A stretch of 64,000 bases of DNA. Source: Podarcis melisellensis (Eukaryota). Of the stretch, positions 1-64,000 are shown piece after piece. The notes below the pieces were generated by a model. The model was not told where the DNA came from. It saw nothing but the letters and a program-made list of their open reading frames with translations, and ran no database searches. The translations under genes and the position numbers were made by a program. The first letter of the stretch is position 1. Every line of letters starts with the position of its first letter. The stretch lies in assembly GCA_964234715.1 (NCBI GenBank), contig OZ174276.1; one strand, written 5' to 3'.

Positions 1-174
1 AAGTCAAAGTACATGTTCAATTAGATAAGGTTAAAAATTAAATATGCCTTGATAGTCCCCTTTGCCTGCCCCCCATGTTCAAGGGTTGCCTCAACCTTAG
101 GAACACATCAAGGCAGAGGATTACAAGAGGCTCAGCAAATAGCAAAGGCCCATTATTGACTGGAAAAGGCCCAT

Positions 175-312
175 TATTTAACATGCTCTTTGAGTTATTT
201 GTGGGGCATAGGAATTCTTCCATTCCCCCTCCCAAAAAAATATAGTCTGGCTGCCCGCAAGGTCTGAGGGACAGTGGACCGGCCTCCTGCTGAAAAAGTT
301 TACTGACCACTG
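175..312 (+). mobile_element. Partial hAT-type MITE
   Basis: Matches the 3' half of the element at 62199-62453 (gttatttgtggggcatagg...ggtctgaggga...tgaaaaagtt..tgacc.ctg). Confidence 0.65.
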
Positions 313-431
313 GACCTAACCTATCCCTGTGACATTTTAGAAAGGATGCAGCTTCAAGGGGTCTCTGAATACTGCACCTCTGAAGACACTATCTCTGAAT
401 GTACAGTACACATGGAAGGGCTCAGTAGCAC

Positions 432-566
432 AGCCTGGGTAGCTCAGTTAGTTAGAGTTTGGTGCTGATAATGGCAAGGTTCAATCCGTGTATGGGACAG
501 CGGCATACGTTGGACTAGATGATCCTCAGGATCTCTTCCAAGTCTACAATTCTATGATTCTATGAT
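432..566 (+). mobile_element. tRNA-headed SINE with CR1-derived tail
   Basis: A-box-like tagctcagttagttagag, ggttcaatcc B box, ends in (ATTCTATG)n. Confidence 0.7.
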
Positions 567-713
567 CTGCTTTGTATGCAGAAGGTCCCATATTCAACTC
601 CCAGCATCCCTAACCCTGTCTGAAACCTGGAAAGCCATTGCCAGTCAGTGCAATGACTCAGAATACTGAGCTAGATGGACCAATGGTCTGAATCACATTA
701 TGACAGCTTCCTA
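567..713 (+). mobile_element. tRNA-derived SINE fragment (same family as 9807)
   Basis: ctgctttgtatgcagaaggtccc...gagctagatggaccaatgg...cagcttcctat. Confidence 0.65.
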
Positions 714-1011
714 TAACATAACATAACAAGAGGAGTTTCCTATGTACCTATTAACTTTTAATCAGGTAGGCCCTAAATTCCATTGAGCCTGTGCCGGGCA
801 AAAGTGCAGGGTTCCAAAGACACATTTCCACATGTAAATCTTCTATAATTTCCTTTACTTTCTCACGTGCCCACCACTGCAAGTCCAATTCATTCAGAAA
901 GGCTTGGTTTTATATGCATTTTTACTCAGAATCAAGGTTCACTGAATTTAGTGGAGCTGAGGAGGTCTTTCCTAAATAAGCATGCAAAGGATGGCAGGTT
1001 TAGTTTCTTAC

Positions 1012-1047
1012 CATGGCTGGATCCTTGGGTACCACTTTGGTCTGCAA
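1012..1047 (-). CDS. Coding exon 2 of the same cytokine (36 nt, LQTKVVPKDPAM)
   Basis: 109-nt intron 1. Acceptor ttgttttgtattttgctag, donor ATG|GTAAGA, phase 0/0. A tiny second exon after a short first intron is typical of CSF2/IL3/IL5. VPxD resembles avian GM-CSF as I recall it. Confidence 0.8.
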
Positions 1048-1156
1048 CTAGCAAAATACAAAACAAGGTTAGCTGGTAGAAATGCATTCTTTCATGATCA
1101 AATGTTTTAAAGTTCAGTCAAACGTTAGTTAACTTTGCTTTACAGTTATAGCATAC

Positions 1157-1297
1157 CTGTGTCAAATCTTTCAGACGATTCTGTGTTTCTATAAGCCCCT
1201 CTATACCGGTAAGTTCTTTTCTCGCAGTCGGATTGTGTGCTGGTCTGCAATTGATGTATGCTCCAAGGCAAAGGATGATCAAACAGTGGGGCAGCAT
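1157..1297 (-). CDS. Coding exon 1 of a GM-CSF/IL-3/IL-5-family cytokine, most like CSF2 (signal peptide + helix A)
   Basis: ACCACA-ATG start. 47 codons MLPHCLIILCLGAYINCRPAHNPTARKELTGIEGLIETQNRLKDLTQ, then phase-0 donor CAG|GTATGC. Hydrophobic leader. LIETQNRL carries a Glu placed like the beta-common-binding Glu of helix A. Directly downstream of a CSF2-type promoter and divergent from ACSL6. Confidence 0.85.
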
Positions 1298-1357
1298 TGT
1301 GGTGATAGCAGTGTGCTTCAGTTTCCTTGTTCTGAACCTGGTAAGACTTTGATGCTC

Positions 1358-1466
1358 TTATATATACACATGAAGCTAAAGGAAATGATTAATATCTCAC
1401 CACAAAAGTCAAGCATACCCAACGGAGGTGGAGGGGTGGGAAATTACCTTGAATAATGGAATCTCC
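1358..1466 (-). promoter_or_regulatory. GM-CSF-type proximal promoter: CK-1, kB, CACCC, RUNX, CLE0, TATA
   Basis: Minus strand, in order: GGAGATTCCAT (1456-1466), GGTAATTTCCC (1438-1448), CCCACCCCTC (1431-1440), TTTTGTGGT (1399-1407), ATTAATCATTTCCT (1380-1393), TATATATAA (1358-1366). Same elements and order as the human CSF2 promoter. Confidence 0.88.
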
Positions 1467-1599
1467 TAGCTGCTTATCTGATGCTCGGGTGCATATGATT
1501 TGTTGTGAAGAATGCTTGAATTTTAAAGGGAAATGTATACGTATATGGGCACAGAGATAAGTTCAATTGATTTTAGTGAGGAGTTAAGCATGCAATAGT

Positions 1600-2450
1600 A
1601 CATAAGAACACAAGAAGAGCTTGTTGGATCTGCCCAATGGCCCATCTTGTCCAGCATCCTGGTCTTACAATGCCAACCAAATGCCTACAAGAAACTCATA
1701 AGCCGGACCCGAGCACAAGAGTGTAATCCCTACAGTTTCTAGCAACAGATACAGTGGTACCTCAGGTTAAGAACTTAATTGGTTCTGGAGGTCCATTCTT
1801 AACCTGAAACTGTTCTTAACCTGAGGTACCACATTAGCTAATGAGGCCTCCCGCTGCCGCCGCGCAATTTCTGTTCTCATCCTGAGGTAAAGTTCTTAAC
1901 CTGAGGTACTATTTCTGGGTTAGCAGAGTCTGTAACCTGAAGCATCTGTAACCTGAGGTACCACTGTATTCAGAAGCATCTAACCATGGAGGCAGAACAT
2001 AGTTTAGCCATTGATATCCTTATCTTCCATGGAATGGTCTAACTCTCTTTTAAAACTATCTGAGTTGCTTGCCGTCACTGTGTCCTGTGGGAGCACGTTC
2101 CATACTTTAACTTACTATCTGCCCTGAATCTTCAAGCTTTTAAGCTTCCTTGTATTTTCATAAGTTATTAAAAGAGGAGAAAACGGTGTTATTAAAAGAG
2201 GAGAAAAACATTTCTCTATCCACTTTCTCTGTGCCCTGCATCCTTTTTATAAACTTTTATCTTGTCACCTCTAACTCACCAAAAATGATCAAGGGCATGG
2301 AAGAACTCCACTATGAGGAAAAGGTTGCAGCATTTTTACAAAAAAGCTGAAAGGCTTCAACCTTTCCTCAAAGGGAAGTCGCTCCATCCCATTGATCATT
2401 TTGGTTGCCCTTTTCTGGATGGTGTGCCCTGTGTCCTACTTTTACAATGG
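1600..2450 (-). mobile_element. Degenerate CR1 LINE 3' end, interrupted by a mariner-type MITE
   Basis: acataagaac tail and antisense CR1 3' motifs (ggcccatcttgtccagcatcctg; gatcattttggttgccctt). Confidence 0.6.
1752..1966. mobile_element. Tc1/mariner (Tigger/pogo-like) MITE, copy 1
   Basis: TIR CAGTGGTACCTC...GAGGTACCACTG flanked by TA. Seven copies in the window. Confidence 0.85.
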
Positions 2451-2504
2451 ATAGTCCTCTCTTTGAAGGGCTCCTCTGAATGACTGCCCAGCAAAAGGCC
2501 AATT

Positions 2505-2677
2505 ATTAATAATAATAGCCTGCCCATCTGGCTGGGTTTTCCCAGCAACTCTGGGCATCTTACAAGACACAAGACCACAGAAAAACATCAGCCATTAAAA
2601 ACTTCCCTATACAGGGCTGCCTTCAGATGTCTTCTAAAAGTTGTGTAGTTGTTTATCTCTTTGACATCTGACGGGAG
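2505..2677 (-). mobile_element. L2 LINE 3' tail
   Basis: Antisense of the tail at 5040-5210 (cccatctggctggg...cagggctgccttcagatgtcttctaaaag). Confidence 0.7.
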
Positions 2678-3436
2678 TCTGTGTGTGTGTGTGTGTGTGT
2701 GCATATGCAGATTTTATTCAGATCTGTGCTCCATTTCATCGTTGGTGTTGCAAAAGGAGCTGCCAAAAGTTAACAGAATTTAAAGTAATTAATTTCATAT
2801 AGAATTATGTCCTTACACGATTTGGAATTATGAAGCCACCTTCAATTGTCCATGTATATTAGAGCCCTGGTGATGCAATGGTGGACCTCTTTCTGAGGAA
2901 GGAGTTTGGACTATTGCTTCAGCGCCATGGGGATGTGACATGAGAGCATGGTTCTATCTCTTCAGGCACATGGGCAAGCATGGGCACTAGATCAGTGACC
3001 CTGACCACAGGCTTGTAGATGGGGGTCTAGTGGGGCTTTCCTCCCCCTTATTTTGTTATAAGCAAGTAATTAACTCAACAGGAAAGTCTTTGTTTTAATA
3101 GTACTATCAAGCACCACACATAAGCCAATCAGAGCCATATATTCTTAATGTCTTCATACATCAGGCATCCTGCATACCTCTAGCTAGTTTGCAGCAATGT
3201 GTGGGGAGGGCGAGACAAAGGATTCATTTTTATTTCATTTTTTGACTGTAAGGCACAGGATTGGGGGCAGAGTTCTCATTTGAGCGGTTCCTCAACTTTC
3301 CCCCTTTGTTAAGGAGGGTTGTAAGAAAAAGGGCCTCCTAAGAACCCTTGGGGGTGGGAGTGGAAGGGCGGAGAAGAGAGAATTCTGGAAGTTTCTGTTG
3401 AAATGCATCTAGGTTGTTGTTGGTGATAATTTTATT

Positions 3437-3611
3437 CAGTGCTTTTTTCTGGGGGGACACAGGGGGACGTTTACCCCTAAACATTTTGTGAATCTTTGTA
3501 CTTTTGTCCATTTACTGTATTTATTTTGTCCTGATTTGAACTATAAAATGGTGATTTTCTTGAGTCAAAATGAGAGTACCACTAAACATTTTTTAAGGAA
3601 AAAAAGCACTG
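3437..3611. mobile_element. hAT MITE
   Basis: TIR CAGTGCTTTTTT/AAAAAAGCACTG, perfect 8-bp TSD ATTTTATT. Confidence 0.85.
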
Positions 3612-4794
3612 ATTTTATTTATATGCTGCCCATCGGACTAGGGTGCCGCAGCCACTCTGGGTGGCTTCCAGCAAAATAGAATGACTAGCAAACCAATACA
3701 TTCTGGGTTCTATTCAACTAAGTCCTACTCAGAGTAAACGAGTCATGTCTCTTAACTTCAACGGGCCTCCTCTGAATAGGCTAGCATTGAATTACTCCCC
3801 CACCCCCCAACTTATGCCAGAATACTTGTGTGGGGGCAACAAGTGTTGAGAGGTAGAAAGATTATTAAAAATATGAAAAGGGTGTGTTAGAAGAGAATGG
3901 AGGAAACCAGGAAGTGAATGGAGGTCAGGGAAGAGGTGGAAGAGAAAAGAGAGGGGAGAGGGAAGACAAGCAGTGGATGGATGGCTGAAAAGATGAGAAC
4001 AAAAAGGAGATGAACAGAGGGGAAGGCAGTGGGAGGCTGAGGTTATGCACCCCCATAAATAGCTCTCCTCCAACCTGGCTTACCACTGCTACAGGTTACA
4101 GTAAGAAATATCAGCGTCATCATTAACCACATTAATGTGTACATGGGGATGAACTGCCCCCTGCATTTTTAGTGCCTCCTCCAAACTTTTAGGCTAGCTA
4201 TGGGCCTAGCCTGCCATACTCTATGGCATACCTTGTCTTCCTGGTGTTCACTTTTCTTTACCTTTTCTTTTTTTAAAAAAAAGAAAGAGTTGCATCTGGT
4301 TCAGGAAGTACTAACTGTAGTTCCTATTTGTGTGGGGAGGATATTCTACAGGATATCCTGCAGATTTCTGAAGGCTAAGGAGCGTCCTGGGACTAATCAA
4401 GGACTGTTTCTCAGTCTGTATATACAGCATTAAGAAGCCAACTTCCTTGTTGGTTCAGGGTTCGGTCACACAAACCAAAGCATTTCCATTCAATGGGACC
4501 TGAGCTCTTTTCTACTGCACACATGCTGCCAGTTATGTAGACCCTTAACCACAATGTCCTGACAATAATTCATGTGACCAAAGCAGCATGGAAAGATGTG
4601 TGTAAGAGGGGGAGTGCTCAACTTCAATTAAATGCCCAATGACTGAAATCTTTGGGACACTTTCTCTTCTTGCCATCTAGATAAATAATTTTTTAGTATA
4701 TATCAAACTTTGAAAATCTATTACACTGTAGTAGGACTAGGAAACTTTGGGGTTTTTTCCTCATTGAGGGGAGCATTCTCTCAGACGTAATCTT

Positions 4795-5210
4795 GAAAGA
4801 CCTACATTGGCTCCCAGAACGTTTCCGAGCACAATTCAAAGTGTTGGTGCTGACCTTTAAAGCCCTAAATGGCCTTGGTCCAGTTTACCTGAAGGAGCGT
4901 CTCCACCCGGACACTGAGGTCCACTGCTGAGGGTCTTCTGGCGGTTCCCTCGCTGCGAGAAGCCAAGTTACAGCGAACCAGGCAGAGGGCCTTCTGGGTA
5001 GTGGTGCCCGCCCTGTGGAACGCCCTCCCACCAGATGTCAAAGAGAACAACAACTACCAGACTTTTAGAAGACATCTGAAGGCAGCCCTGTTTAGGGAAG
5101 CTTTTAATGTTTGATGCATTACTGTATTTTAATATTTTGTTGGAAGCTGCCCAGAGTGGCTGGGGAAGCCCAACCAAATGGGCAGGGGATAAATAAATTG
5201 TTGTTGTTGT
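4795..5210 (+). mobile_element. 5'-truncated L2 LINE
   Basis: Encodes LHWLP.RFRAQFKVLVLTFKALNGL, followed by 3' UTR and (TTG)n tail. Confidence 0.8.
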
Positions 5211-5712
5211 CACAGCTGCAGGCCAGCAGTAGGAGGGGCTGAAATGATGGTAGGTGAGAGCAGAAGCAAAAGAGGGTGGACTCCCTTTGTCTCTCTCCTG
5301 CCACTCCCCTCCCCTGTTCCCCACCACCCGCTTGCTTCATGCATTGTAGCTCTGGAGCCATAGGTTGCCTACTTCTCTGCTTTACAGCAATAACTAAGAA
5401 ACCTGTCTCTGCAGAAACCAATAAAATCTGCTTATTCCATAGTTTACCTAAAGATGGCTACTTCAATGTGGGTTGCTTGAGACTGGAACCACAATGACTT
5501 TCCAATATTTGTAACCAAAATATTTCTCTAACAAGAGTAGTGGTGGTATATGAACCATAAATATAATAATTTCTAGAGTAATGTTGTTGCTATGGATGTG
5601 TGAGATATATGGACTGCTGACACAATTTTTTTGCAGTTTTTGCTGTCACCTGGTTATCTTGATCTGCTAGAAGAAAAGACATAGTAGCAATGGTTGAGTA
5701 CTTGATATAGAT

Positions 5713-5960
5713 AGTAAAGTAAAGGTAAAGGAACCCTGACCATTAGGTCCAGTCATGGCCGACTCTGGGGTTGTGGCGCTCATCTCGCTTTATTGGCCGA
5801 GGGAGCCGGCGTACATCTTCCGGGTCATGTGGCCAGCATGACTAAGCTGCTTCTGGAGAACCAGAGCAACACACGGAAATGCCGTTTACCTTCCCGCCAG
5901 AGTGGTACCTATTTATCTACTTGCACTTTGACGGGCTTTCGAACTGCTAGGTTGGCAGGA
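5713..5960 (-). mobile_element. Sauria SINE (truncated)
   Basis: (ACCTTT)n tail seen as aaaggtaaagg, and core ggtcatgtggccagcatgact...gtacctatttatctacttgcac. Confidence 0.85.
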
Positions 5961-5964
5961 GGAT

Positions 5965-6090
5965 ATAGATAGAGGGGTAATAACCTCACTCCTCAAATCT
6001 TTATAAACAGTGCAAGCCAGTAGCACATGAGCTACTGATTCAGCACTGCTATCTCCACATGGACATAAGCATTGCTCCAGCGGATTTTTT
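5965..6090 (-). mobile_element. LINE ORF2 C-terminal CCHC zinc-knuckle fragment
   Basis: CLCPCGDSSAESVAHVLLACTVYKDLR in the ORF track. Confidence 0.6.
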
Positions 6091-6937
6091 TTTTTAAAAG
6101 CAACCCTCAAGTACAGCTGAAGGCATTATATTTAATTTTGCGTAAGTGAAAGCATGTCTGTATTTTGGAACTGTTAAATTTTGCAAATAGGATGCCTATG
6201 ACTAGGTGGAAAATAATCATACCATGAACAAAATTTCCTTATGGTGGTCAAATTATTCTGTCACTCAATATCATATACGCACTGTCTAATTAAATTTCTT
6301 GCTTTGCTGAAGCCCAGTGTTAATAACTGCTGTGGTGATAAACCAGAAAAATAAAAAGATGGCTGTTTTTGAAAAAGTTGCACAAATCAAACCTGATGAT
6401 GTTCAGTATTCTACACTCTGATATCAAAAGAGCTGCCTGTCCTACTTAGCTGGGGTGGGTAGGATTCTGCTAGTTGATAATGAAGAACTGAAACAAGTTG
6501 ACTTGGACTAATTTTGTCCTTCTGATTAACAGGATGAAGGCAGACTTGAGGAAATGGAGCAAGTTTAATTAGTCCATATTTTGGAGCATTGCGTCAGTCA
6601 AGATATCCCATCTCTTTAAAGTGCTATTTTTAGGTCAAATGCTATCTATTCTTATTTCTGATAGCATCTTATCTTCCTGGCAATGAATATACAAGAAAGT
6701 TAATTTTGGCTCCAAGAAATCCAGAATAAAAATCAACTATTTATACAGATCTGCTTCAACTGGAGACTGGGGGAGCCCCAACATTAAGCTCTCTTTTGAC
6801 CAAGTGATACCACCCATCACTCAGGACAAAACTTAGGTGTGGGTGCAGTTTGAGCCTGCTCCGGTGTCATGAGGGAAGCAATTCCAGTAAGTCAGCGTTT
6901 ATGAGATTTGCCATTTTCAAAAGCCACATTCTCAATT

Positions 6938-7425
6938 TACAACAACAACAACAACAATTTTATTATAATTTTATTTATTATCTGGCTAGGTTTCCCCAGC
7001 CACACTGTGCAACTTTCAGCAGAATATTAAAACATCAAACATTAAAAACTTCCTGATACAGGGCTGCCTTCAGATGTTTTCTAAAAGTTGTGTAGTTCTT
7101 AATCTCCTTGACATTTGATGGGAGGGTGTTCCACAGGGAGGGCACTACTGCTGAGAAGGCCCTGTGCTTGGTTCCCTGTAACTTCATATCTCGCAATGAG
7201 GGAACCACTAGAAGACCCTCAGAGGTGGACCTCAGTGATTGATGGGGGTGGAGACCCTCTTTCAGGTATACTAGGCCAAGGCCATTTAGGGCTTTAAAGG
7301 TCAGCACCAACACTTTGAAATGTGCTTGGAAACGTACAGGGAGCCAGTGAAGATCCTTTAGGACCAGTATTATACCATATGGTCTTGGCAGCTGTTCCAA
7401 GTCACCAGTCTAGCTGCTGCATTCT
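6938..7425 (-). mobile_element. 5'-truncated L2 LINE
   Basis: LKDLHWLPVRFQAHFKVLVLTFKALNGL...LWNTLP...FRKHLKAALY, with (CAA)n tail on plus. Confidence 0.85.
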
Positions 7426-9589
7426 GGCAGATGATACTGATTAAGTGTGGATTTCACAATCTTTCATTGGCAGACAAATTTCCTTTTGCTGCTACTGACA
7501 AGAATCTTAGATTACAATCCTTAAGGGAGGGAGAGGGAGCAAAGTGTTTGATAAAAATAATTTTCTGGTTGTGTGTTTTTTCTCCTCGCCTGTAGACTGA
7601 GCATCCCTTGAGTATGGGCGCCATTCAGCCAGTGTAGCAGCAGCATCCCTCTGGTCCCTGTGTAATGTGAATATAAGTGTCCTGTCCTGGCAAAGCAGAG
7701 CCCACAGATGAATCAGGAGGGTACAAATCCAACAGTCTGGATTGGAAGTAGAGGGCAGGTAGCATTTCTTCAGGGTTTGGATGCAGGAAGACAAGGAAGG
7801 GTGGCAGCAGGTCTTTCAGGACCCCGGACAGAGCCCAGGGAGATGACTACCAGAGCTTCTGAACATAGCCTATTTTCGTTCCTTAACCTTGCCTACATTT
7901 CTGGGGTAGAACCTTAAAGGAACAGTTCCTTTGCCTGGAACTCTACCATCTCTTTAGCCCTGTGGTTCCCAACCTTTTTTTGGCCCCCAGGCTAGGTGTA
8001 TTGTTGTTGTTTCTGCCTGTCCCAGAAAAAAGAAGCCACAAAAAGGTGGGAAAATAAAGTTGGCATGGCACTAGGTTAGGTGGAGAGGTTTGTTTCTGAG
8101 TCCTGATATCATGTGTGTGCATGTGTCTGTTGGCTATTTGTGCAGTATGGTAGCGCTGCAGAGAGCTTGCTGGGGAGACCATGCATTAAAAAGAAAGGGA
8201 CTCAAAAATAACTTACACAAGGTTTTAATTACAAAAACAAAAACTCCTTATACACTCCTTATACACTAAATACATTAACAACAAACCAGACCCAACCACC
8301 AACCCAACCCCCAGGGGAATGGGAGAGCTAGGTGCTGCTCCTTATATACTACACCGAAATGCTGACACACCTTAATCAAATACAACTCAGCAGCACCTGC
8401 TATGTTTCACAGCTGTAAAGCTGGGTCTCGTTATCTTGCTCTGGCCCTTGCTCTGGCCCCTTAAAGACATACACATCAAGTGGAACAATGATGAACCTTT
8501 ACATTTAAAGTAACCATTCAACAGTGTCATGTATGTGCACCCACCACTAGCATTCAGTCTCCACAAGTTGTGGTTGGCCAAGGGTGAATTAAGCCCTTGT
8601 TCCTACCCTTCAAATGTTTGCCAGTATAGGAACCAGCATCTGAGGGCTAAGCCAGAGAGGAAAATCTAAATAATTCAGATTCCAATGCCAATGAGCAATT
8701 CTTGTGAGAAGAAGACTTCAATCCTAGGCACATTCTTGTGAAGTAAGTCCAAATAAATACAGAGGGGTTTATTTCAGAAAACACTTGCACATTGTTGCAT
8801 ATGACTTGGTTTATGGATTTCCCATTGGTTTTTAAATGGTACTTTGGTCATGGCAAGAGGTTAAGTGGATTTAGAGCTTTTGTCTAGAAACTCAGGCTAG
8901 GAACATGCTATCCCTTTAAAGCACATTCTTTCCCTCAAGGAATTATGGGCATTGTAGTTCACCTCTCACAAAGTTACAGTTCAAAACAACCCTTACCAAA
9001 CTACAGTGCCCAGAATTCTTTGAGGGAAAGACTGTGCTTCGAATGTGCTTTAAAAGGTAGAGTGTGCACACACCGACAGATGTTACTTACCACTTAAATA
9101 AGTGATCAAAAGGCAAGTGTGATGTTAGAGGGTGTTTTTAAAAGGGAAATAAGATAATATTAAAAGAGGTTAAACAAATCAGCCACCTTGCCTCTGGAAT
9201 GAGGAACTGCTGAAATGTATCAGTGCTTGGGCAAAAGAACCCAAAACATCAAAGCCATGGGGAAAGAATTATTCTGGAGCATAATTCAGAAGCCAGAAGC
9301 TGTCACTTTAGACAGAGGTCTTGGTTCTTTGGCAACAAAGAAAAAAATTAAGCTGAAAGGTTGGCATGGATGGGGGTTTTCCTCCAAATGCCTTATCATA
9401 TGTGCTGCAGGATGTGGTTGATGAAATCAAGACCATGGGCATTCATAGAGAACATACAGAGCAATGCAAGAGCTGAATTGTCATAGGGAAAATACACAGT
9501 GGATTCTATAAAATTAGAGACAAGAATTCCCTATGAGAGACAAAGAAAATGGCAGGTGTACATCAGAATATTCCCCATGAAGATCATTT

Positions 9590-9773
9590 CCTATGAAAGA
9601 TGGAGGGCACAAGGAGAAGGGAACGACAGAGAATGAGATGGTTGGATAGTGTTCTCAAAGCTACCAGCATGAGTTTGACCAAACTGTGGGAGGCAGTGGA
9701 AGACAGAAGTGCCTGGTGTGCTCTGGTCCATGGGGTCACGAAGAGTTGGACACGACTAAACGACTAAACAACG
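9590..9773 (+). mobile_element. BovB (RTE) LINE 3' end
   Basis: gatggagggcacaaggagaaggg...ggtccatggggtcacgaagagttggacacgactaaacgactaaacaac. Confidence 0.85.
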
Positions 9774-9806
9774 TTTGGTGATTGGAAATGAACTGCTACC
9801 CTTGAA

Positions 9807-9930
9807 GGGCTATAGCTCAGTGGTAGAACATCTGCTTTGCATGCAGAAGGTCTCTGGTTCAATCCCTGGCATCTCCATATATGGCTGGGAGAGACCCGCC
9901 CCCCAACCACCTGAAATCCTGGAGATTCAA
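9807..9930 (+). mobile_element. tRNA-derived SINE
   Basis: gggctatagctcagtggtag...ggttcaatccctggcatctcca followed by SINE body. Related copies near 9960-10141(-), 22460-22650(+), 26270-26400(-), 40190-40370(-), 53790-53930(+), 56140-56590(+). Confidence 0.75.
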
Positions 9931-10211
9931 AGCAAGCCTTACCAGTAAGTCATGAGAAAATGGGAAACTCCCTTATACCAGGTCAGATGATTGGTCCATC
10001 TAGTCCAGTATTATCTACTTTGACTGGTGGATCGGCAGGTGTCTTTCACATCACTTGACACCTGATCCCTTTTAACTGGAGCTGTCAGGAAATGAGCTTG
10101 GGACCTTCTGCATCGAAAGCATGGGCTCTACCACTGAGGTAGTGTCTTCCTCAATCTTGGGATTGAATTGGAAGCTTCTTGGCCTGAAGCTAGTGTTCTG
10201 TTTTGCACAGC

Positions 10212-10360
10212 CAGTGTCTTTTTTTTTTTTTTTTTAGAGTGTATTCACAGGTACGCAGAACCAGCACGGGTTTCTTTGGGGGGGGGGGGTTGTTGTTAAA
10301 AAGTGTGGCACAACTTCATGGTGAGTATCAGCACCTATTTTACTAGGAAAAAATGCACTG
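10212..10360. mobile_element. hAT MITE
   Basis: CAGTG.TTTT...AAAATGCACTG termini, TSD TGCACAGC/TGTACAGC (7/8). Confidence 0.75.
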
Positions 10361-12213
10361 TGTACAGCAGAGAGGTCAATTGAGCCTTCCATGATACCTT
10401 GGGCCACTCAGTTCACAGCTGAGGAGAGTGTTGTTTCAGCAGCAGTCATCCTCAGAATAAGGCTGCATACACATTCAAAGCCCAAAGAATCCTGGGAACT
10501 TCAGTTTACCCACACCCAGGACTACAGTTCCCAGCACCCTTAACAAACAACTGTTTTCAGGATTCTTTGGGGGAAGAACCATGTGTTTTAGATGTATGGT
10601 GTGTGTGCAGCCTCTGTCTTAAATAGGGGGTGTGGGTGCCTCTCAGTACCTAGCTGTGCCTGCCATGAAATTGTTTAAAGCCAACAATGTGCCAAGTCAC
10701 TCGTGCATTCTCTCCTCATGTGTCCTGGTGCTGCCTTCAACATGGGAGATGTTGTGTATGAGGAATGGAAGGATTTAGTCAGGTTCTGCATCTGACTAAA
10801 TTCTTCCGTTCTCTCAACGGTTCTATCCTTGTAACTTTGCCCTCTAATGTTTTGAACCAGTAATAAGCTGCCACCGGTGCCAGATATTCTTCCCAGGAAG
10901 AATGTTTTTTAATCTAAAGCCTAAACTCTGTTTCACCCACCTGCTTTCATATGGTTCATATAGCTGAATTTCTAGAAATAGGGCATGTCTTTTTCATTCA
11001 AGGAATTTAAAAAGTGACAACCACAGTTCACTGGGCCCTCTTCCCACATGGCGTCACATATAGTAGTATCAGGAAAATGCCCGCTTTCAGATGAGTCATG
11101 ACCTGAATTCTCATTTACCCAATTTACGGTTGGCTATGCACTGACAATACATTGCTTCTGTTTTCTGTTTTCTTTCCTTACCTTCTTTTTGCATCTTAAT
11201 TGTGGGCAATGGAACTCCTTTCCTGCTGAGCTGCAGCTAATGCTGTCTTTATTTTTCAACACCCACCTATGCAATTTAGCTTTCGTAGGAGTCTGATATT
11301 CTCGATATGCAGCTACTTTCTGCTTTTAACTATATCATCTGTAGTTAAATAGTTTGGCTGTGAATTATTCAGGAGGGTGGATCTGTAATTTGCCTTAATG
11401 AAGGAAGGGTTATTTATCACAAAACACAATACTACCTAACACAACATTGTTTTTGAGGTGCAGAATTTCTCTCTCTTGTGATTACATGGATATATAATAA
11501 TCTCTTTTAAGGTTTCTAATATAATGCAACATGTTTTGACATGCAGCATGTTTTGACATGACATGATCCACACTTTATATTCAGGGGAAATGAGGCCCAA
11601 CAGAAGAAGCAAAAAATTGTACATGCCTGCTAGCCCTCTTTCAGTACTGATGACACAAACCTTGTCAAGTTACTGGCTTTAAGTCTTCCCTTATTTGCTT
11701 GTGAGCATTAGCGACTTATTAGAAATAAGGGGGAGGGGGGAATACCAAAGCTTTCATCTCTAACATAAGCTGAACTTTATCCTGGAAATTAGTACAGTAT
11801 TTCAGTGGTTTACAAACAAAAGTCTTCTACAAACTTATTTGGCAATCTAACCTTTCTGCCTCTTTTATAATAAATCACTTTAGTAAACAGAGCACTAGTC
11901 CATCACCTTTTCCACCAGATGGAGCTTCTATTGGTTTCCAAGGTGCAGCTAAATACATTCTGGCTGAAGTCAACCAGCGGGTAACTAACTCAAAATCTTC
12001 TAAAATTATCTTTATTGCCTTTTCCTCTCTGCCTTCCTCTGAGGAGCTCAAACTAGTGCACATAGCTCTCCCTTTTCAATTATAACTTCAACACCATCCT
12101 GTAAGGTAGCTATGGATGGGCAGTCTTCAGGCTCCCATGATCTACATATTGTTTTAATAAACCCCTGAAGGCTGCCAACTGGATCCAGGTGTCAGAGAGA
12201 GAAAATAGTAGGT

Positions 12214-12306
12214 AAGGGTGTGACCCAAATAACCTACTGTACTGCATGCCATAATAGCCAAAGGGTGTGACCCAAATACCTACTGTACTGCATGCCATAA
12301 TAGCCA
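12214..12306. repeat. Tandem duplication of 47/46 bp
   Basis: aagggtgtgacccaaata(a)cctactgtactgcatgccataatagcca twice. Confidence 0.9.
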
Positions 12307-13602
12307 CACACTGGGTCAATACTGGGATGGATCAGGGCAGGACTGTGGAGAGGTTGGGACTGCACAATTGCATCAGTGGAGGCAATCACAGATTTGCATG
12401 GTCCAGGTCTAACCTGCTCTCCATTTCCACTGCACTACTCTGGCTCTCCATCATATGTTATCTTCCTTCCAGGGGCTTTCCAGGTGGTTGTTCTGCTGCA
12501 TGAAGAACTGTCAGTTGTAACTTAAATGCTGCGCGTAAAATCAGCATTTCCCCCGAAGTATCAGCCAATATCATCTCACTGGAAAAAGAAAAGCAATTCT
12601 GTTACCCAAATGCCACATGAAAACTACCATATCTAGCTGTGGTTTTGTGAGTATCACAGCCGTTCAGTGGCTAGTTTCCATGACATAGTGAATGACCGGA
12701 ATATGATTCTTTCCACCACTAAGGCCTGGCATTTGGGAAATGTTTAAGAAACAATGTCATGTCTTAAAATCTGTTTCTGCCATTGTTTTAACAGGCTGAG
12801 TGTACCATCCAACGGGAAGGAATCATCTGCATGGGGGAAGACATGACTGGTAGGCATGTATAGTAAAGTTATAGCAGAAATGTGTTGCTTGCATTACCAT
12901 AAATAAGTCAAGTCTGTGAGAAAAGGTGCAAAATAATGCTGTGTAGCCACTGGTGTGTGTGGAAGATGATGGGAAACATCAGCTCTCTTCCACAGCATTG
13001 CCATGCAACATAATAAATAAATAAATTGGTTTTGTTTTTGTTTTTAATTTATGTGCTGTTCGCTTCCTACCTCAAGCCATGGAACGTTCATTTACCTAGG
13101 TTAATTTTAAAAAGACAGGGCAAAGCATAATCTCTCAAGCACTTTTGTCTCTCCTTCCACTGTAAAATGCTTGCAAATGAAACTGTCCTTTCTCATGACA
13201 ATCTGTTGGAAGGACAAGAGATTCAGTCTGGCTTCTCTCGCTTTGGACAAACTTCACTCAGGGTCAAACTGGACCCCATTATATGTATATTTGTATTTAA
13301 CATGCAGCCTTTTCAAAGAATTTTGCATTTCAAAGAAAACGCAAATAACATCAGCTACTGAAGGCAATAATTATCAAAACTATGGCAGGAGACTGTCTCT
13401 CTCTGTGTGTGTGTGATTTAATTATTTTCTCCTCATCAGCTTCCCAGAGGAAAATTCTTCATCCCAAGCCATTCCTCCCTTACACTGGGAGGAAATCCCC
13501 ATGAGCAACAATGGGGAATTTCCTCTTGATGCAAATACCAGCTTCAGAGGGGATTTTCCTCAGGGTTGCAGCAGGAGAGGAAATGGTTAAATCTCTCTCT
13601 CT

Positions 13603-13607
13603 CTGTG

Positions 13608-13642
<35 letters not shown>
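13603..13642. repeat. (GT)n microsatellite
   Basis: Seen directly. Others at about 2680-2701, 20450-20487, 39848-39868, 43222-43285, plus (AAAC)n 28332-28369 and (CTG)n 61001-61024. Confidence 0.9.
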
Positions 13643-14713
13643 GAACACCCCACATTAACTAGGTGTTTAACATCATGTCCAGTTCAGCTTTCAGAAGCCG
13701 CTAGAAAGACCAGTGTTTTATTGGACTGGAAAAGGAGGGGAAGCTCATCTTGTAGATACCTATACCTTCCTTATATCTATTTAATCACAGATTAAGCATC
13801 CAATCTCCTGTTGGGAGATAGCACTTTCATGACTCTGGGTCTGGATAGAACAATGTGAACACAACGAGTGGCCTTAGCAGAGGTACCAAACAAAGTCCAG
13901 GTTTGATTTGTGCCAATCCCCACCAGGGCTTGATGCCAGAATATATGGGAAAGTGTCCCTGACAAATGCTTAAGTACCATTTCCATCATTGCTGAGCAGC
14001 TCCACAACCCTTATTGCTCTTTTGCTAGCAATAAAACACTAATACAGTTGACTGCTTCATCATGTCATCCTCTCAAAAAGCTGCTCCCATAATCACCTAT
14101 GCAATTGGTTCATCTCCATATATGTGCAAACAGCTTCTCTAATGCACAGATTCTGGCAACTAACAAGAAAAACATCCTGTCAACATAGCATGGAAAGTAC
14201 CTGTAAGATGAGTGACTGACCTGCAAAATAGATGGCATAATTGACTGGCATTTGGAATTCACTCTGTCGTTAAGGAAGTCAATAGTACTCTTTCATGCTG
14301 GAGTTACATGATTGTTAAGAATGGCATGACCTCTAAAAGAGTCCTCAGGAATAAGTCTAATGAAGTATTCTGTTTACTTTGGCATACCTCACAGAAACCG
14401 CTGGCTGGTTTACTACAACTGTATAAGCTGTATAGGACCAATGACAGTGTTTGGTATGGTTCATTACTGTCTCCTTTTCTTCTGAGTTTGCAATGTTCCT
14501 CACAAGATCTGTTTCCTGACTGGCTATGTTGGCACATGCATGGACCTCATACTGCACCTCGAGAACCGCGTGTCCTGTTCCTGTACCACAGACACTGTAT
14601 GTGTTCGAGATATGTTGCAAATCAGACGTTCACTTCCAGTCCCTGTCTGAAATATGCCACTATTAATGGTGTGACTCTTGTTAATGGAGTGACAGATGTG
14701 TGTTAGCTACAGG

Positions 14714-15085
14714 GAAAAGGTAAAGGACCCTTGGATGATTAAATCCAGTCAAAGGCGACTATGGGGTTGTTGCGCTCATCTTGCTTTTTCAGGCCGAGGG
14801 AGCCGGCGTTTGTCCACAGACAGCTTTCCAGGTCATGTGGCCAGCATGCCTAAACCACTTCTGGCACAACAGGACACCATGCCAGAAGTCAGAGTGCATG
14901 GAAATGCTGTTTACATTCCCACCGCAGCAGTACCTATTTATCTACTTGCACTGGTGTGCTTTCAAACTGCTAGGTTGGCAGAAGCTGGGTCAAAGCAATG
15001 GGAGCTCACCCCGCCACATGGATTCAAACTGCCAACCTTCCAATAGGCAAGCTTAAGAGGCTAAGTGGTTTATCCACAGTGCCAT
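14714..15085 (-). mobile_element. Sauria SINE
   Basis: aaaggtaaagg tail and conserved core as at 5713. Confidence 0.85.
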
Positions 15086-15092
15086 GTTCTCC

Positions 15093-15844
15093 TGTAGAGC
15101 TCAACCCTGCCATGACTCCACCTAACCTGAGCCAGAGAGCAAGAGATAAAGTACCACTCTCTACTTCAGGGGCCTCAGGCAAAAGAAACCAAGTTACCAA
15201 AGGAAACTAAGTAACAGATGTGATCAAAGAAGTCCAGACACTAGTTTATAACCAAGGCTTAACCCAAGAGACACACCAAAATGAAGAGGTAGATTTTTAT
15301 TAATAATGGTTAAAATAACAGTAAACCATGAAACCTGTTTACCACATAGGAGAAATAGGAAAGGGAAATACTTTTCTGTTAAGGAATATAGGACCATTTG
15401 GGGAATCACAAAACATTACAAAAACAACCAAGCAAAGCTAATCTAACCAATGAATTCATGTCCCCACGAAGATGCAACACAGGTGCCAGTCTGGAAGATA
15501 AAGACCAAGTTTAAACATCACACACAGAACATATAGGTAACTTATACCCTTTTGCGTAGTAACCAGTCTGAATCTTCCCATCAATGAGTAGATATCTAGG
15601 CTGGAACTTTCCAGAACAGAGAGTCCAGAGTGTACATGTAACTCTGCAGCTCTTGAATGCTTCCCAATTAGAGAATTTGCCATCTTTGGTCTTGAAGCCC
15701 TGATGCAGACAAGATAACACAGATGCAATTAATGAGCATGCTATCAACTAGCAGAGAGAAAAACTGCTTTCTCACAAGCTCACCTCTTTACCCAGAAGTC
15801 TGAGCTCCTGACAGTACCAACATTTGAGAACAGAACCTAATACA
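15093..15844 (-). mobile_element. Possible solo LTR
   Basis: TGTA...TACA termini and an antisense AATAAA near 15296. No TSD recognised. Confidence 0.3.
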
Positions 15845-17693
15845 AGATTTAATTCAGTTTTGTGTAGTGTGAATATGTATGTGAATGATTCTGGTGGTTG
15901 CGTTATGTGGTTTTTTTGTAATATTTATGGTTTTTATGCTATATTGTAATTATGTTGCGTTTTGATGTATCTTGATAAGCTTTAGTGCTTTGTATATGAT
16001 TTGTAATTATGTTACTTAAAATGTGGATATATGAGGAGCATTATTTTTGGTTTTGAATGTGAAATTTGTACTGTGTTTTCTTAAATGGAATTGTTTTTGT
16101 TGAGATCTGTAAAAGTATGAAGCAGTATATCAATTAAATAAACAAATTCATCTTGTCATGAAGCCACTCACAAGCAGGTCAGTGCATTTGTGAAATGCTA
16201 TGCTGCTGCCCCCCTCCAATAAAAAAAAACCCACCCAAATGCTTGACAACTTTGCAGCAAACAAAAATATTGGAAAAGTAGGATAAAGCATTTATTCCCA
16301 GGGCAGCTGACATGCAACAGTAAGAATAAAAAGAAGCAGTGCCATAAAAATGGCAGGACAAAAACTATAGCAGGAAGAAAAAAATTCCACTAAAATTCTG
16401 GGAGAAATAAACACCTTCTCATTTGGTGATGAGAAGACAGAGTAAGCATCATTTAAATAATAAATTAACAACAACATCTCACACTTTCACCCATACTCAG
16501 TAGCCCCAGAATGAAAAAGTTCTGTATCCTATTCAAAGCGGAAGACACACCCTAATCCTCTTCATCTATGATTTATTCTATAGGTAAAGGCATAGGAAAA
16601 TCACACAGAGCCAGGCTGAAGGTTGACAGCCCCAGTGGTCATATATGACGTATAGGCAGGTCCTTCTGAGAGGAAAGCATTAGTGGACTAGATATATAGC
16701 CCAGTGGCTCAACAGTGTATTTGCAGCTTTTCTTGGCAAACACTCTGACTCATTTCCTCTGCAGGTCATCCGAAACCTGTACTAAATCTAGCCCAAAGAA
16801 GGGTTCTAGTGAATTCTAAAGCTTGTTACTATACTTGGTTTGCTTTGGTTTAATTATCGTCTATAGATAAAGTCAAATGACACGCCAAAAATAAACTAGC
16901 TTAACAGTCCATATAGATATTAATTCCTCCCGGTAGGCAGCAGCAACACACCTGCCAGGAGGTCAGGTAAGCCCCAGCCTGTCATCTGCTGCTGCCCATA
17001 GTTAAGCAAACGAATTCATTCCCACAAGATGTAGCAGAAAACTTCTTTTGGTGGGCTATGATTTTAAATTTTTACATCCCCCCTCCCTTGGGAAAGGAGC
17101 TGAAAGTATTAAGAAGAACAAAAAGAGAGATTTATAAATGCACAGTGTGATTTCTCAGTTTTATGGCTGTGCACAGCAACCCTCTCAATCCAGGGCTCTG
17201 ACCTGAATTAGAGACCCCAAATCAATTAAATGGTGGGGCTAATATTTAATGAGGGTTTTTTTAAAAAAACCCTTTATGATGCAGAGGTGGGGGGGAGGTG
17301 ACACTGCCCCTTTCCTTCTCCTCCCATCCATACTGCAGAGAGCAACAGGATTCAGTCCCTGCGGGAAACATGTTGGCAAAATAGATCCCTGTAGCCAGCA
17401 GGACTGCACTCTTGGTGTGCAATTCTCAGCTGCTGTGTCAGGCCTGCTGGGCCTCCCTCTCATTTCTTTATACCCAGTGTGTGTCCCAGCTTGGTGTGGT
17501 TTGGGGCCCTGCTGTCTTTTCCACCACCAGCAAACATTTCTGAGCAGGGACCAAAACCTGCTTCTCTGTCTCAATAACCCTCATGCCAAATTGGGCAACC
17601 TTATATCTTCAGAGGAATCCATATTGGTGCAGCATGGAATCATCATGTCAAAACGGTCAACATCACCCCAAATTGGGTGGCGACATCTTCAGA

Positions 17694-18127
17694 GGCATCC
17701 AAATTTGTGCAGTTTGGAATGGTTCAGCCTGCCATCTTTATTAAAAATGGTTTCCTGCTGTTTCCAAATGTAGACTAAAACATGTTCCTTGGTCTTGGAA
17801 ACCATCGTGCCAAATTGGAATGATGGTATCTTCACATGGAGGTAAAGTTTGGTACCCAGAATGAAGTATTTGATGAAGGTCAGGGAAGCTGGGGCATGCC
17901 AAGATAATGGAAAAAATAGTCATATAAGTCAGAGATTAGGGTGGGTGATGATTAAGCTGGATTTCTTATTGATTACACAGTAATGTACTGAAACTATAGA
18001 TATGGCTTATATGTATCAACATGTTCTTAATACTTGGTCATGTATTAGGCATTGGTTACTCAGCCGCCCTTTATTTTTAATAAAGATGGCAGGCTGAACC
18101 ATTCCAAACTGCACAAATTTGGATGCC
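17694..18127. repeat. Perfect 55-bp inverted repeat (17694-17748 / 18073-18127)
   Basis: ggcatccaaatttgtgcagtttggaatggttcagcctgccatctttattaaaaat and its exact reverse complement. Confidence 0.92.
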
Positions 18128-18162
18128 CCAGTCTTGGCTGGGGAGGGCGGGGTATAAATAAA

Positions 18163-18195
<33 letters not shown>

Positions 18196-19094
18196 TTCTT
18201 TTATCTATGAAGATAATAAAACAAAATATAACTTTTTTTAAAGGGGTTGCAGCTTTTTGAAATACTACAAAAACCCTGCAAACTGTGTCCCACCACAGGC
18301 CACAGTAGGAGAAATAAATAAAATAGCACGTACCCAAAAGCAATCATAGTTTTATTATGTCACCTTCAGATCCCTGAAAGATCATCTTTGAACACACTCA
18401 TGCAGCCAAAGGGTGACCTCTAGAGGCGACGTGTCTACCAGGAAAAGGAATCTGAGACAGACAAGGAGACATTATTTTCTCAAAAAGCAAAAGAATGTGT
18501 GTTGGTCTATTAAAAACATTTCGTAATTCTTTTCTGGGTGGCTCAGTGGCTGTCTAACTACCGGGCCTCACTCAAAGGTGTGCATCATACTGTTTGGGGA
18601 GATGATTGCATTTTTATAGTATATATTGTTGTTGTTTTATTATTTCTTGTGTTTTACATTGTTGTGACCTGATGAGATCATGTATGATGAGAAACATGAT
18701 GTAAATTCTAGGAATAAATAAATGGGTTAGTGAATAATTATTAGCCTTTGAAAAGCTGCTTCAGACTGCAATCCTACAGCACACTTACCTGGGAATAAGC
18801 CTCATTTAACTCTTTAAGGATTACCTCTTGAATAGATGTGTATAGGATTGCTCTGCCAGTAATGTTTTAACACTTGTCTTTTGCATACGTGTGTGTAACC
18901 TATGGTTAAAATGATTAAACGACTGAAAGTAAATAAATTATATATCTTTATCACTAAGATTTTTATCCTGGTTGTCAATGAAATAATAAGGTTGGCTGAT
19001 TCAGCTGTTCTCATCAGGGAAAAATCCCGTCCTACTTGTTATAAATTATTTGGACACTTCCAGGCTTAGATTCAACAGAACCATCAATATATGG

Positions 19095-19230
19095 CAGGCA
19101 TAGGCAAATTCGGCCCTCCAGATGTTTTGGGACAACAACTCCCATGATCCCTAGCTAACAGGACCAGCGGTCAGGGATGGTGGGAACTGTAGTCCTAAAA
19201 CATCTGTAGGGCCGAGTTTGCCTATGCCTG
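19095..19230. mobile_element. Palindromic hAT-type MITE
   Basis: CAGGCATAGGCAAA...TTTGCCTATGCCTG fold-back. Degenerate relatives near 34940-35040, 35566-35692, 56250-56350. Confidence 0.8.
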
Positions 19231-19233
19231 ATA

Positions 19234-19459
19234 CACTGATACCTTGGGTTAAGTACTTAATTCGTTCCGGAGGTCCGTTCTTAACCTGAAACTGTTCTTA
19301 ACCTGAAGCACCACTTTAGCTAACGGGGCCTCCTGCTGCTGGCGCGCTGCCGGAGCATGCTTTCTGTTCTCATCCTGAAGCAAAGTTCTTAACCCGAGGT
19401 ACTATTTCTGGGTTAGCAGAGTCTGTAACCTGAAGCGTATGTAACCTGATGTACCACTG
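19234..19459. mobile_element. Tc1/mariner MITE, copy 2
   Basis: Same family as 1752. TA-flanked, inserted 3 bp from the hAT MITE end. Confidence 0.85.
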
Positions 19460-20447
19460 TATTCATATTTTAGCTCTCAGTCCAAATAGCAAAGACTCCT
19501 ATAGACTTCAGATGAAATTGCATTACTGGTTTCAAACAGAAGATGTCACTTTCTTCAAATGCGTGGAACAAGGAAAATCAACTTCCTGCAAATCAAGCAA
19601 AATGTAATTCTTTGGTCAATTTCCAATTTGACCCTTTGACGTTTTGCCCTGTGGAGCTTGAAATTGTGACCAGCTATATCTGCAGGGAATTATTGCTTTC
19701 CATACCCAGGCCTCACAGGGGGGGGGGGGAGTTGGCAGGTTTCGAATAAGGAAACAGTATTTGCAACCCTGCACATGTTTACTTAGAAATAAGCTCCATT
19801 GAGTTTAATGAGGTTTGCAGCTTGGTAGGCAAGTCCTCTCCACCACCTTCAACATGGACTTTCCCCTCAGCTCCCACTGTAGGCAGCTGTGCTCTGGTGG
19901 GTCCTGAGCTAGGAACAGAATTACATTTGATGGAAACATCACTATCCATGGTCTTGGTTTTTCTAAAACCTCAATGGCGAACCTCCAGTTTATCATTAAG
20001 TGCTCCCTGGTTCCAAATCCTCATAGACTGCATTTCTTCCTGAATCTGTATTGCTTCAGCAGAAAGAGTTGAGAATCCATCTTGTCATAACATTGCTATA
20101 AATATCCCTGAAAAGAGAACATTCCCAAGTCAACCATTTTCTTATTGGCATTCATAAAAGGAAGAGGTTTATCTGAATCTAGCCTGCAGCACTTAAATTT
20201 GCTATAGTGCTGGTAGTTCACTGTTGCCCAGAGTTCTAATGCTGTAACATAGATATCATGTTCCCAAAGCAAATACCTGCCATTCTACTAAGGGCATCAT
20301 GTTCATTTATTGAACAACAGCAGTGTATATTAAACAGATATAAGCAAAATTCTAAGTGGAGTTCCAAATGTACAAATCAACATCAAAACGCCAAAGCAAT
20401 ATCGTGTGAGCAATACAAAAATTCAGTAGCACAGGAATCAAGGAAAG

Positions 20448-20490
<43 letters not shown>

Positions 20491-21056
20491 CAAAACATCT
20501 GAAGCAAATGATGATGTTTGACCAAACAAAGGGCATCCCAAAGTGTAGAGGTAATAGCAGGAAATGCCTCTTTTTGGATCAGCACCATATGAAATCATGT
20601 AGGATGCTGTGCATGAGTAAATATTTCCCCAATGATCTAAGTGTTCTTGCAGGTCAATAGAGAGATAGAGGGTCCTTCATGTAACCTGTCCCCAAGTTGT
20701 TTAGGGCTTTATATACTAATTATTGAAGATGGTCTGGTAGCTATTTAGTCACCAGTGCAACCAACTAAGGCAACAGAAGTCCTTTGTTTCTCAGCTGCAT
20801 GGTAAGAAGGAACCCTAGGTGGGGGAAGAGTATGTCCTTTGCTTTGGGGCAAAATAATGTTGCTTTTAAGATTGGCACCATCTATCTGGGTGTCTGTCCA
20901 TAATATTATATTCAGCTTGTATATTTGTGGATAGATAATGCAAAAACAATATTGGGCTCTTCTCACAAGGGAACTACAGTAAAGCTACAAACCACTTTAC
21001 CTGGAACTTCCGTACCACTTGAGGAGATAAAGAAGCATGGACCAATACTAAGTTAT

Positions 21057-21347
21057 TGTTATTGTTTAGTTGTTTAGTCATGTCCGACTCTTTGTGACCC
21101 CATGGACCATAGCACGCCAAGCACTTCTGTCTTCCGCTGCTTCCCGCAGTTTGGTCAAACTCATGCTTGGTAGCTTTGAGAACACTGTCCAACCATCTTG
21201 TCCTCTGTTGACCCTCCTCCTTGTGCCCTCCATCTTTCCCAGCATCAGGGTCTTTTCCAGGGAGTCTTCTCTTCTCATGAGGTGGCCAAAGTATCCTTCC
21301 AGTGAGCACTCAGGGCTGATCTCTTTAAGAATGGATAGGTTTGATCT
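21057..21347 (-). mobile_element. BovB (RTE) LINE 3' fragment with 13-bp TSD
   Basis: MRREDSLEKTLMLGKMEG motif. TSD AATACTAAGTTAT at 21044-21056 and 21348-21360. Confidence 0.88.
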
Positions 21348-24300
21348 AATACTAAGTTATATCCACGGCTTTTCAGTATTTCTCAACAGGGAAACAGTCT
21401 GAACACCTTAAATTTCAACAACAGGGGGGACGTTTCTCATGGAAGTAAAAAACCCCCAACTGTTTGTACTTCACTTTTTGGTTTTCAGAATAATGTGAAT
21501 CAGCAGTGAATCCTATTGCAGAACTGGTTGGCTGTTCATTTAATGAGCTTCCTAAATAAATTCTCAGAACTTAAAAAGTAAACACACAAACACACATTCT
21601 AAATACCTATTCTAAAACAAAACCTTAAAACAATGCACTATAAAACTACAGCCAAGAATTAAGGTCCATGCATACACAATGTAGTCTAATGTCTGTTTAA
21701 TGCATTAAGCCCTCTAAGGACAAACAGGGTTTGCTGCCACTCTGTCTTAAGCACTGCTTGGACTCCTTCAGGTTTCCCCCTTCATGACTCCAGCTTGCTA
21801 TGCGTGCCCTTTTATTCCATCTGGCCAAAACCCTCTAAACCAATCACAATTTACTATCTGGCAACTTGACAATTCCATTGGCCTATACCTATGCGCCAAT
21901 TAAGCACAGATAGAATGCTCCCTCAAGGACCTATTACTGCCTGACTTTTGCACTGCTTTTTGATTCTGTTGGCCAGTGCTAAAGCAAATGGGCATACCTG
22001 TAGACCTCCAAATAAAAATAGTTGCTACTGTAAATGCTGCTGTTTCTTGGCAGGCTGCCAACTGTCGGGCTCATAAATATAATGTGTCTTTCAGACCTCA
22101 GTAAATTGCTACCTTTTACCTGGTTACTGCCTTATGGGAAAGCTGTGGTGCTCAATCAAGTGCTGACTGCATGGTGGGTTTTTCAATCGTTGCTGTGTTT
22201 TATTACGATTATCACTTTAAGTGGAAAACATGTATGTGACTGATGGTGTTTTGGATTCTACAATATTCTCCTTGATGTTGTTGTTGCTTTGCCTTGCTTC
22301 CCTTAGTGATGAACTTTATCAACTTGAACTTGGCCTAGGTAATGGAAAAACATTTGCTCTCACAGAAATTTGGCTGAAAATTTAGCAGCCTGTGGTATAA
22401 AGCTTTGCAAGCTTGGAAGTTCGTTTTAGTGATACTGAGTGATGGCTAAATCCTCTGAGATGTTGAGTGGAGATGGGTCCTAGCACTGTGTATGAATAAG
22501 GTCAAGGTTCAGGGCCTGATGTCTCCAGTTAAAATAATTTCTGGCACCTGAGATTCAAAGGCCTCTGCTGAAGATTTGGAGTTCTGCTGTCAGTCAGAGT
22601 AAAAAGTACTGGATGAGGTTGATCTATGAACTGCTTCAGGAGAAGCAAATTCCTTGAATCAGCCCTGAAAATTGAGAAATCTTTCTCATACTAGTGAAAG
22701 TATGTGAGCAATCTCACTGGAGATTTCCTATTCAAACATCATATTTCATTGGATCTGATTAGCTACCAGCTTTTTGAAAGAGAGAGCAGTTCACTTAGCT
22801 GTGCCAAAAAACAAGTTTGATGTGAAAAGATAATATGCAGGCTATTTTAAATTTTTATTTGCCCCTAAATATGTTAATCAGCATCATTTCTCACACGCAC
22901 ACACACTTTTTTTTAAACTGTATTTCTGCCATGGGTGTAAATAAGATCCTATCCAGGGATGGGAGCTTATTTAGAATAGAAATCTAAGTTTGTCCTCTAA
23001 ACTGCGGAAGATTATACATTTATTCCTTTGCCTTAAATGACTCGAGTTAGAATGTGCATGAAATGTTACTGGCTTTGACAGCTGTTATGTCCTGCTTTGA
23101 TCTCCAATCTTAATTTATTTAGGGCTTGATATGGAGGGCTACTTACTTTACACACACACACCCCACTTAAATTAATTGAGAGTGGAATGGAGAGATTCTG
23201 ATTTGCTCTCTGTGGTATCAGAAAGTTAAAAGTCCCCATGGAATGTCCTGCCTTGTCCTACATACAGTTGTACCACAGGTACTTAGAACCAGATCTTAAG
23301 ATGGCAGACAGAACAAAAAGGTTTTAACCTGGTGCCAAAAGACAGCTGTGAGGGCGTCAGGCAAGCTCCCCTAGGAAGAGCATTCTACACTCTGCCTCTC
23401 TCTCATGGCCACCTTCTGAGCTTCATATGCAGGGGGAATGTGGAGAAGGTACACATGGGGAAGGTAGTATTCCATAAGAATATCTGATACATGTCATGGT
23501 CTGAATGCTACAGTGCAAATAAGTGATTCTATCCTTTTTGGTCCTGAGCATCTGACAGTGGGAGGGAAGACACATAGACAGAGCATAATGTATACATGTG
23601 GGAAAATATATTAACTGCTCTATATTCCAGTAAAGTCATCAGGAAGATCAAGAATTTGCCTCCACATGATGGTCAAATGAGCCAACCAGTACACAAAGAC
23701 TTCTTAGGCTGTAATCCTAACTCCAATTACTTGGGAGTCAGTCTCATTGAATTCAACAGGACTGACTTCTGAGTAGGCATGGTTGGGATTGCCTTGTGAG
23801 TTGTGAAGATGGTTTCAATAATTTGGGAGGAACAATTTTATCTTTCTCTATTCTTTGAATAGAAGACTGTGGTGAGGGTCCTCTGGGCCATAGTCAGGAC
23901 AGCTGAAGGACCTGAAAAAAATCTCTGGGCCATATGTTTGACACATCCTTTCTTTCTGTCAGAGAAAGAAATACACTCCAAATGTATGCTGAATAAGTGG
24001 GATCTCCCATTTCTTGAATCCCTGTCCTAGGTGCTGGAAGAGATGCTGTGTTTAGTTATGTTAAATGATATCACCACTTCACATTTTTATACTGGCTTTT
24101 AGAGTGTTTCAAAAGGCTTTATATATTTTATCTCAGTTACTAATTACACATCTTATTCTCATATTCATGATCAGTTCCAAGGTGAAGGGTGGAAGAGGAT
24201 TTTGAGCGAAAACAGGTGGTGATAGAAGAATAAACTAACTTTATCTCCAAAAGTGACCCTTATTTCGGAGACTCACATTTCCTTGTTGTAATCCACCACA

Positions 24301-24932
24301 GCTACACACAGAAGGTTGAGATGAAAGTACAGGACTGTGGTTTCTTTGCCCAAAAAAATCAGTACAGCTTATCGAAGAACTGTGTGGTCACCAGGTTATC
24401 AACAGCCACTAGCCCTTGGCTCTGAGATTATTGTGGTTTTTAATAAATTCAGAGCACCTTGTGCAAAAGAGCCCCCACTAATTTCACCTTCTTCATGAGT
24501 GACATTCAAGGCTCTTGTGGCTAGTGTGCACTATGAGTATTCCGCTGCTGCATTGAACCAAGCACTAGAATTGCAATAGTCCGTGCGGGGAGTCTTGCAC
24601 TGAGATGTGACCTCAGTCCCAGGCCTGTTACCATAGCTGTTAATAGCAGATCTTAGTGGGGATTAATAGCAGGACAACAAGAGGGGATTTTGTGAATTTT
24701 TATGACTTGTACTTCAAGCCAGGAAGCGTAAGCACCCACCATCTATTTCACAATGATGAGGATCTCCCTGCCCTAACCACATTTGAGCACATTACATATT
24801 AGCATCAATTCCATATGGATACCTATCTGGACATTTGAATGCCTTGTATCAATTGATATTTTAAAATAAGTTCTATATACTGATGGTTATTGTACAGTAA
24901 GCCCGTGAACTATGCCCATTTAACTTGTGCAC

Positions 24933-25839
24933 ATTTGTAAAGAAACCAGAGGCTTTCCTTTTAGGGATTACAGGGAAGGAAATAAGAAGAAAGGACTGTA
25001 AACTTTTCCAATATACAGTCACAGAAGCAAGAATTTTATTGGCCCAGAAATGGAAGCAAGAGGAAATACTGACGTTAGAAGGATGGAGAATGAAATTGAC
25101 AGACTATGCAGAGTTGGACAAATTAACCGGGAAAATCAGATATCTTCGAGACTAAGGGAGCTGGGCATGTTTAGCCTGGAGAAGAGGAGGTTAAGGGGTG
25201 ATATGATAGCCATGTTCAAATATATAAAAGGATGTCACATAGAGGAGGGAGAAAGGTTGTTTTCTGCTGCTCCAGAGAAGCAGACACGGAGCAATGGATC
25301 CAAACTACAAGAAAGAAGAGTCCACCAAAGCATTAGGAAGAACTTCCTGACAGTAAGAGCTGTTCGACAGTGGAATTTGCTGCCAAGGAGTGTGGTGGAG
25401 TCTCCTTCTTTGGAGGTCTTTAAGCAGAGGCTTGACAACCATATGTCAGGAGTGCTCGGATGGTGTTTCCTGCTTGGCAGGGGGTTGGACTCGATGGCCC
25501 TTGTGGTCTCTTCCAACTCTATGATTCTATGATTCTATGAGACCAAAAGTTTATCGAAGACCGGGGGAAATTTGCAGATTATCTGAAAAGTATATGTGAT
25601 GTGCAAACAACACTAGTGGGGTTTCAAGAAGCACTGTGAATTTTAAGATGTATTGTTAAGAAGAAATAGAAGTGGGAGGGAAGTCCAATGGCAATACAAA
25701 ATATGGGGAATGCGTAATTGAGAGATTGATATGGATGATTGTCAGAGAAGCTGAAGGAAGTCCAAAAAGAGATAATTTGTTAAAATTTGGATAAAATTGT
25801 ATATTTGTGTGGAAAACTAATAAAAATTATTTTAAAGAA
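24933..25839 (+). mobile_element. 5'-truncated L1-clade LINE with 11-bp TSD, split by a CR1
   Basis: ORF2 C-terminus KKPEAFLLG...ARILLAQKWK...YLRD|QKFIED reads across the CR1. AATAAA and A-rich end. TSD AACTTGTGCAC at 24922-24932 and 25840-25850. Confidence 0.8.
25153..25540 (+). mobile_element. Young 5'-truncated CR1 LINE
   Basis: LRELGMFSLEKRRLRGDMIAMFKY...WNLLPRSVVESPSLEVFKQRLD with (ATTCTATG)n tail. Confidence 0.92.
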
Positions 25840-26443
25840 AACTTGTGCACTTCAGCTTTATGCACTTGGCAAAATAATGTTTAATAAATTAAAAGGGGGG
25901 CAGAAAGAGGGTGGACATCTGGGGGGGGAGACTTTGGCAATCCCACCCACCATGGCACCCAACGTGTTTTGACGATTCAGGATTTTGGCTTTAGGTGCCA
26001 TCCCCGGAAGGAACCCCCTGTGTAAGTTGTGAGCTTATTGTATTATCAATGTCAGCTGGGGGAAGGGTTTCCCTTTTCTTTAATTTTTCACCATCCTTCT
26101 TTTTTTAAAATTTGTTATAAAAATTAAGTTTTTAATAAAAATAACAGCCAGCATCAGAACTGACACACAGCAGTGCCGCAAGGGACACTCATGAGTGGGC
26201 AAGGAGGTGTAACCCACTGCAGATAGAAGAGTCTTTCATTTTAGGGACATAGCAACTATTTATGCTTCCTTTGCCTTGCCGGGCAGTGCTCTCCAGGGTC
26301 TCAAACAGAAGTCTTCCTCGCCACTCTATTGTGGCAGCACTGGGGATTCAGCCTGGGACCTTTAGCATACGAACTTTGTGCTCTGCCACGGAGACATAAT
26401 CCCACCCTGCAGGTAGGTAGGTAGAATTGGGCTGCTATCTGCC

Positions 26444-26589
26444 CAGTGGCGTAGCGTGGAGGGTGCAGGGGGGGCGGCCGCACCGGGCGCAACAGCTGGA
26501 GGTTAGGGTTAGGGGGTGCAAATCCACGGGTTAGGGGGCGCAAATTACTTGCCTTGCCCCGGGTGCTGACAACCCATGCTACGCCACTG
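26444..26589. mobile_element. hAT MITE containing TTAGGG repeats, copy 1
   Basis: TIR CAGTGGCGTAGC/GCTACGCCACTG, perfect 8-bp TSD TATCTGCC, internal GGTTAGGGTTAGGG and GGGTTAGGG. Confidence 0.9.
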
Positions 26590-28869
26590 TATCTGCCTGC
26601 TCCACTATAAGCCTGCACAACACTATTCTCTGCTTTGCGAAAAGGTTGTCGCATGGAAGGTTTGAGACAAAGAAAACACCATCGGTAATCCAGTCTGTCG
26701 ACAAGGTAGGAATTTTGAATATCAGGTAATATGCAAGCTGACACCACCCAATGGGAACAAATTGCTTTCCCAAATGTATTTCTTTTTTGTTTCAGAGTCC
26801 TACTGAGAACCCATTAATTTTCATCAACCACAGTTCTGCAAATCTCACATTAATAACTCTCCCAAAGTGACTTGTTCCACTAATAACTTTTCTCAGGGAG
26901 TCTTTCAGCATGTGTCTCAGAATACAAGCTTAGCAGGTAGAAAACAATAATTGTATCCAGCTGCGCAGTCACTTATTTTTTGTTGTGTGGCTCTTGAAAT
27001 AAAAGAGCAATGGGGAGAACCTTTTAGAAGCCTGCATGTTCCCGGCAAAGGATGACCCCACCATGTGCAAAATGTCTGTATTTCAAAATGTATTGGTGCC
27101 TCATTGGCAACTAAATTACACTTCTGCCAACATTCATGAGCCTTCCCAAAATGATTTATAGCAAATGCATTTTGGATGCTTTCATGTTTTCTTTCACTTA
27201 AGTGATTTTATTTATAACACATGATTCATTGCATTTATTTGGTTACTGACATTTAGGCAACAGTCCTAACTTATTAAGTAGTAAGCCCTGTTGCAAACGT
27301 CAGGCTTACTTCTGAGTAAACACTTATAGGATTTTCACCTGTAGTAATAGGAAGAAATATCAATCTATCCCCAATTTTAAATCAATTGCCAAAAGTTTCT
27401 CAAGCTTCAGGCTGCTTTTAAGCAATAACTTATGGGGAGGATACACTGCTTTCCATAATATGTTTCAGATAGGTGTCATACAATACTTCTTGAACCAAAG
27501 GTAATGCATTTTATTGTGTGATTCTTTACAGGCCTGCTATGTTCCATTGAGGGTGGCATGTAACAATATTCCAAAGATGGCTGACAAGTTGATTCTGTTG
27601 GTAGGCTATCATCCCCAAGAACAGACATTGATATCTTTCTGCAGTTGTATACCAAGCACTGAAGATGACACACCTCTTGAAATGGCTCTGCTTCCTGGTA
27701 GCAGAGGATATAACATCAACAGTGACACAGTAAAATTTCCTAAGCCAGAGTGTTACATATTTAAATCTCTTGGCTGGATTCATCTGAGGAATGAAATTTG
27801 GGAGATGATAAAGCAAAGCAAAGAAGTCCTTCTTGAAAAAAGATCTATGTTAGCTATGGAGCTGCTCTAAGTTCTGCAGGTTTCTTCACTGACCTTGGTA
27901 TCTGTCACCTTAGTCATCCTTCTGTAGTGGCAGCCCCAAATCTTTTTCAACCCATGCTCCACCTTTAGCTCAAATATGTGTTTGGGGATCCACTTCTTTA
28001 TTTATTTTTACCATGTAGATGTATGGTATACTGGGAGTTCACTGAGTGATTTGCAATAGAGAGGAAATCTGGAGTAATAATTCCTGCTAAACAATAACAG
28101 CAAGAAAACCTTTCCCCAAATTAGGCAGCTGAGATGAAGAAAGCTTGGTATGGGGCTGGGAACCTGAATGGGCTGTGAGCTCAGTTCTGTTACTGGGGGG
28201 AAATTGAGGGTTGAGTGTGTGTGTGTTTGTAAGCACCCTGTTTCTAAAAGTGTGTTGCTTCCCTCACCAAACCATGATTTTGCATCTGGCTCTGCTTGAT
28301 GGATCTAAGGGTTCAATAAAAACTAACCAATCAAACAAACAAACAAACAAACAAACAAACAAACAAACAATCAGATACTGCAGTCCTGAAGTCTATCTGC
28401 CCCATCTCTATCAGGTAGGTCATATCTACAAAAAGTATAGGAAAAGCTCAATAATGATTGTGGTGCAGGTGAAGCACTACTCACACTTCTTCAGTTCCTT
28501 CTAAGAAGGTGCAAGGGCAATCTGAGTCTAGTTTTCCATGACACAGCTGATGGCAAAGATTTTATTCAGCACATTCCTCTCCGAGTACTGCATTTTTATT
28601 AGTTCTGTTATCATTTGACTCAAAGCACATTGTTCAATATTGATTCCCCCCCCCCGCCCCGATACCCAAGGAAACAAATGGAAACACATGAAAATAAAGA
28701 TACTCAATGAACACACAAATGAGAATCCTGGGTTGATTTGTGTTGTGTAAAAAGGTACCTATGGGAGTGGGTGCAGGCATTTTGCTCCATGAAGGAATAT
28801 ATGTAGTCCTGTCTCAGACAGAGACAAGAGCAGGTAATATCCATCCCTTCCGTTTTCAGAAGTTTAGTA

Positions 28870-29089
28870 CAGTTGTATCTTGGATCCCAAATGCCTTGGT
28901 ACTTGGACGTTTAGGTTCCCAAACGCCGCAAACCCAGAAGTGAGTGTTTGAGAACGTTCTTTGGAACCCGGATGTCCGACTGGGCTTCTGCGGCATCCAA
29001 TGGGCTTCTGCGGCATCCAATTTCTGAACATTTTGGAAAGTCAAACAGACTTCTGTAATGGATTCCGTTTGACTTCCATGATACAACTG
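28870..29089. mobile_element. Second Tc1/mariner (Tigger-like) MITE family
   Basis: TIR CAGTTGTATC/GATACAACTG, TA-flanked. Internal 20-bp tandem duplication at 28981-29020. Confidence 0.75.
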
Positions 29090-29682
29090 TATCTAATTCC
29101 TGTCCCTAACAAGAGAAAACATGCCATTCTAGTTTTCTAAATGCAGGGCTTGTTGATGTTCTTTTAACTGGGGCAGAAGCATTTAAAATATGCAGCCTCT
29201 CACCTGCGTTTTGAAGTACTACTGACTTTAAAGGCTATGCCGCTACAACATCTTTGAAGGCAGAGTGCGGCTCTAACTCCTCAAGTGCCTACCATCTGTT
29301 TGACCTTCATACTACACAGACATCTGTGGTACTCTGGTTTAAATAATAATGTTGCTCTCCATCTCTAGAGACTAAGAGCATTTTTCCATTCACTAACACT
29401 AACAACACCTTTGAGCCTCTGTTTTGCTATTTGTGGACACGTGAGAATGTTTTTTGAAAAGCGGCATTAGAAAACAGGAAAGAAAAAAATATATGTACAG
29501 TATAGATTTTACATTCACATAAAAGATATGTGGGGGGCGCATTCTTGATCATTGCCTTTGTCTTGGAACATGATACAATAAGGATTTTGCCACTGTGGAT
29601 TACAGAGAAACCAGTGCTCTGACCCTGGTTTAAGAGATAAAGAGACCGAGGAACTTCTACACTGCAGTTTGTTTGACTGAAC

Positions 29683-29890
29683 TTATATCCTACCTTTCCT
29701 GCAATGAGCTCAAGGTGGAGTATTTGGTTTTCTTCCTTCTTATTTTATTCTCACAACAACCCTGTGAGGTAGGTTAGGCTGAGAAACAGACTGGTCCAAA
29801 GTCACCCAGTGAGCTTCATGGCTGAGTAGAAATTTGAACCCTGGTCTCCCAAGTCCTGGTCCAGAACTCTAACCACTACACCACCCCGGT
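29683..29890 (-). mobile_element. MIR/Squam3-like CORE-SINE
   Basis: ctcacaacaaccctgtgaggtaggttaggctgaga...gtcacccagtgagcttcatggctgag...tttgaaccctggtctcc...ctctaaccactacacc. Fragments also at about 41112-41210(-) and 46660-46765(+). Confidence 0.8.
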
Positions 29891-30556
29891 TCACTGGCCT
29901 TTGGTTGCTATTGCAATCTTTTAATGGCACACAAAGGTTTTTCATATGTTACACTGAATAGCTATTCCAAGTATGTTTCATTGTCCCCTTTCTGGGTAGC
30001 TTTTGCTGAACCCTGAGAGATTAATCTCCAGAGAGACTATTGGGGTTGCTAAAATTTAATAATGAATAACTCAAATCTGTTTTCTCCAGATGCTGCCCAA
30101 AGAAGACCATGAACAATATGCAGGATTCTTATCAAATTCTCAGTGATCAGACATACTTACAGATTCAGGGCTGATGACAGGAATTCAGCTCCCATGTGAC
30201 AGCCTCCTTGAGCTCTTTATCTTCAACCTTTCCTGACTCAGAACCCACCTTTGCCCAAATATGCATTTAGGGATCCATTTCTTGATTTTTATTTATTTTT
30301 ACCATATATTTGTATGATAAAAGTGCTGTTACAGTAGCATGACTCACCTTAGGTGCTTTCTACCGAACCATTTGAAGTGAAGTCCAACTTGCTTTATGTA
30401 TTGCATTTTTATTGTTTGCTGGTTTATTGCTTAGTTTAAAACAACAGCAACACAGTACATATAAACATGAAAAATATGCAACAAAAATGTAACAAAATGT
30501 TGCACATAATAATAAAAAAATCCAAGTATCATTTGGGTGCATTTGCCAATACAGTA

Positions 30557-30790
30557 CAGTGGTAATTTGGGTTACATATGCTTCAGCTTACATACGCTTC
30601 AGGTTACAGACTCCGCTAACCCAGAAATAGTGCTTTAGGTTAAGAACTTTGCTTCAGGATGAGAACAGAAATCGTGCTCCGGTGGCGCAGCAGCAGCAGG
30701 AGGCCCCATTAGCTAAAGTGGTGCTTCAGGTTAAGAACAGTTTCAGGTTAAGAACAGACCTCTGGAATGAATTAACCCGAGGTACCACTG
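30557..30790. mobile_element. Tc1/mariner MITE, copy 3
   Basis: Same family, opposite orientation to copies 1 and 2. TA-flanked. Confidence 0.85.
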
Positions 30791-31049
30791 TATTGGCTCA
30801 CTCCGCAGCAGCTGGCCTGGCTTTGTAATGTCCGAGACCAGTTGTAGAGACCCCAAAGCATATATTTGACCACTGCAGTCTTAGGAGGCAGTAGCCTCTG
30901 GCAGCTAATTGTGGGCGTCAGGAAAGCGCAACAAACTGGCTCCCTAATGCATCATTACAGTATTTTTATTCTCAGGGAGAAATGCTTTGTGGGGTCTTTT
31001 ATTTTTTTCATGTCTGAGGTGCCAGGAGAGCAGCTATTTGGTAACTGAA

Positions 31050-32100
31050 CTTGAAGGGGAGGCGAGAGCGTTTGCTGCTTCGCCTCGTGCCTGGGGCCTG
31101 CTCTGAGGCGACTCCCAGCCTCTTTGCCTGTAAAGCGCCTGGCTTCTTTTGACCTTTGCCCTCCTGCAAGGCGGACTAGCGGCGCCTTCTTGGGCCTCCC
31201 GCTGCCTGCCTCCTGCGCCTCAGCCGGACTCCCCATGGGGGGCGGCGGGCCAAGGCGAGGACGGGGGAGAGAAAGGAGGGCCGAGAGCTGAGCGTCGATG
31301 TCTGCCGCCTTGTACGCATGCACCGCGGCGGCAGCACGCGCGAGCCTGGCATCCTCTTAGCGCCGCCAAGCCGGGACGCGGCCTCGCCTTCTCCAAGAGG
31401 AGCCGGTGCAAAGAAGGGCGGCGGGTGCGCGGCTAAAAATAACCTCCTCCTCTGCTGCTGCTGCGGGCGGGCGGGCGGGCGGGCTTGCGCCTGGGAGCAG
31501 CGAGAGCCAGCCAGTCCCCGTCGCCGCTGCCTCCACTGCTGCTGCTCCCTCAGTCACTGCAGTGAGTTTGCTGCAGTCCCCCCCTCAAGCTGCGCTCTCG
31601 CTTCAGGCCGCCCATGCTGCAGCCGGCTCCAGCAGGCATGCTCACCTTCTTCCTCGTGTCTGGTGGCTCCATCTGGCTCTTCGTGGGTAAGTCAGCCTCG
31701 GCGCTCGCTCGCTCGCTCGCTCCCCTCCCCGCCATCCCGCTCCTTCGCTTTCCTACGGCTTCTCTCCCCCCCTCCCCACCTATCACGGGCGCCGCTTCCC
31801 TGCGAGGGAAAACGGAACAAAAGCGGAAAGAGACGGCGGGTGTGCGCGGGGAGGCTCCTTTTTGGAAATGACCTCGATCCAACCCCGCACACCTCTCCCG
31901 GCCTCCATGGAAGCGGCTCGTCGGCGCGTCCCGCTGCTGCTTTGAGCTGCTGCTTCTCTCGGATCTCCTGGACATGAGCGCCGTCGTTGGGATGCGTTTC
32001 CCCCCAGACCCTCCGGAAGGACCAGGGCAGGAGAAGAGGAAGGCTGCGAGGGATGCTGCTGCCTTCGATGTCATCCTTCTGCGGTATTGGGCCCTATTGT
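31050..32100. promoter_or_regulatory. ACSL6: CpG island / ACSL6 promoter
   Basis: Abrupt GC- and CpG-rich block with GC boxes, an NRF1-like ACGCATGCAC (about 31314) and MEF2 consensus CTAAAAATAA (31433-31442). Confidence 0.85.
31638..31686 (+). CDS. ACSL6: First coding exon of long-chain acyl-CoA synthetase 6
   Basis: Encodes MLTFFLVSGGSIWLFV+G, then donor G|GTAAGT. The human ACSL6 long isoform begins MLTFFLVSGGSLWLFVE (from recall). Neighbouring cytokine gene fits the synteny. Confidence 0.92.
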
Positions 32101-35100
32101 GTGGAGGAATTTGGAAAGCTCAGCAATGCTGAAAAAAAGGGGAAAGATTACATAAGTTATCTGCTGTGATTTCGCTGCCTGCACCGGGGTCAAGATGCTC
32201 TCTTTTGAGTGTATAGGATGGTGCATATGGGTGTGTGTGTATGGGTGCAAAAAGGAATCTGCCCTTGTGTGTGGCTGCTGCCTGCAGTATTAATGATGGG
32301 TCAATGTTTTAAAGATGATGGGATCAGACAAAGAGGATTAGCGGGACCCCGGAATAGCTGCGATCCTCTTCAGCGCCTGACAGATTCAGTTTTAAATGGT
32401 GTAATCTGCTGCAATGATTTGAAATAGAACACTCTGGAGGTGAGGGAGAAGGGCAGCCTTTAGGAATCTGCAACTCCTTGTCATTTGTAGGTGATGGCTT
32501 GAGATCAACTTCTTTTTGGTGCAGAGATCTTTGCTGTGTTGAGTGGGTGTTGCTGCTGTGAAGGGAGAACCGTAGTTCACATGGGCTGAATTTTCTGGTG
32601 CTAAAATAAATGCATGGGAATTAAGGCTGGGCTCCTGCCTCCCCTCCATCCGTGTAGGAGGCAACTCCCCTTTACAGCACTGAGGACACTCTTGTTTCTC
32701 TCCAGGGCATGCAAAGCCACAGAAAGGCACTTAGATGTGCCACTATTTCCTCTTGTTGGCCTAAGTTGGGGTGTGGGAGGCATCATCCAAATGGCTAGCA
32801 AATTCTTTTCAGCATGGTGGAAATCTAGTGGCGCTATAATGATATTGTGGGATGGGGGAAGAAGGAAAAAAAGATTTTGTTGCCACGTCTCATGTCTTAA
32901 AAAATATAAATTTAGGAACTCATGCCAGCAATTGTTTGAAGACTTGCTTTTTTATTCTCAATATGTATGAAACACTTTGCATGTGCTCAGAGGCTTATTT
33001 CTTTGCTGTTACTCTACACATTGCCATGTCCCCCCCCCCCAGCCTTGCTGGTGAAATCTATGGCTTGAAGCCATGACAACAGAGTCCTCTTGCAGAGGCG
33101 GGGGGGGAAAGGACCAATATGTATGAACTGTTGAGGTTGAGGCAACAGAAAGCAAAATTAGCTCATTTAGCAGCTCCAGCCAAGAGAGACCCTGCCCCAG
33201 CCTATGCACCACCTGGACCAGAGCTCTTTCACTTTGTCTGCTTGTATTGGTCATGTCAGCTGGCTGCATAGCAAAGGCTTGAGCGTGGGGCCTAACGCCA
33301 ATGGGGTAAGGCAGGATAGCTTTAAGAAGGAGAAGAGTATTTCAAATGAATGTTGATGCTGTTTTATGTAGCATTTCTCAGGGAATAAAGCATTTGTTCC
33401 CTCTTTAACTCTCATAACGTCTCATAATGCTCCGGGAAGTCTTATTCTGTAATCTTACATGGGTGGGGCTAACAGTGATACCCTTAGCGGTTGAAGCACT
33501 TTGCACGTGCTCAGAGGCATATTTCCTTGCTGTTGCTTTACTGCTTACATTACATCTGATCCCGCACAATGGGTGACACTTGAGATATATGGCTGGGAAT
33601 GTGATCTCTGCTTCGTGCCCATGTGATGAGGCGACAGCACAGCAAGGAGATAAATTACAACCTCCAGATCAACTAATTATTGCAAGACCTGGGGGCTGTT
33701 TCTGTGATAAGTTAATGCTGGTACCCCAAAGAATTCTGCTTCTATTCATTGCAAGCAAACACTCAAAGATCTAAAACTGGTACGTACTTGGAAGCTAAAT
33801 GTTTGCCCAGTCATACTATGCCATATTCTCTTTCGGGAAAGCCTAGCCAGGCCTCTGAGTCATGCAGGCATGGAATCAATAATTGATCATTTGTAGTTAA
33901 GTATAGAGCTGCCCTTAGGGCCCCACCCCTTTGACATAAACTTTTTCTTTTAGTGTACATTCTGAGGCCCTGAAATGTAATGGAATTGTTGTTTTTAAAA
34001 ATGTGTGCTGCATCTGCCAATGACCTATCCTTTAACATTATCTCTTCTAGTTTTAGGTGCTTAGTCCTAGGTGGTTAGATTTTATTGTGCCTTGTTTTGA
34101 GAGGATGGGTTTGGGGACTCCCCTGAATAATTTTTTTTGGGGGGGAAGAGAGCTCATGGGGGCAGAAGAGGAAACAGAAGTGCAATTGTGCCAACAGAAC
34201 TCTGCTTTGAATACAAGCCTAAGTGTTTTAATAATTTCTGTATTTATTAAACTTCTATACTGCCCTCTGTCCTGAAGATCTAGGGAGGTTTACAGACACC
34301 CCAACACACAATTAAAATGATGATATTATCAAACCCACCAACTTAAAATGACATACAGCATCAGATATATTACTCCCATAGCTGTGCTGTTTGTTTTAAA
34401 ATGGAAAGGCAGGGCAAAATTGCTTTTTATTGGAGCAACTCTGATGAAAAGTTACACGGCTCAGGTACGTCCAACAAGGCTGCATGTTGAAACATTCAAA
34501 AGGAATGTTGAAAGGCTTAGTTAAACTGTGAAATTTTCTGGCCACTGGTTTGGATGGCTTTAAAAGAAGATTAGACAAATTAATGTAAAAGCTACTAGCT
34601 GTGATGGCTATGATCTGCCTCTACATTGCTGGGAATTGCAAGAGGTGACATCCTCAGTCACAAAGAGCTGTAGCCAAGGAGAGAGAGTGTAACAATGAGC
34701 CATAGATGATGCACTAAGCCAAGCCTTGCTTTAGCTCAGGGTAGCACAGGAGTAAAAAGTGTGAAGAAGAGCAAAGCAGCTGTGAGCCTCTCTCCAGAAG
34801 CCCACAAATGGTGCTGGTAAGCCAAGGTTTGAGGTTGTATAAACCATGTCATAACCATGTTTTCAACACCCACCCCAGGAACAGCCCAAGTTTTGGGAAA
34901 CAGCTAATACCAATGTACCAAAATAGCCAGTGTAGTGTCCTCTATATGTTGTTGGACTACAGCTCCCACCAACCTTAACCATTAGCCATGCTGGCTGGGG
35001 CTGATGGGAGATGAAGTCCAACCAGTAGCAGTAGGTGGGGCTGCACTGCTGCTGTTGGTTACCAAGAGGGGGAAGAGGCAAGTGAGCAGGGAGTTCAGGT

Positions 35101-37441
35101 TCTGTGTTGGGAGCATTGGATTGGCTCCGGTGCTGCACCAACACTGTACTGCACTCCTCACTGTCCGCCCTCTTGACAACTGGCAGTCTTACGCAGTGTT
35201 GGGAAGCCAGGCCAGCAGTACAGCCCCATCTGCATCTGTTTCTGAATCCAAAGGTTAGGAAACTGTACTAGATGTTTTGAATGAGCAGCTCGTTGTTTAT
35301 TGCAAACCATCATTCTGCTCACAAATATGGCAAAGCTGCTTATAATTCCTCAGTGGTGAAGGGAAAGCACTGCAGAGGGTGAACGTTTCTCTCATCTTTC
35401 CTATTATTTTATAAATTCCAGCCCCAGAAAACAGATTGTTTGAAAGAACCTGGTTTAAATGAAGCCCAAGAGTTTAGCCAGTACTACTAACTTGGTTGGA
35501 CTTTTATGGTATGTGAAACCGGGGGCGGAGATGCTGCAGGATTAATTGATGCAATCCTTTATCACAGGGGCAGGGAGCCTTTAGAATTACAGATGTTATT
35601 AGACTACAGTTGCCATCAGCCCAGACCAGCACAGGCAATGATGAGAGCTGTAGTCCAACAACATCTGATGGGACACAAATTCCCCAACCCTGCTCTAAGA
35701 CTTGGAGCATGTTCACATTCCCACCTTATAGCACAGTGAAGCTGTTTTCTATGCATTTCACAGCTCCCCCCCCCATCTGTTCACATAAGCATGGTTTCAA
35801 TTCAGTTGTCTGTGTATGCACCAGGGAGTGCTGAGGACACAGATGTTGTTACCCTAAGCAGAGGTGCTCACACCTTGGCTGGAGTCTAAGGACGCCTGGC
35901 AGTATGATGCTTGTTTGACATAGAACAGTAGTAGCTCTTAAGAAAGTACAGGATACTTAAGCATTTTGGACAAGGTCATGTAAATCCAGCACTGGAAGCA
36001 AAGCCAGTGCATAGTAAATGGGAATGTGAACACAGCCTAAGTTTTATTGGTTTCTTCTCCCTCCCTTCTCCTTTTATCATATAGCTTTAGTTCTGTTAAA
36101 TGCTCCAAGGCTGAAGAACTAAATGCCCTTGAAAAGGATGATACAGTTTCAGTGTTCCTCTACAGCTGCTATATTGAAAGGGAAGCTTAAACTGGAGATT
36201 TGTAGTATTCATGTCACACATATTTGTTCACATGGGTGAACTAATTAAAAACATTGGCAAAGGTTACGCACTGATCCATGCTTAGACTGCAGTCCTATAG
36301 CTTACCTGAGAACACTGCCTTTACCCATTGGCTCTCCTGCTGGTGTTTTTTTGTTATTTAATAAATTTTTGTTCCCTGAATAATCAAGATACAGGCAATA
36401 CAGAGCTTTATAGCTCAATTCTTGAATTAGCTGTGAAAGAGATGTGAAACAGTTCAGATGTTTCAGCTGGTGTAATATGACCATGCTAACCCATCTCTGT
36501 TAACAGTTGGGCAGCAGCCGTCTGCACTAGCTGACGTTTCTACGTGGACATCTCTGCATAAAACACATCACAGTAATCTGATCTAGAAGTAACTGAAGCA
36601 TGAATGTCTTCCAGCAGTGTCCGCAGTGGGTGTCTCAACCAAAACTAATCAAAGGCATTATAGGTCACAGGGATTCTCAGTGTAATGTCAAGTACTGAAG
36701 TTTGCCTAAGCTTCAAAGTGAATCTTTAGGAACAGTACGATTCTAACCAAAGCAATTTAACCTGCCCACAGGTGTCTCACTCCCCAAATGTTACCAACTC
36801 TGTCTAATCTGGATTCACTGTGTTCTCTTTCATCCAGTCCATCACTGATCCTAGATGCTAATTCAGGGCACCACGGTCTTTGTGGGAGTTGCTAGAAGGG
36901 TGAGATAAAGGTGTGGGGCAGGTAAGGACATGTAAGGTAAGGACAATTGGGAGCTTGCTGATTAGACAGTGATCCCCACAGGGATTGGCAACACTAAGAG
37001 GTTCCCCACTGGTAACTCCCTAGTAGAGTTGAGGGGGCTCATTGTCCACAAGCCCCTTTGAAGATGAGCTTTCATTGGCAATCTGCCTTCATATAGCCAT
37101 GCTCTCTCTGCTTGCAGCAGGTATGGTTTGGATGCAAACCATGTGTGCAAATGGACTTCAAATGTCCTCACTGTGACCACAATTATAGTAAGACCCTTTT
37201 GAACTCTGACAGGTGGCCAGGTCTGCGTACCTGTCAGTCATGTGATATCCTTATGACATGTGATTGCCACCCACGAAAGTGGATTTGAGGCTGTTTTCCT
37301 CTTTTGCCACAAATCTACTTCGGAAGCAAAAAGGAGGTATTTGAATGTTTGCAGTAAGGAAAGTGATGGGGAAATGCACTGGTAAGTATGGGATAACAAT
37401 TGACTTGATGCAACATCATTTAACCCTCTTCAAACAAATGA

Positions 37442-37615
37442 AAATGAATGCTTCTGAAGGCAACCCTGTTTAGGGAAGTTTTTAATGTTTGATGTTTTAT
37501 TGTGTTTTTAATATTCTGTTGGGAGCTGCCCAGAGTGGCTGGGGAAATCCAGCCAGATGGGCGGGGTATAAATAATATATATTATTATTTTTATTATTAT
37601 TATTATTACTATTAC
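37442..37615 (+). mobile_element. L2 LINE 3' tail
   Basis: ctgaaggca.ccctgtttagggaag...gctgcccagagtggctgggg...gatgggcggggtataaat(att)n. Confidence 0.75.
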
Positions 37616-40600
37616 TTGCCAGAAGGGAGAGGAACAAGGTGGTGGTGCAAACACACCAGAAGGAGCTCTGCTGATGCCTTTGCACTGCACCAACCTCCCT
37701 GCTGCCTCCTCCACTTCCTCCAATTAAGCAACTGTGACCCATTTGCTGGGAAGCTAGTGTAGCTGTCCACCCCACCCGGCAAGCCACTTCTAATTGGGTC
37801 GCTTATTAGTTTAATGCTGTATATGTTTTAACTGATTACATCAGAAACGGTAAGCTGCCTTGGGGAAAATATAGTATTTTGAAAGGTGGCTCAGAAATTT
37901 CTTAAATAAATAAGAAACTCCAGGGGAACTTTCTCACTGCAATTCTAAAAGCTACAACCATTTCTAAATTTGAAATCAGCCTTTCTGTCTCTTTATTCAA
38001 GTAAAGATTTATATGCTAATATATGGATAGAATAAAAAGTAATAATGTCCACTGCGTGGTAATCATTGATGATCCCAATAGTTTCTCATTCACATATGAA
38101 TAACAGGAATCTTCTGTATTTCTGATAATACTGTAGCTTAAAGTTGGACTTTGATTATCCTTTCTTTCCACTAGGGGGAACTGCGTTCTGCAGCTTGGAT
38201 TGGTGCAAGCTCCCTTGAGTTTTCCACAGTAATCTTTTGCAGACTTTACCCAACTGCCCCATCAGTTTCCCTAGACACTGGTTTACGGACCCGGCCCAGC
38301 TGAGCAGGTTCCTAATACTGAATTTTAATTAAAAAGCAGCTACAGGGATTAATCGCCAAAAAAGTTTTCGTAGCACCACAGTCCCTTAGCTGGAGTCTTA
38401 AGCTATTGCCATAATTATTATTTGCCCCCTGTTTCTTACTGTTCTCATTATTAACTTGTGATGTATATTGAGATTCTCAAGGAAGACTGGGATTAAAGTA
38501 TAATAATAACAGTATTAGTAAGAACCATAGTAACGCTTCCAAATCCTTGTTATGGGCAGGAGAACTTTTATTCTTGTCTCTCTCCTCTCACCAAACACAT
38601 ATGAACAGGGACGCACACAAAAATTATTTGCATAAGTTGAGCTGCTAAAGCCTAAACTGTTTTTGTTGAATTAGTAAACATTCATGTTTTTAAATGCCCT
38701 TTATAAGAAATCACCATTGGAACAGTGTTTTTGTGTGTTTTGGTAAAAGGTTTACAGAGAATATTGTTCCTTACATGACTCAGTGTCCTCTTTATAAGAA
38801 TCTTTGTGAAAAGTATTTGAGTTTAGTCCTACAACATTCTTTCTTAAAGCATTTATATAGTTTTTGATGTTGAGAATGAAAACTATGTTACTTTGTGTGT
38901 TTCCTTTTGTGCTGGCCAGGAAATTAAGAGCCCAATTTGTTACTTCAAGTCTGAATGCTCCTTTTGTTTTTGTTATGGCTTACAGCTAAACAATAAGCTT
39001 GTTACTACTTCTTACTTGAGAGTAAGTCTCAGTGAACTCTGTGGGACTTACTTCTTCTGAAGGATGTATAGGACAGCACTGTTAATGGTTTACTACTTGG
39101 TCTACAATGACAGGATGTTACTGGAGCCTCCACACCTGGTACTGTTGTGGATTTTATTTATTTAATAGTTTTTATACCATCTTTCAAAATACATTTCTGA
39201 AGCAGCATATATGATATAAAACTACTACCATTAAAATATATAATAAAAGAAATAAAAATGATAAATGCAAAGTAAAAAAATAAAATCAACAGTAGAGGAG
39301 TGGAAAAAGAAGTGTTAGCAGATTCAGTTTTTGAAAGCACAACAGAAAAAAATTCTGATGGTTGTGCAAAGGGAGCAAAACATTGTTAGCCTCTGCTACA
39401 CACCCACACCCTAGAAAACATCAGAACGAGAACCCATTGAAAATTCATTTTAAGCCAGTGCTGGCGGGGGTGGGTGGATGACTGCTCTGAAAATACATGG
39501 GCATCAATTAGTGGTTCTGGCAACATGAGGCCTGAGGACTGTGTCAAAATGGCACATTATATTTTCTATTAGTGGTGTTACTGCCAGAAACAATGAGATG
39601 TCAAGGGATGGCTGGTTTGGGAGTTGTAGATAGAGGGCAGGATTTAATAGGATTTTGTTCTCATTGTGGTGGTGCTTAGTAGTGCTAACATCCTGAGGAG
39701 ATAATATTGAAGTTGTGAAGGAAATACCTCCGAAGGTTTCCAGCTAACAGACAAGCAACAAGCCCAAATTCATATTTTTCCAGATACCAAAATTTCCCTA
39801 TTAAGAAGGTTATTTGGAAGACCAAATGCAAAGTGTGTTTCTGCTTAACACACACACACACACACACATCATCCCTAACATGAATTTATATTCATAATGC
39901 CAGGGATTCCTTATAAAGGGTATCTTAATATAGTACTCAGTGATGCAGTCATCAGAATTAAGTGTTGGTAAAGTCCCACCTCAGCTCTGTGGGATTTGGG
40001 GGGGCATGTGTCTTTGGCTCTACAGCAAAAGAAGGCAGGTGGTTTAGTAGTTTGGATTGTGGCCACTTCCCTCCTCACCTGAAATAAAACATTCCTTTAA
40101 AACCAGATCTGTGCATGTTCAGGGGTACTGTATACCTTGATATGATTGGAGGCAACACCATTTGGTGCTCTGCCTCGGGCAACAGGAACATAGGAAGCTC
40201 CCTTTAATTCATCCGGTTCAGTGTTGCCTGCACTGACTTGGAAGCAGCTGTCCAGGGTTTCAGACCCCTTCTCCAGGGGTCTTTCCTAGCCCTACCTGGA
40301 GATGCTGGAGACTGAACATGGGACGTTCTGCAAACAAAGCAGATACTCCATCACTGAGCTATGGCGGTTCCCTAGATAAGTTTTGGGCAGCGCTGCTCCA
40401 CTACAGCAGCACATTGCAGAAGAAGATTAGTAGCAGTGGGGTGGGCAGGCTGCTTTTCAACTAATTTGTCATTACTGATTTTTATCACTGGGAACCCTTG
40501 AAAAGCTTCTAGAAAACCCCAAGGTTTCCTTTAACACAGATATAAGCCGGCTAATTTGCATCATTACTCTCCTATCATTTGTATCTTCCTCTTTTTTCTT

Positions 40601-41844
40601 TTCTTAAACCTTGCAAGAGGCATTTACTCTCCTGTCTGCTTGGTTTTCATAGACAGCTTCATGCGTGTGGGACTCATGGAAATACATTTTCTAAACCACA
40701 TGCTTGCCCTTCTCTCTCTGCGCCCTCCCCCCCCCACCCCAAGCTAGGCTTGAATAATGAAAATAGAGGCCCAGCTTAGGAGACAGATGGCAAAACTGAA
40801 TTAACTGAATATCCACGGAAAGAGTAACTGATTTGAACTCATGCCAAAGGCAAGGAATTCAACTATGTTGCAGTGGAATGGGAACAACATACATTATATC
40901 ACTGTGTTGTTGCTTCAGCCACAAAACAGGTGGAATTTGCTGCTGCAAGTTCCCTTGTACGCACATTCCTGAGTGGCTATGCAAAGTTTGTGATTAAATT
41001 TAATTGAATTTCAACAGTAATATAATGCAGAACAGAAGTAAAAATTGCTGACTTTCAATGCATTCACATTTTTACTGTTTGAGTTGGTTTAAATTAATTT
41101 GAGTCCAGATTGAGGTAGGTTAGGCTGAGACACAGTGAATGGCCCAGGAGTCACCCAGTGAGCTTCACGGCCAAGTGAGGATTTGAACCCTGGTCTCCCA
41201 GGTGCTAGTCTGACTTGCTCTTGTTACGTAAAGCATGATGTTGGAGAGTGGTTTTATGTAGTGACAAAGTTAGCATCTTTTAAGATGAAATGTAGGGTGG
41301 TACATATTAGCATTCTCTATCTTGTATGCAAACACATAAACCCACAAAAAGCAAGTAGCAAGCCAGCCATGAATCTATTTCTACAGCAGAAGTTTAGAAT
41401 AAAGCTGATTACTTTTAAGTTCCTGGCTGGCGTCTGGTTCCATGATGACGGCATCTCCACCAGCACCTTGAGAGATCTAACAATAATAGTTGTTGCTGTT
41501 GCAGGACTGAGGCTACAAGAGCCAACCATCGCTTGCAATCTGCACCTGCTCTTGTTTCAACAGCACTGCTGAATTTGTGCTGATTATGCCAAAACCCAGG
41601 AAAAACTTAAAAAGCACCTTCTATTACTGTCAGTATAAGGGATGGCAGGGTCGCTTGAGGTTAGGGGCTCACACTTCTCTTCGTAGCATTTGGGATGTTT
41701 TGTTCCTCCACTTATTTAAAAGAGGAGGCTTTGTGGAAATTTCTTGTGACACAGGTCTCCAGTTCACTGGTCTGTTGACCTCCAGATATGCACACTGCTA
41801 TGGTTTTCCTCGTTGTAGATGTCTTTTACACATGCAGGACTGTA

Positions 41845-42067
41845 CAGTGGTACCTCAGGTTACATACGCTTCAGGTTACAGAGTCCGCTAACCCAGAAAT
41901 ATTACCTTGGGTTAAGAACTTTGCTTCAGGATGAGAACAGAAATCGTGCCCCGGCGGCGCAGCAGCAGGAGGCCCCATTAGCTAAAGTGGTGCTTCAGTT
42001 TAAGAACAGTTTCAGGTTAAGAACAGACCTCCAGAACGAATTAAATTCTTAACCCATGGTACCACTG
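41845..42067. mobile_element. Tc1/mariner MITE, copy 4
   Basis: TIRs and flanking TA. Confidence 0.85.
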
Positions 42068-42559
42068 TACACACTAACTTTGATGATTTGGGGGACAGTA
42101 TGAAAATGTGTAATATTGTTTTTCCTATGCTCAGTGGGCAACATATTTCCTTAGTGTGAGGCTACCACTGGGTTGTCTAGCCCTATGTAATAAGAGACAA
42201 AACTTCCACAAAATGCACCCTTGCCACAAAGCACCTTGAAAACAAATATGCTTGCTAAAGAGGCATGTTCAGATGATCAAGTATTTTTGCCACACTGGAT
42301 TGGGGCCCAAGTATTTAAAAGACCTTGTTTAGCCTCCTGTATGGTTGCAACATTTTTGAGTAATTCCTTCCATTGCTGAAACCCAATATGTCATGTTCGT
42401 TCCCTCCCTCCTTTCTCTTCTCTTGTGTGGGCCAGTAGGTTCTGCTTGACACTGCTTGATGCACTATGTTCCTTCACAAAGAACACAAAATAAGGCAGGC
42501 AAATACAGTCCAACTCAGTTTGCTTTTCTGAGAGCTGGTCTTTATTATATATTCTCTAG

Positions 42560-42943
42560 ACCAGGGCCTCCCAAGCTTTCCATGGTATATGGAATATATA
42601 GATTTTTTTAAGATTTGCCTTGAGACAGACTTTAAACCTCTTTTGTTGACCACCAACATTACGCTTTCCATTTTTAAGTTTGGAATAGAGTAGTTGCTTT
42701 GGAAGATGATAATCAAAGTCCATGTCATGGACTTTGAAGACACTCAAACTCAGAATGCAAGGGAGAAATGTGCTAAGAGGAAGGCACGCTTGGCAAATCC
42801 ACACTGTGATCAACTCCCGCCCAGGAACCAATGTCCCCACAGTGGAATGACATGTGGGTCCAGAATTGGCTACTTGTTAAAACCATGTTTATGGAAGACA
42901 ATCTTACTCAGCTACAAGTTATCACTGAAGAAGAAAAAGAAGA
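42560..42943 (+). mobile_element. RTE-clade LINE 3' end with inverted 5' segment
   Basis: Minus strand 42560-42712 encodes DYHLPKQLLYSKLKNGKRNVGGQQKRFK..LKANLKK. Plus strand from 42726 encodes MDFEDTQTQNAREK..KRKARL..QCPH.G.TCGSRIG, then (AAG)n tail. Confidence 0.8.
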
Positions 42944-45295
42944 TAGCACCCTGAACACAAATCTGGTTTCAGGGCAGTTTACAAAGCTAGTTTACTAGAT
43001 TGGTAGTAAACTAGTAAAACAGATTTTTTTAGTAGACTCTGTCTTTCCGAAATTATTTTGCAGATTTCAGGTTATCTAGGTGTTTGTTTTAATGTATGTC
43101 TAGGTAGGAAACATAAATTATTTGCTGCATTTGTGAAGGCATTTAGTTTCATAATTGGCCTTCCTAGTATACTTGTTGACAAAACAGAGGCGAAAGAAGA
43201 TCTTGTTACAACCTTGAAACAAACACACACACATTCTCTCTCACTCACACACGCACGCGCGCACGCACACACACACACACACACAGACAGACTTAAAACT
43301 ATGAACCTCCGGATTGAGTGAACGAAAATAACCTCTTCGCTGCACTTGAGTGTAATGCTTAAGCCCTAATTTTATTTTCTTCTGAAAGGATTTTTTGTTG
43401 TCCATTGACAGCAGCTTTATTCTGGCAGGATTTTTTCAGCCAACTATCTGAATAATAATAATGTTTAAAAAAGTCCTTTCAGTTCACAGGCTGCTGAGGG
43501 TGGTGTGATACTGTGATCTGCCAACACCAATTCAGGCTTGTGTTTCATTCAGAGAAGCTATTTGCATATCCTCTGTTCCCCCTGTTTGCTCAAACACGTC
43601 TGAAAAAGCAAAGTTCTCAGCCATTGAGGTTGAAGAATGAGCCGTCTGGTAACTTAGCTGAGCTTTAATACTTCCCATACTTGTTACTTGTTTTACCATA
43701 GAGGGGAGTTCTGAGGTATCGGTTAAATTCATAACAACTCTCAAGAAATTATTTTCGAAAAGGAGAAAGAAAAGCAGCATTCAACAGATGGGAAAAGAGA
43801 GGGATGTACCTCTGTCTAAAGGCCAGCTAATTGGCAAACCATTTGCACAAACTAAAAATTTGTAAAAAAAAAAATACTGTTTGTACCATATTAGAATTAG
43901 TCTGCAAAGTGAAAATGATTGTTGGTTCTAGGGTCAGGATGGATCAACAAAAGGAAATGCTTTTTCACGCAATGCAGAATAAACGTATGGAATTCCCTAC
44001 CATAGCATGTGGTGGTTTTAGACAAATTTGTGGATAAAGCTATGACCATGAACAGATAAGTAGAATCTCCATGCGTAGCGTAATATTCCACTGACATAGA
44101 GGTGCACCCAATGTTTTCCTGTGAACATTTTAGGCACAAAAAGGTGGTAGGGAGGAGTCCAATTCGTTTCCTGAAATACCCTCCAAAGTTTTCATGCAAC
44201 CAATCAGATTTGACTGTGTGATGACATCACTGAGGGCAAACAAAGCCAATTCAGAGTGAGAGCAGTACTTCCTGAATGTGTCTTGTTTCTTATTCAAGAA
44301 ATTGAATGCAAAATTGGAAATGTTTCTGAATCTTGAGCAGATTTCAGGTGAATCTTGTGAATATTCATTTCATTGATGGACTGCCCCATCCAGGTGTTTT
44401 CTTGGTCAGTTGCAGTATGAATATAACTACTTGTTATTAACATAGAGGGGGGATAGGTTTTACTGGCTGTGTATAGTGTTGGGGGCTTTTTTTAGGTGAG
44501 CCCCGTCTCCATCAAGATTCTCCTCCACCTCTTTTTGTGCCGTGTAGCATTCTTTTGTGTGGTTTTTGTATCCCTGATCAGACAAATCATAGAATTTTAT
44601 TGCTGGAAGGGAACCAAAGGATCATCTAGTCCAGGTCAACCTAATAATACTGGCCCACATGACTGCTCTATCTCAACATTTTGCAACACCCAGCAGAGCC
44701 ACAGAAAGAAGCCCCTGAATCTGGTGCTGCCTGGTTATAACAGCTCATAGAACTGAGCTGTTCGAAGACTCATGGAATAAGCTTCTTCCCCTTCAAAACA
44801 TTTAATTTGCATATGAGGCTGCTATTATCTGATTCCAAGCCTGTTTGTGCTGTCTGTAGGGTCAATGTAGTTCTTTAGGGACCCTGACATATTTCATGGT
44901 GGGGTGGAATACTGTTGTGATTGTTCACCTTTAGCCATGCCTTTTTGATACTATTTTTCCCTTGATTTGCTTCCATTTGAGCTCTGTTTCCCCTCCCCCT
45001 TGTTTCATTCAAAGGATTATGCACATCTTTTCTCCTTCATTGAGTGATCTCAGCTGCACACGTACAGAAATACTGGTGTGCATGCCCCAAATGGCAAAAG
45101 AGTCATGGGTGGGACAAAACACATGGCCCAGGTACATTCTGGAAAGCAGCAGAATAGCAATGGATGGCTCATTTGCTATGTAAGGCCCTGAATCTGGAAG
45201 CACCCTGTGTGTCTGTCAAGTGGTGCAAGTTAACAGTAAGGGGTCAGAATATAAACAGCGGTGCACAATACTTGTTGCCTTGCAAGCCAAGTATG

Positions 45296-45643
45296 GTAAA
45301 GGTAAAGGACCCCTGACAATTAAGTCCAGTCACAAACGACTCGGGGGGTGCGGCTCTCATCTCGCTTTACTGGCTGAGGGAGCTGACGTTTGTCCGCAGA
45401 CAGTTTTTCTGGGTCATGTGGCCAGCATGACTAAGCTGCTTCTGGTGAAACCAGAGCAGCGCACAGAAACACCGTTTACCTTCCCACCAGAGTGGTACCT
45501 ATTTATCTACTTGCACTTTGATGTGCTTTTGAACTGCTAGGTTGGCAGGAGCTGGGACCGAGCAACAGGAACTCAACTCTTCACGGAGATCCGATCGGCA
45601 AGCCCTAGGTTCAGTGATTTAGACCAAAGGACCACCTGCGTCC
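45296..45643 (-). mobile_element. Sauria SINE
   Basis: ggtaaaggtaaagg tail and conserved core. Flanked by direct repeat TTGCAAGCCAAGTAT. Confidence 0.88.
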
Positions 45644-48600
45644 TTTTGCAAGCCAAGTATATGATGTCAATTCAGGTGTACCAATTCAGATGGACCAGGC
45701 TTCCAGTAAACAGATTCCTTTTGTAATATAATTTTACAACATGAAAAATGAAGTATTGTTCAGAGATGTATACTCAGCAATTGCAATTGCTTTGCCAACA
45801 GATTTTACAGTACTTAACAGTACTACAAGGGGCTATCAGCAGAGGCAGTTGTAACTCTATGTGCTAATTTATGTGTTTTTTACACTGGGAAGACATATTA
45901 GAATATGAGCACTAAACTCCAATTCACATTCAGCCAGTAATCTATTTTTAAAACACTGTTTTTGATAGAAGTTGTTACCCTCTTGGTATCACATTTTCAT
46001 ATTGTTCCTAACACTAGTGTTATCATATCCAAGCACCTCTGCTGTTGCTGTTGCCGCCTTTTTCCTGTGACTTTTACATTGCCTTTCTTTATTATTTATG
46101 TCCCATACCATGAGTGGGAATGCTTTCAGTGCAATTGACAGCTGGTACCCCCCCCCCAAAAATGGAAAAGAATAACAACCAATTCTATATATAAAAAAAG
46201 TTAAAAATAGTTCCAGTACTTACTTTTGCAGACTGGGATAAGGATATCCATTTTAAAAACCCGATGGAGAAAGTCTTCAGCAGGCGCTGACAAGACAATA
46301 GAGGGAGCCATAAAGGGTGGGTGCCACCACACTAAAGGCTCCATTCAGACATGGTGCAGAACAGATCTCCTGATAAGATGGTGTCTGCAAGAGGGCCCCA
46401 TCCTGCAGAACACAGTGAGCTCAATTCAAAACTAAACTAAATGCATAAAGGTAAATTGACCCAAACCTTTTGTAATAAGGAGGTAAGAAAAATGGTTGTA
46501 ATGACTACTTTGTTTATAGATTACAAATATGTACTAAGTATATTTTTTAAAAGAGAAGAAAAATTTCTCACCATGCAAAGAAAAGCTTCACCGCCTTTGC
46601 CTGTGAAGTTACTGTTAAAGGTCCAGAAGCAGGTCTTATTGGCTACCCTAGAGAGCCATTTTGGTGTAGTGGCTACAATGTCAGACTAGGAAGGGAGAGA
46701 CCAAGCGTTCAAATCCCACCCCCCCACCGGTAGCCATAAAGCTCACTGGGTGACCTTGGGCTACTGACCTTCCAGGGTTTGTCCAGCAAAACAACCAGCA
46801 ATTTTCATTTGGCCCCTGGGGTGGAGGGTGGGAACACCTGATCTGAATGATGGCTTACTTACTGTGACAGTGACAGACAGTGACTTACTGTGGATGAGCA
46901 GCCTGGTGGGGCATGCTGCTCAAGTAGCCCTTGCCGTGCTCCTACCTTTGTCAAACAGTTTCTAAAAGCAGCTACTGAAAGCTAGGACTAAATTTAAAGT
47001 GCTGAAGTTAACCCATCAAATAAAATATAAATTCTTCCTTCCTTATTCAGCTCCACTGGTTACCATTAATAGCCTAATGAATGCATTTTATTTCTCTCAC
47101 GTCCTAGCTGCTTTGCATTTGTGTTCTCTGCCTGCTGCAATTACCTTCTATTTGCAATTTTTTTGTTGTTTTGTTTTGTTTTGCTGGTAATAGCTGTCCT
47201 GTTATCTCATCCGGTTATTTCATGCAGTGAGTAAGAGAAATGCTTAAATCAGAACAAGCCTTTCAAGCCTCACCAACCTTTAGAATTCTTTGAGTGCTAC
47301 ATACATATGTAGATAGGGGTGATCTGCTAGCCATTGCAGTATATAGTTGGACTTCCAAATGGCTTTCAGCAAAGTTCCTTCCCAGCTGCTGAGTAAACTT
47401 AGCAGCCAGGTGCTTTTATGGATTTGGAACTGGTTAAATAACTGGTAGCAGATGGTTTCCATAATGGAGTAAAGAAGGCAGTGGAGTCCCCCAAAGAGCT
47501 GGACTAGGACTGGTGGTCTTTTAACGTTCACGAATAACCTGGAGTCAGGGATGAGAACCAAATTAGCTAAGTTTAAGGTTACATCAATATGAAGAGCTCC
47601 AGAAGGATCTCACAATACTGGCCTTGCTTACATGTCACAGTAAGTCGTGAACATGCAGATGATTCCCTCTTTGCTTCTCCCGAGCAGTCAAAACAAGCCA
47701 CAATCCTTAGTGCTTGGTGTTAAGTGGGAACTGGGGATTGTAGAGAACCCAAGGTTTGGCTTTGGCTTTCCAGTTGTGGTTTGTTTGAGCAGTTTGTGGA
47801 CCAGGTGCTGCTGACTGTTGATGGGCGACTTCAAGACTTCTCTGTACAGTTCCTAGTCTTGGACTGGACAGCCCTCTAACAGGGGACACCTTCGAAGAGA
47901 CAATAGTTTTCTGAGAGCCCTTCCAAACAGAGGATTGTAAAGTGTGATGCATGGCCACTCTGAGTGAGCAGGAGCATAGGAGCCAAAGAAGAACCTGGCT
48001 GGATCAGGCCAAACATCCTGTTCTCACAGTGGTCAACCTGATGCTCATGGGAAGTTGGCAAGCAAGACCTGAGTGCAATGGAAGTCTGCTGTTGTATGGC
48101 ATTAACTGGCCCAATGCGTGGATGACAAAAGTATGTGCAATTAAACATAAGGAATTGCAAAACTATGGCAAAAGGAAGAGAAAAGGCCATTCTATTACAT
48201 TTACACTAGTGGAGTTTAAACTGGTTGTGAGTATGCAGAAAGAGAGCTATTTCTTACATCGGGGATGGGGATCTAGCTGTTGTACCAGATCCTTATAACC
48301 CCAGCCTCAGGTAGGCCAAGTTTGAAAGGCAGGAGGCTGCTTACCTGTCAATCACCTGACATCACAATGGGATTGGTTGACCACAGTTTGAAATCGAACC
48401 ACATAAGAAAAATCACAGCACTCTGTAAGCTCTGACAATCAGCTGATCATTGGTATCCGAAAGTCCCTTTTTAGCCCAGCTGCATCTTTACCTGCCCCAT
48501 ACCTGGCATAGAGAACAGGTCAGGTAGGGAGAGCTAGTGGGCATAACTAGGCCCATGGACTGGAAGTCCCCCCATCTGTTCCATCTGAAAATGTTATTGT

Positions 48601-48647
48601 ATGCTTGTATCACAGTCAGTGTGAATCTATGGGTTGCTTTCTTTGTA

Positions 48648-48794
48648 CAGTGGTATCTCGGGTTAAGTACTTAATTCGTTCTGGAGGTCTGTACTTAACC
48701 TGAAACTGTTCTTAACTGAAGAACCACTTTAGCTAATGGGGCCTCCTGATTCAGCGTATGTAACCTGAAGCGTATGTAACCCGAGGTACCACTG
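48648..48794. mobile_element. Tc1/mariner MITE, copy 5 (internally deleted)
   Basis: TIRs and TA, middle segment missing. Confidence 0.85.
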
Positions 48795-48873
48795 TACTGC
48801 ATTCCTGTCTTTAACAACAGTCTGTTACTCAGAAGAAAACCCTAAATTTCTGGCTGGATAGTTTATATATATA

Positions 48874-49105
48874 CAGTGGTACCTCGGGTTACATACGCTT
48901 CAGGTCACATATGCTTCAGGTTACAGACTCCGCTAACCCAGAAATAGTACCTCGGGTTAAGAACTTTGCTTCAGGATGAGAACAGAAATCATGCTCCAGC
49001 GGCGCGGCGGCCCCATAAACTAAAGTGATGCTTCAGGTTAAGAACAGTTTCAGGTTAAGAACAGACCTCCGGAACGAATTAAGTACTTAACCTGAGGTTC
49101 CACTG
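48874..49105. mobile_element. Tc1/mariner MITE, copy 6
   Basis: TIRs and TA, inverted relative to copy 5. Confidence 0.85.
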
Positions 49106-50337
49106 TATAAAGTAACAAACCCAGCAGCAATTGCCAACTTTGCAAGCAGCCACTTTAGGCCTGCTTTATGATGTGTGGACATTAAGAGGTGGTAATATTT
49201 CTTTCCATTCTGTGAAAATGTTTCAGATGCGTTCTCCTTTGCAAAATAGAGATAACAGGAAACTACTGCATTAGTTCAGCACTCCCCCTCCTGCTCTTTG
49301 TTTTTTAATACATATGGAACAGCCATTACCCTCTCTCTAGCGTTAGGCTTGCAGACTTGTAGCGTGTGGCTTCTTTCAAAATGCAATGGAGGTAATTTAA
49401 CATCTTTGAGGGTTATTTGAAGCTAATTCTATTTTAACTGTCTGGAGGTGAAGTTATTAGTTTATTTGGAGTACAATGCACTAGTAGCAGTGGTCCTGGA
49501 GTCCCAGAAGTATTGGAGATGCATGTAGATAGTTGAGGTGGCTGTTCTAATTGGAAACCCTACCCTTTGGGGGGTTTTGGGGAGTGGGGAAGAGAGCTGC
49601 CTTTTTTCATGTGAGAGGTGTTTATAAACTGACTAGTGTAACACTAAGACATAAGATGCCATTTCTTCATTAACTGAAACACTAAGAATGTGGGCCAATT
49701 CTGTTATTAAAGAATGTTGCAGTCTTTTTAATTAACTGGGACTTGTCAGGTAGGCAGAAAAGTATGTTTTAAAAAAGCACAGTCATTCTCCTTTCTTGTT
49801 TGTTCAGATAGATAGTAATGACACTGTAAACCTTTTTAGTATGTTTAAAAACTATAGGGCATAACTGTTGCTGCTTTTATGCTGAAGTTGATGGAGACTT
49901 TTGTGTAATGTGGAAGTTTGTATATTCCTTTACCAGTAGAATGTATGCATAAAAGAATCCCCACCTTAAGGCTTCTGATTCTTAAAAAGTAATGTACTGT
50001 AATCAGAAGACATTCACCAGGTACAACTTCTCCAAGCATGTAGATTATGACTTACTATGTGTTCAGATGAAGCAATTGTTAAAGTCATGCAAGCAGGAAC
50101 CAATTAAAAAAAAAGAGCAACTGTACGTATGTGACAACAGCATTTCCTAAATACAAACTACTAAACTGTCCTTGAAACACTTGCTCTTTAAATTTATGTA
50201 AAGTAAACCAAATGGGATAGCAAGGGCTACCTACGAAATGCTGGTGTTAAAATATTCCCTAATCACGTTAGCAATGAGTAAGCATTCTTAGTAAATACCT
50301 GGCCATATTCTTGGAACATAGGTTCTCAGCTCCAAAC

Positions 50338-50485
50338 CAGTGGCGTAGCGTGGGGGGTGCAGGGGGGGGCCGGCCGCACCGGGCGCAACATCTGGGGGTT
50401 AGGGTTAGGGGGTGCAAATCCACGGGTTAGGGGGTGCAAATTACTTGCCTTGCCCCGGGTGCTGACAACCCACACTACGCCACTG
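50338..50485. mobile_element. hAT MITE containing TTAGGG repeats, copy 2
   Basis: TIR CAGTGGCGTAG/CTACGCCACTG, perfect 8-bp TSD CTCCAAAC, near-identical to 26444-26589. Confidence 0.9.
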
Positions 50486-51803
50486 CTCCAAACTGATTAG
50501 GCCAGCTGCAAAAGACCCATAAAAAAAGAAGAGAGGCAGAAAACTTCTTCATTTCAGAAGTGTAAGCCAGTTGCACCCATTTATCTTCGACATGCATTTG
50601 GTGTGGGGAGGAGGACTTATCTGCTGGCTCCTGTTCCCATTTGTGCTCCTGTGTTGAGAATATTCCAAGGATGTTTGAAGAAGGGACTTTAGTTATTTTG
50701 CAAAGAGAATAATATTTCAGCACATGGCTGACAATGCAGTCTCAGAAGCAGCAGGGTTCCTAAGCCACTGCACAAAGGTAAGGACATGAATTTAACCATT
50801 TTTTAAGGTTAGAGACAGTAAATAAGAAGCTGGAAGCTGAAACTCGAACAGAACCACAGAAGCACTACAATATCATTTAAAAGTATTTCCTACAGAGAAC
50901 AGTAATAGTTAGAGAAGCTGCTATATATATTTTCTCTTATTATATGAATAATTCCAGGCTTTGTTTGAGCTAGGGTTCAGCAGCCTGTTCTCCAGAAACT
51001 ATTTACACTGCTACGGTTTAGCCCTGAAATATGCAGTAGAAAGTGCCTTTGAGAATATGCAGAGTCCTTTTCTTTTGTCACCTAATGCCTACCAGCAGTC
51101 CTTCTCTGTGTTTATGGATACAGGCATAAGGGAGGCAGCTTAACTCCAGGAACTCTTGTGTTGGAAATTAGCACCAAACAAGCCTTATCATATGAACTCA
51201 GTAGACTTAAAAGCAACAATACCTCACCACCTGTTGCTATAGAAAGGTTGAATTTCTTTAGGTAATGATTCCCCAGGTGGCTAGTTGTGTGTGAATAGAT
51301 GAGCACAAAAGGCAACGTGTTCACCTGCAGAAACAATGAATACTTCATCAAACCCAAAGCATTTGCTCTTCAGCGGTGACTTTGGCTAGTTGTTATTTTA
51401 ATATCCTGCTGCATTAAACACTTGACAGTCAGGATTGCACACACTCACAACAGTCTTTTTTCTCAGTGAGGGATATGAATAACACAACAGGAAGCTAGTT
51501 AGCCCTTGAATGTTTGATTTCTCCTAAAGAAGCCTGCCAATTCACACACACCCCACCTAGCAAAACATCGTAATAAAAAACAACAACCATTGAATTTAAT
51601 GGGGGCAGAAAGTCCAACAGGGCTTACAACCAAGCAAATCTACATAGGATTGCACCAGAAGTAGTATTAGAAGCATCCTGTATGTGGTTTTCCCCCAGGA
51701 CAATTGATTATTAATAATTCTCATTGCATACCCTCTAACATTTCTCTGATGAAAATAGGGACATCCTATTCAATAATAATAATTCTATTATTTATAACCC
51801 ACC

Positions 51804-52589
51804 TGTCAGAGCCACCCGTCTGGTCCCAGCTCACAAGAGACCCAAATCCGATCCAGTTTATTTACAAAAAGTCTTTATTGAAGATCATTGCTCCATTTAC
51901 ATTCCATCTTTGTGACTCTACGTCTGTAACGTTAGACCGCTGAAGTACCCTCTGAATCCGTACCGCCTCTACACCAATTTAAGAGGCTTGTGCTGGACCA
52001 CCTCTTCCTCTCCTTCCTTTTCCGCAGGGTCTTTCTGCCCCCCTGGGTTCCCCCTTGCCTGGACTCGCCCGAGGCTGAATCCTCTGACGCCTCTGCCCCC
52101 CTCCTTCTCGCTTTGGGGCCGGGCTCCTCCCCAGGGCTCTCCTCACTTCCGCGCGCCTCTACATTTGAACTTGGCGCGCGTACGTTGCTTCTGACCTTTC
52201 TCTCGACCGCTACACTGCTCCCGGTGCTGCTCTCCACCCCTTCCGGCTGAGCGTCCTGCTCCGATCTCCTTCCCCTGTCTCCTTCTTGCTCTGCTCCCTC
52301 TGACACACTGGTAACTCCACCCCCTTCACTCCGTTCCGGCTGAGAAGCCGGCTCCGGTGTCCAACTCCCACTGGGGCTTCTCCCTTCGCTCCCCTGCTCC
52401 TCACTGCTTCCCCCTTGGCCTCCCTTTGGTCTGACCAGGGGGGCCCCCTTTTGGGAGTCCTCTGACTCACTGGACAGACTCATGGACGACCTTTGGTCAT
52501 CGTCATCCTCCTCCTCATCTCTCTGGGATTCTTCCCCCTCGCTCTCTGTCTCCTCCCCCATCTGCTCTTCTCTCCCCGAAACCCTGACA
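51804..52589 (-). mobile_element. Solo-LTR-like element (786 bp) with internal ORF
   Basis: TGTCAG...CTGACA termini and 5-bp TSD CCACC, inserted in an L2 tail. Minus-strand ORF 52561-51932 followed by AATAAA near 51875. Confidence 0.75.
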
Positions 52590-52740
52590 CCACCCATCTG
52601 ACTGGGTTGCCCCAGCCACTCTAGGCAGTTTCCAACATATATAAAAACACAACAAAACATTAAACTTTTAAAAACTTCCTTATGCAGGTGTCTCTATCAG
52701 ATGTCTTCTAAAGGTTGTATAGTTACTTATCTCCTTGGCT
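52590..52740 (-). mobile_element. L2 LINE 3' tail (split by the LTR-like element; remainder about 51770-51803)
   Basis: cccatctgactgggttgccccagccactct...cagatgtcttctaaagg. Confidence 0.7.
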
Positions 52741-54386
52741 CAGGGGTAACATAACTCTATACGAAAACAGGGATGTCCTACCATGCCCTGCAACATTTCT
52801 CCCATGAAAATAGGGACGTCCTAAGGAAAAGCAGGGCATTCTGGGATCAAATCAGAAATTGGGACGTCTTCTGTAAATTTGGGACTGTCGCTGGAAAATA
52901 GGGACACTTGGAGCATCTGTTTTACAGTGCCAATTAATAAACTTGGAAGTATGAGGCACTTTCCAGTGATGGAACAGTGTCGTGTGCATATCTCAGACTT
53001 AGCAAGCTTTCAGCAATTGACCCAAAATACATTTGCTTCCTCAAGTGCATCTTCCAGTTCTTTTCCCCCACCTGTATCCTTAGCAATGAATTTAAGCCTT
53101 TGGATTGAATTGGGTATGAATAGAAGAATAATTGCTCTCCCGCCTATTAAGGTAGCATTGGCCTTATTCAATGTAAACAAAACCAGAAAAACAGGGGTAC
53201 AAATAATTCAACAGGCTCTACCTCTTAATGCCAGCTTTTGAGACCTGAAATGTATCTACAGCTTGTGGTACCCTATCTACAGTGGGACTGTGGAACGCTT
53301 TGGATAGTGGGATCTCTCAGCCAGTGGTTTCCCTGTCCTCTTTCTAGCTAGGGCTGGTGGGAGTTGTAGTCCAACAAAATCTGACGATCCAAAGGTGCCC
53401 CATACATATCGGCTATAGATTCTTACCTGGGAGCAAGTCCCACTGAATTCAGCAGGACTTCCTTGTTCATACATAGAATGGATTACACTGTGAAAGAACT
53501 ATAACTTAAGTCAACTGATTGTGATGTAATAATGGAACAGTTGAGCTGATCAGTGTCAGTAAAACTTGCTAATGAAAACATATTTCTCTCACCCTAAAAT
53601 TGCCCACTTTTACAGCCTGTTTTAACGTTGCTCAAGTAGTGAGGGCTACTACAGAACTGTTCTTTGCTGCTAGGGGCGTGCAACTCAACACCTGCGTGGG
53701 ATTCCTTGTTGCCTTCTGCGGCCAGGTGAATTGTTAAATGCAAGGTTGTATGAGACTCTTAAGTTGTGTTACGATCCATAAGGGACAAACTATGCCCAGT
53801 TGTTTGCATGCTGGAGCTCACAGGCTCAATCTCTCGCATCTTCAGTTAAAAGGATCAGGTAGTAGGTAATGGGAAATTCTGCTTGAGACTCTGGATAGCT
53901 GCTGCCAGAGTAGTCAGTATTGGCTTAGAATGAAGGAAGATCCCTATTTTTATAGCAAAGCATGTTTCAAAGCCTGTACTATACTCTATCTTGATAGCAA
54001 CATAGTCAGTAGGAAAGTCACCTGAAATGTACTGTGACAAATAGGTCACTTGTTTGCTAATTATACTTGCTGTCGCACGGGCTGCAATTAAAAAGATACA
54101 ATTAGTCGTACTGGATCATTATGCATGTATTATTACTGAATCCTCCATTTGTTCTGTTGGATTATGGATATAGAGTTGTTGGACCTTTCCACACTTACCA
54201 CTTATAGTAAGGCAGTTGCTTTTTTTCAGATTTTTTGGCATGCTGCCACACAACTAAGTTATTATTCAGCTAGTATTCCAAAATAATGTACTCAAAAAAG
54301 CCCACTTTTTCTTCTACCACAAAAATTTGACTTATGTGAAGGATGCAGAATGGATCCTCAAGTTTTTCATTTGTGTAGCGTGTGTA

Positions 54387-54614
54387 CAGTGGTACCTCGG
54401 GTTAAAAACTTAATTCATTCCGGAGGTCTGTTCTTAACCTGAAACTGTTCTTAACCTGAAGCACCACTTTAGCTAATGGGGCCTCCTGCTGCCACACCAC
54501 CACTGGAGCACGATTTCTGTTCTCATCCTGAAGCAAAGTTCTTAACCCAAGGTACTATTTCTGGGTTAGCGGAGCATATGTAACCTGAAGCGTATGTAAC
54601 CCGAGGTACCACTG
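54387..54614. mobile_element. Tc1/mariner MITE, copy 7
   Basis: TIRs and flanking TA. Confidence 0.85.
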
Positions 54615-57600
54615 TACAGTCATCATCCTGGTTTCCGTGTGGAAGGGGATGGGAGCCCTTTTGTGTCTCCCTGCTTCCTTTACATCTGGTTTCCCACAGG
54701 CATCTGGCTGGCCACTGTGAGAACAGAGTATTGGTCTCGAAGGGCCATTGACCTGATCCATCAGGCTTCTCTTATGTTCTTAACTGACAGTGGAGGGGCA
54801 CACAGCAGAGTTTTCCCCAGGGATCTGAATGATAGGAATATGCTCATCTGAAGGGCAACCTTCACTAGCCTTAAGGTCTCAGCGACTGATAAGAGCGATT
54901 CCAGGGACTGGGTGGCTCCCCTCTTATGGAATACCCTCTCCAGGGGTTGGCATGAAGCCCCCTCCTGAGAGTTTTTAGAAGAGCCCTAAGAACGTAATCT
55001 GATTTAGGTTAACTGATTTTATGGCACTGTGGATTGATGAAGAGGGCTTTAATAACTCCCTGTTATTTTAATGAGACTTAATGTTGTTGTTGGTTGTTTT
55101 AGTGTTTTGTAACTTTACTGTGCTATTTTGTTGTAAACCAGGGGGCAAGCCTTGGTTACAGTTCTTGGTTTGTCTGGAGAGAGGGCCAGGTTCAGCAGCA
55201 GAGGAGGAGGAGCAAAGCAGCCACCACCTCTTCTCTGGGAGCTCACATGTTTGCTTGTTTGTGCCAAACCATCGTTTGCTAGTTTGTGCTAAACCATAGT
55301 TTTGCATGTGAATCAGGCTTCTTGGGAAGTTAAGGATTCTCATTGGAGATGAGAGGAGAGGAGGAGAGAGCATGGCACCCAATATTACATCTCATGATTA
55401 TTGAGAGCTTCTGGCACATAATACTATGTTTGCACCAGGCATGTGAAGGGTAATGATAACCAAGTTTCCTTTCTCCTCAAGAGGCTTATCATAGAATTTT
55501 AGAGTTATAAGGGAGCCCAAGGGCCATCTAGTCCAGCCCCCTGCAATGCAGGAATTATCTGGATTGCAGTCAGTGATGAGGACAGAATAGTTTAAAATTC
55601 CCAAAGATCTCATATGTAACAAAGTTGTTTTCTGTTTTAATCTCCTTTTCAAATTACAACAGCTCTTGTTTAGTCATTTTGACCTGTTAATAACTAGTTT
55701 CCATAGTTACTTTTTAATATAGTTTTAATATAGTTATACAATATGAGTGATGCTGCTGTTTCTGTGGTTACACTGAACATTAATTTACACCACATCTCCC
55801 CTCCTGCTTTAACTAAGTGTATCTGAAGAAAAGAAAAGAAAAGAGAAGAGAAAAAGAATGCTTGCTTACAATGCAATAAAGGGAGATTCCAGACAATGAT
55901 TGGTGGATGAAACTTTTGGATGTTTTACAAGAGTTTTACTTCCTGAGTTCCAAACATTCAGTTGAAGATTTGTTCAGCCGGCAGCAAGTACAGCAGATCC
56001 AAAAGAAAATCAGGCTTGCATTATACTGTTGAAACCTCTTTCTGACCCAATCTCTAGGCCTGTGGCACTTTGGAGTTTCTAAATTGTGTATGTTTGCATT
56101 TGTATTTGTCAAGTGCCTGACACTTGACACTTGCATCTAGGAAGGGCTTATACTTTGCATGCTGAAGCTCCCAGTTTCAATTCCTAGCATATTCGGTTAA
56201 AAGGATTGGGAGCAGGACTAGGAAAGACCTCTAGTGTGGAACCTATGGCTTTTCGACTCCAACTCCCATTAGTCCCAGCCACCAAGGCCAAAGATCAGGG
56301 ATGATGGGAGTTGTAGTTCAACAATTCCTGAAGGTCCGCGAGTCTCCTCTGTGCTGCCTTAAGGCTTTGCCGGATCACAGCCAGAGGAGACAGTCATATG
56401 GGGCAACTGTTTGATTTGGTGGCAGCTTCTTAAGTTCATTCAGCTTGTTGTGTCAGACTTGCCCTAATACAGTGCCTTCTCATGGAAGAAAACCTGGTCT
56501 GAAATCTTGGAGAGCTGTGGCCAGTCATTGTAGACAATCTGTGAGATGGCCAATGGCCTGACTCTGTATAAGGCATCTTTGCTGGTTCCTATGATATGCT
56601 GACAGGGCTTTTTGCTTACATTGCTATGCAGCCTAAGGCAGGGATAGGGGAGCTTGGCATGCAAGCAATTATTATTGTTGTTGTTGTTGTTTCCACAACT
56701 TTTATCATTTCCCCCCTTATTAGTTGAAGAGGTGTTTTGCTATTGGCACCCTAGTTCTAAACAAATTCATTTTAGTGGACTTTGTCTCCAAGCAGGCAAT
56801 TTTAGGGCCACATCCCACTTTCCTTAAGTAGGCAGATAATTCATGTTCCAATCCTATGGAGCCAAGGGCAGCCCTTTTAGTTCTGTGTTGCAGGATTTGC
56901 CCTTGGTTGGCGTGCAGGGATTCACAGTATGGTGCATTTTCCAGACGGGAGCAGTGATTTCAGGACATCTGTCCCAAGGGAGAACTGGGCGTAGGAAAGA
57001 GGCACTCATGCCCAGTCTTTCAGGGAATTGGAGAGGGTGGAGCTTCCATTGTTCTTTTGAATCTTAGTAAGAGAGTGGAGTGATGTTGGCTGGCTCCTCA
57101 GAACGGCATCTCCCATGCTGTTGCTATTGGTGCTTTGTTAGGGAATGAGGAAGAGGTAGCTCTGAGTCAAAGGATATGTTGGTGTGTGGGAACCTTGAAA
57201 GCCCTGTTTGGACCAAGTAAGTAGCTGCATTTTATTTCGTTCATGGTGTTGTGGAGATGTGCTGGTTGTGAAGAGGCACTTGCTGCACATGAATGCCAAA
57301 CCCTCTGCACTGCAAGAATTTTTTTAAAAATCTCGGTTGCTAAAGAAGGAGGGGAATAACATAAAAACGGGGAAGAGAGCAAAGTCCTTTTAGTTTTCCC
57401 CTTGGAGGATAAAACTTTTGATCTCTGAAACATTGTTAATCCCTTCTTGGAGTTGCTGGTACAAAAATCTTACCTCAAAAAGCGCTCTGTGTTAGTATTT
57501 AGCACTGTGTGCCAAGGACGCACTTTGAAACAAACACTTGGGAGGATGGGAATCTTTCTATTGGGTGATATTTAGTGAGAAAACCCTGAAAGCCTATTGA

Positions 57601-60289
57601 AGTGCTATGATATGTTACACATTGGCTGCTCAGTATTTCTTTGTAAGGAAGAGGATGTAGTCTATACATGAAGATCCTAAGATCTGCAAATATGAAAAGT
57701 AAGTGGTGTGCATATACGTTTTACTAATTTAACAGGATGCAAATAGATTGCCTGGTGCATTTGACCCTGTTTTGGAAATTTTGGGGTTGGTCGAACGAAA
57801 AATAACTCTGAATGTCATGTTAACGACATCTCTGTTTCCCGGCAACATGCCAGGAGAGCTGTACGTATATAAAGGAGACGCTGAGAGCAAACCCAAATTA
57901 TAACAATAGAGTGGAGCAAATAATTGAATGAGCAATGCTAGCAGCAGCAGCAGAATACTTTTACTATAATAGCTTTTCAGATTTTTTAAAAAATCAAATT
58001 AGCATAACTATCTACGTGTGTTTGTATATCAATGTTTGTGCTCCTATGTATTTGTCATTTTTCCAAGGATGAAGAGATTATGTTAAGATAGCGGCATTGG
58101 TGTTACCAGCAACCCAAGATTTTGCTAATTGGATATCTACTATTTACTCAGACTGCAGCTTCTAAGTATTTGAAAAGCTTATGTTACAGATGAACATTTC
58201 AGCAAACAGAGGGCTTTTGGCCCTGACCCTTAGTCTTAGATATTTTGGAGGCAATAAACACTTTGTTTCCTAAGCTCTAATCAACTGAAACATGAATGAA
58301 CAAACGACACTGCAGACTGGGGCAGCTTTTTCATGCTTCTGCAGCTATGTGGACTTTGACTGATTGTGCACCACAAAAAAGCATTGAAGCTTGAGTTGGA
58401 AATATGTGGCAGTATTTTTAAAAAATAAAATTATTTGACCTTAGGGGGCAATTCTTTCTAAATATGCCAGTTAAATTTGCCAGTTCCACATTGCCCTGAA
58501 AAGCACCAGTTTGCAATGGTAAAGGTTGGAGTCAGTGCATTTTTTTCTTTAGATAGCTGCAAAGGGAAATTGAGACTGAGATGCAAAGTTGGAAGTTCAT
58601 GTGGTGTAAAAATCCAACTTCAGTTTCATTACCCCTTTAGAGTGGCAGTGGATACTGCCAGTCAGAGGAAGACATTTTTTGAAAGGATACCTTCCTACTG
58701 ATGGTTTTTATTTCATCGTAATTTAGCAGCGTGTAAAGGAAAGATCATGAGACTTGCTGATTCTTTTTGCAGTTGTTTCCCATCTCTTTTGGCTTCTGCT
58801 CAATGCAGTGAGAAGATGGGTGCATTTATATGTCAAACTGCTGTTCCCAGGGTTCCCAAGAGAATATTATGAGACAGGATGGCAGGCTGCACTGTTAGAT
58901 AAACTGCTTCCCAATCATTGCCTCCTTCACTTGACTTTGAATTATAGCTTGCTTTGGGAGCCAACAATGGACTGGAACCCCCCCCCATTCCCCCCAAAAG
59001 TAGATTTCATTTAACTTCATATATCCTGCCTGCTTTTAATAGGTGTGGGAACCATCTGGTGGTGTTAGTAGGTTGTTGCATATCACAGTTCTATGAGCAG
59101 TCTTATTGAATGTGAACTATAACCTAATTTTAGGTCCCATTTATTTTAGTGGTAGAGGCCTGAACACATGCTTGCTTCTCCCATTAAAATAAATGAGATT
59201 TAAAGGTGCTCCCATTGAAATAAATGAGATTTAAGAATGTGCTTGAGATTGGAAGTAACATTTACTTGGATGGAATGTCCACCAAGTCAGTGAAACACTT
59301 GGAATATGTTTAGAATTGGGATGCAAGTTAATGGTGACATTCCATGTGAGGTTTTCAATATCTGTACTTTGTGTCCTGGGTGCAATGTTCTCTTGCGCAG
59401 CCCAGCGCAACATTTGCTTGAAGGTAACGTGCATGGATTTCAATTGGAAATTGCTTTGGATAAATACGTTTAGGCTTGCATTCTTCATTATAACCATAAA
59501 GGTATTTTGGATTGTAGTAGGAAATATAGGATTGCAGAGGAGCCTTAGGAAGACCTGCATGGCAATATGCTACATAGCATCATCAGCATATAGGCCACAG
59601 GTGATGAACCTTTTTCAGCCAGAGGACCACATTGCCTTGTGGGAAGCCTTCTGAAGGCTGCATGCCAGGAGTGGCTGGAGTCATAGGCAAAAGTGAGTGG
59701 AGCAATGGGTATGGCTCTTACAGTAGGCTGTATTCCAGTTGCACATGAGTTGGAAGCTGGCCACTGTGAGAACTGGATACTAGACTAGATGGACCTAGAT
59801 GATCTAGCAGGCTTTTATGTTCACACATTCTCTCTCTCTCTCTCATCCACACCCACCTCTCCATTATTACATTCCAGCCAGGCAAAAGCACTCAAGGAAG
59901 AGATGAAGCCGGGCCAATGAGAAGTGTTTTAGGCTAGGAGAGTCCTGACAACTGCATAGGGAGTCCTGGAGGGTTGCATTCAGCCTCCAGGGCTGAGGTT
60001 CCCCATCCTGATACAGGGAATTTAATTATGCATTAATGTTTACAGGACCACAAATTCCACAAGTTAAGGGAGCCATCTTTTGAACTCGTATGCACTGTAA
60101 CAAGCCAATAGATGGCACTGTGAAGAATTGTAATGGCCTGATCTCACTTGGTATTCAGTCCGAGTGCGGGAAGTCCTCAGATGTACTGCTGCACACTCTG
60201 CATTTGCGGTGCTGTGTGGGAAAGTTTGATTCCCATTTCTAGAAGATAAATGTAAAAAAACACACATGAGCAGTTGTCCAATTCAATAT

Positions 60290-61730
60290 ATTTTTATTTG
60301 GATGAGAATAAAGTTTATCAGATTTGCAGGTGACACAAAGCTGGGAGGGATGGCTAACATTATAGAAGACAAAAATCAAGATTCAGAATTACACAGGTGT
60401 ACTGGAGCAAGGAGCTGAAGCAAAAATGTTTACATTCAGGATAAAAAAAATATAAGGCCCTGCATTTGGGTAAAAATTAAACAAAAAAGCAATGTCACAA
60501 ATGTAGAATGGGGAGACTTGGCTTGAAAACAGAATTGTGAAAGAGATCTGGACATCTTATGGCTCATCCACACTTGTGTTCTCATGATTTCAAGTTACTG
60601 GTTGGCTCAGAGGGTGGTCCCCCCCTACTTTCTTTTACTACCTGCTGTTTTCTGCTGAATTGGAACAAATGTCAGTTGGGTTTTCTGCAGATTGATGTTT
60701 GTTCTGATTCAGCAGCAAACAGTGGGTTTTCCCAAGGAAACTGGTGGGACAAAACAACAACAACCCCACCTTTCGGAGCCTTGGCTTGAAATCACAGGAC
60801 AAAGAATGTGTGGATGGGCCCTCAGTGGATGTAGTGAGCATGAGCTGGCAGTGAGATATAGCTGCTAAGAAGCATACAGCTTCTGTTGCTGCTACTACCA
60901 CCCAGGAGGACTCCCCTGCTCAATGCCTGAGGGCCCCAGTCCTGCCACTCACCACCTGGCCTAGGGGCCTGATGGGCTCTATAAAGGACTACTGCTGCCA
61001 CTGCTGCTGCTGCTGCTGCTGCTGGGCAGAGAGGGCTCCGTTTTGTTTGTTTTTTGTTTAAATTGCTGTTACTTTTTACCTATGCCATTTTAAACTGTGA
61101 TATTAATGCTGTATTCTTAGTTTTAGATTTTGATTTATGTGGAAATTGTTTTCCATTTGGTTGTGTATCTTTTTGATGTAGATTATTTATTGTTTATGAC
61201 ATTTGTGATTATGTAAATCTTGTCATGTTTAAACCACCTTGAGCATTGTTTTTAACTGTGGAAAGGCGGCATACAAATTAAAAATGATTATGATGATGAT
61301 ACTGCAATCTTAGGCCTCTATGGCAGGAGCACAGTGTTCACATCATGAGAAGTAATAACTTTGAACTAGTCTGCCTTGGTTAATCCATATCTTCAGAACT
61401 GCCACATTTTAAGAATGGTCACAGACCATTTGGAGCATGTCCAGGGGAGAGAAACAAGGGTGCTAATGGGCTAAAAATCAAGTTCTGTGAAGAACAGTTG
61501 AAAGGTCTGGGTGCATTCAGCCTGGAGTAGAGTGGAGACATTACATTGATCTTCAAATATCTGAATGTCTGTCATGCAGAAGACAGAGCAGACTTTTTCT
61601 CTGTTGTTCTGGAGGACTGGATTAGAACCAATGGGTGGAAACAGCAGGGAAGCAAATTTGCCTATGTGTTAAGAGAAACATCATAACAGTATTTGACAGT
61701 GGAACAGACTGCTTTGAAAAGTGATGAGCT
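60290..61730 (+). mobile_element. Old fragmented CR1 LINE with younger insertions
   Basis: tttgcaggtgacacaaagctgggaggg (FAxDTKLGG RT motif) at about 60323. Decayed 3' ORF2 (ttcagcctggag...tcttcaaatatctgaa) at 61500-61600. Confidence 0.6.
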
Positions 61731-62198
61731 CTTAGCTGGAGCTTGCTGCTGTGCTGCTGTCCAGCTTGAAGGTTTCCCACAGGCATCTGGTTGCAAGAAC
61801 ACGATACTGGACTAGGAGGGCCATTGGCCTGGTCCATCTTGCTCACCATTTGTTCTTATGTTCAGAGGCCAGACAGCCATCTGTCAGTTGCATCTGCATT
61901 AAAGTAGGGAAGGGATGGGGGAATTCTGTTCAAGGCATTGTTGTCACCTGGTGTCATTACGATTATGACTAGGTGATTGACAGGTAGGCTGCCTCATCCA
62001 CCTGCCCAATTTGGGCCTTAGGGAGATAGGATCTTGGCCCAGCAGTCTGAAAATACTTCCCAACCCCGTTGTATGCAGTAGCATATAGAATACACACCAG
62101 ATTCTGGCTGAGTGTGCTGTTTGTGTTTGTATGTGGAAAATGGGACCTGTGAGTCTTGCAAAGTTGCCTTACCTCTACTAAGAGTAGAATATTACATC

Positions 62199-62453
62199 CA
62201 GGGTAGGCAACCTAAGGCCCATGGGCCAGATGTGGGCCAATCACCTTCTCAATCTGGCCCACAGACGGTCCGGGAATCAGCGTGTTTTTACATAAGTAGA
62301 ATGTGTCCTTTTATTTAAAATGCATCTCTGGGTTATTTGTGGGGCATAGGAATTTGTTCAATCCCCCCCCCAAAAAAAATATATAGTCCAGCCCCCCACA
62401 TGGTCTGAGGGATGGTGGACTGGCCCATGGCTGAAAAAAGTTGCTGACCCCTG
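62199..62453. mobile_element. hAT (Charlie-like) MITE
   Basis: CAGGGTAGGCAAC...GTTGCTGACCCCTG termini. A partial second copy lies at 175-312. Confidence 0.75.
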
Positions 62454-64000
62454 GATTATATAATGGCAGCATATCATCTAATTTTTGAGGCTGGAAAAGA
62501 GGCTGAAACTTTCCAATGGCAATTCTGTTCCAGTTCTATCTGCCAGAATTGGCTGTACCTACCCCATTCACTAAAGCAAACCTGTAACAAAGCCCCCCCG
62601 CTTTCTTGCCTATTTTAAAAGGGCATTTTACTCAGTGTCCTGGGTATAGCATTCACTGAGGAAAGAAGTTCCATTAATTAGTTTCACCTTGCCAGCTATG
62701 GGTGTCTGGTGCAAGACGGTATCATGGTCACTACGACTGTGCAGAAAGTGAGTAGCTGCATGGTCAGCAGGCCCTGCGAAGTAAGCCTCTGGGCCCTGAG
62801 AGGCCAAACAATACCTGTGTTCCTTTATCCAAGTCTCTGGTGGCCCCCATTTTGATGAAGATTGTGGACTACAACACCTATGTGTGCCTGGATGCAGCTT
62901 GCTAGTTTGGTGGGCGTCTCTGACTCTTAAAGGTTAGCATTAGCATGCTAGCTTTGTTATTTTCTGTTCTGTACTTGAATTCCCAAAAGTCTCCTTCCTT
63001 ACACTGTTAGTCCTTTATCTTTTTACTGGTAATAGGTTCTTATGCTTATGCTTCTAACCTGCTTAATAAAGTATTGCATTTATCCTGGTGTGGTTTCTTG
63101 AAGTAAGCCTGGCTCTAAATCTGGTACCTGGCTGCCTGGTGCTCCTGAATAATTTGTTTGTTTGGGGCTTAAGAGATAGAGAGTGAGTAGACGGTTTGGC
63201 GCTTGTCTCTGTGAATCCCAAGGATGTCCAGAAACAGTCTGGGGGCACTAACAGGGATGATGGCTGTACTACCTGGCAGGGTTGGTTTTCACCCTAGTTA
63301 TTCAATATCCCATTACAGCTCAGGAGATGGGCATCCAGGGTTCGGGTAGAACATTCCTTGGGGGTGGGGGCATTAGCAGCTTTGGGTATTAATTCTCCCC
63401 ATTTCTACAAAACCTAATTTCTCCTATCTCACCTGTTGGATGCTGCTGCTCTCTGCTAGCTTGACTCAGATGGAGTTATTTTTGTGTTGTAAGTATTGGG
63501 CCATGTCCCAAAATGGGGCTGCAGACTCCAGGCCGACTCAGGACAGGGTCATTGTCAAGCTGCTCTTAGATAGAAAAATCAAGATTAACCTTTCAATGTG
63601 TTGTCCTAGTCAGAATATCTGCGAGCCACACAAATGAAGAAATCAGATTTGAACTGGAGAGAATAGCAGTACAAGTAGTTTAGAAGTATTGATTTTAAAA
63701 ATATATTCCAAAGGTGGGAAGAGAGAATTCCAGGTTTGTTTGCTTTTAATATAAACATTTGTTTTAATTCTATACCTAATCTCCTCGGTTTATTGACAGC
63801 ATTCCACTACAGAGTGTTCTCCTTTTACTTAATTGTGTGCACAGCTCCCTTTATTTATTAAATTCTGGTCAAAATATGTCTTTATATGGCTCCATGAATG
63901 AATGTATTAGCCCATGCAATTGATCGACTTTGACTTCATTTGCCCAAGTTCATTACTGACTCATCAGAATGAAAAAGATGAGAGCTAGTCATAGGTGCTG

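What the first reader, a model, noticed from the sequence alone, without database searches (positions are those of the whole stretch)
1358..1466. GM-CSF promoter grammar conserved between lizard and mammals
CLE0 ATTAATCATTTCCT matches the human CSF2 element as I recall it. CK-1 (GAGATTCCA), kB, CACCC/GC box, RUNX (TTTTGTGGT) and TATA keep the same order, while the protein is barely recognisable. This favours CSF2 over IL3 identity and suggests NF-kB/AP-1/ETS/NFAT/RUNX control predates the sauropsid-synapsid split. The promoter may be a better probe than the protein for finding orthologues.
Basis: partly seen in the sequence, partly recalled or inferred. Interest (0 to 1): 0.72.

Follow-up and report, generated by a model that had tools for sequence, protein, structure and literature searches.

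The report
Lizard GM-CSF gene promoter, mammal-like
[quoted passage not shown] It most likely is that gene's switch, kept for about 300 million years while the protein changed beyond recognition.

Summary
All six motifs lie on the minus strand at 1467-1354, in the stated order, 60-170 nt upstream of an ATG (1297). That ATG opens a 47-codon signal-peptide exon ending at a consensus splice donor.

- All match colinearly.
- The summed score for the promoter chunk is 47. The best other chunk in the window scores 36, and the maxima of 120 dinucleotide shuffles average 35.1 +/- 1.3 (z about 9).
- CLE0 is 14/14 identical.
- Human strings from -157 to -467 do not match, so conservation is confined to the proximal module.

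Every protein search on the exon pieces was blank, so the promoter does identify the gene where the protein cannot.

CSF2 identity is likely but incomplete. No IL3 or IL5 promoter, bird or other squamate sequence could be obtained.

Verdict: a real orthologous promoter, a new member of a known kind, of moderate interest.

The parts
1457..1467 (-). CK-1 / CD28 response element-like block AGGAGATTCCA
   Evidence: 11/11 identical to the core of the published human CSF2 string CCAGGAGATTCCACA (PMC5811468 Table 1; alignment). CK-1 is defined as part of the CD28 response region in PMC2193861.
1438..1452 (-). CK-2-like TCAAGGTA plus kB-like site (GGTAATTTCCC; + strand GGGAAATTACC)
   Evidence: 10/12 identical to human AGGTAGTTCCCC. 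One mismatch from the 11-mer GGGAAATTCCC. CK-1 to kB start-to-start spacing is 17 nt, against 16 nt in human.
1424..1440 (-). CACCC / CT-rich box (Sp1/KLF-type) CCCACCCCTCCACCTCC
   Evidence: 11/13 identical to human TTCCCCCGCCTCC within TALE target G2 (PMC3995891 Table 2; alignment). It sits where the Sp1 site of the CD28 response region lies.
1397..1404 (-). RUNX/CBF site TGTGGTGA
   Evidence: Fits the TGTGGNNN core. The mouse promoter primer has TGTGGTCA at the same place, 10 nt (lizard 11 nt) before ATTAATCA.
1380..1393 (-). CLE0 composite element ATTAATCATTTCCT (AP-1-like TTAATCA abutting ETS/NFAT core TTTCC)
   Evidence: Exact and unique in the window. The first 8 nt equal the mouse primer ...CACCATTAATCA. 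The last 10 nt equal human ATCATTTCCT from the NFAT motif CAGAGGAAATGAT (alignment).
1354..1373 (-). TATA box TATATATAA (1366-1358) with conserved flanks TGTGTAT...TAAGAGC
   Evidence: 16/20 ungapped identity to the human TALE G1 target TCCTCTGTGTATTTAAGAGC. The difference is mainly a TA expansion.
1298..1334 (-). Predicted transcription start (about 1334-1333, CA) and 5' UTR of about 36 nt; inferred, not observed
   Evidence: In human the end of AAGAGCT lies 19 nt from the TSS. The equivalent lizard base is 1353. The predicted UTR has no upstream ATG, and the start context is ACCACAATGC.
1157..1297 (-). Exon 1 coding part: 47 codons, signal-peptide-like N-terminus, phase-0 donor CAG|GTATGC
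   Evidence: It is the only TATA-plus-signal-peptide first-exon candidate on the minus strand of the whole window. No family or homologue was found.
1012..1047 (-). Candidate 36-nt exon 2 (ag|TTGCAG...GCCATG|gtaaga); uncertain
Evidence: There is no transcript evidence. The rest of the gene runs off the left edge of the window.
31000..32100 (+). CpG island and probable ACSL6 first coding exon (ATG about 31639, MLTFFLVSGGSIWLFV, donor gtaagt); synteny anchor
Evidence: GC is 0.53; sequence. The peptide resembles the ACSL6 N-terminus as I recall it, which was not checked with a tool.

Best explanation
This is the proximal promoter of the wall-lizard orthologue of CSF2 (GM-CSF), read on the minus strand.

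From about -131 to -25 relative to a predicted start near 1334 it carries the same ordered module as the mammalian gene:
- a CD28 response region (CK-1, a kB site and a CACCC/Sp1-type box);
- a RUNX site directly 5' of the composite AP-1-like/ETS-NFAT element CLE0;
- a TATA box with conserved flanks.

By analogy with mammals, NF-kB/Rel proteins would bind CK-1 and kB and open chromatin. NFAT with AP-1 (or an ETS factor with AP-1) would bind CLE0 in response to calcium and kinase signals. RUNX1/CBFbeta would provide lineage competence. TBP would start transcription about 30 nt downstream of the TATA box, giving a 36-nt leader before the signal-peptide exon.

Shown here: the sequence, its order, its statistical excess, its confinement to the proximal module, and an intact first exon.

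Inferred: factor binding, inducibility, the exact start site, and CSF2 rather than IL3 identity.
For: - Motifs and coordinates.
- Published comparators:
  - human CK-1 and kB strings (PMC5811468);
  - human TALE targets with distances to the TSS (PMC3995891);
  - human NFAT motif (PMC2588514);
  - mouse primer spanning RUNX and CLE0 (PMC2377420).
- Architecture statements: CD28RR = CK-1 + kB + Sp1 within +1 to -100 (PMC2193861). Functional Runx1 sites exist in the GM-CSF promoter (PMC2952845).
- All six strings align colinearly at 1467-1354.
- The joint score is 47, against at most 36 elsewhere in the window and at most 39 in 120 shuffles. Scrambled queries reach at most 35.
- The CD28RR 32-mer alone has its best hit in the window here; 0-3 of 200 shuffles reach it.
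- Negative control: human strings at -157 to -467 and a mouse upstream primer show nothing above background.
- An intact exon 1 with a consensus donor lies directly downstream.
- The segment is unique, not a repeat.
- Position and orientation relative to the probable ACSL6 start fit the mammalian ACSL6 / IL3 / CSF2 arrangement (the mammalian gene order is from my own knowledge).
Against:
- The encoded peptide matches no GM-CSF family model or protein. Gene identity therefore rests on the promoter and on synteny.
- No IL3, IL5 or KK34 promoter and no bird, turtle or second squamate sequence could be compared.
- The module is about 25-27 nt longer than in human. Roughly 13 extra nt lie between the Sp1-type box and RUNX, and 8-10 between CLE0 and TATA. 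This could change cooperativity.
- The kB-like site departs from the decamer consensus.
- The 5' half of CLE0 is documented here only for mouse.
- The published strings cover about 85 nt, not the whole mammalian promoter.
- In mammals IL3, not CSF2, is the gene nearest ACSL6. No second cytokine gene was found between this gene and ACSL6.
Confidence: 0.78

Rival explanations
1. This is the promoter of the lizard IL3 gene, of a single undivided IL3/CSF2-like gene, or of another beta-common-chain cytokine (IL5/KK34 family). It would resemble CSF2 because these paralogues share CK-1/CK-2 and CLE0-type elements.
For: - In mammals IL3 lies between ACSL6 and CSF2 (my knowledge). No other cytokine first exon was found between this gene and the probable ACSL6 start.
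- CLE0 is described as shared by the GM-CSF, IL-4 and IL-5 genes (title of Miyatake 1991, cited).
- The protein gives no family assignment.
Against: - All four blocks that match come from CSF2 and cover the whole proximal promoter colinearly, including non-motif flanks such as AGGAGATTCCA, TCA(A)GGTA and TGTGTAT..TAAGAGC.
- The combination of a CD28RR with CLE0 is, to my knowledge, specific to CSF2.
- IL5 is not next to ACSL6 in mammals.
Confidence: 0.12
2. It is a conserved-looking relic: the promoter of a CSF2 gene that is decaying or already a pseudogene in this lizard.
For: - No transcript evidence.
- The downstream exons could not be defined. The reading frame after the candidate exon 2 meets stops at the first acceptor tried.
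- The gene is absent from the protein catalogues searched.
Against: - Exon 1 keeps an ATG in good context, a signal peptide, an open frame and a consensus donor.
- Retention of a 14/14 CLE0 and an 11/11 CK-1 over this evolutionary distance implies ongoing constraint.
- Fast-evolving short cytokines are commonly missed by annotation.
Confidence: 0.07
3. It is a chance cluster of short, common immune-gene motifs.
For: Each motif or published string taken alone has equal or better matches elsewhere in the window.
Against: - The joint colinear score has z about 9 against both shuffled windows and scrambled queries. No other chunk comes within 11 points.
- It lies exactly upstream of the only TATA-plus-signal-peptide exon candidate on that strand.
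Confidence: 0.01

Closest known systems
Human and mouse CSF2 (GM-CSF) proximal promoter: CD28 response region, RUNX site, CLE0, TATA
   Same: - The same elements in the same order and orientation.
- CK-1 core 11/11, CLE0 14/14 and the RUNX core are identical. The TATA flanks are conserved.
- CK-1 to kB spacing is 17 vs 16 nt; RUNX to CLE0 is 11 vs 10 nt.
- A short leader precedes a signal-peptide exon that ends in a phase-0 intron.
   Different: - About 25-27 nt longer overall, through insertions between the Sp1-type box and RUNX and between CLE0 and TATA.
- The Sp1 GC box is replaced by a CACCC/CT-rich box.
- The kB site is an 11-mer variant.
- The TATA box is expanded to TATATATAA.
- Sequence upstream of CK-1 is unrelated.
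- The encoded protein is not recognisably GM-CSF.
Human GM-CSF upstream enhancer (717-bp BglII fragment, 3 kb upstream; NFAT/AP-1 sites and the GM450 RUNX palindrome)
   Same: The window holds candidate distal inducible elements: a consensus NFAT/AP-1 composite at 16746-16761 and a triple-kB/octamer cluster at 13460-13590.
   Different: They lie 12-15 kb upstream, not 3 kb. No RUNX palindrome of the GM450 type occurs in 1-31 kb. Homology to the mammalian enhancer was not shown.
CLE0-type elements of the IL4 and IL5 promoters
   Same: A composite AP-1-like plus ETS/NFAT core placed close to the TATA box. The element is described as shared by three lymphokine genes (citation).
   Different: No IL4 or IL5 string could be retrieved for comparison. 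Those genes lack the CK-1/kB/Sp1 region (my knowledge) and lie elsewhere in the cluster.

Membership tests
CSF2 (GM-CSF) proximal promoter | CD28 response region upstream of the TSS: CK-1, then a kB site, then an Sp1-type box | tested here: met
   Defined in PMC2193861. The lizard blocks lie at 1467-1424 in the same order. The 32-mer's best hit in the window is here.
CSF2 (GM-CSF) proximal promoter | RUNX/CBF site immediately 5' of CLE0 | tested here: met
   Lizard TGTGGTGA lies at 1404-1397, 11 nt before ATTAATCA. Mouse has TGTGGTCA 10 nt before it.
CSF2 (GM-CSF) proximal promoter | CLE0 composite element sequence | tested here: met
   14/14 identity to the overlapping mouse and human strings. 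The 5' half of the human element was not documented in the text retrieved.
CSF2 (GM-CSF) proximal promoter | TATA box with a short leader to the initiator ATG | tested here: met
   The human G1 target aligns 16/20 at 1373-1354. Transferring the -19 anchor gives a TSS near 1334 and a leader of about 36 nt.
CSF2 (GM-CSF) proximal promoter | Drives a gene that encodes a GM-CSF family protein (Pfam GM_CSF) | tested here: inconclusive
   Pfam, PDB, word and full HMMER searches on the exon pieces gave nothing. Only pieces of 41-59 residues could be searched, the gene is cut by the window edge, and the spliced model was not joined.
CSF2 (GM-CSF) proximal promoter | Genomic position in the ACSL6 / IL3 / CSF2 / P4HA2 interval, transcribed away from ACSL6 | tested here: inconclusive
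ACSL6 identity rests on a 16-residue peptide I recognise from memory. IL3 and P4HA2 were not seen.
CSF2 (GM-CSF) proximal promoter | Induction by TCR-type signals (PMA plus ionomycin), cyclosporin A sensitivity, NF-kB dependence | not testable with these tools
   Needs reporter, EMSA or ChIP experiments.
CSF2 (GM-CSF) proximal promoter | Transcription start about 30 nt downstream of the TATA box | not testable with these tools
IL3 proximal promoter | IL3-specific elements | not tested
A CK-1-like pattern GAGRTTCCM occurs only once in 1-31 kb, at this promoter.

The most novel reading that the evidence does not exclude
The whole proximal CSF2 promoter module (CD28RR, RUNX, CLE0, TATA) is an amniote-wide element about 300 million years old that has outlasted recognisable protein similarity. 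It could therefore serve as a sequence probe to find unannotated CSF2 genes across reptiles. As a corollary, this lizard may have no IL3 between CSF2 and ACSL6, meaning squamates may have reshaped their beta-common-chain cytokine set. A recent survey also lists IL5RA among the orthologues not retrieved in squamates.
Probability: 0.55. Interest if true: 0.55.

Novelty: new member of a known kind. Interest (0 to 1): 0.45.

Why it matters
- It anchors an otherwise unrecognisable and apparently unannotated squamate cytokine gene to a well-studied mammalian one.
- It offers a practical way to find fast-evolving cytokine genes: search for the promoter, not the protein.
- It implies that coupling GM-CSF to NF-kB, NFAT/AP-1 and RUNX signalling was already in place in the amniote ancestor.
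- It yields a short, testable set of lizard elements for reporter and binding assays.

That cytokine promoters can be more conserved than their coding regions is an established idea, so this is a useful instance and not a new principle.

Tried and rejected
- **Reads.** I also sent short motif strings of 10-18 nt to the paper search. I report this so a person can judge it.
- **Protein route to orthologous loci.**
  - Pfam on exon 1 and on ORF 876-754 found no family.
  - A word search with the 59-residue ORF found no candidate.
  - The full HMMER search with exon 1 found only two unrelated repetitive proteins.
  - The PDB sequence search gave only chance hits to internalin and HIV protease.
  - As a result, no CSF2 locus of another species could be fetched with the look-up of encoding contigs.
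- **Old primary papers.** Masuda 1993, Tsuboi 1994, Miyatake 1991 and Johnson 2004 are not held.
- **Literal paper searches.** The full CLE0 13/14-mer gave only irrelevant hits. Shorter overlapping strings succeeded.
- **Collection scans.** I did not scan metagenome or other DNA collections with the promoter pattern. Hits would most likely be host contamination, possibly human, which I may not keep or compare. No human contig was fetched. The human and mouse comparators are short strings printed in papers.
- **Second cytokine gene.** Scans for a second first exon (IL3) between 1.5 and 31 kb found nothing credible.
- **ACSL6.** I looked for further ACSL6 exons in 31-64 kb by peptide patterns and found none.
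- **Enhancer.** No GM450-type RUNX palindrome was found.

Full report
**What is in the sequence.**
The finding lies on the minus strand. Reading 5' to 3' on that strand:
- CK-1 GAGATTCCA at 1465-1457;
- a CK-2-like TCAAGGTA running into a kB-like GGTAATTTCCC at 1448-1438;
- a CACCC/CT-rich box at 1440-1424;
- TGTGGTGA at 1404-1397;
- ATTAATCATTTCCT at 1393-1380;
- TATATATAA at 1366-1358.

The next ATG is at 1297. It opens 47 codons (MLPHCLIILCLGAYINC..., signal-peptide-like) that end at a consensus donor, CAG|GTATGC, at 1157/1156 in phase 0. In a crude scan of the whole window, this is the only minus-strand ATG that combines an upstream TATA box with a signal-peptide-like open frame. The segment 1300-1620 is single-copy in the window; SINE-like repeats begin at 1748.

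**Replacing memory with published strings.**
I could not fetch any orthologous locus (see limits below). Instead I recovered short mammalian CSF2 promoter strings printed in held papers:
- Human CCAGGAGATTCCACA, and two bases further TCAGGTAGTTCCCCC, from a binding-site table for gene 1437 (PMC5811468).
- Human TALE targets (T)AGTTCCCCCGCCTCCCT ending at -69 and (T)CCTCTGTGTATTTAAGAGCT ending at -19 (PMC3995891).
- A human NFAT motif CAGAGGAAATGAT, which is ATCATTTCCTCTG on the coding strand (PMC2588514).
- A mouse promoter primer GAGTTCTGTGGTCACCATTAATCA (PMC2377420).

The architecture is stated in words in two papers. [quoted passage not shown] PMC2952845 reports functional Runx1 sites in the promoter, the consensus TGTGGTCA/TGTGGTTT, and an inducible enhancer 3 kb upstream.

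**The comparison.**
All six strings align to the lizard segment, in the mammalian order:

| String | Identity | Lizard coordinates |
|---|---|---|
| CK-1 | 11/11 | 1467-1457 |
| kB | 10/12 | 1449-1438 |
| kB/Sp1 | 11/13 | 1442-1430 |
| RUNX plus 5' CLE0 | 19/24, one gap | 1410-1386 |
| 3' CLE0 | 10/10 | 1389-1380 |
| TATA region | 16/20 | 1373-1354 |

- CLE0 is identical over all 14 bases to the overlapping mouse and human strings.
- Non-motif flanks are shared too: AGGAGATTCCA, TCA(A)GGTA and TGTGTAT...TAAGAGC.
- Local spacings are nearly the same. CK-1 to kB is 17 vs 16 nt, and RUNX to CLE0 is 11 vs 10 nt.
- The lizard module is about 25 nt longer overall. The insertions lie between the Sp1-type box and RUNX and between CLE0 and TATA.
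- On the + strand the kB-like site reads GGGAAATTACC, one mismatch from the palindromic kB sequence GGGAAATTCCC quoted.

**Is it more than chance?**
Taken singly, no. Each 13-24-mer has an equal or better match somewhere else in the 128 kb of both strands.

Taken jointly, yes.
- I merged overlapping strings into four non-overlapping queries and summed their local scores in 170-nt chunks. The chunk 1520-1351(-) scores 47.
- The best chunk anywhere else in the real window scores 36. The maxima of 120 dinucleotide-preserving shuffles average 35.1 +/- 1.3, highest 39, giving z about 9.3.
- Scrambling the queries gives 25.8 +/- 2.3 on the same chunk, highest 35.
- The CD28 response region 32-mer alone has its best window-wide hit here; 0 to 3 of 200 shuffles reach it, depending on scoring.
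- As a negative control, human strings from -157, -280, -370 and -467 and a mouse upstream primer show nothing above background upstream of 1467. Conservation is therefore confined to the functionally defined proximal module, as expected for true homology under constraint.

**Which gene?**
The protein does not help.
- Pfam finds nothing in exon 1 or in the next plausible ORF.
- The word search finds no candidate.
- The full HMMER search returns only two unrelated repetitive proteins.
- The PDB sequence search gives only chance hits.

The gene also runs off the left edge of the window.

Synteny helps partly. A CpG island at 31.0-32.1 kb carries, on the + strand, an ATG exon encoding MLTFFLVSGGSIWLFV with a gtaagt donor. 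I recognise this from memory as the ACSL6 N-terminus. The cytokine gene is thus transcribed away from ACSL6, as IL3 and CSF2 are in mammals (gene order from my own knowledge).

In mammals IL3 lies nearer to ACSL6 than CSF2 does. I found no second cytokine first exon between 1.5 and 31 kb. Position alone therefore cannot separate CSF2 from IL3. The promoter does: every matching block is from CSF2, and together the blocks span its whole proximal promoter. I put CSF2 orthology near 0.8. A rival at about 0.12 is IL3, an undivided IL3/CSF2-like gene or an IL5-family gene. A decaying gene is at about 0.07.

**How it most likely works.**
These steps are inferred from the mammalian literature:
- Rel/NF-kB proteins bind CK-1 and the kB site, stabilise an Sp1/KLF factor on the CACCC box and recruit remodelling activity.
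- NFAT with AP-1, or an ETS factor with AP-1, occupies CLE0 after calcium and kinase signalling.
- RUNX1/CBFbeta binds next to it.
- TBP binds the TATA box.

Transferring the human -19 anchor puts the start at about 1334-1333 (a CA). It gives a 36-nt leader without an upstream ATG and with an A at -3. None of the binding, induction or start-site steps was observed.

**Limits.**
- No human contig was fetched or compared. The human comparators are short strings printed in papers.
- I did not scan public DNA collections with the promoter pattern, because hits would probably be host (possibly human) contamination.
- No bird, turtle, crocodilian or second squamate sequence was available. "Predates the sauropsid-synapsid split" therefore rests on parsimony from one lizard and two mammals.

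**Novelty.**
This report adds a documented, statistically tested comparison. The principle that cytokine promoters can outlast protein similarity is not new. I found no paper in the held library on a squamate CSF2 gene or promoter. I rate it a new member of a known kind, interest about 0.45.

Noticed in passing
window 13460-13590 (mainly minus strand): A dense cluster sits about 12 kb upstream of the promoter. It holds three strict kB decamers (GGGGATTTCC, GGGAATTTCC, GGGATTTTCC) within about 60 nt, an octamer ATGCAAAT and a CLE0-like TTTAACCATTTCCTC, bracketed by CA/GA microsatellites. It may be an inducible enhancer.
   Followed up: partly
window 16746-16761: TGACTCATTTCCTCTG on the + strand is a consensus AP-1 site fused to the same TTTCCTCTG tail as the human CLE0 string, with 12/12 identity to TCATTTCCTCTG. 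It is a textbook NFAT/AP-1 composite, 15.4 kb upstream of the promoter. No credible ORF or gene start lies next to it.
   Followed up: partly
window 1500-31000: No second TATA-plus-signal-peptide first exon was found between the CSF2-like gene and the probable ACSL6 start. IL3 is therefore undetectable here: lost, too divergent, or lacking these features.
   Followed up: partly
window 31000-32100: A CpG island (GC 0.53) holds a + strand exon encoding MLTFFLVSGGSIWLFV with a gtaagt donor, probably ACSL6 exon 1. No further ACSL6 exon was recognised up to 64 kb, so the first intron would exceed 32 kb.
   Followed up: partly
window 754-888 (minus strand): This ORF follows an acceptor-like cttgcag. 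It encodes ...KVKEIIEDLHVEMCLWN..., which loosely recalls, from memory, the human GM-CSF stretch around the first conserved cysteine. It could be a downstream exon of the gene. It has no database support.
   Followed up: partly
window 1748-1972, 19230-19465, 30583-30775: Copies of one SINE-like repeat (86-92% alike), containing GGTACCTCAGGTTAAGAAC, occur at these three places. The nearest copy marks the upstream limit of unique promoter sequence.
   Followed up: no
literature (PMC13005343): A 2026 survey of squamate gene loss lists IL5RA among orthologues not retrieved in squamates, with high divergence and conserved synteny. It does not mention CSF2. This bears on how the beta-common-chain cytokine system evolved in this lineage.
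   Followed up: no
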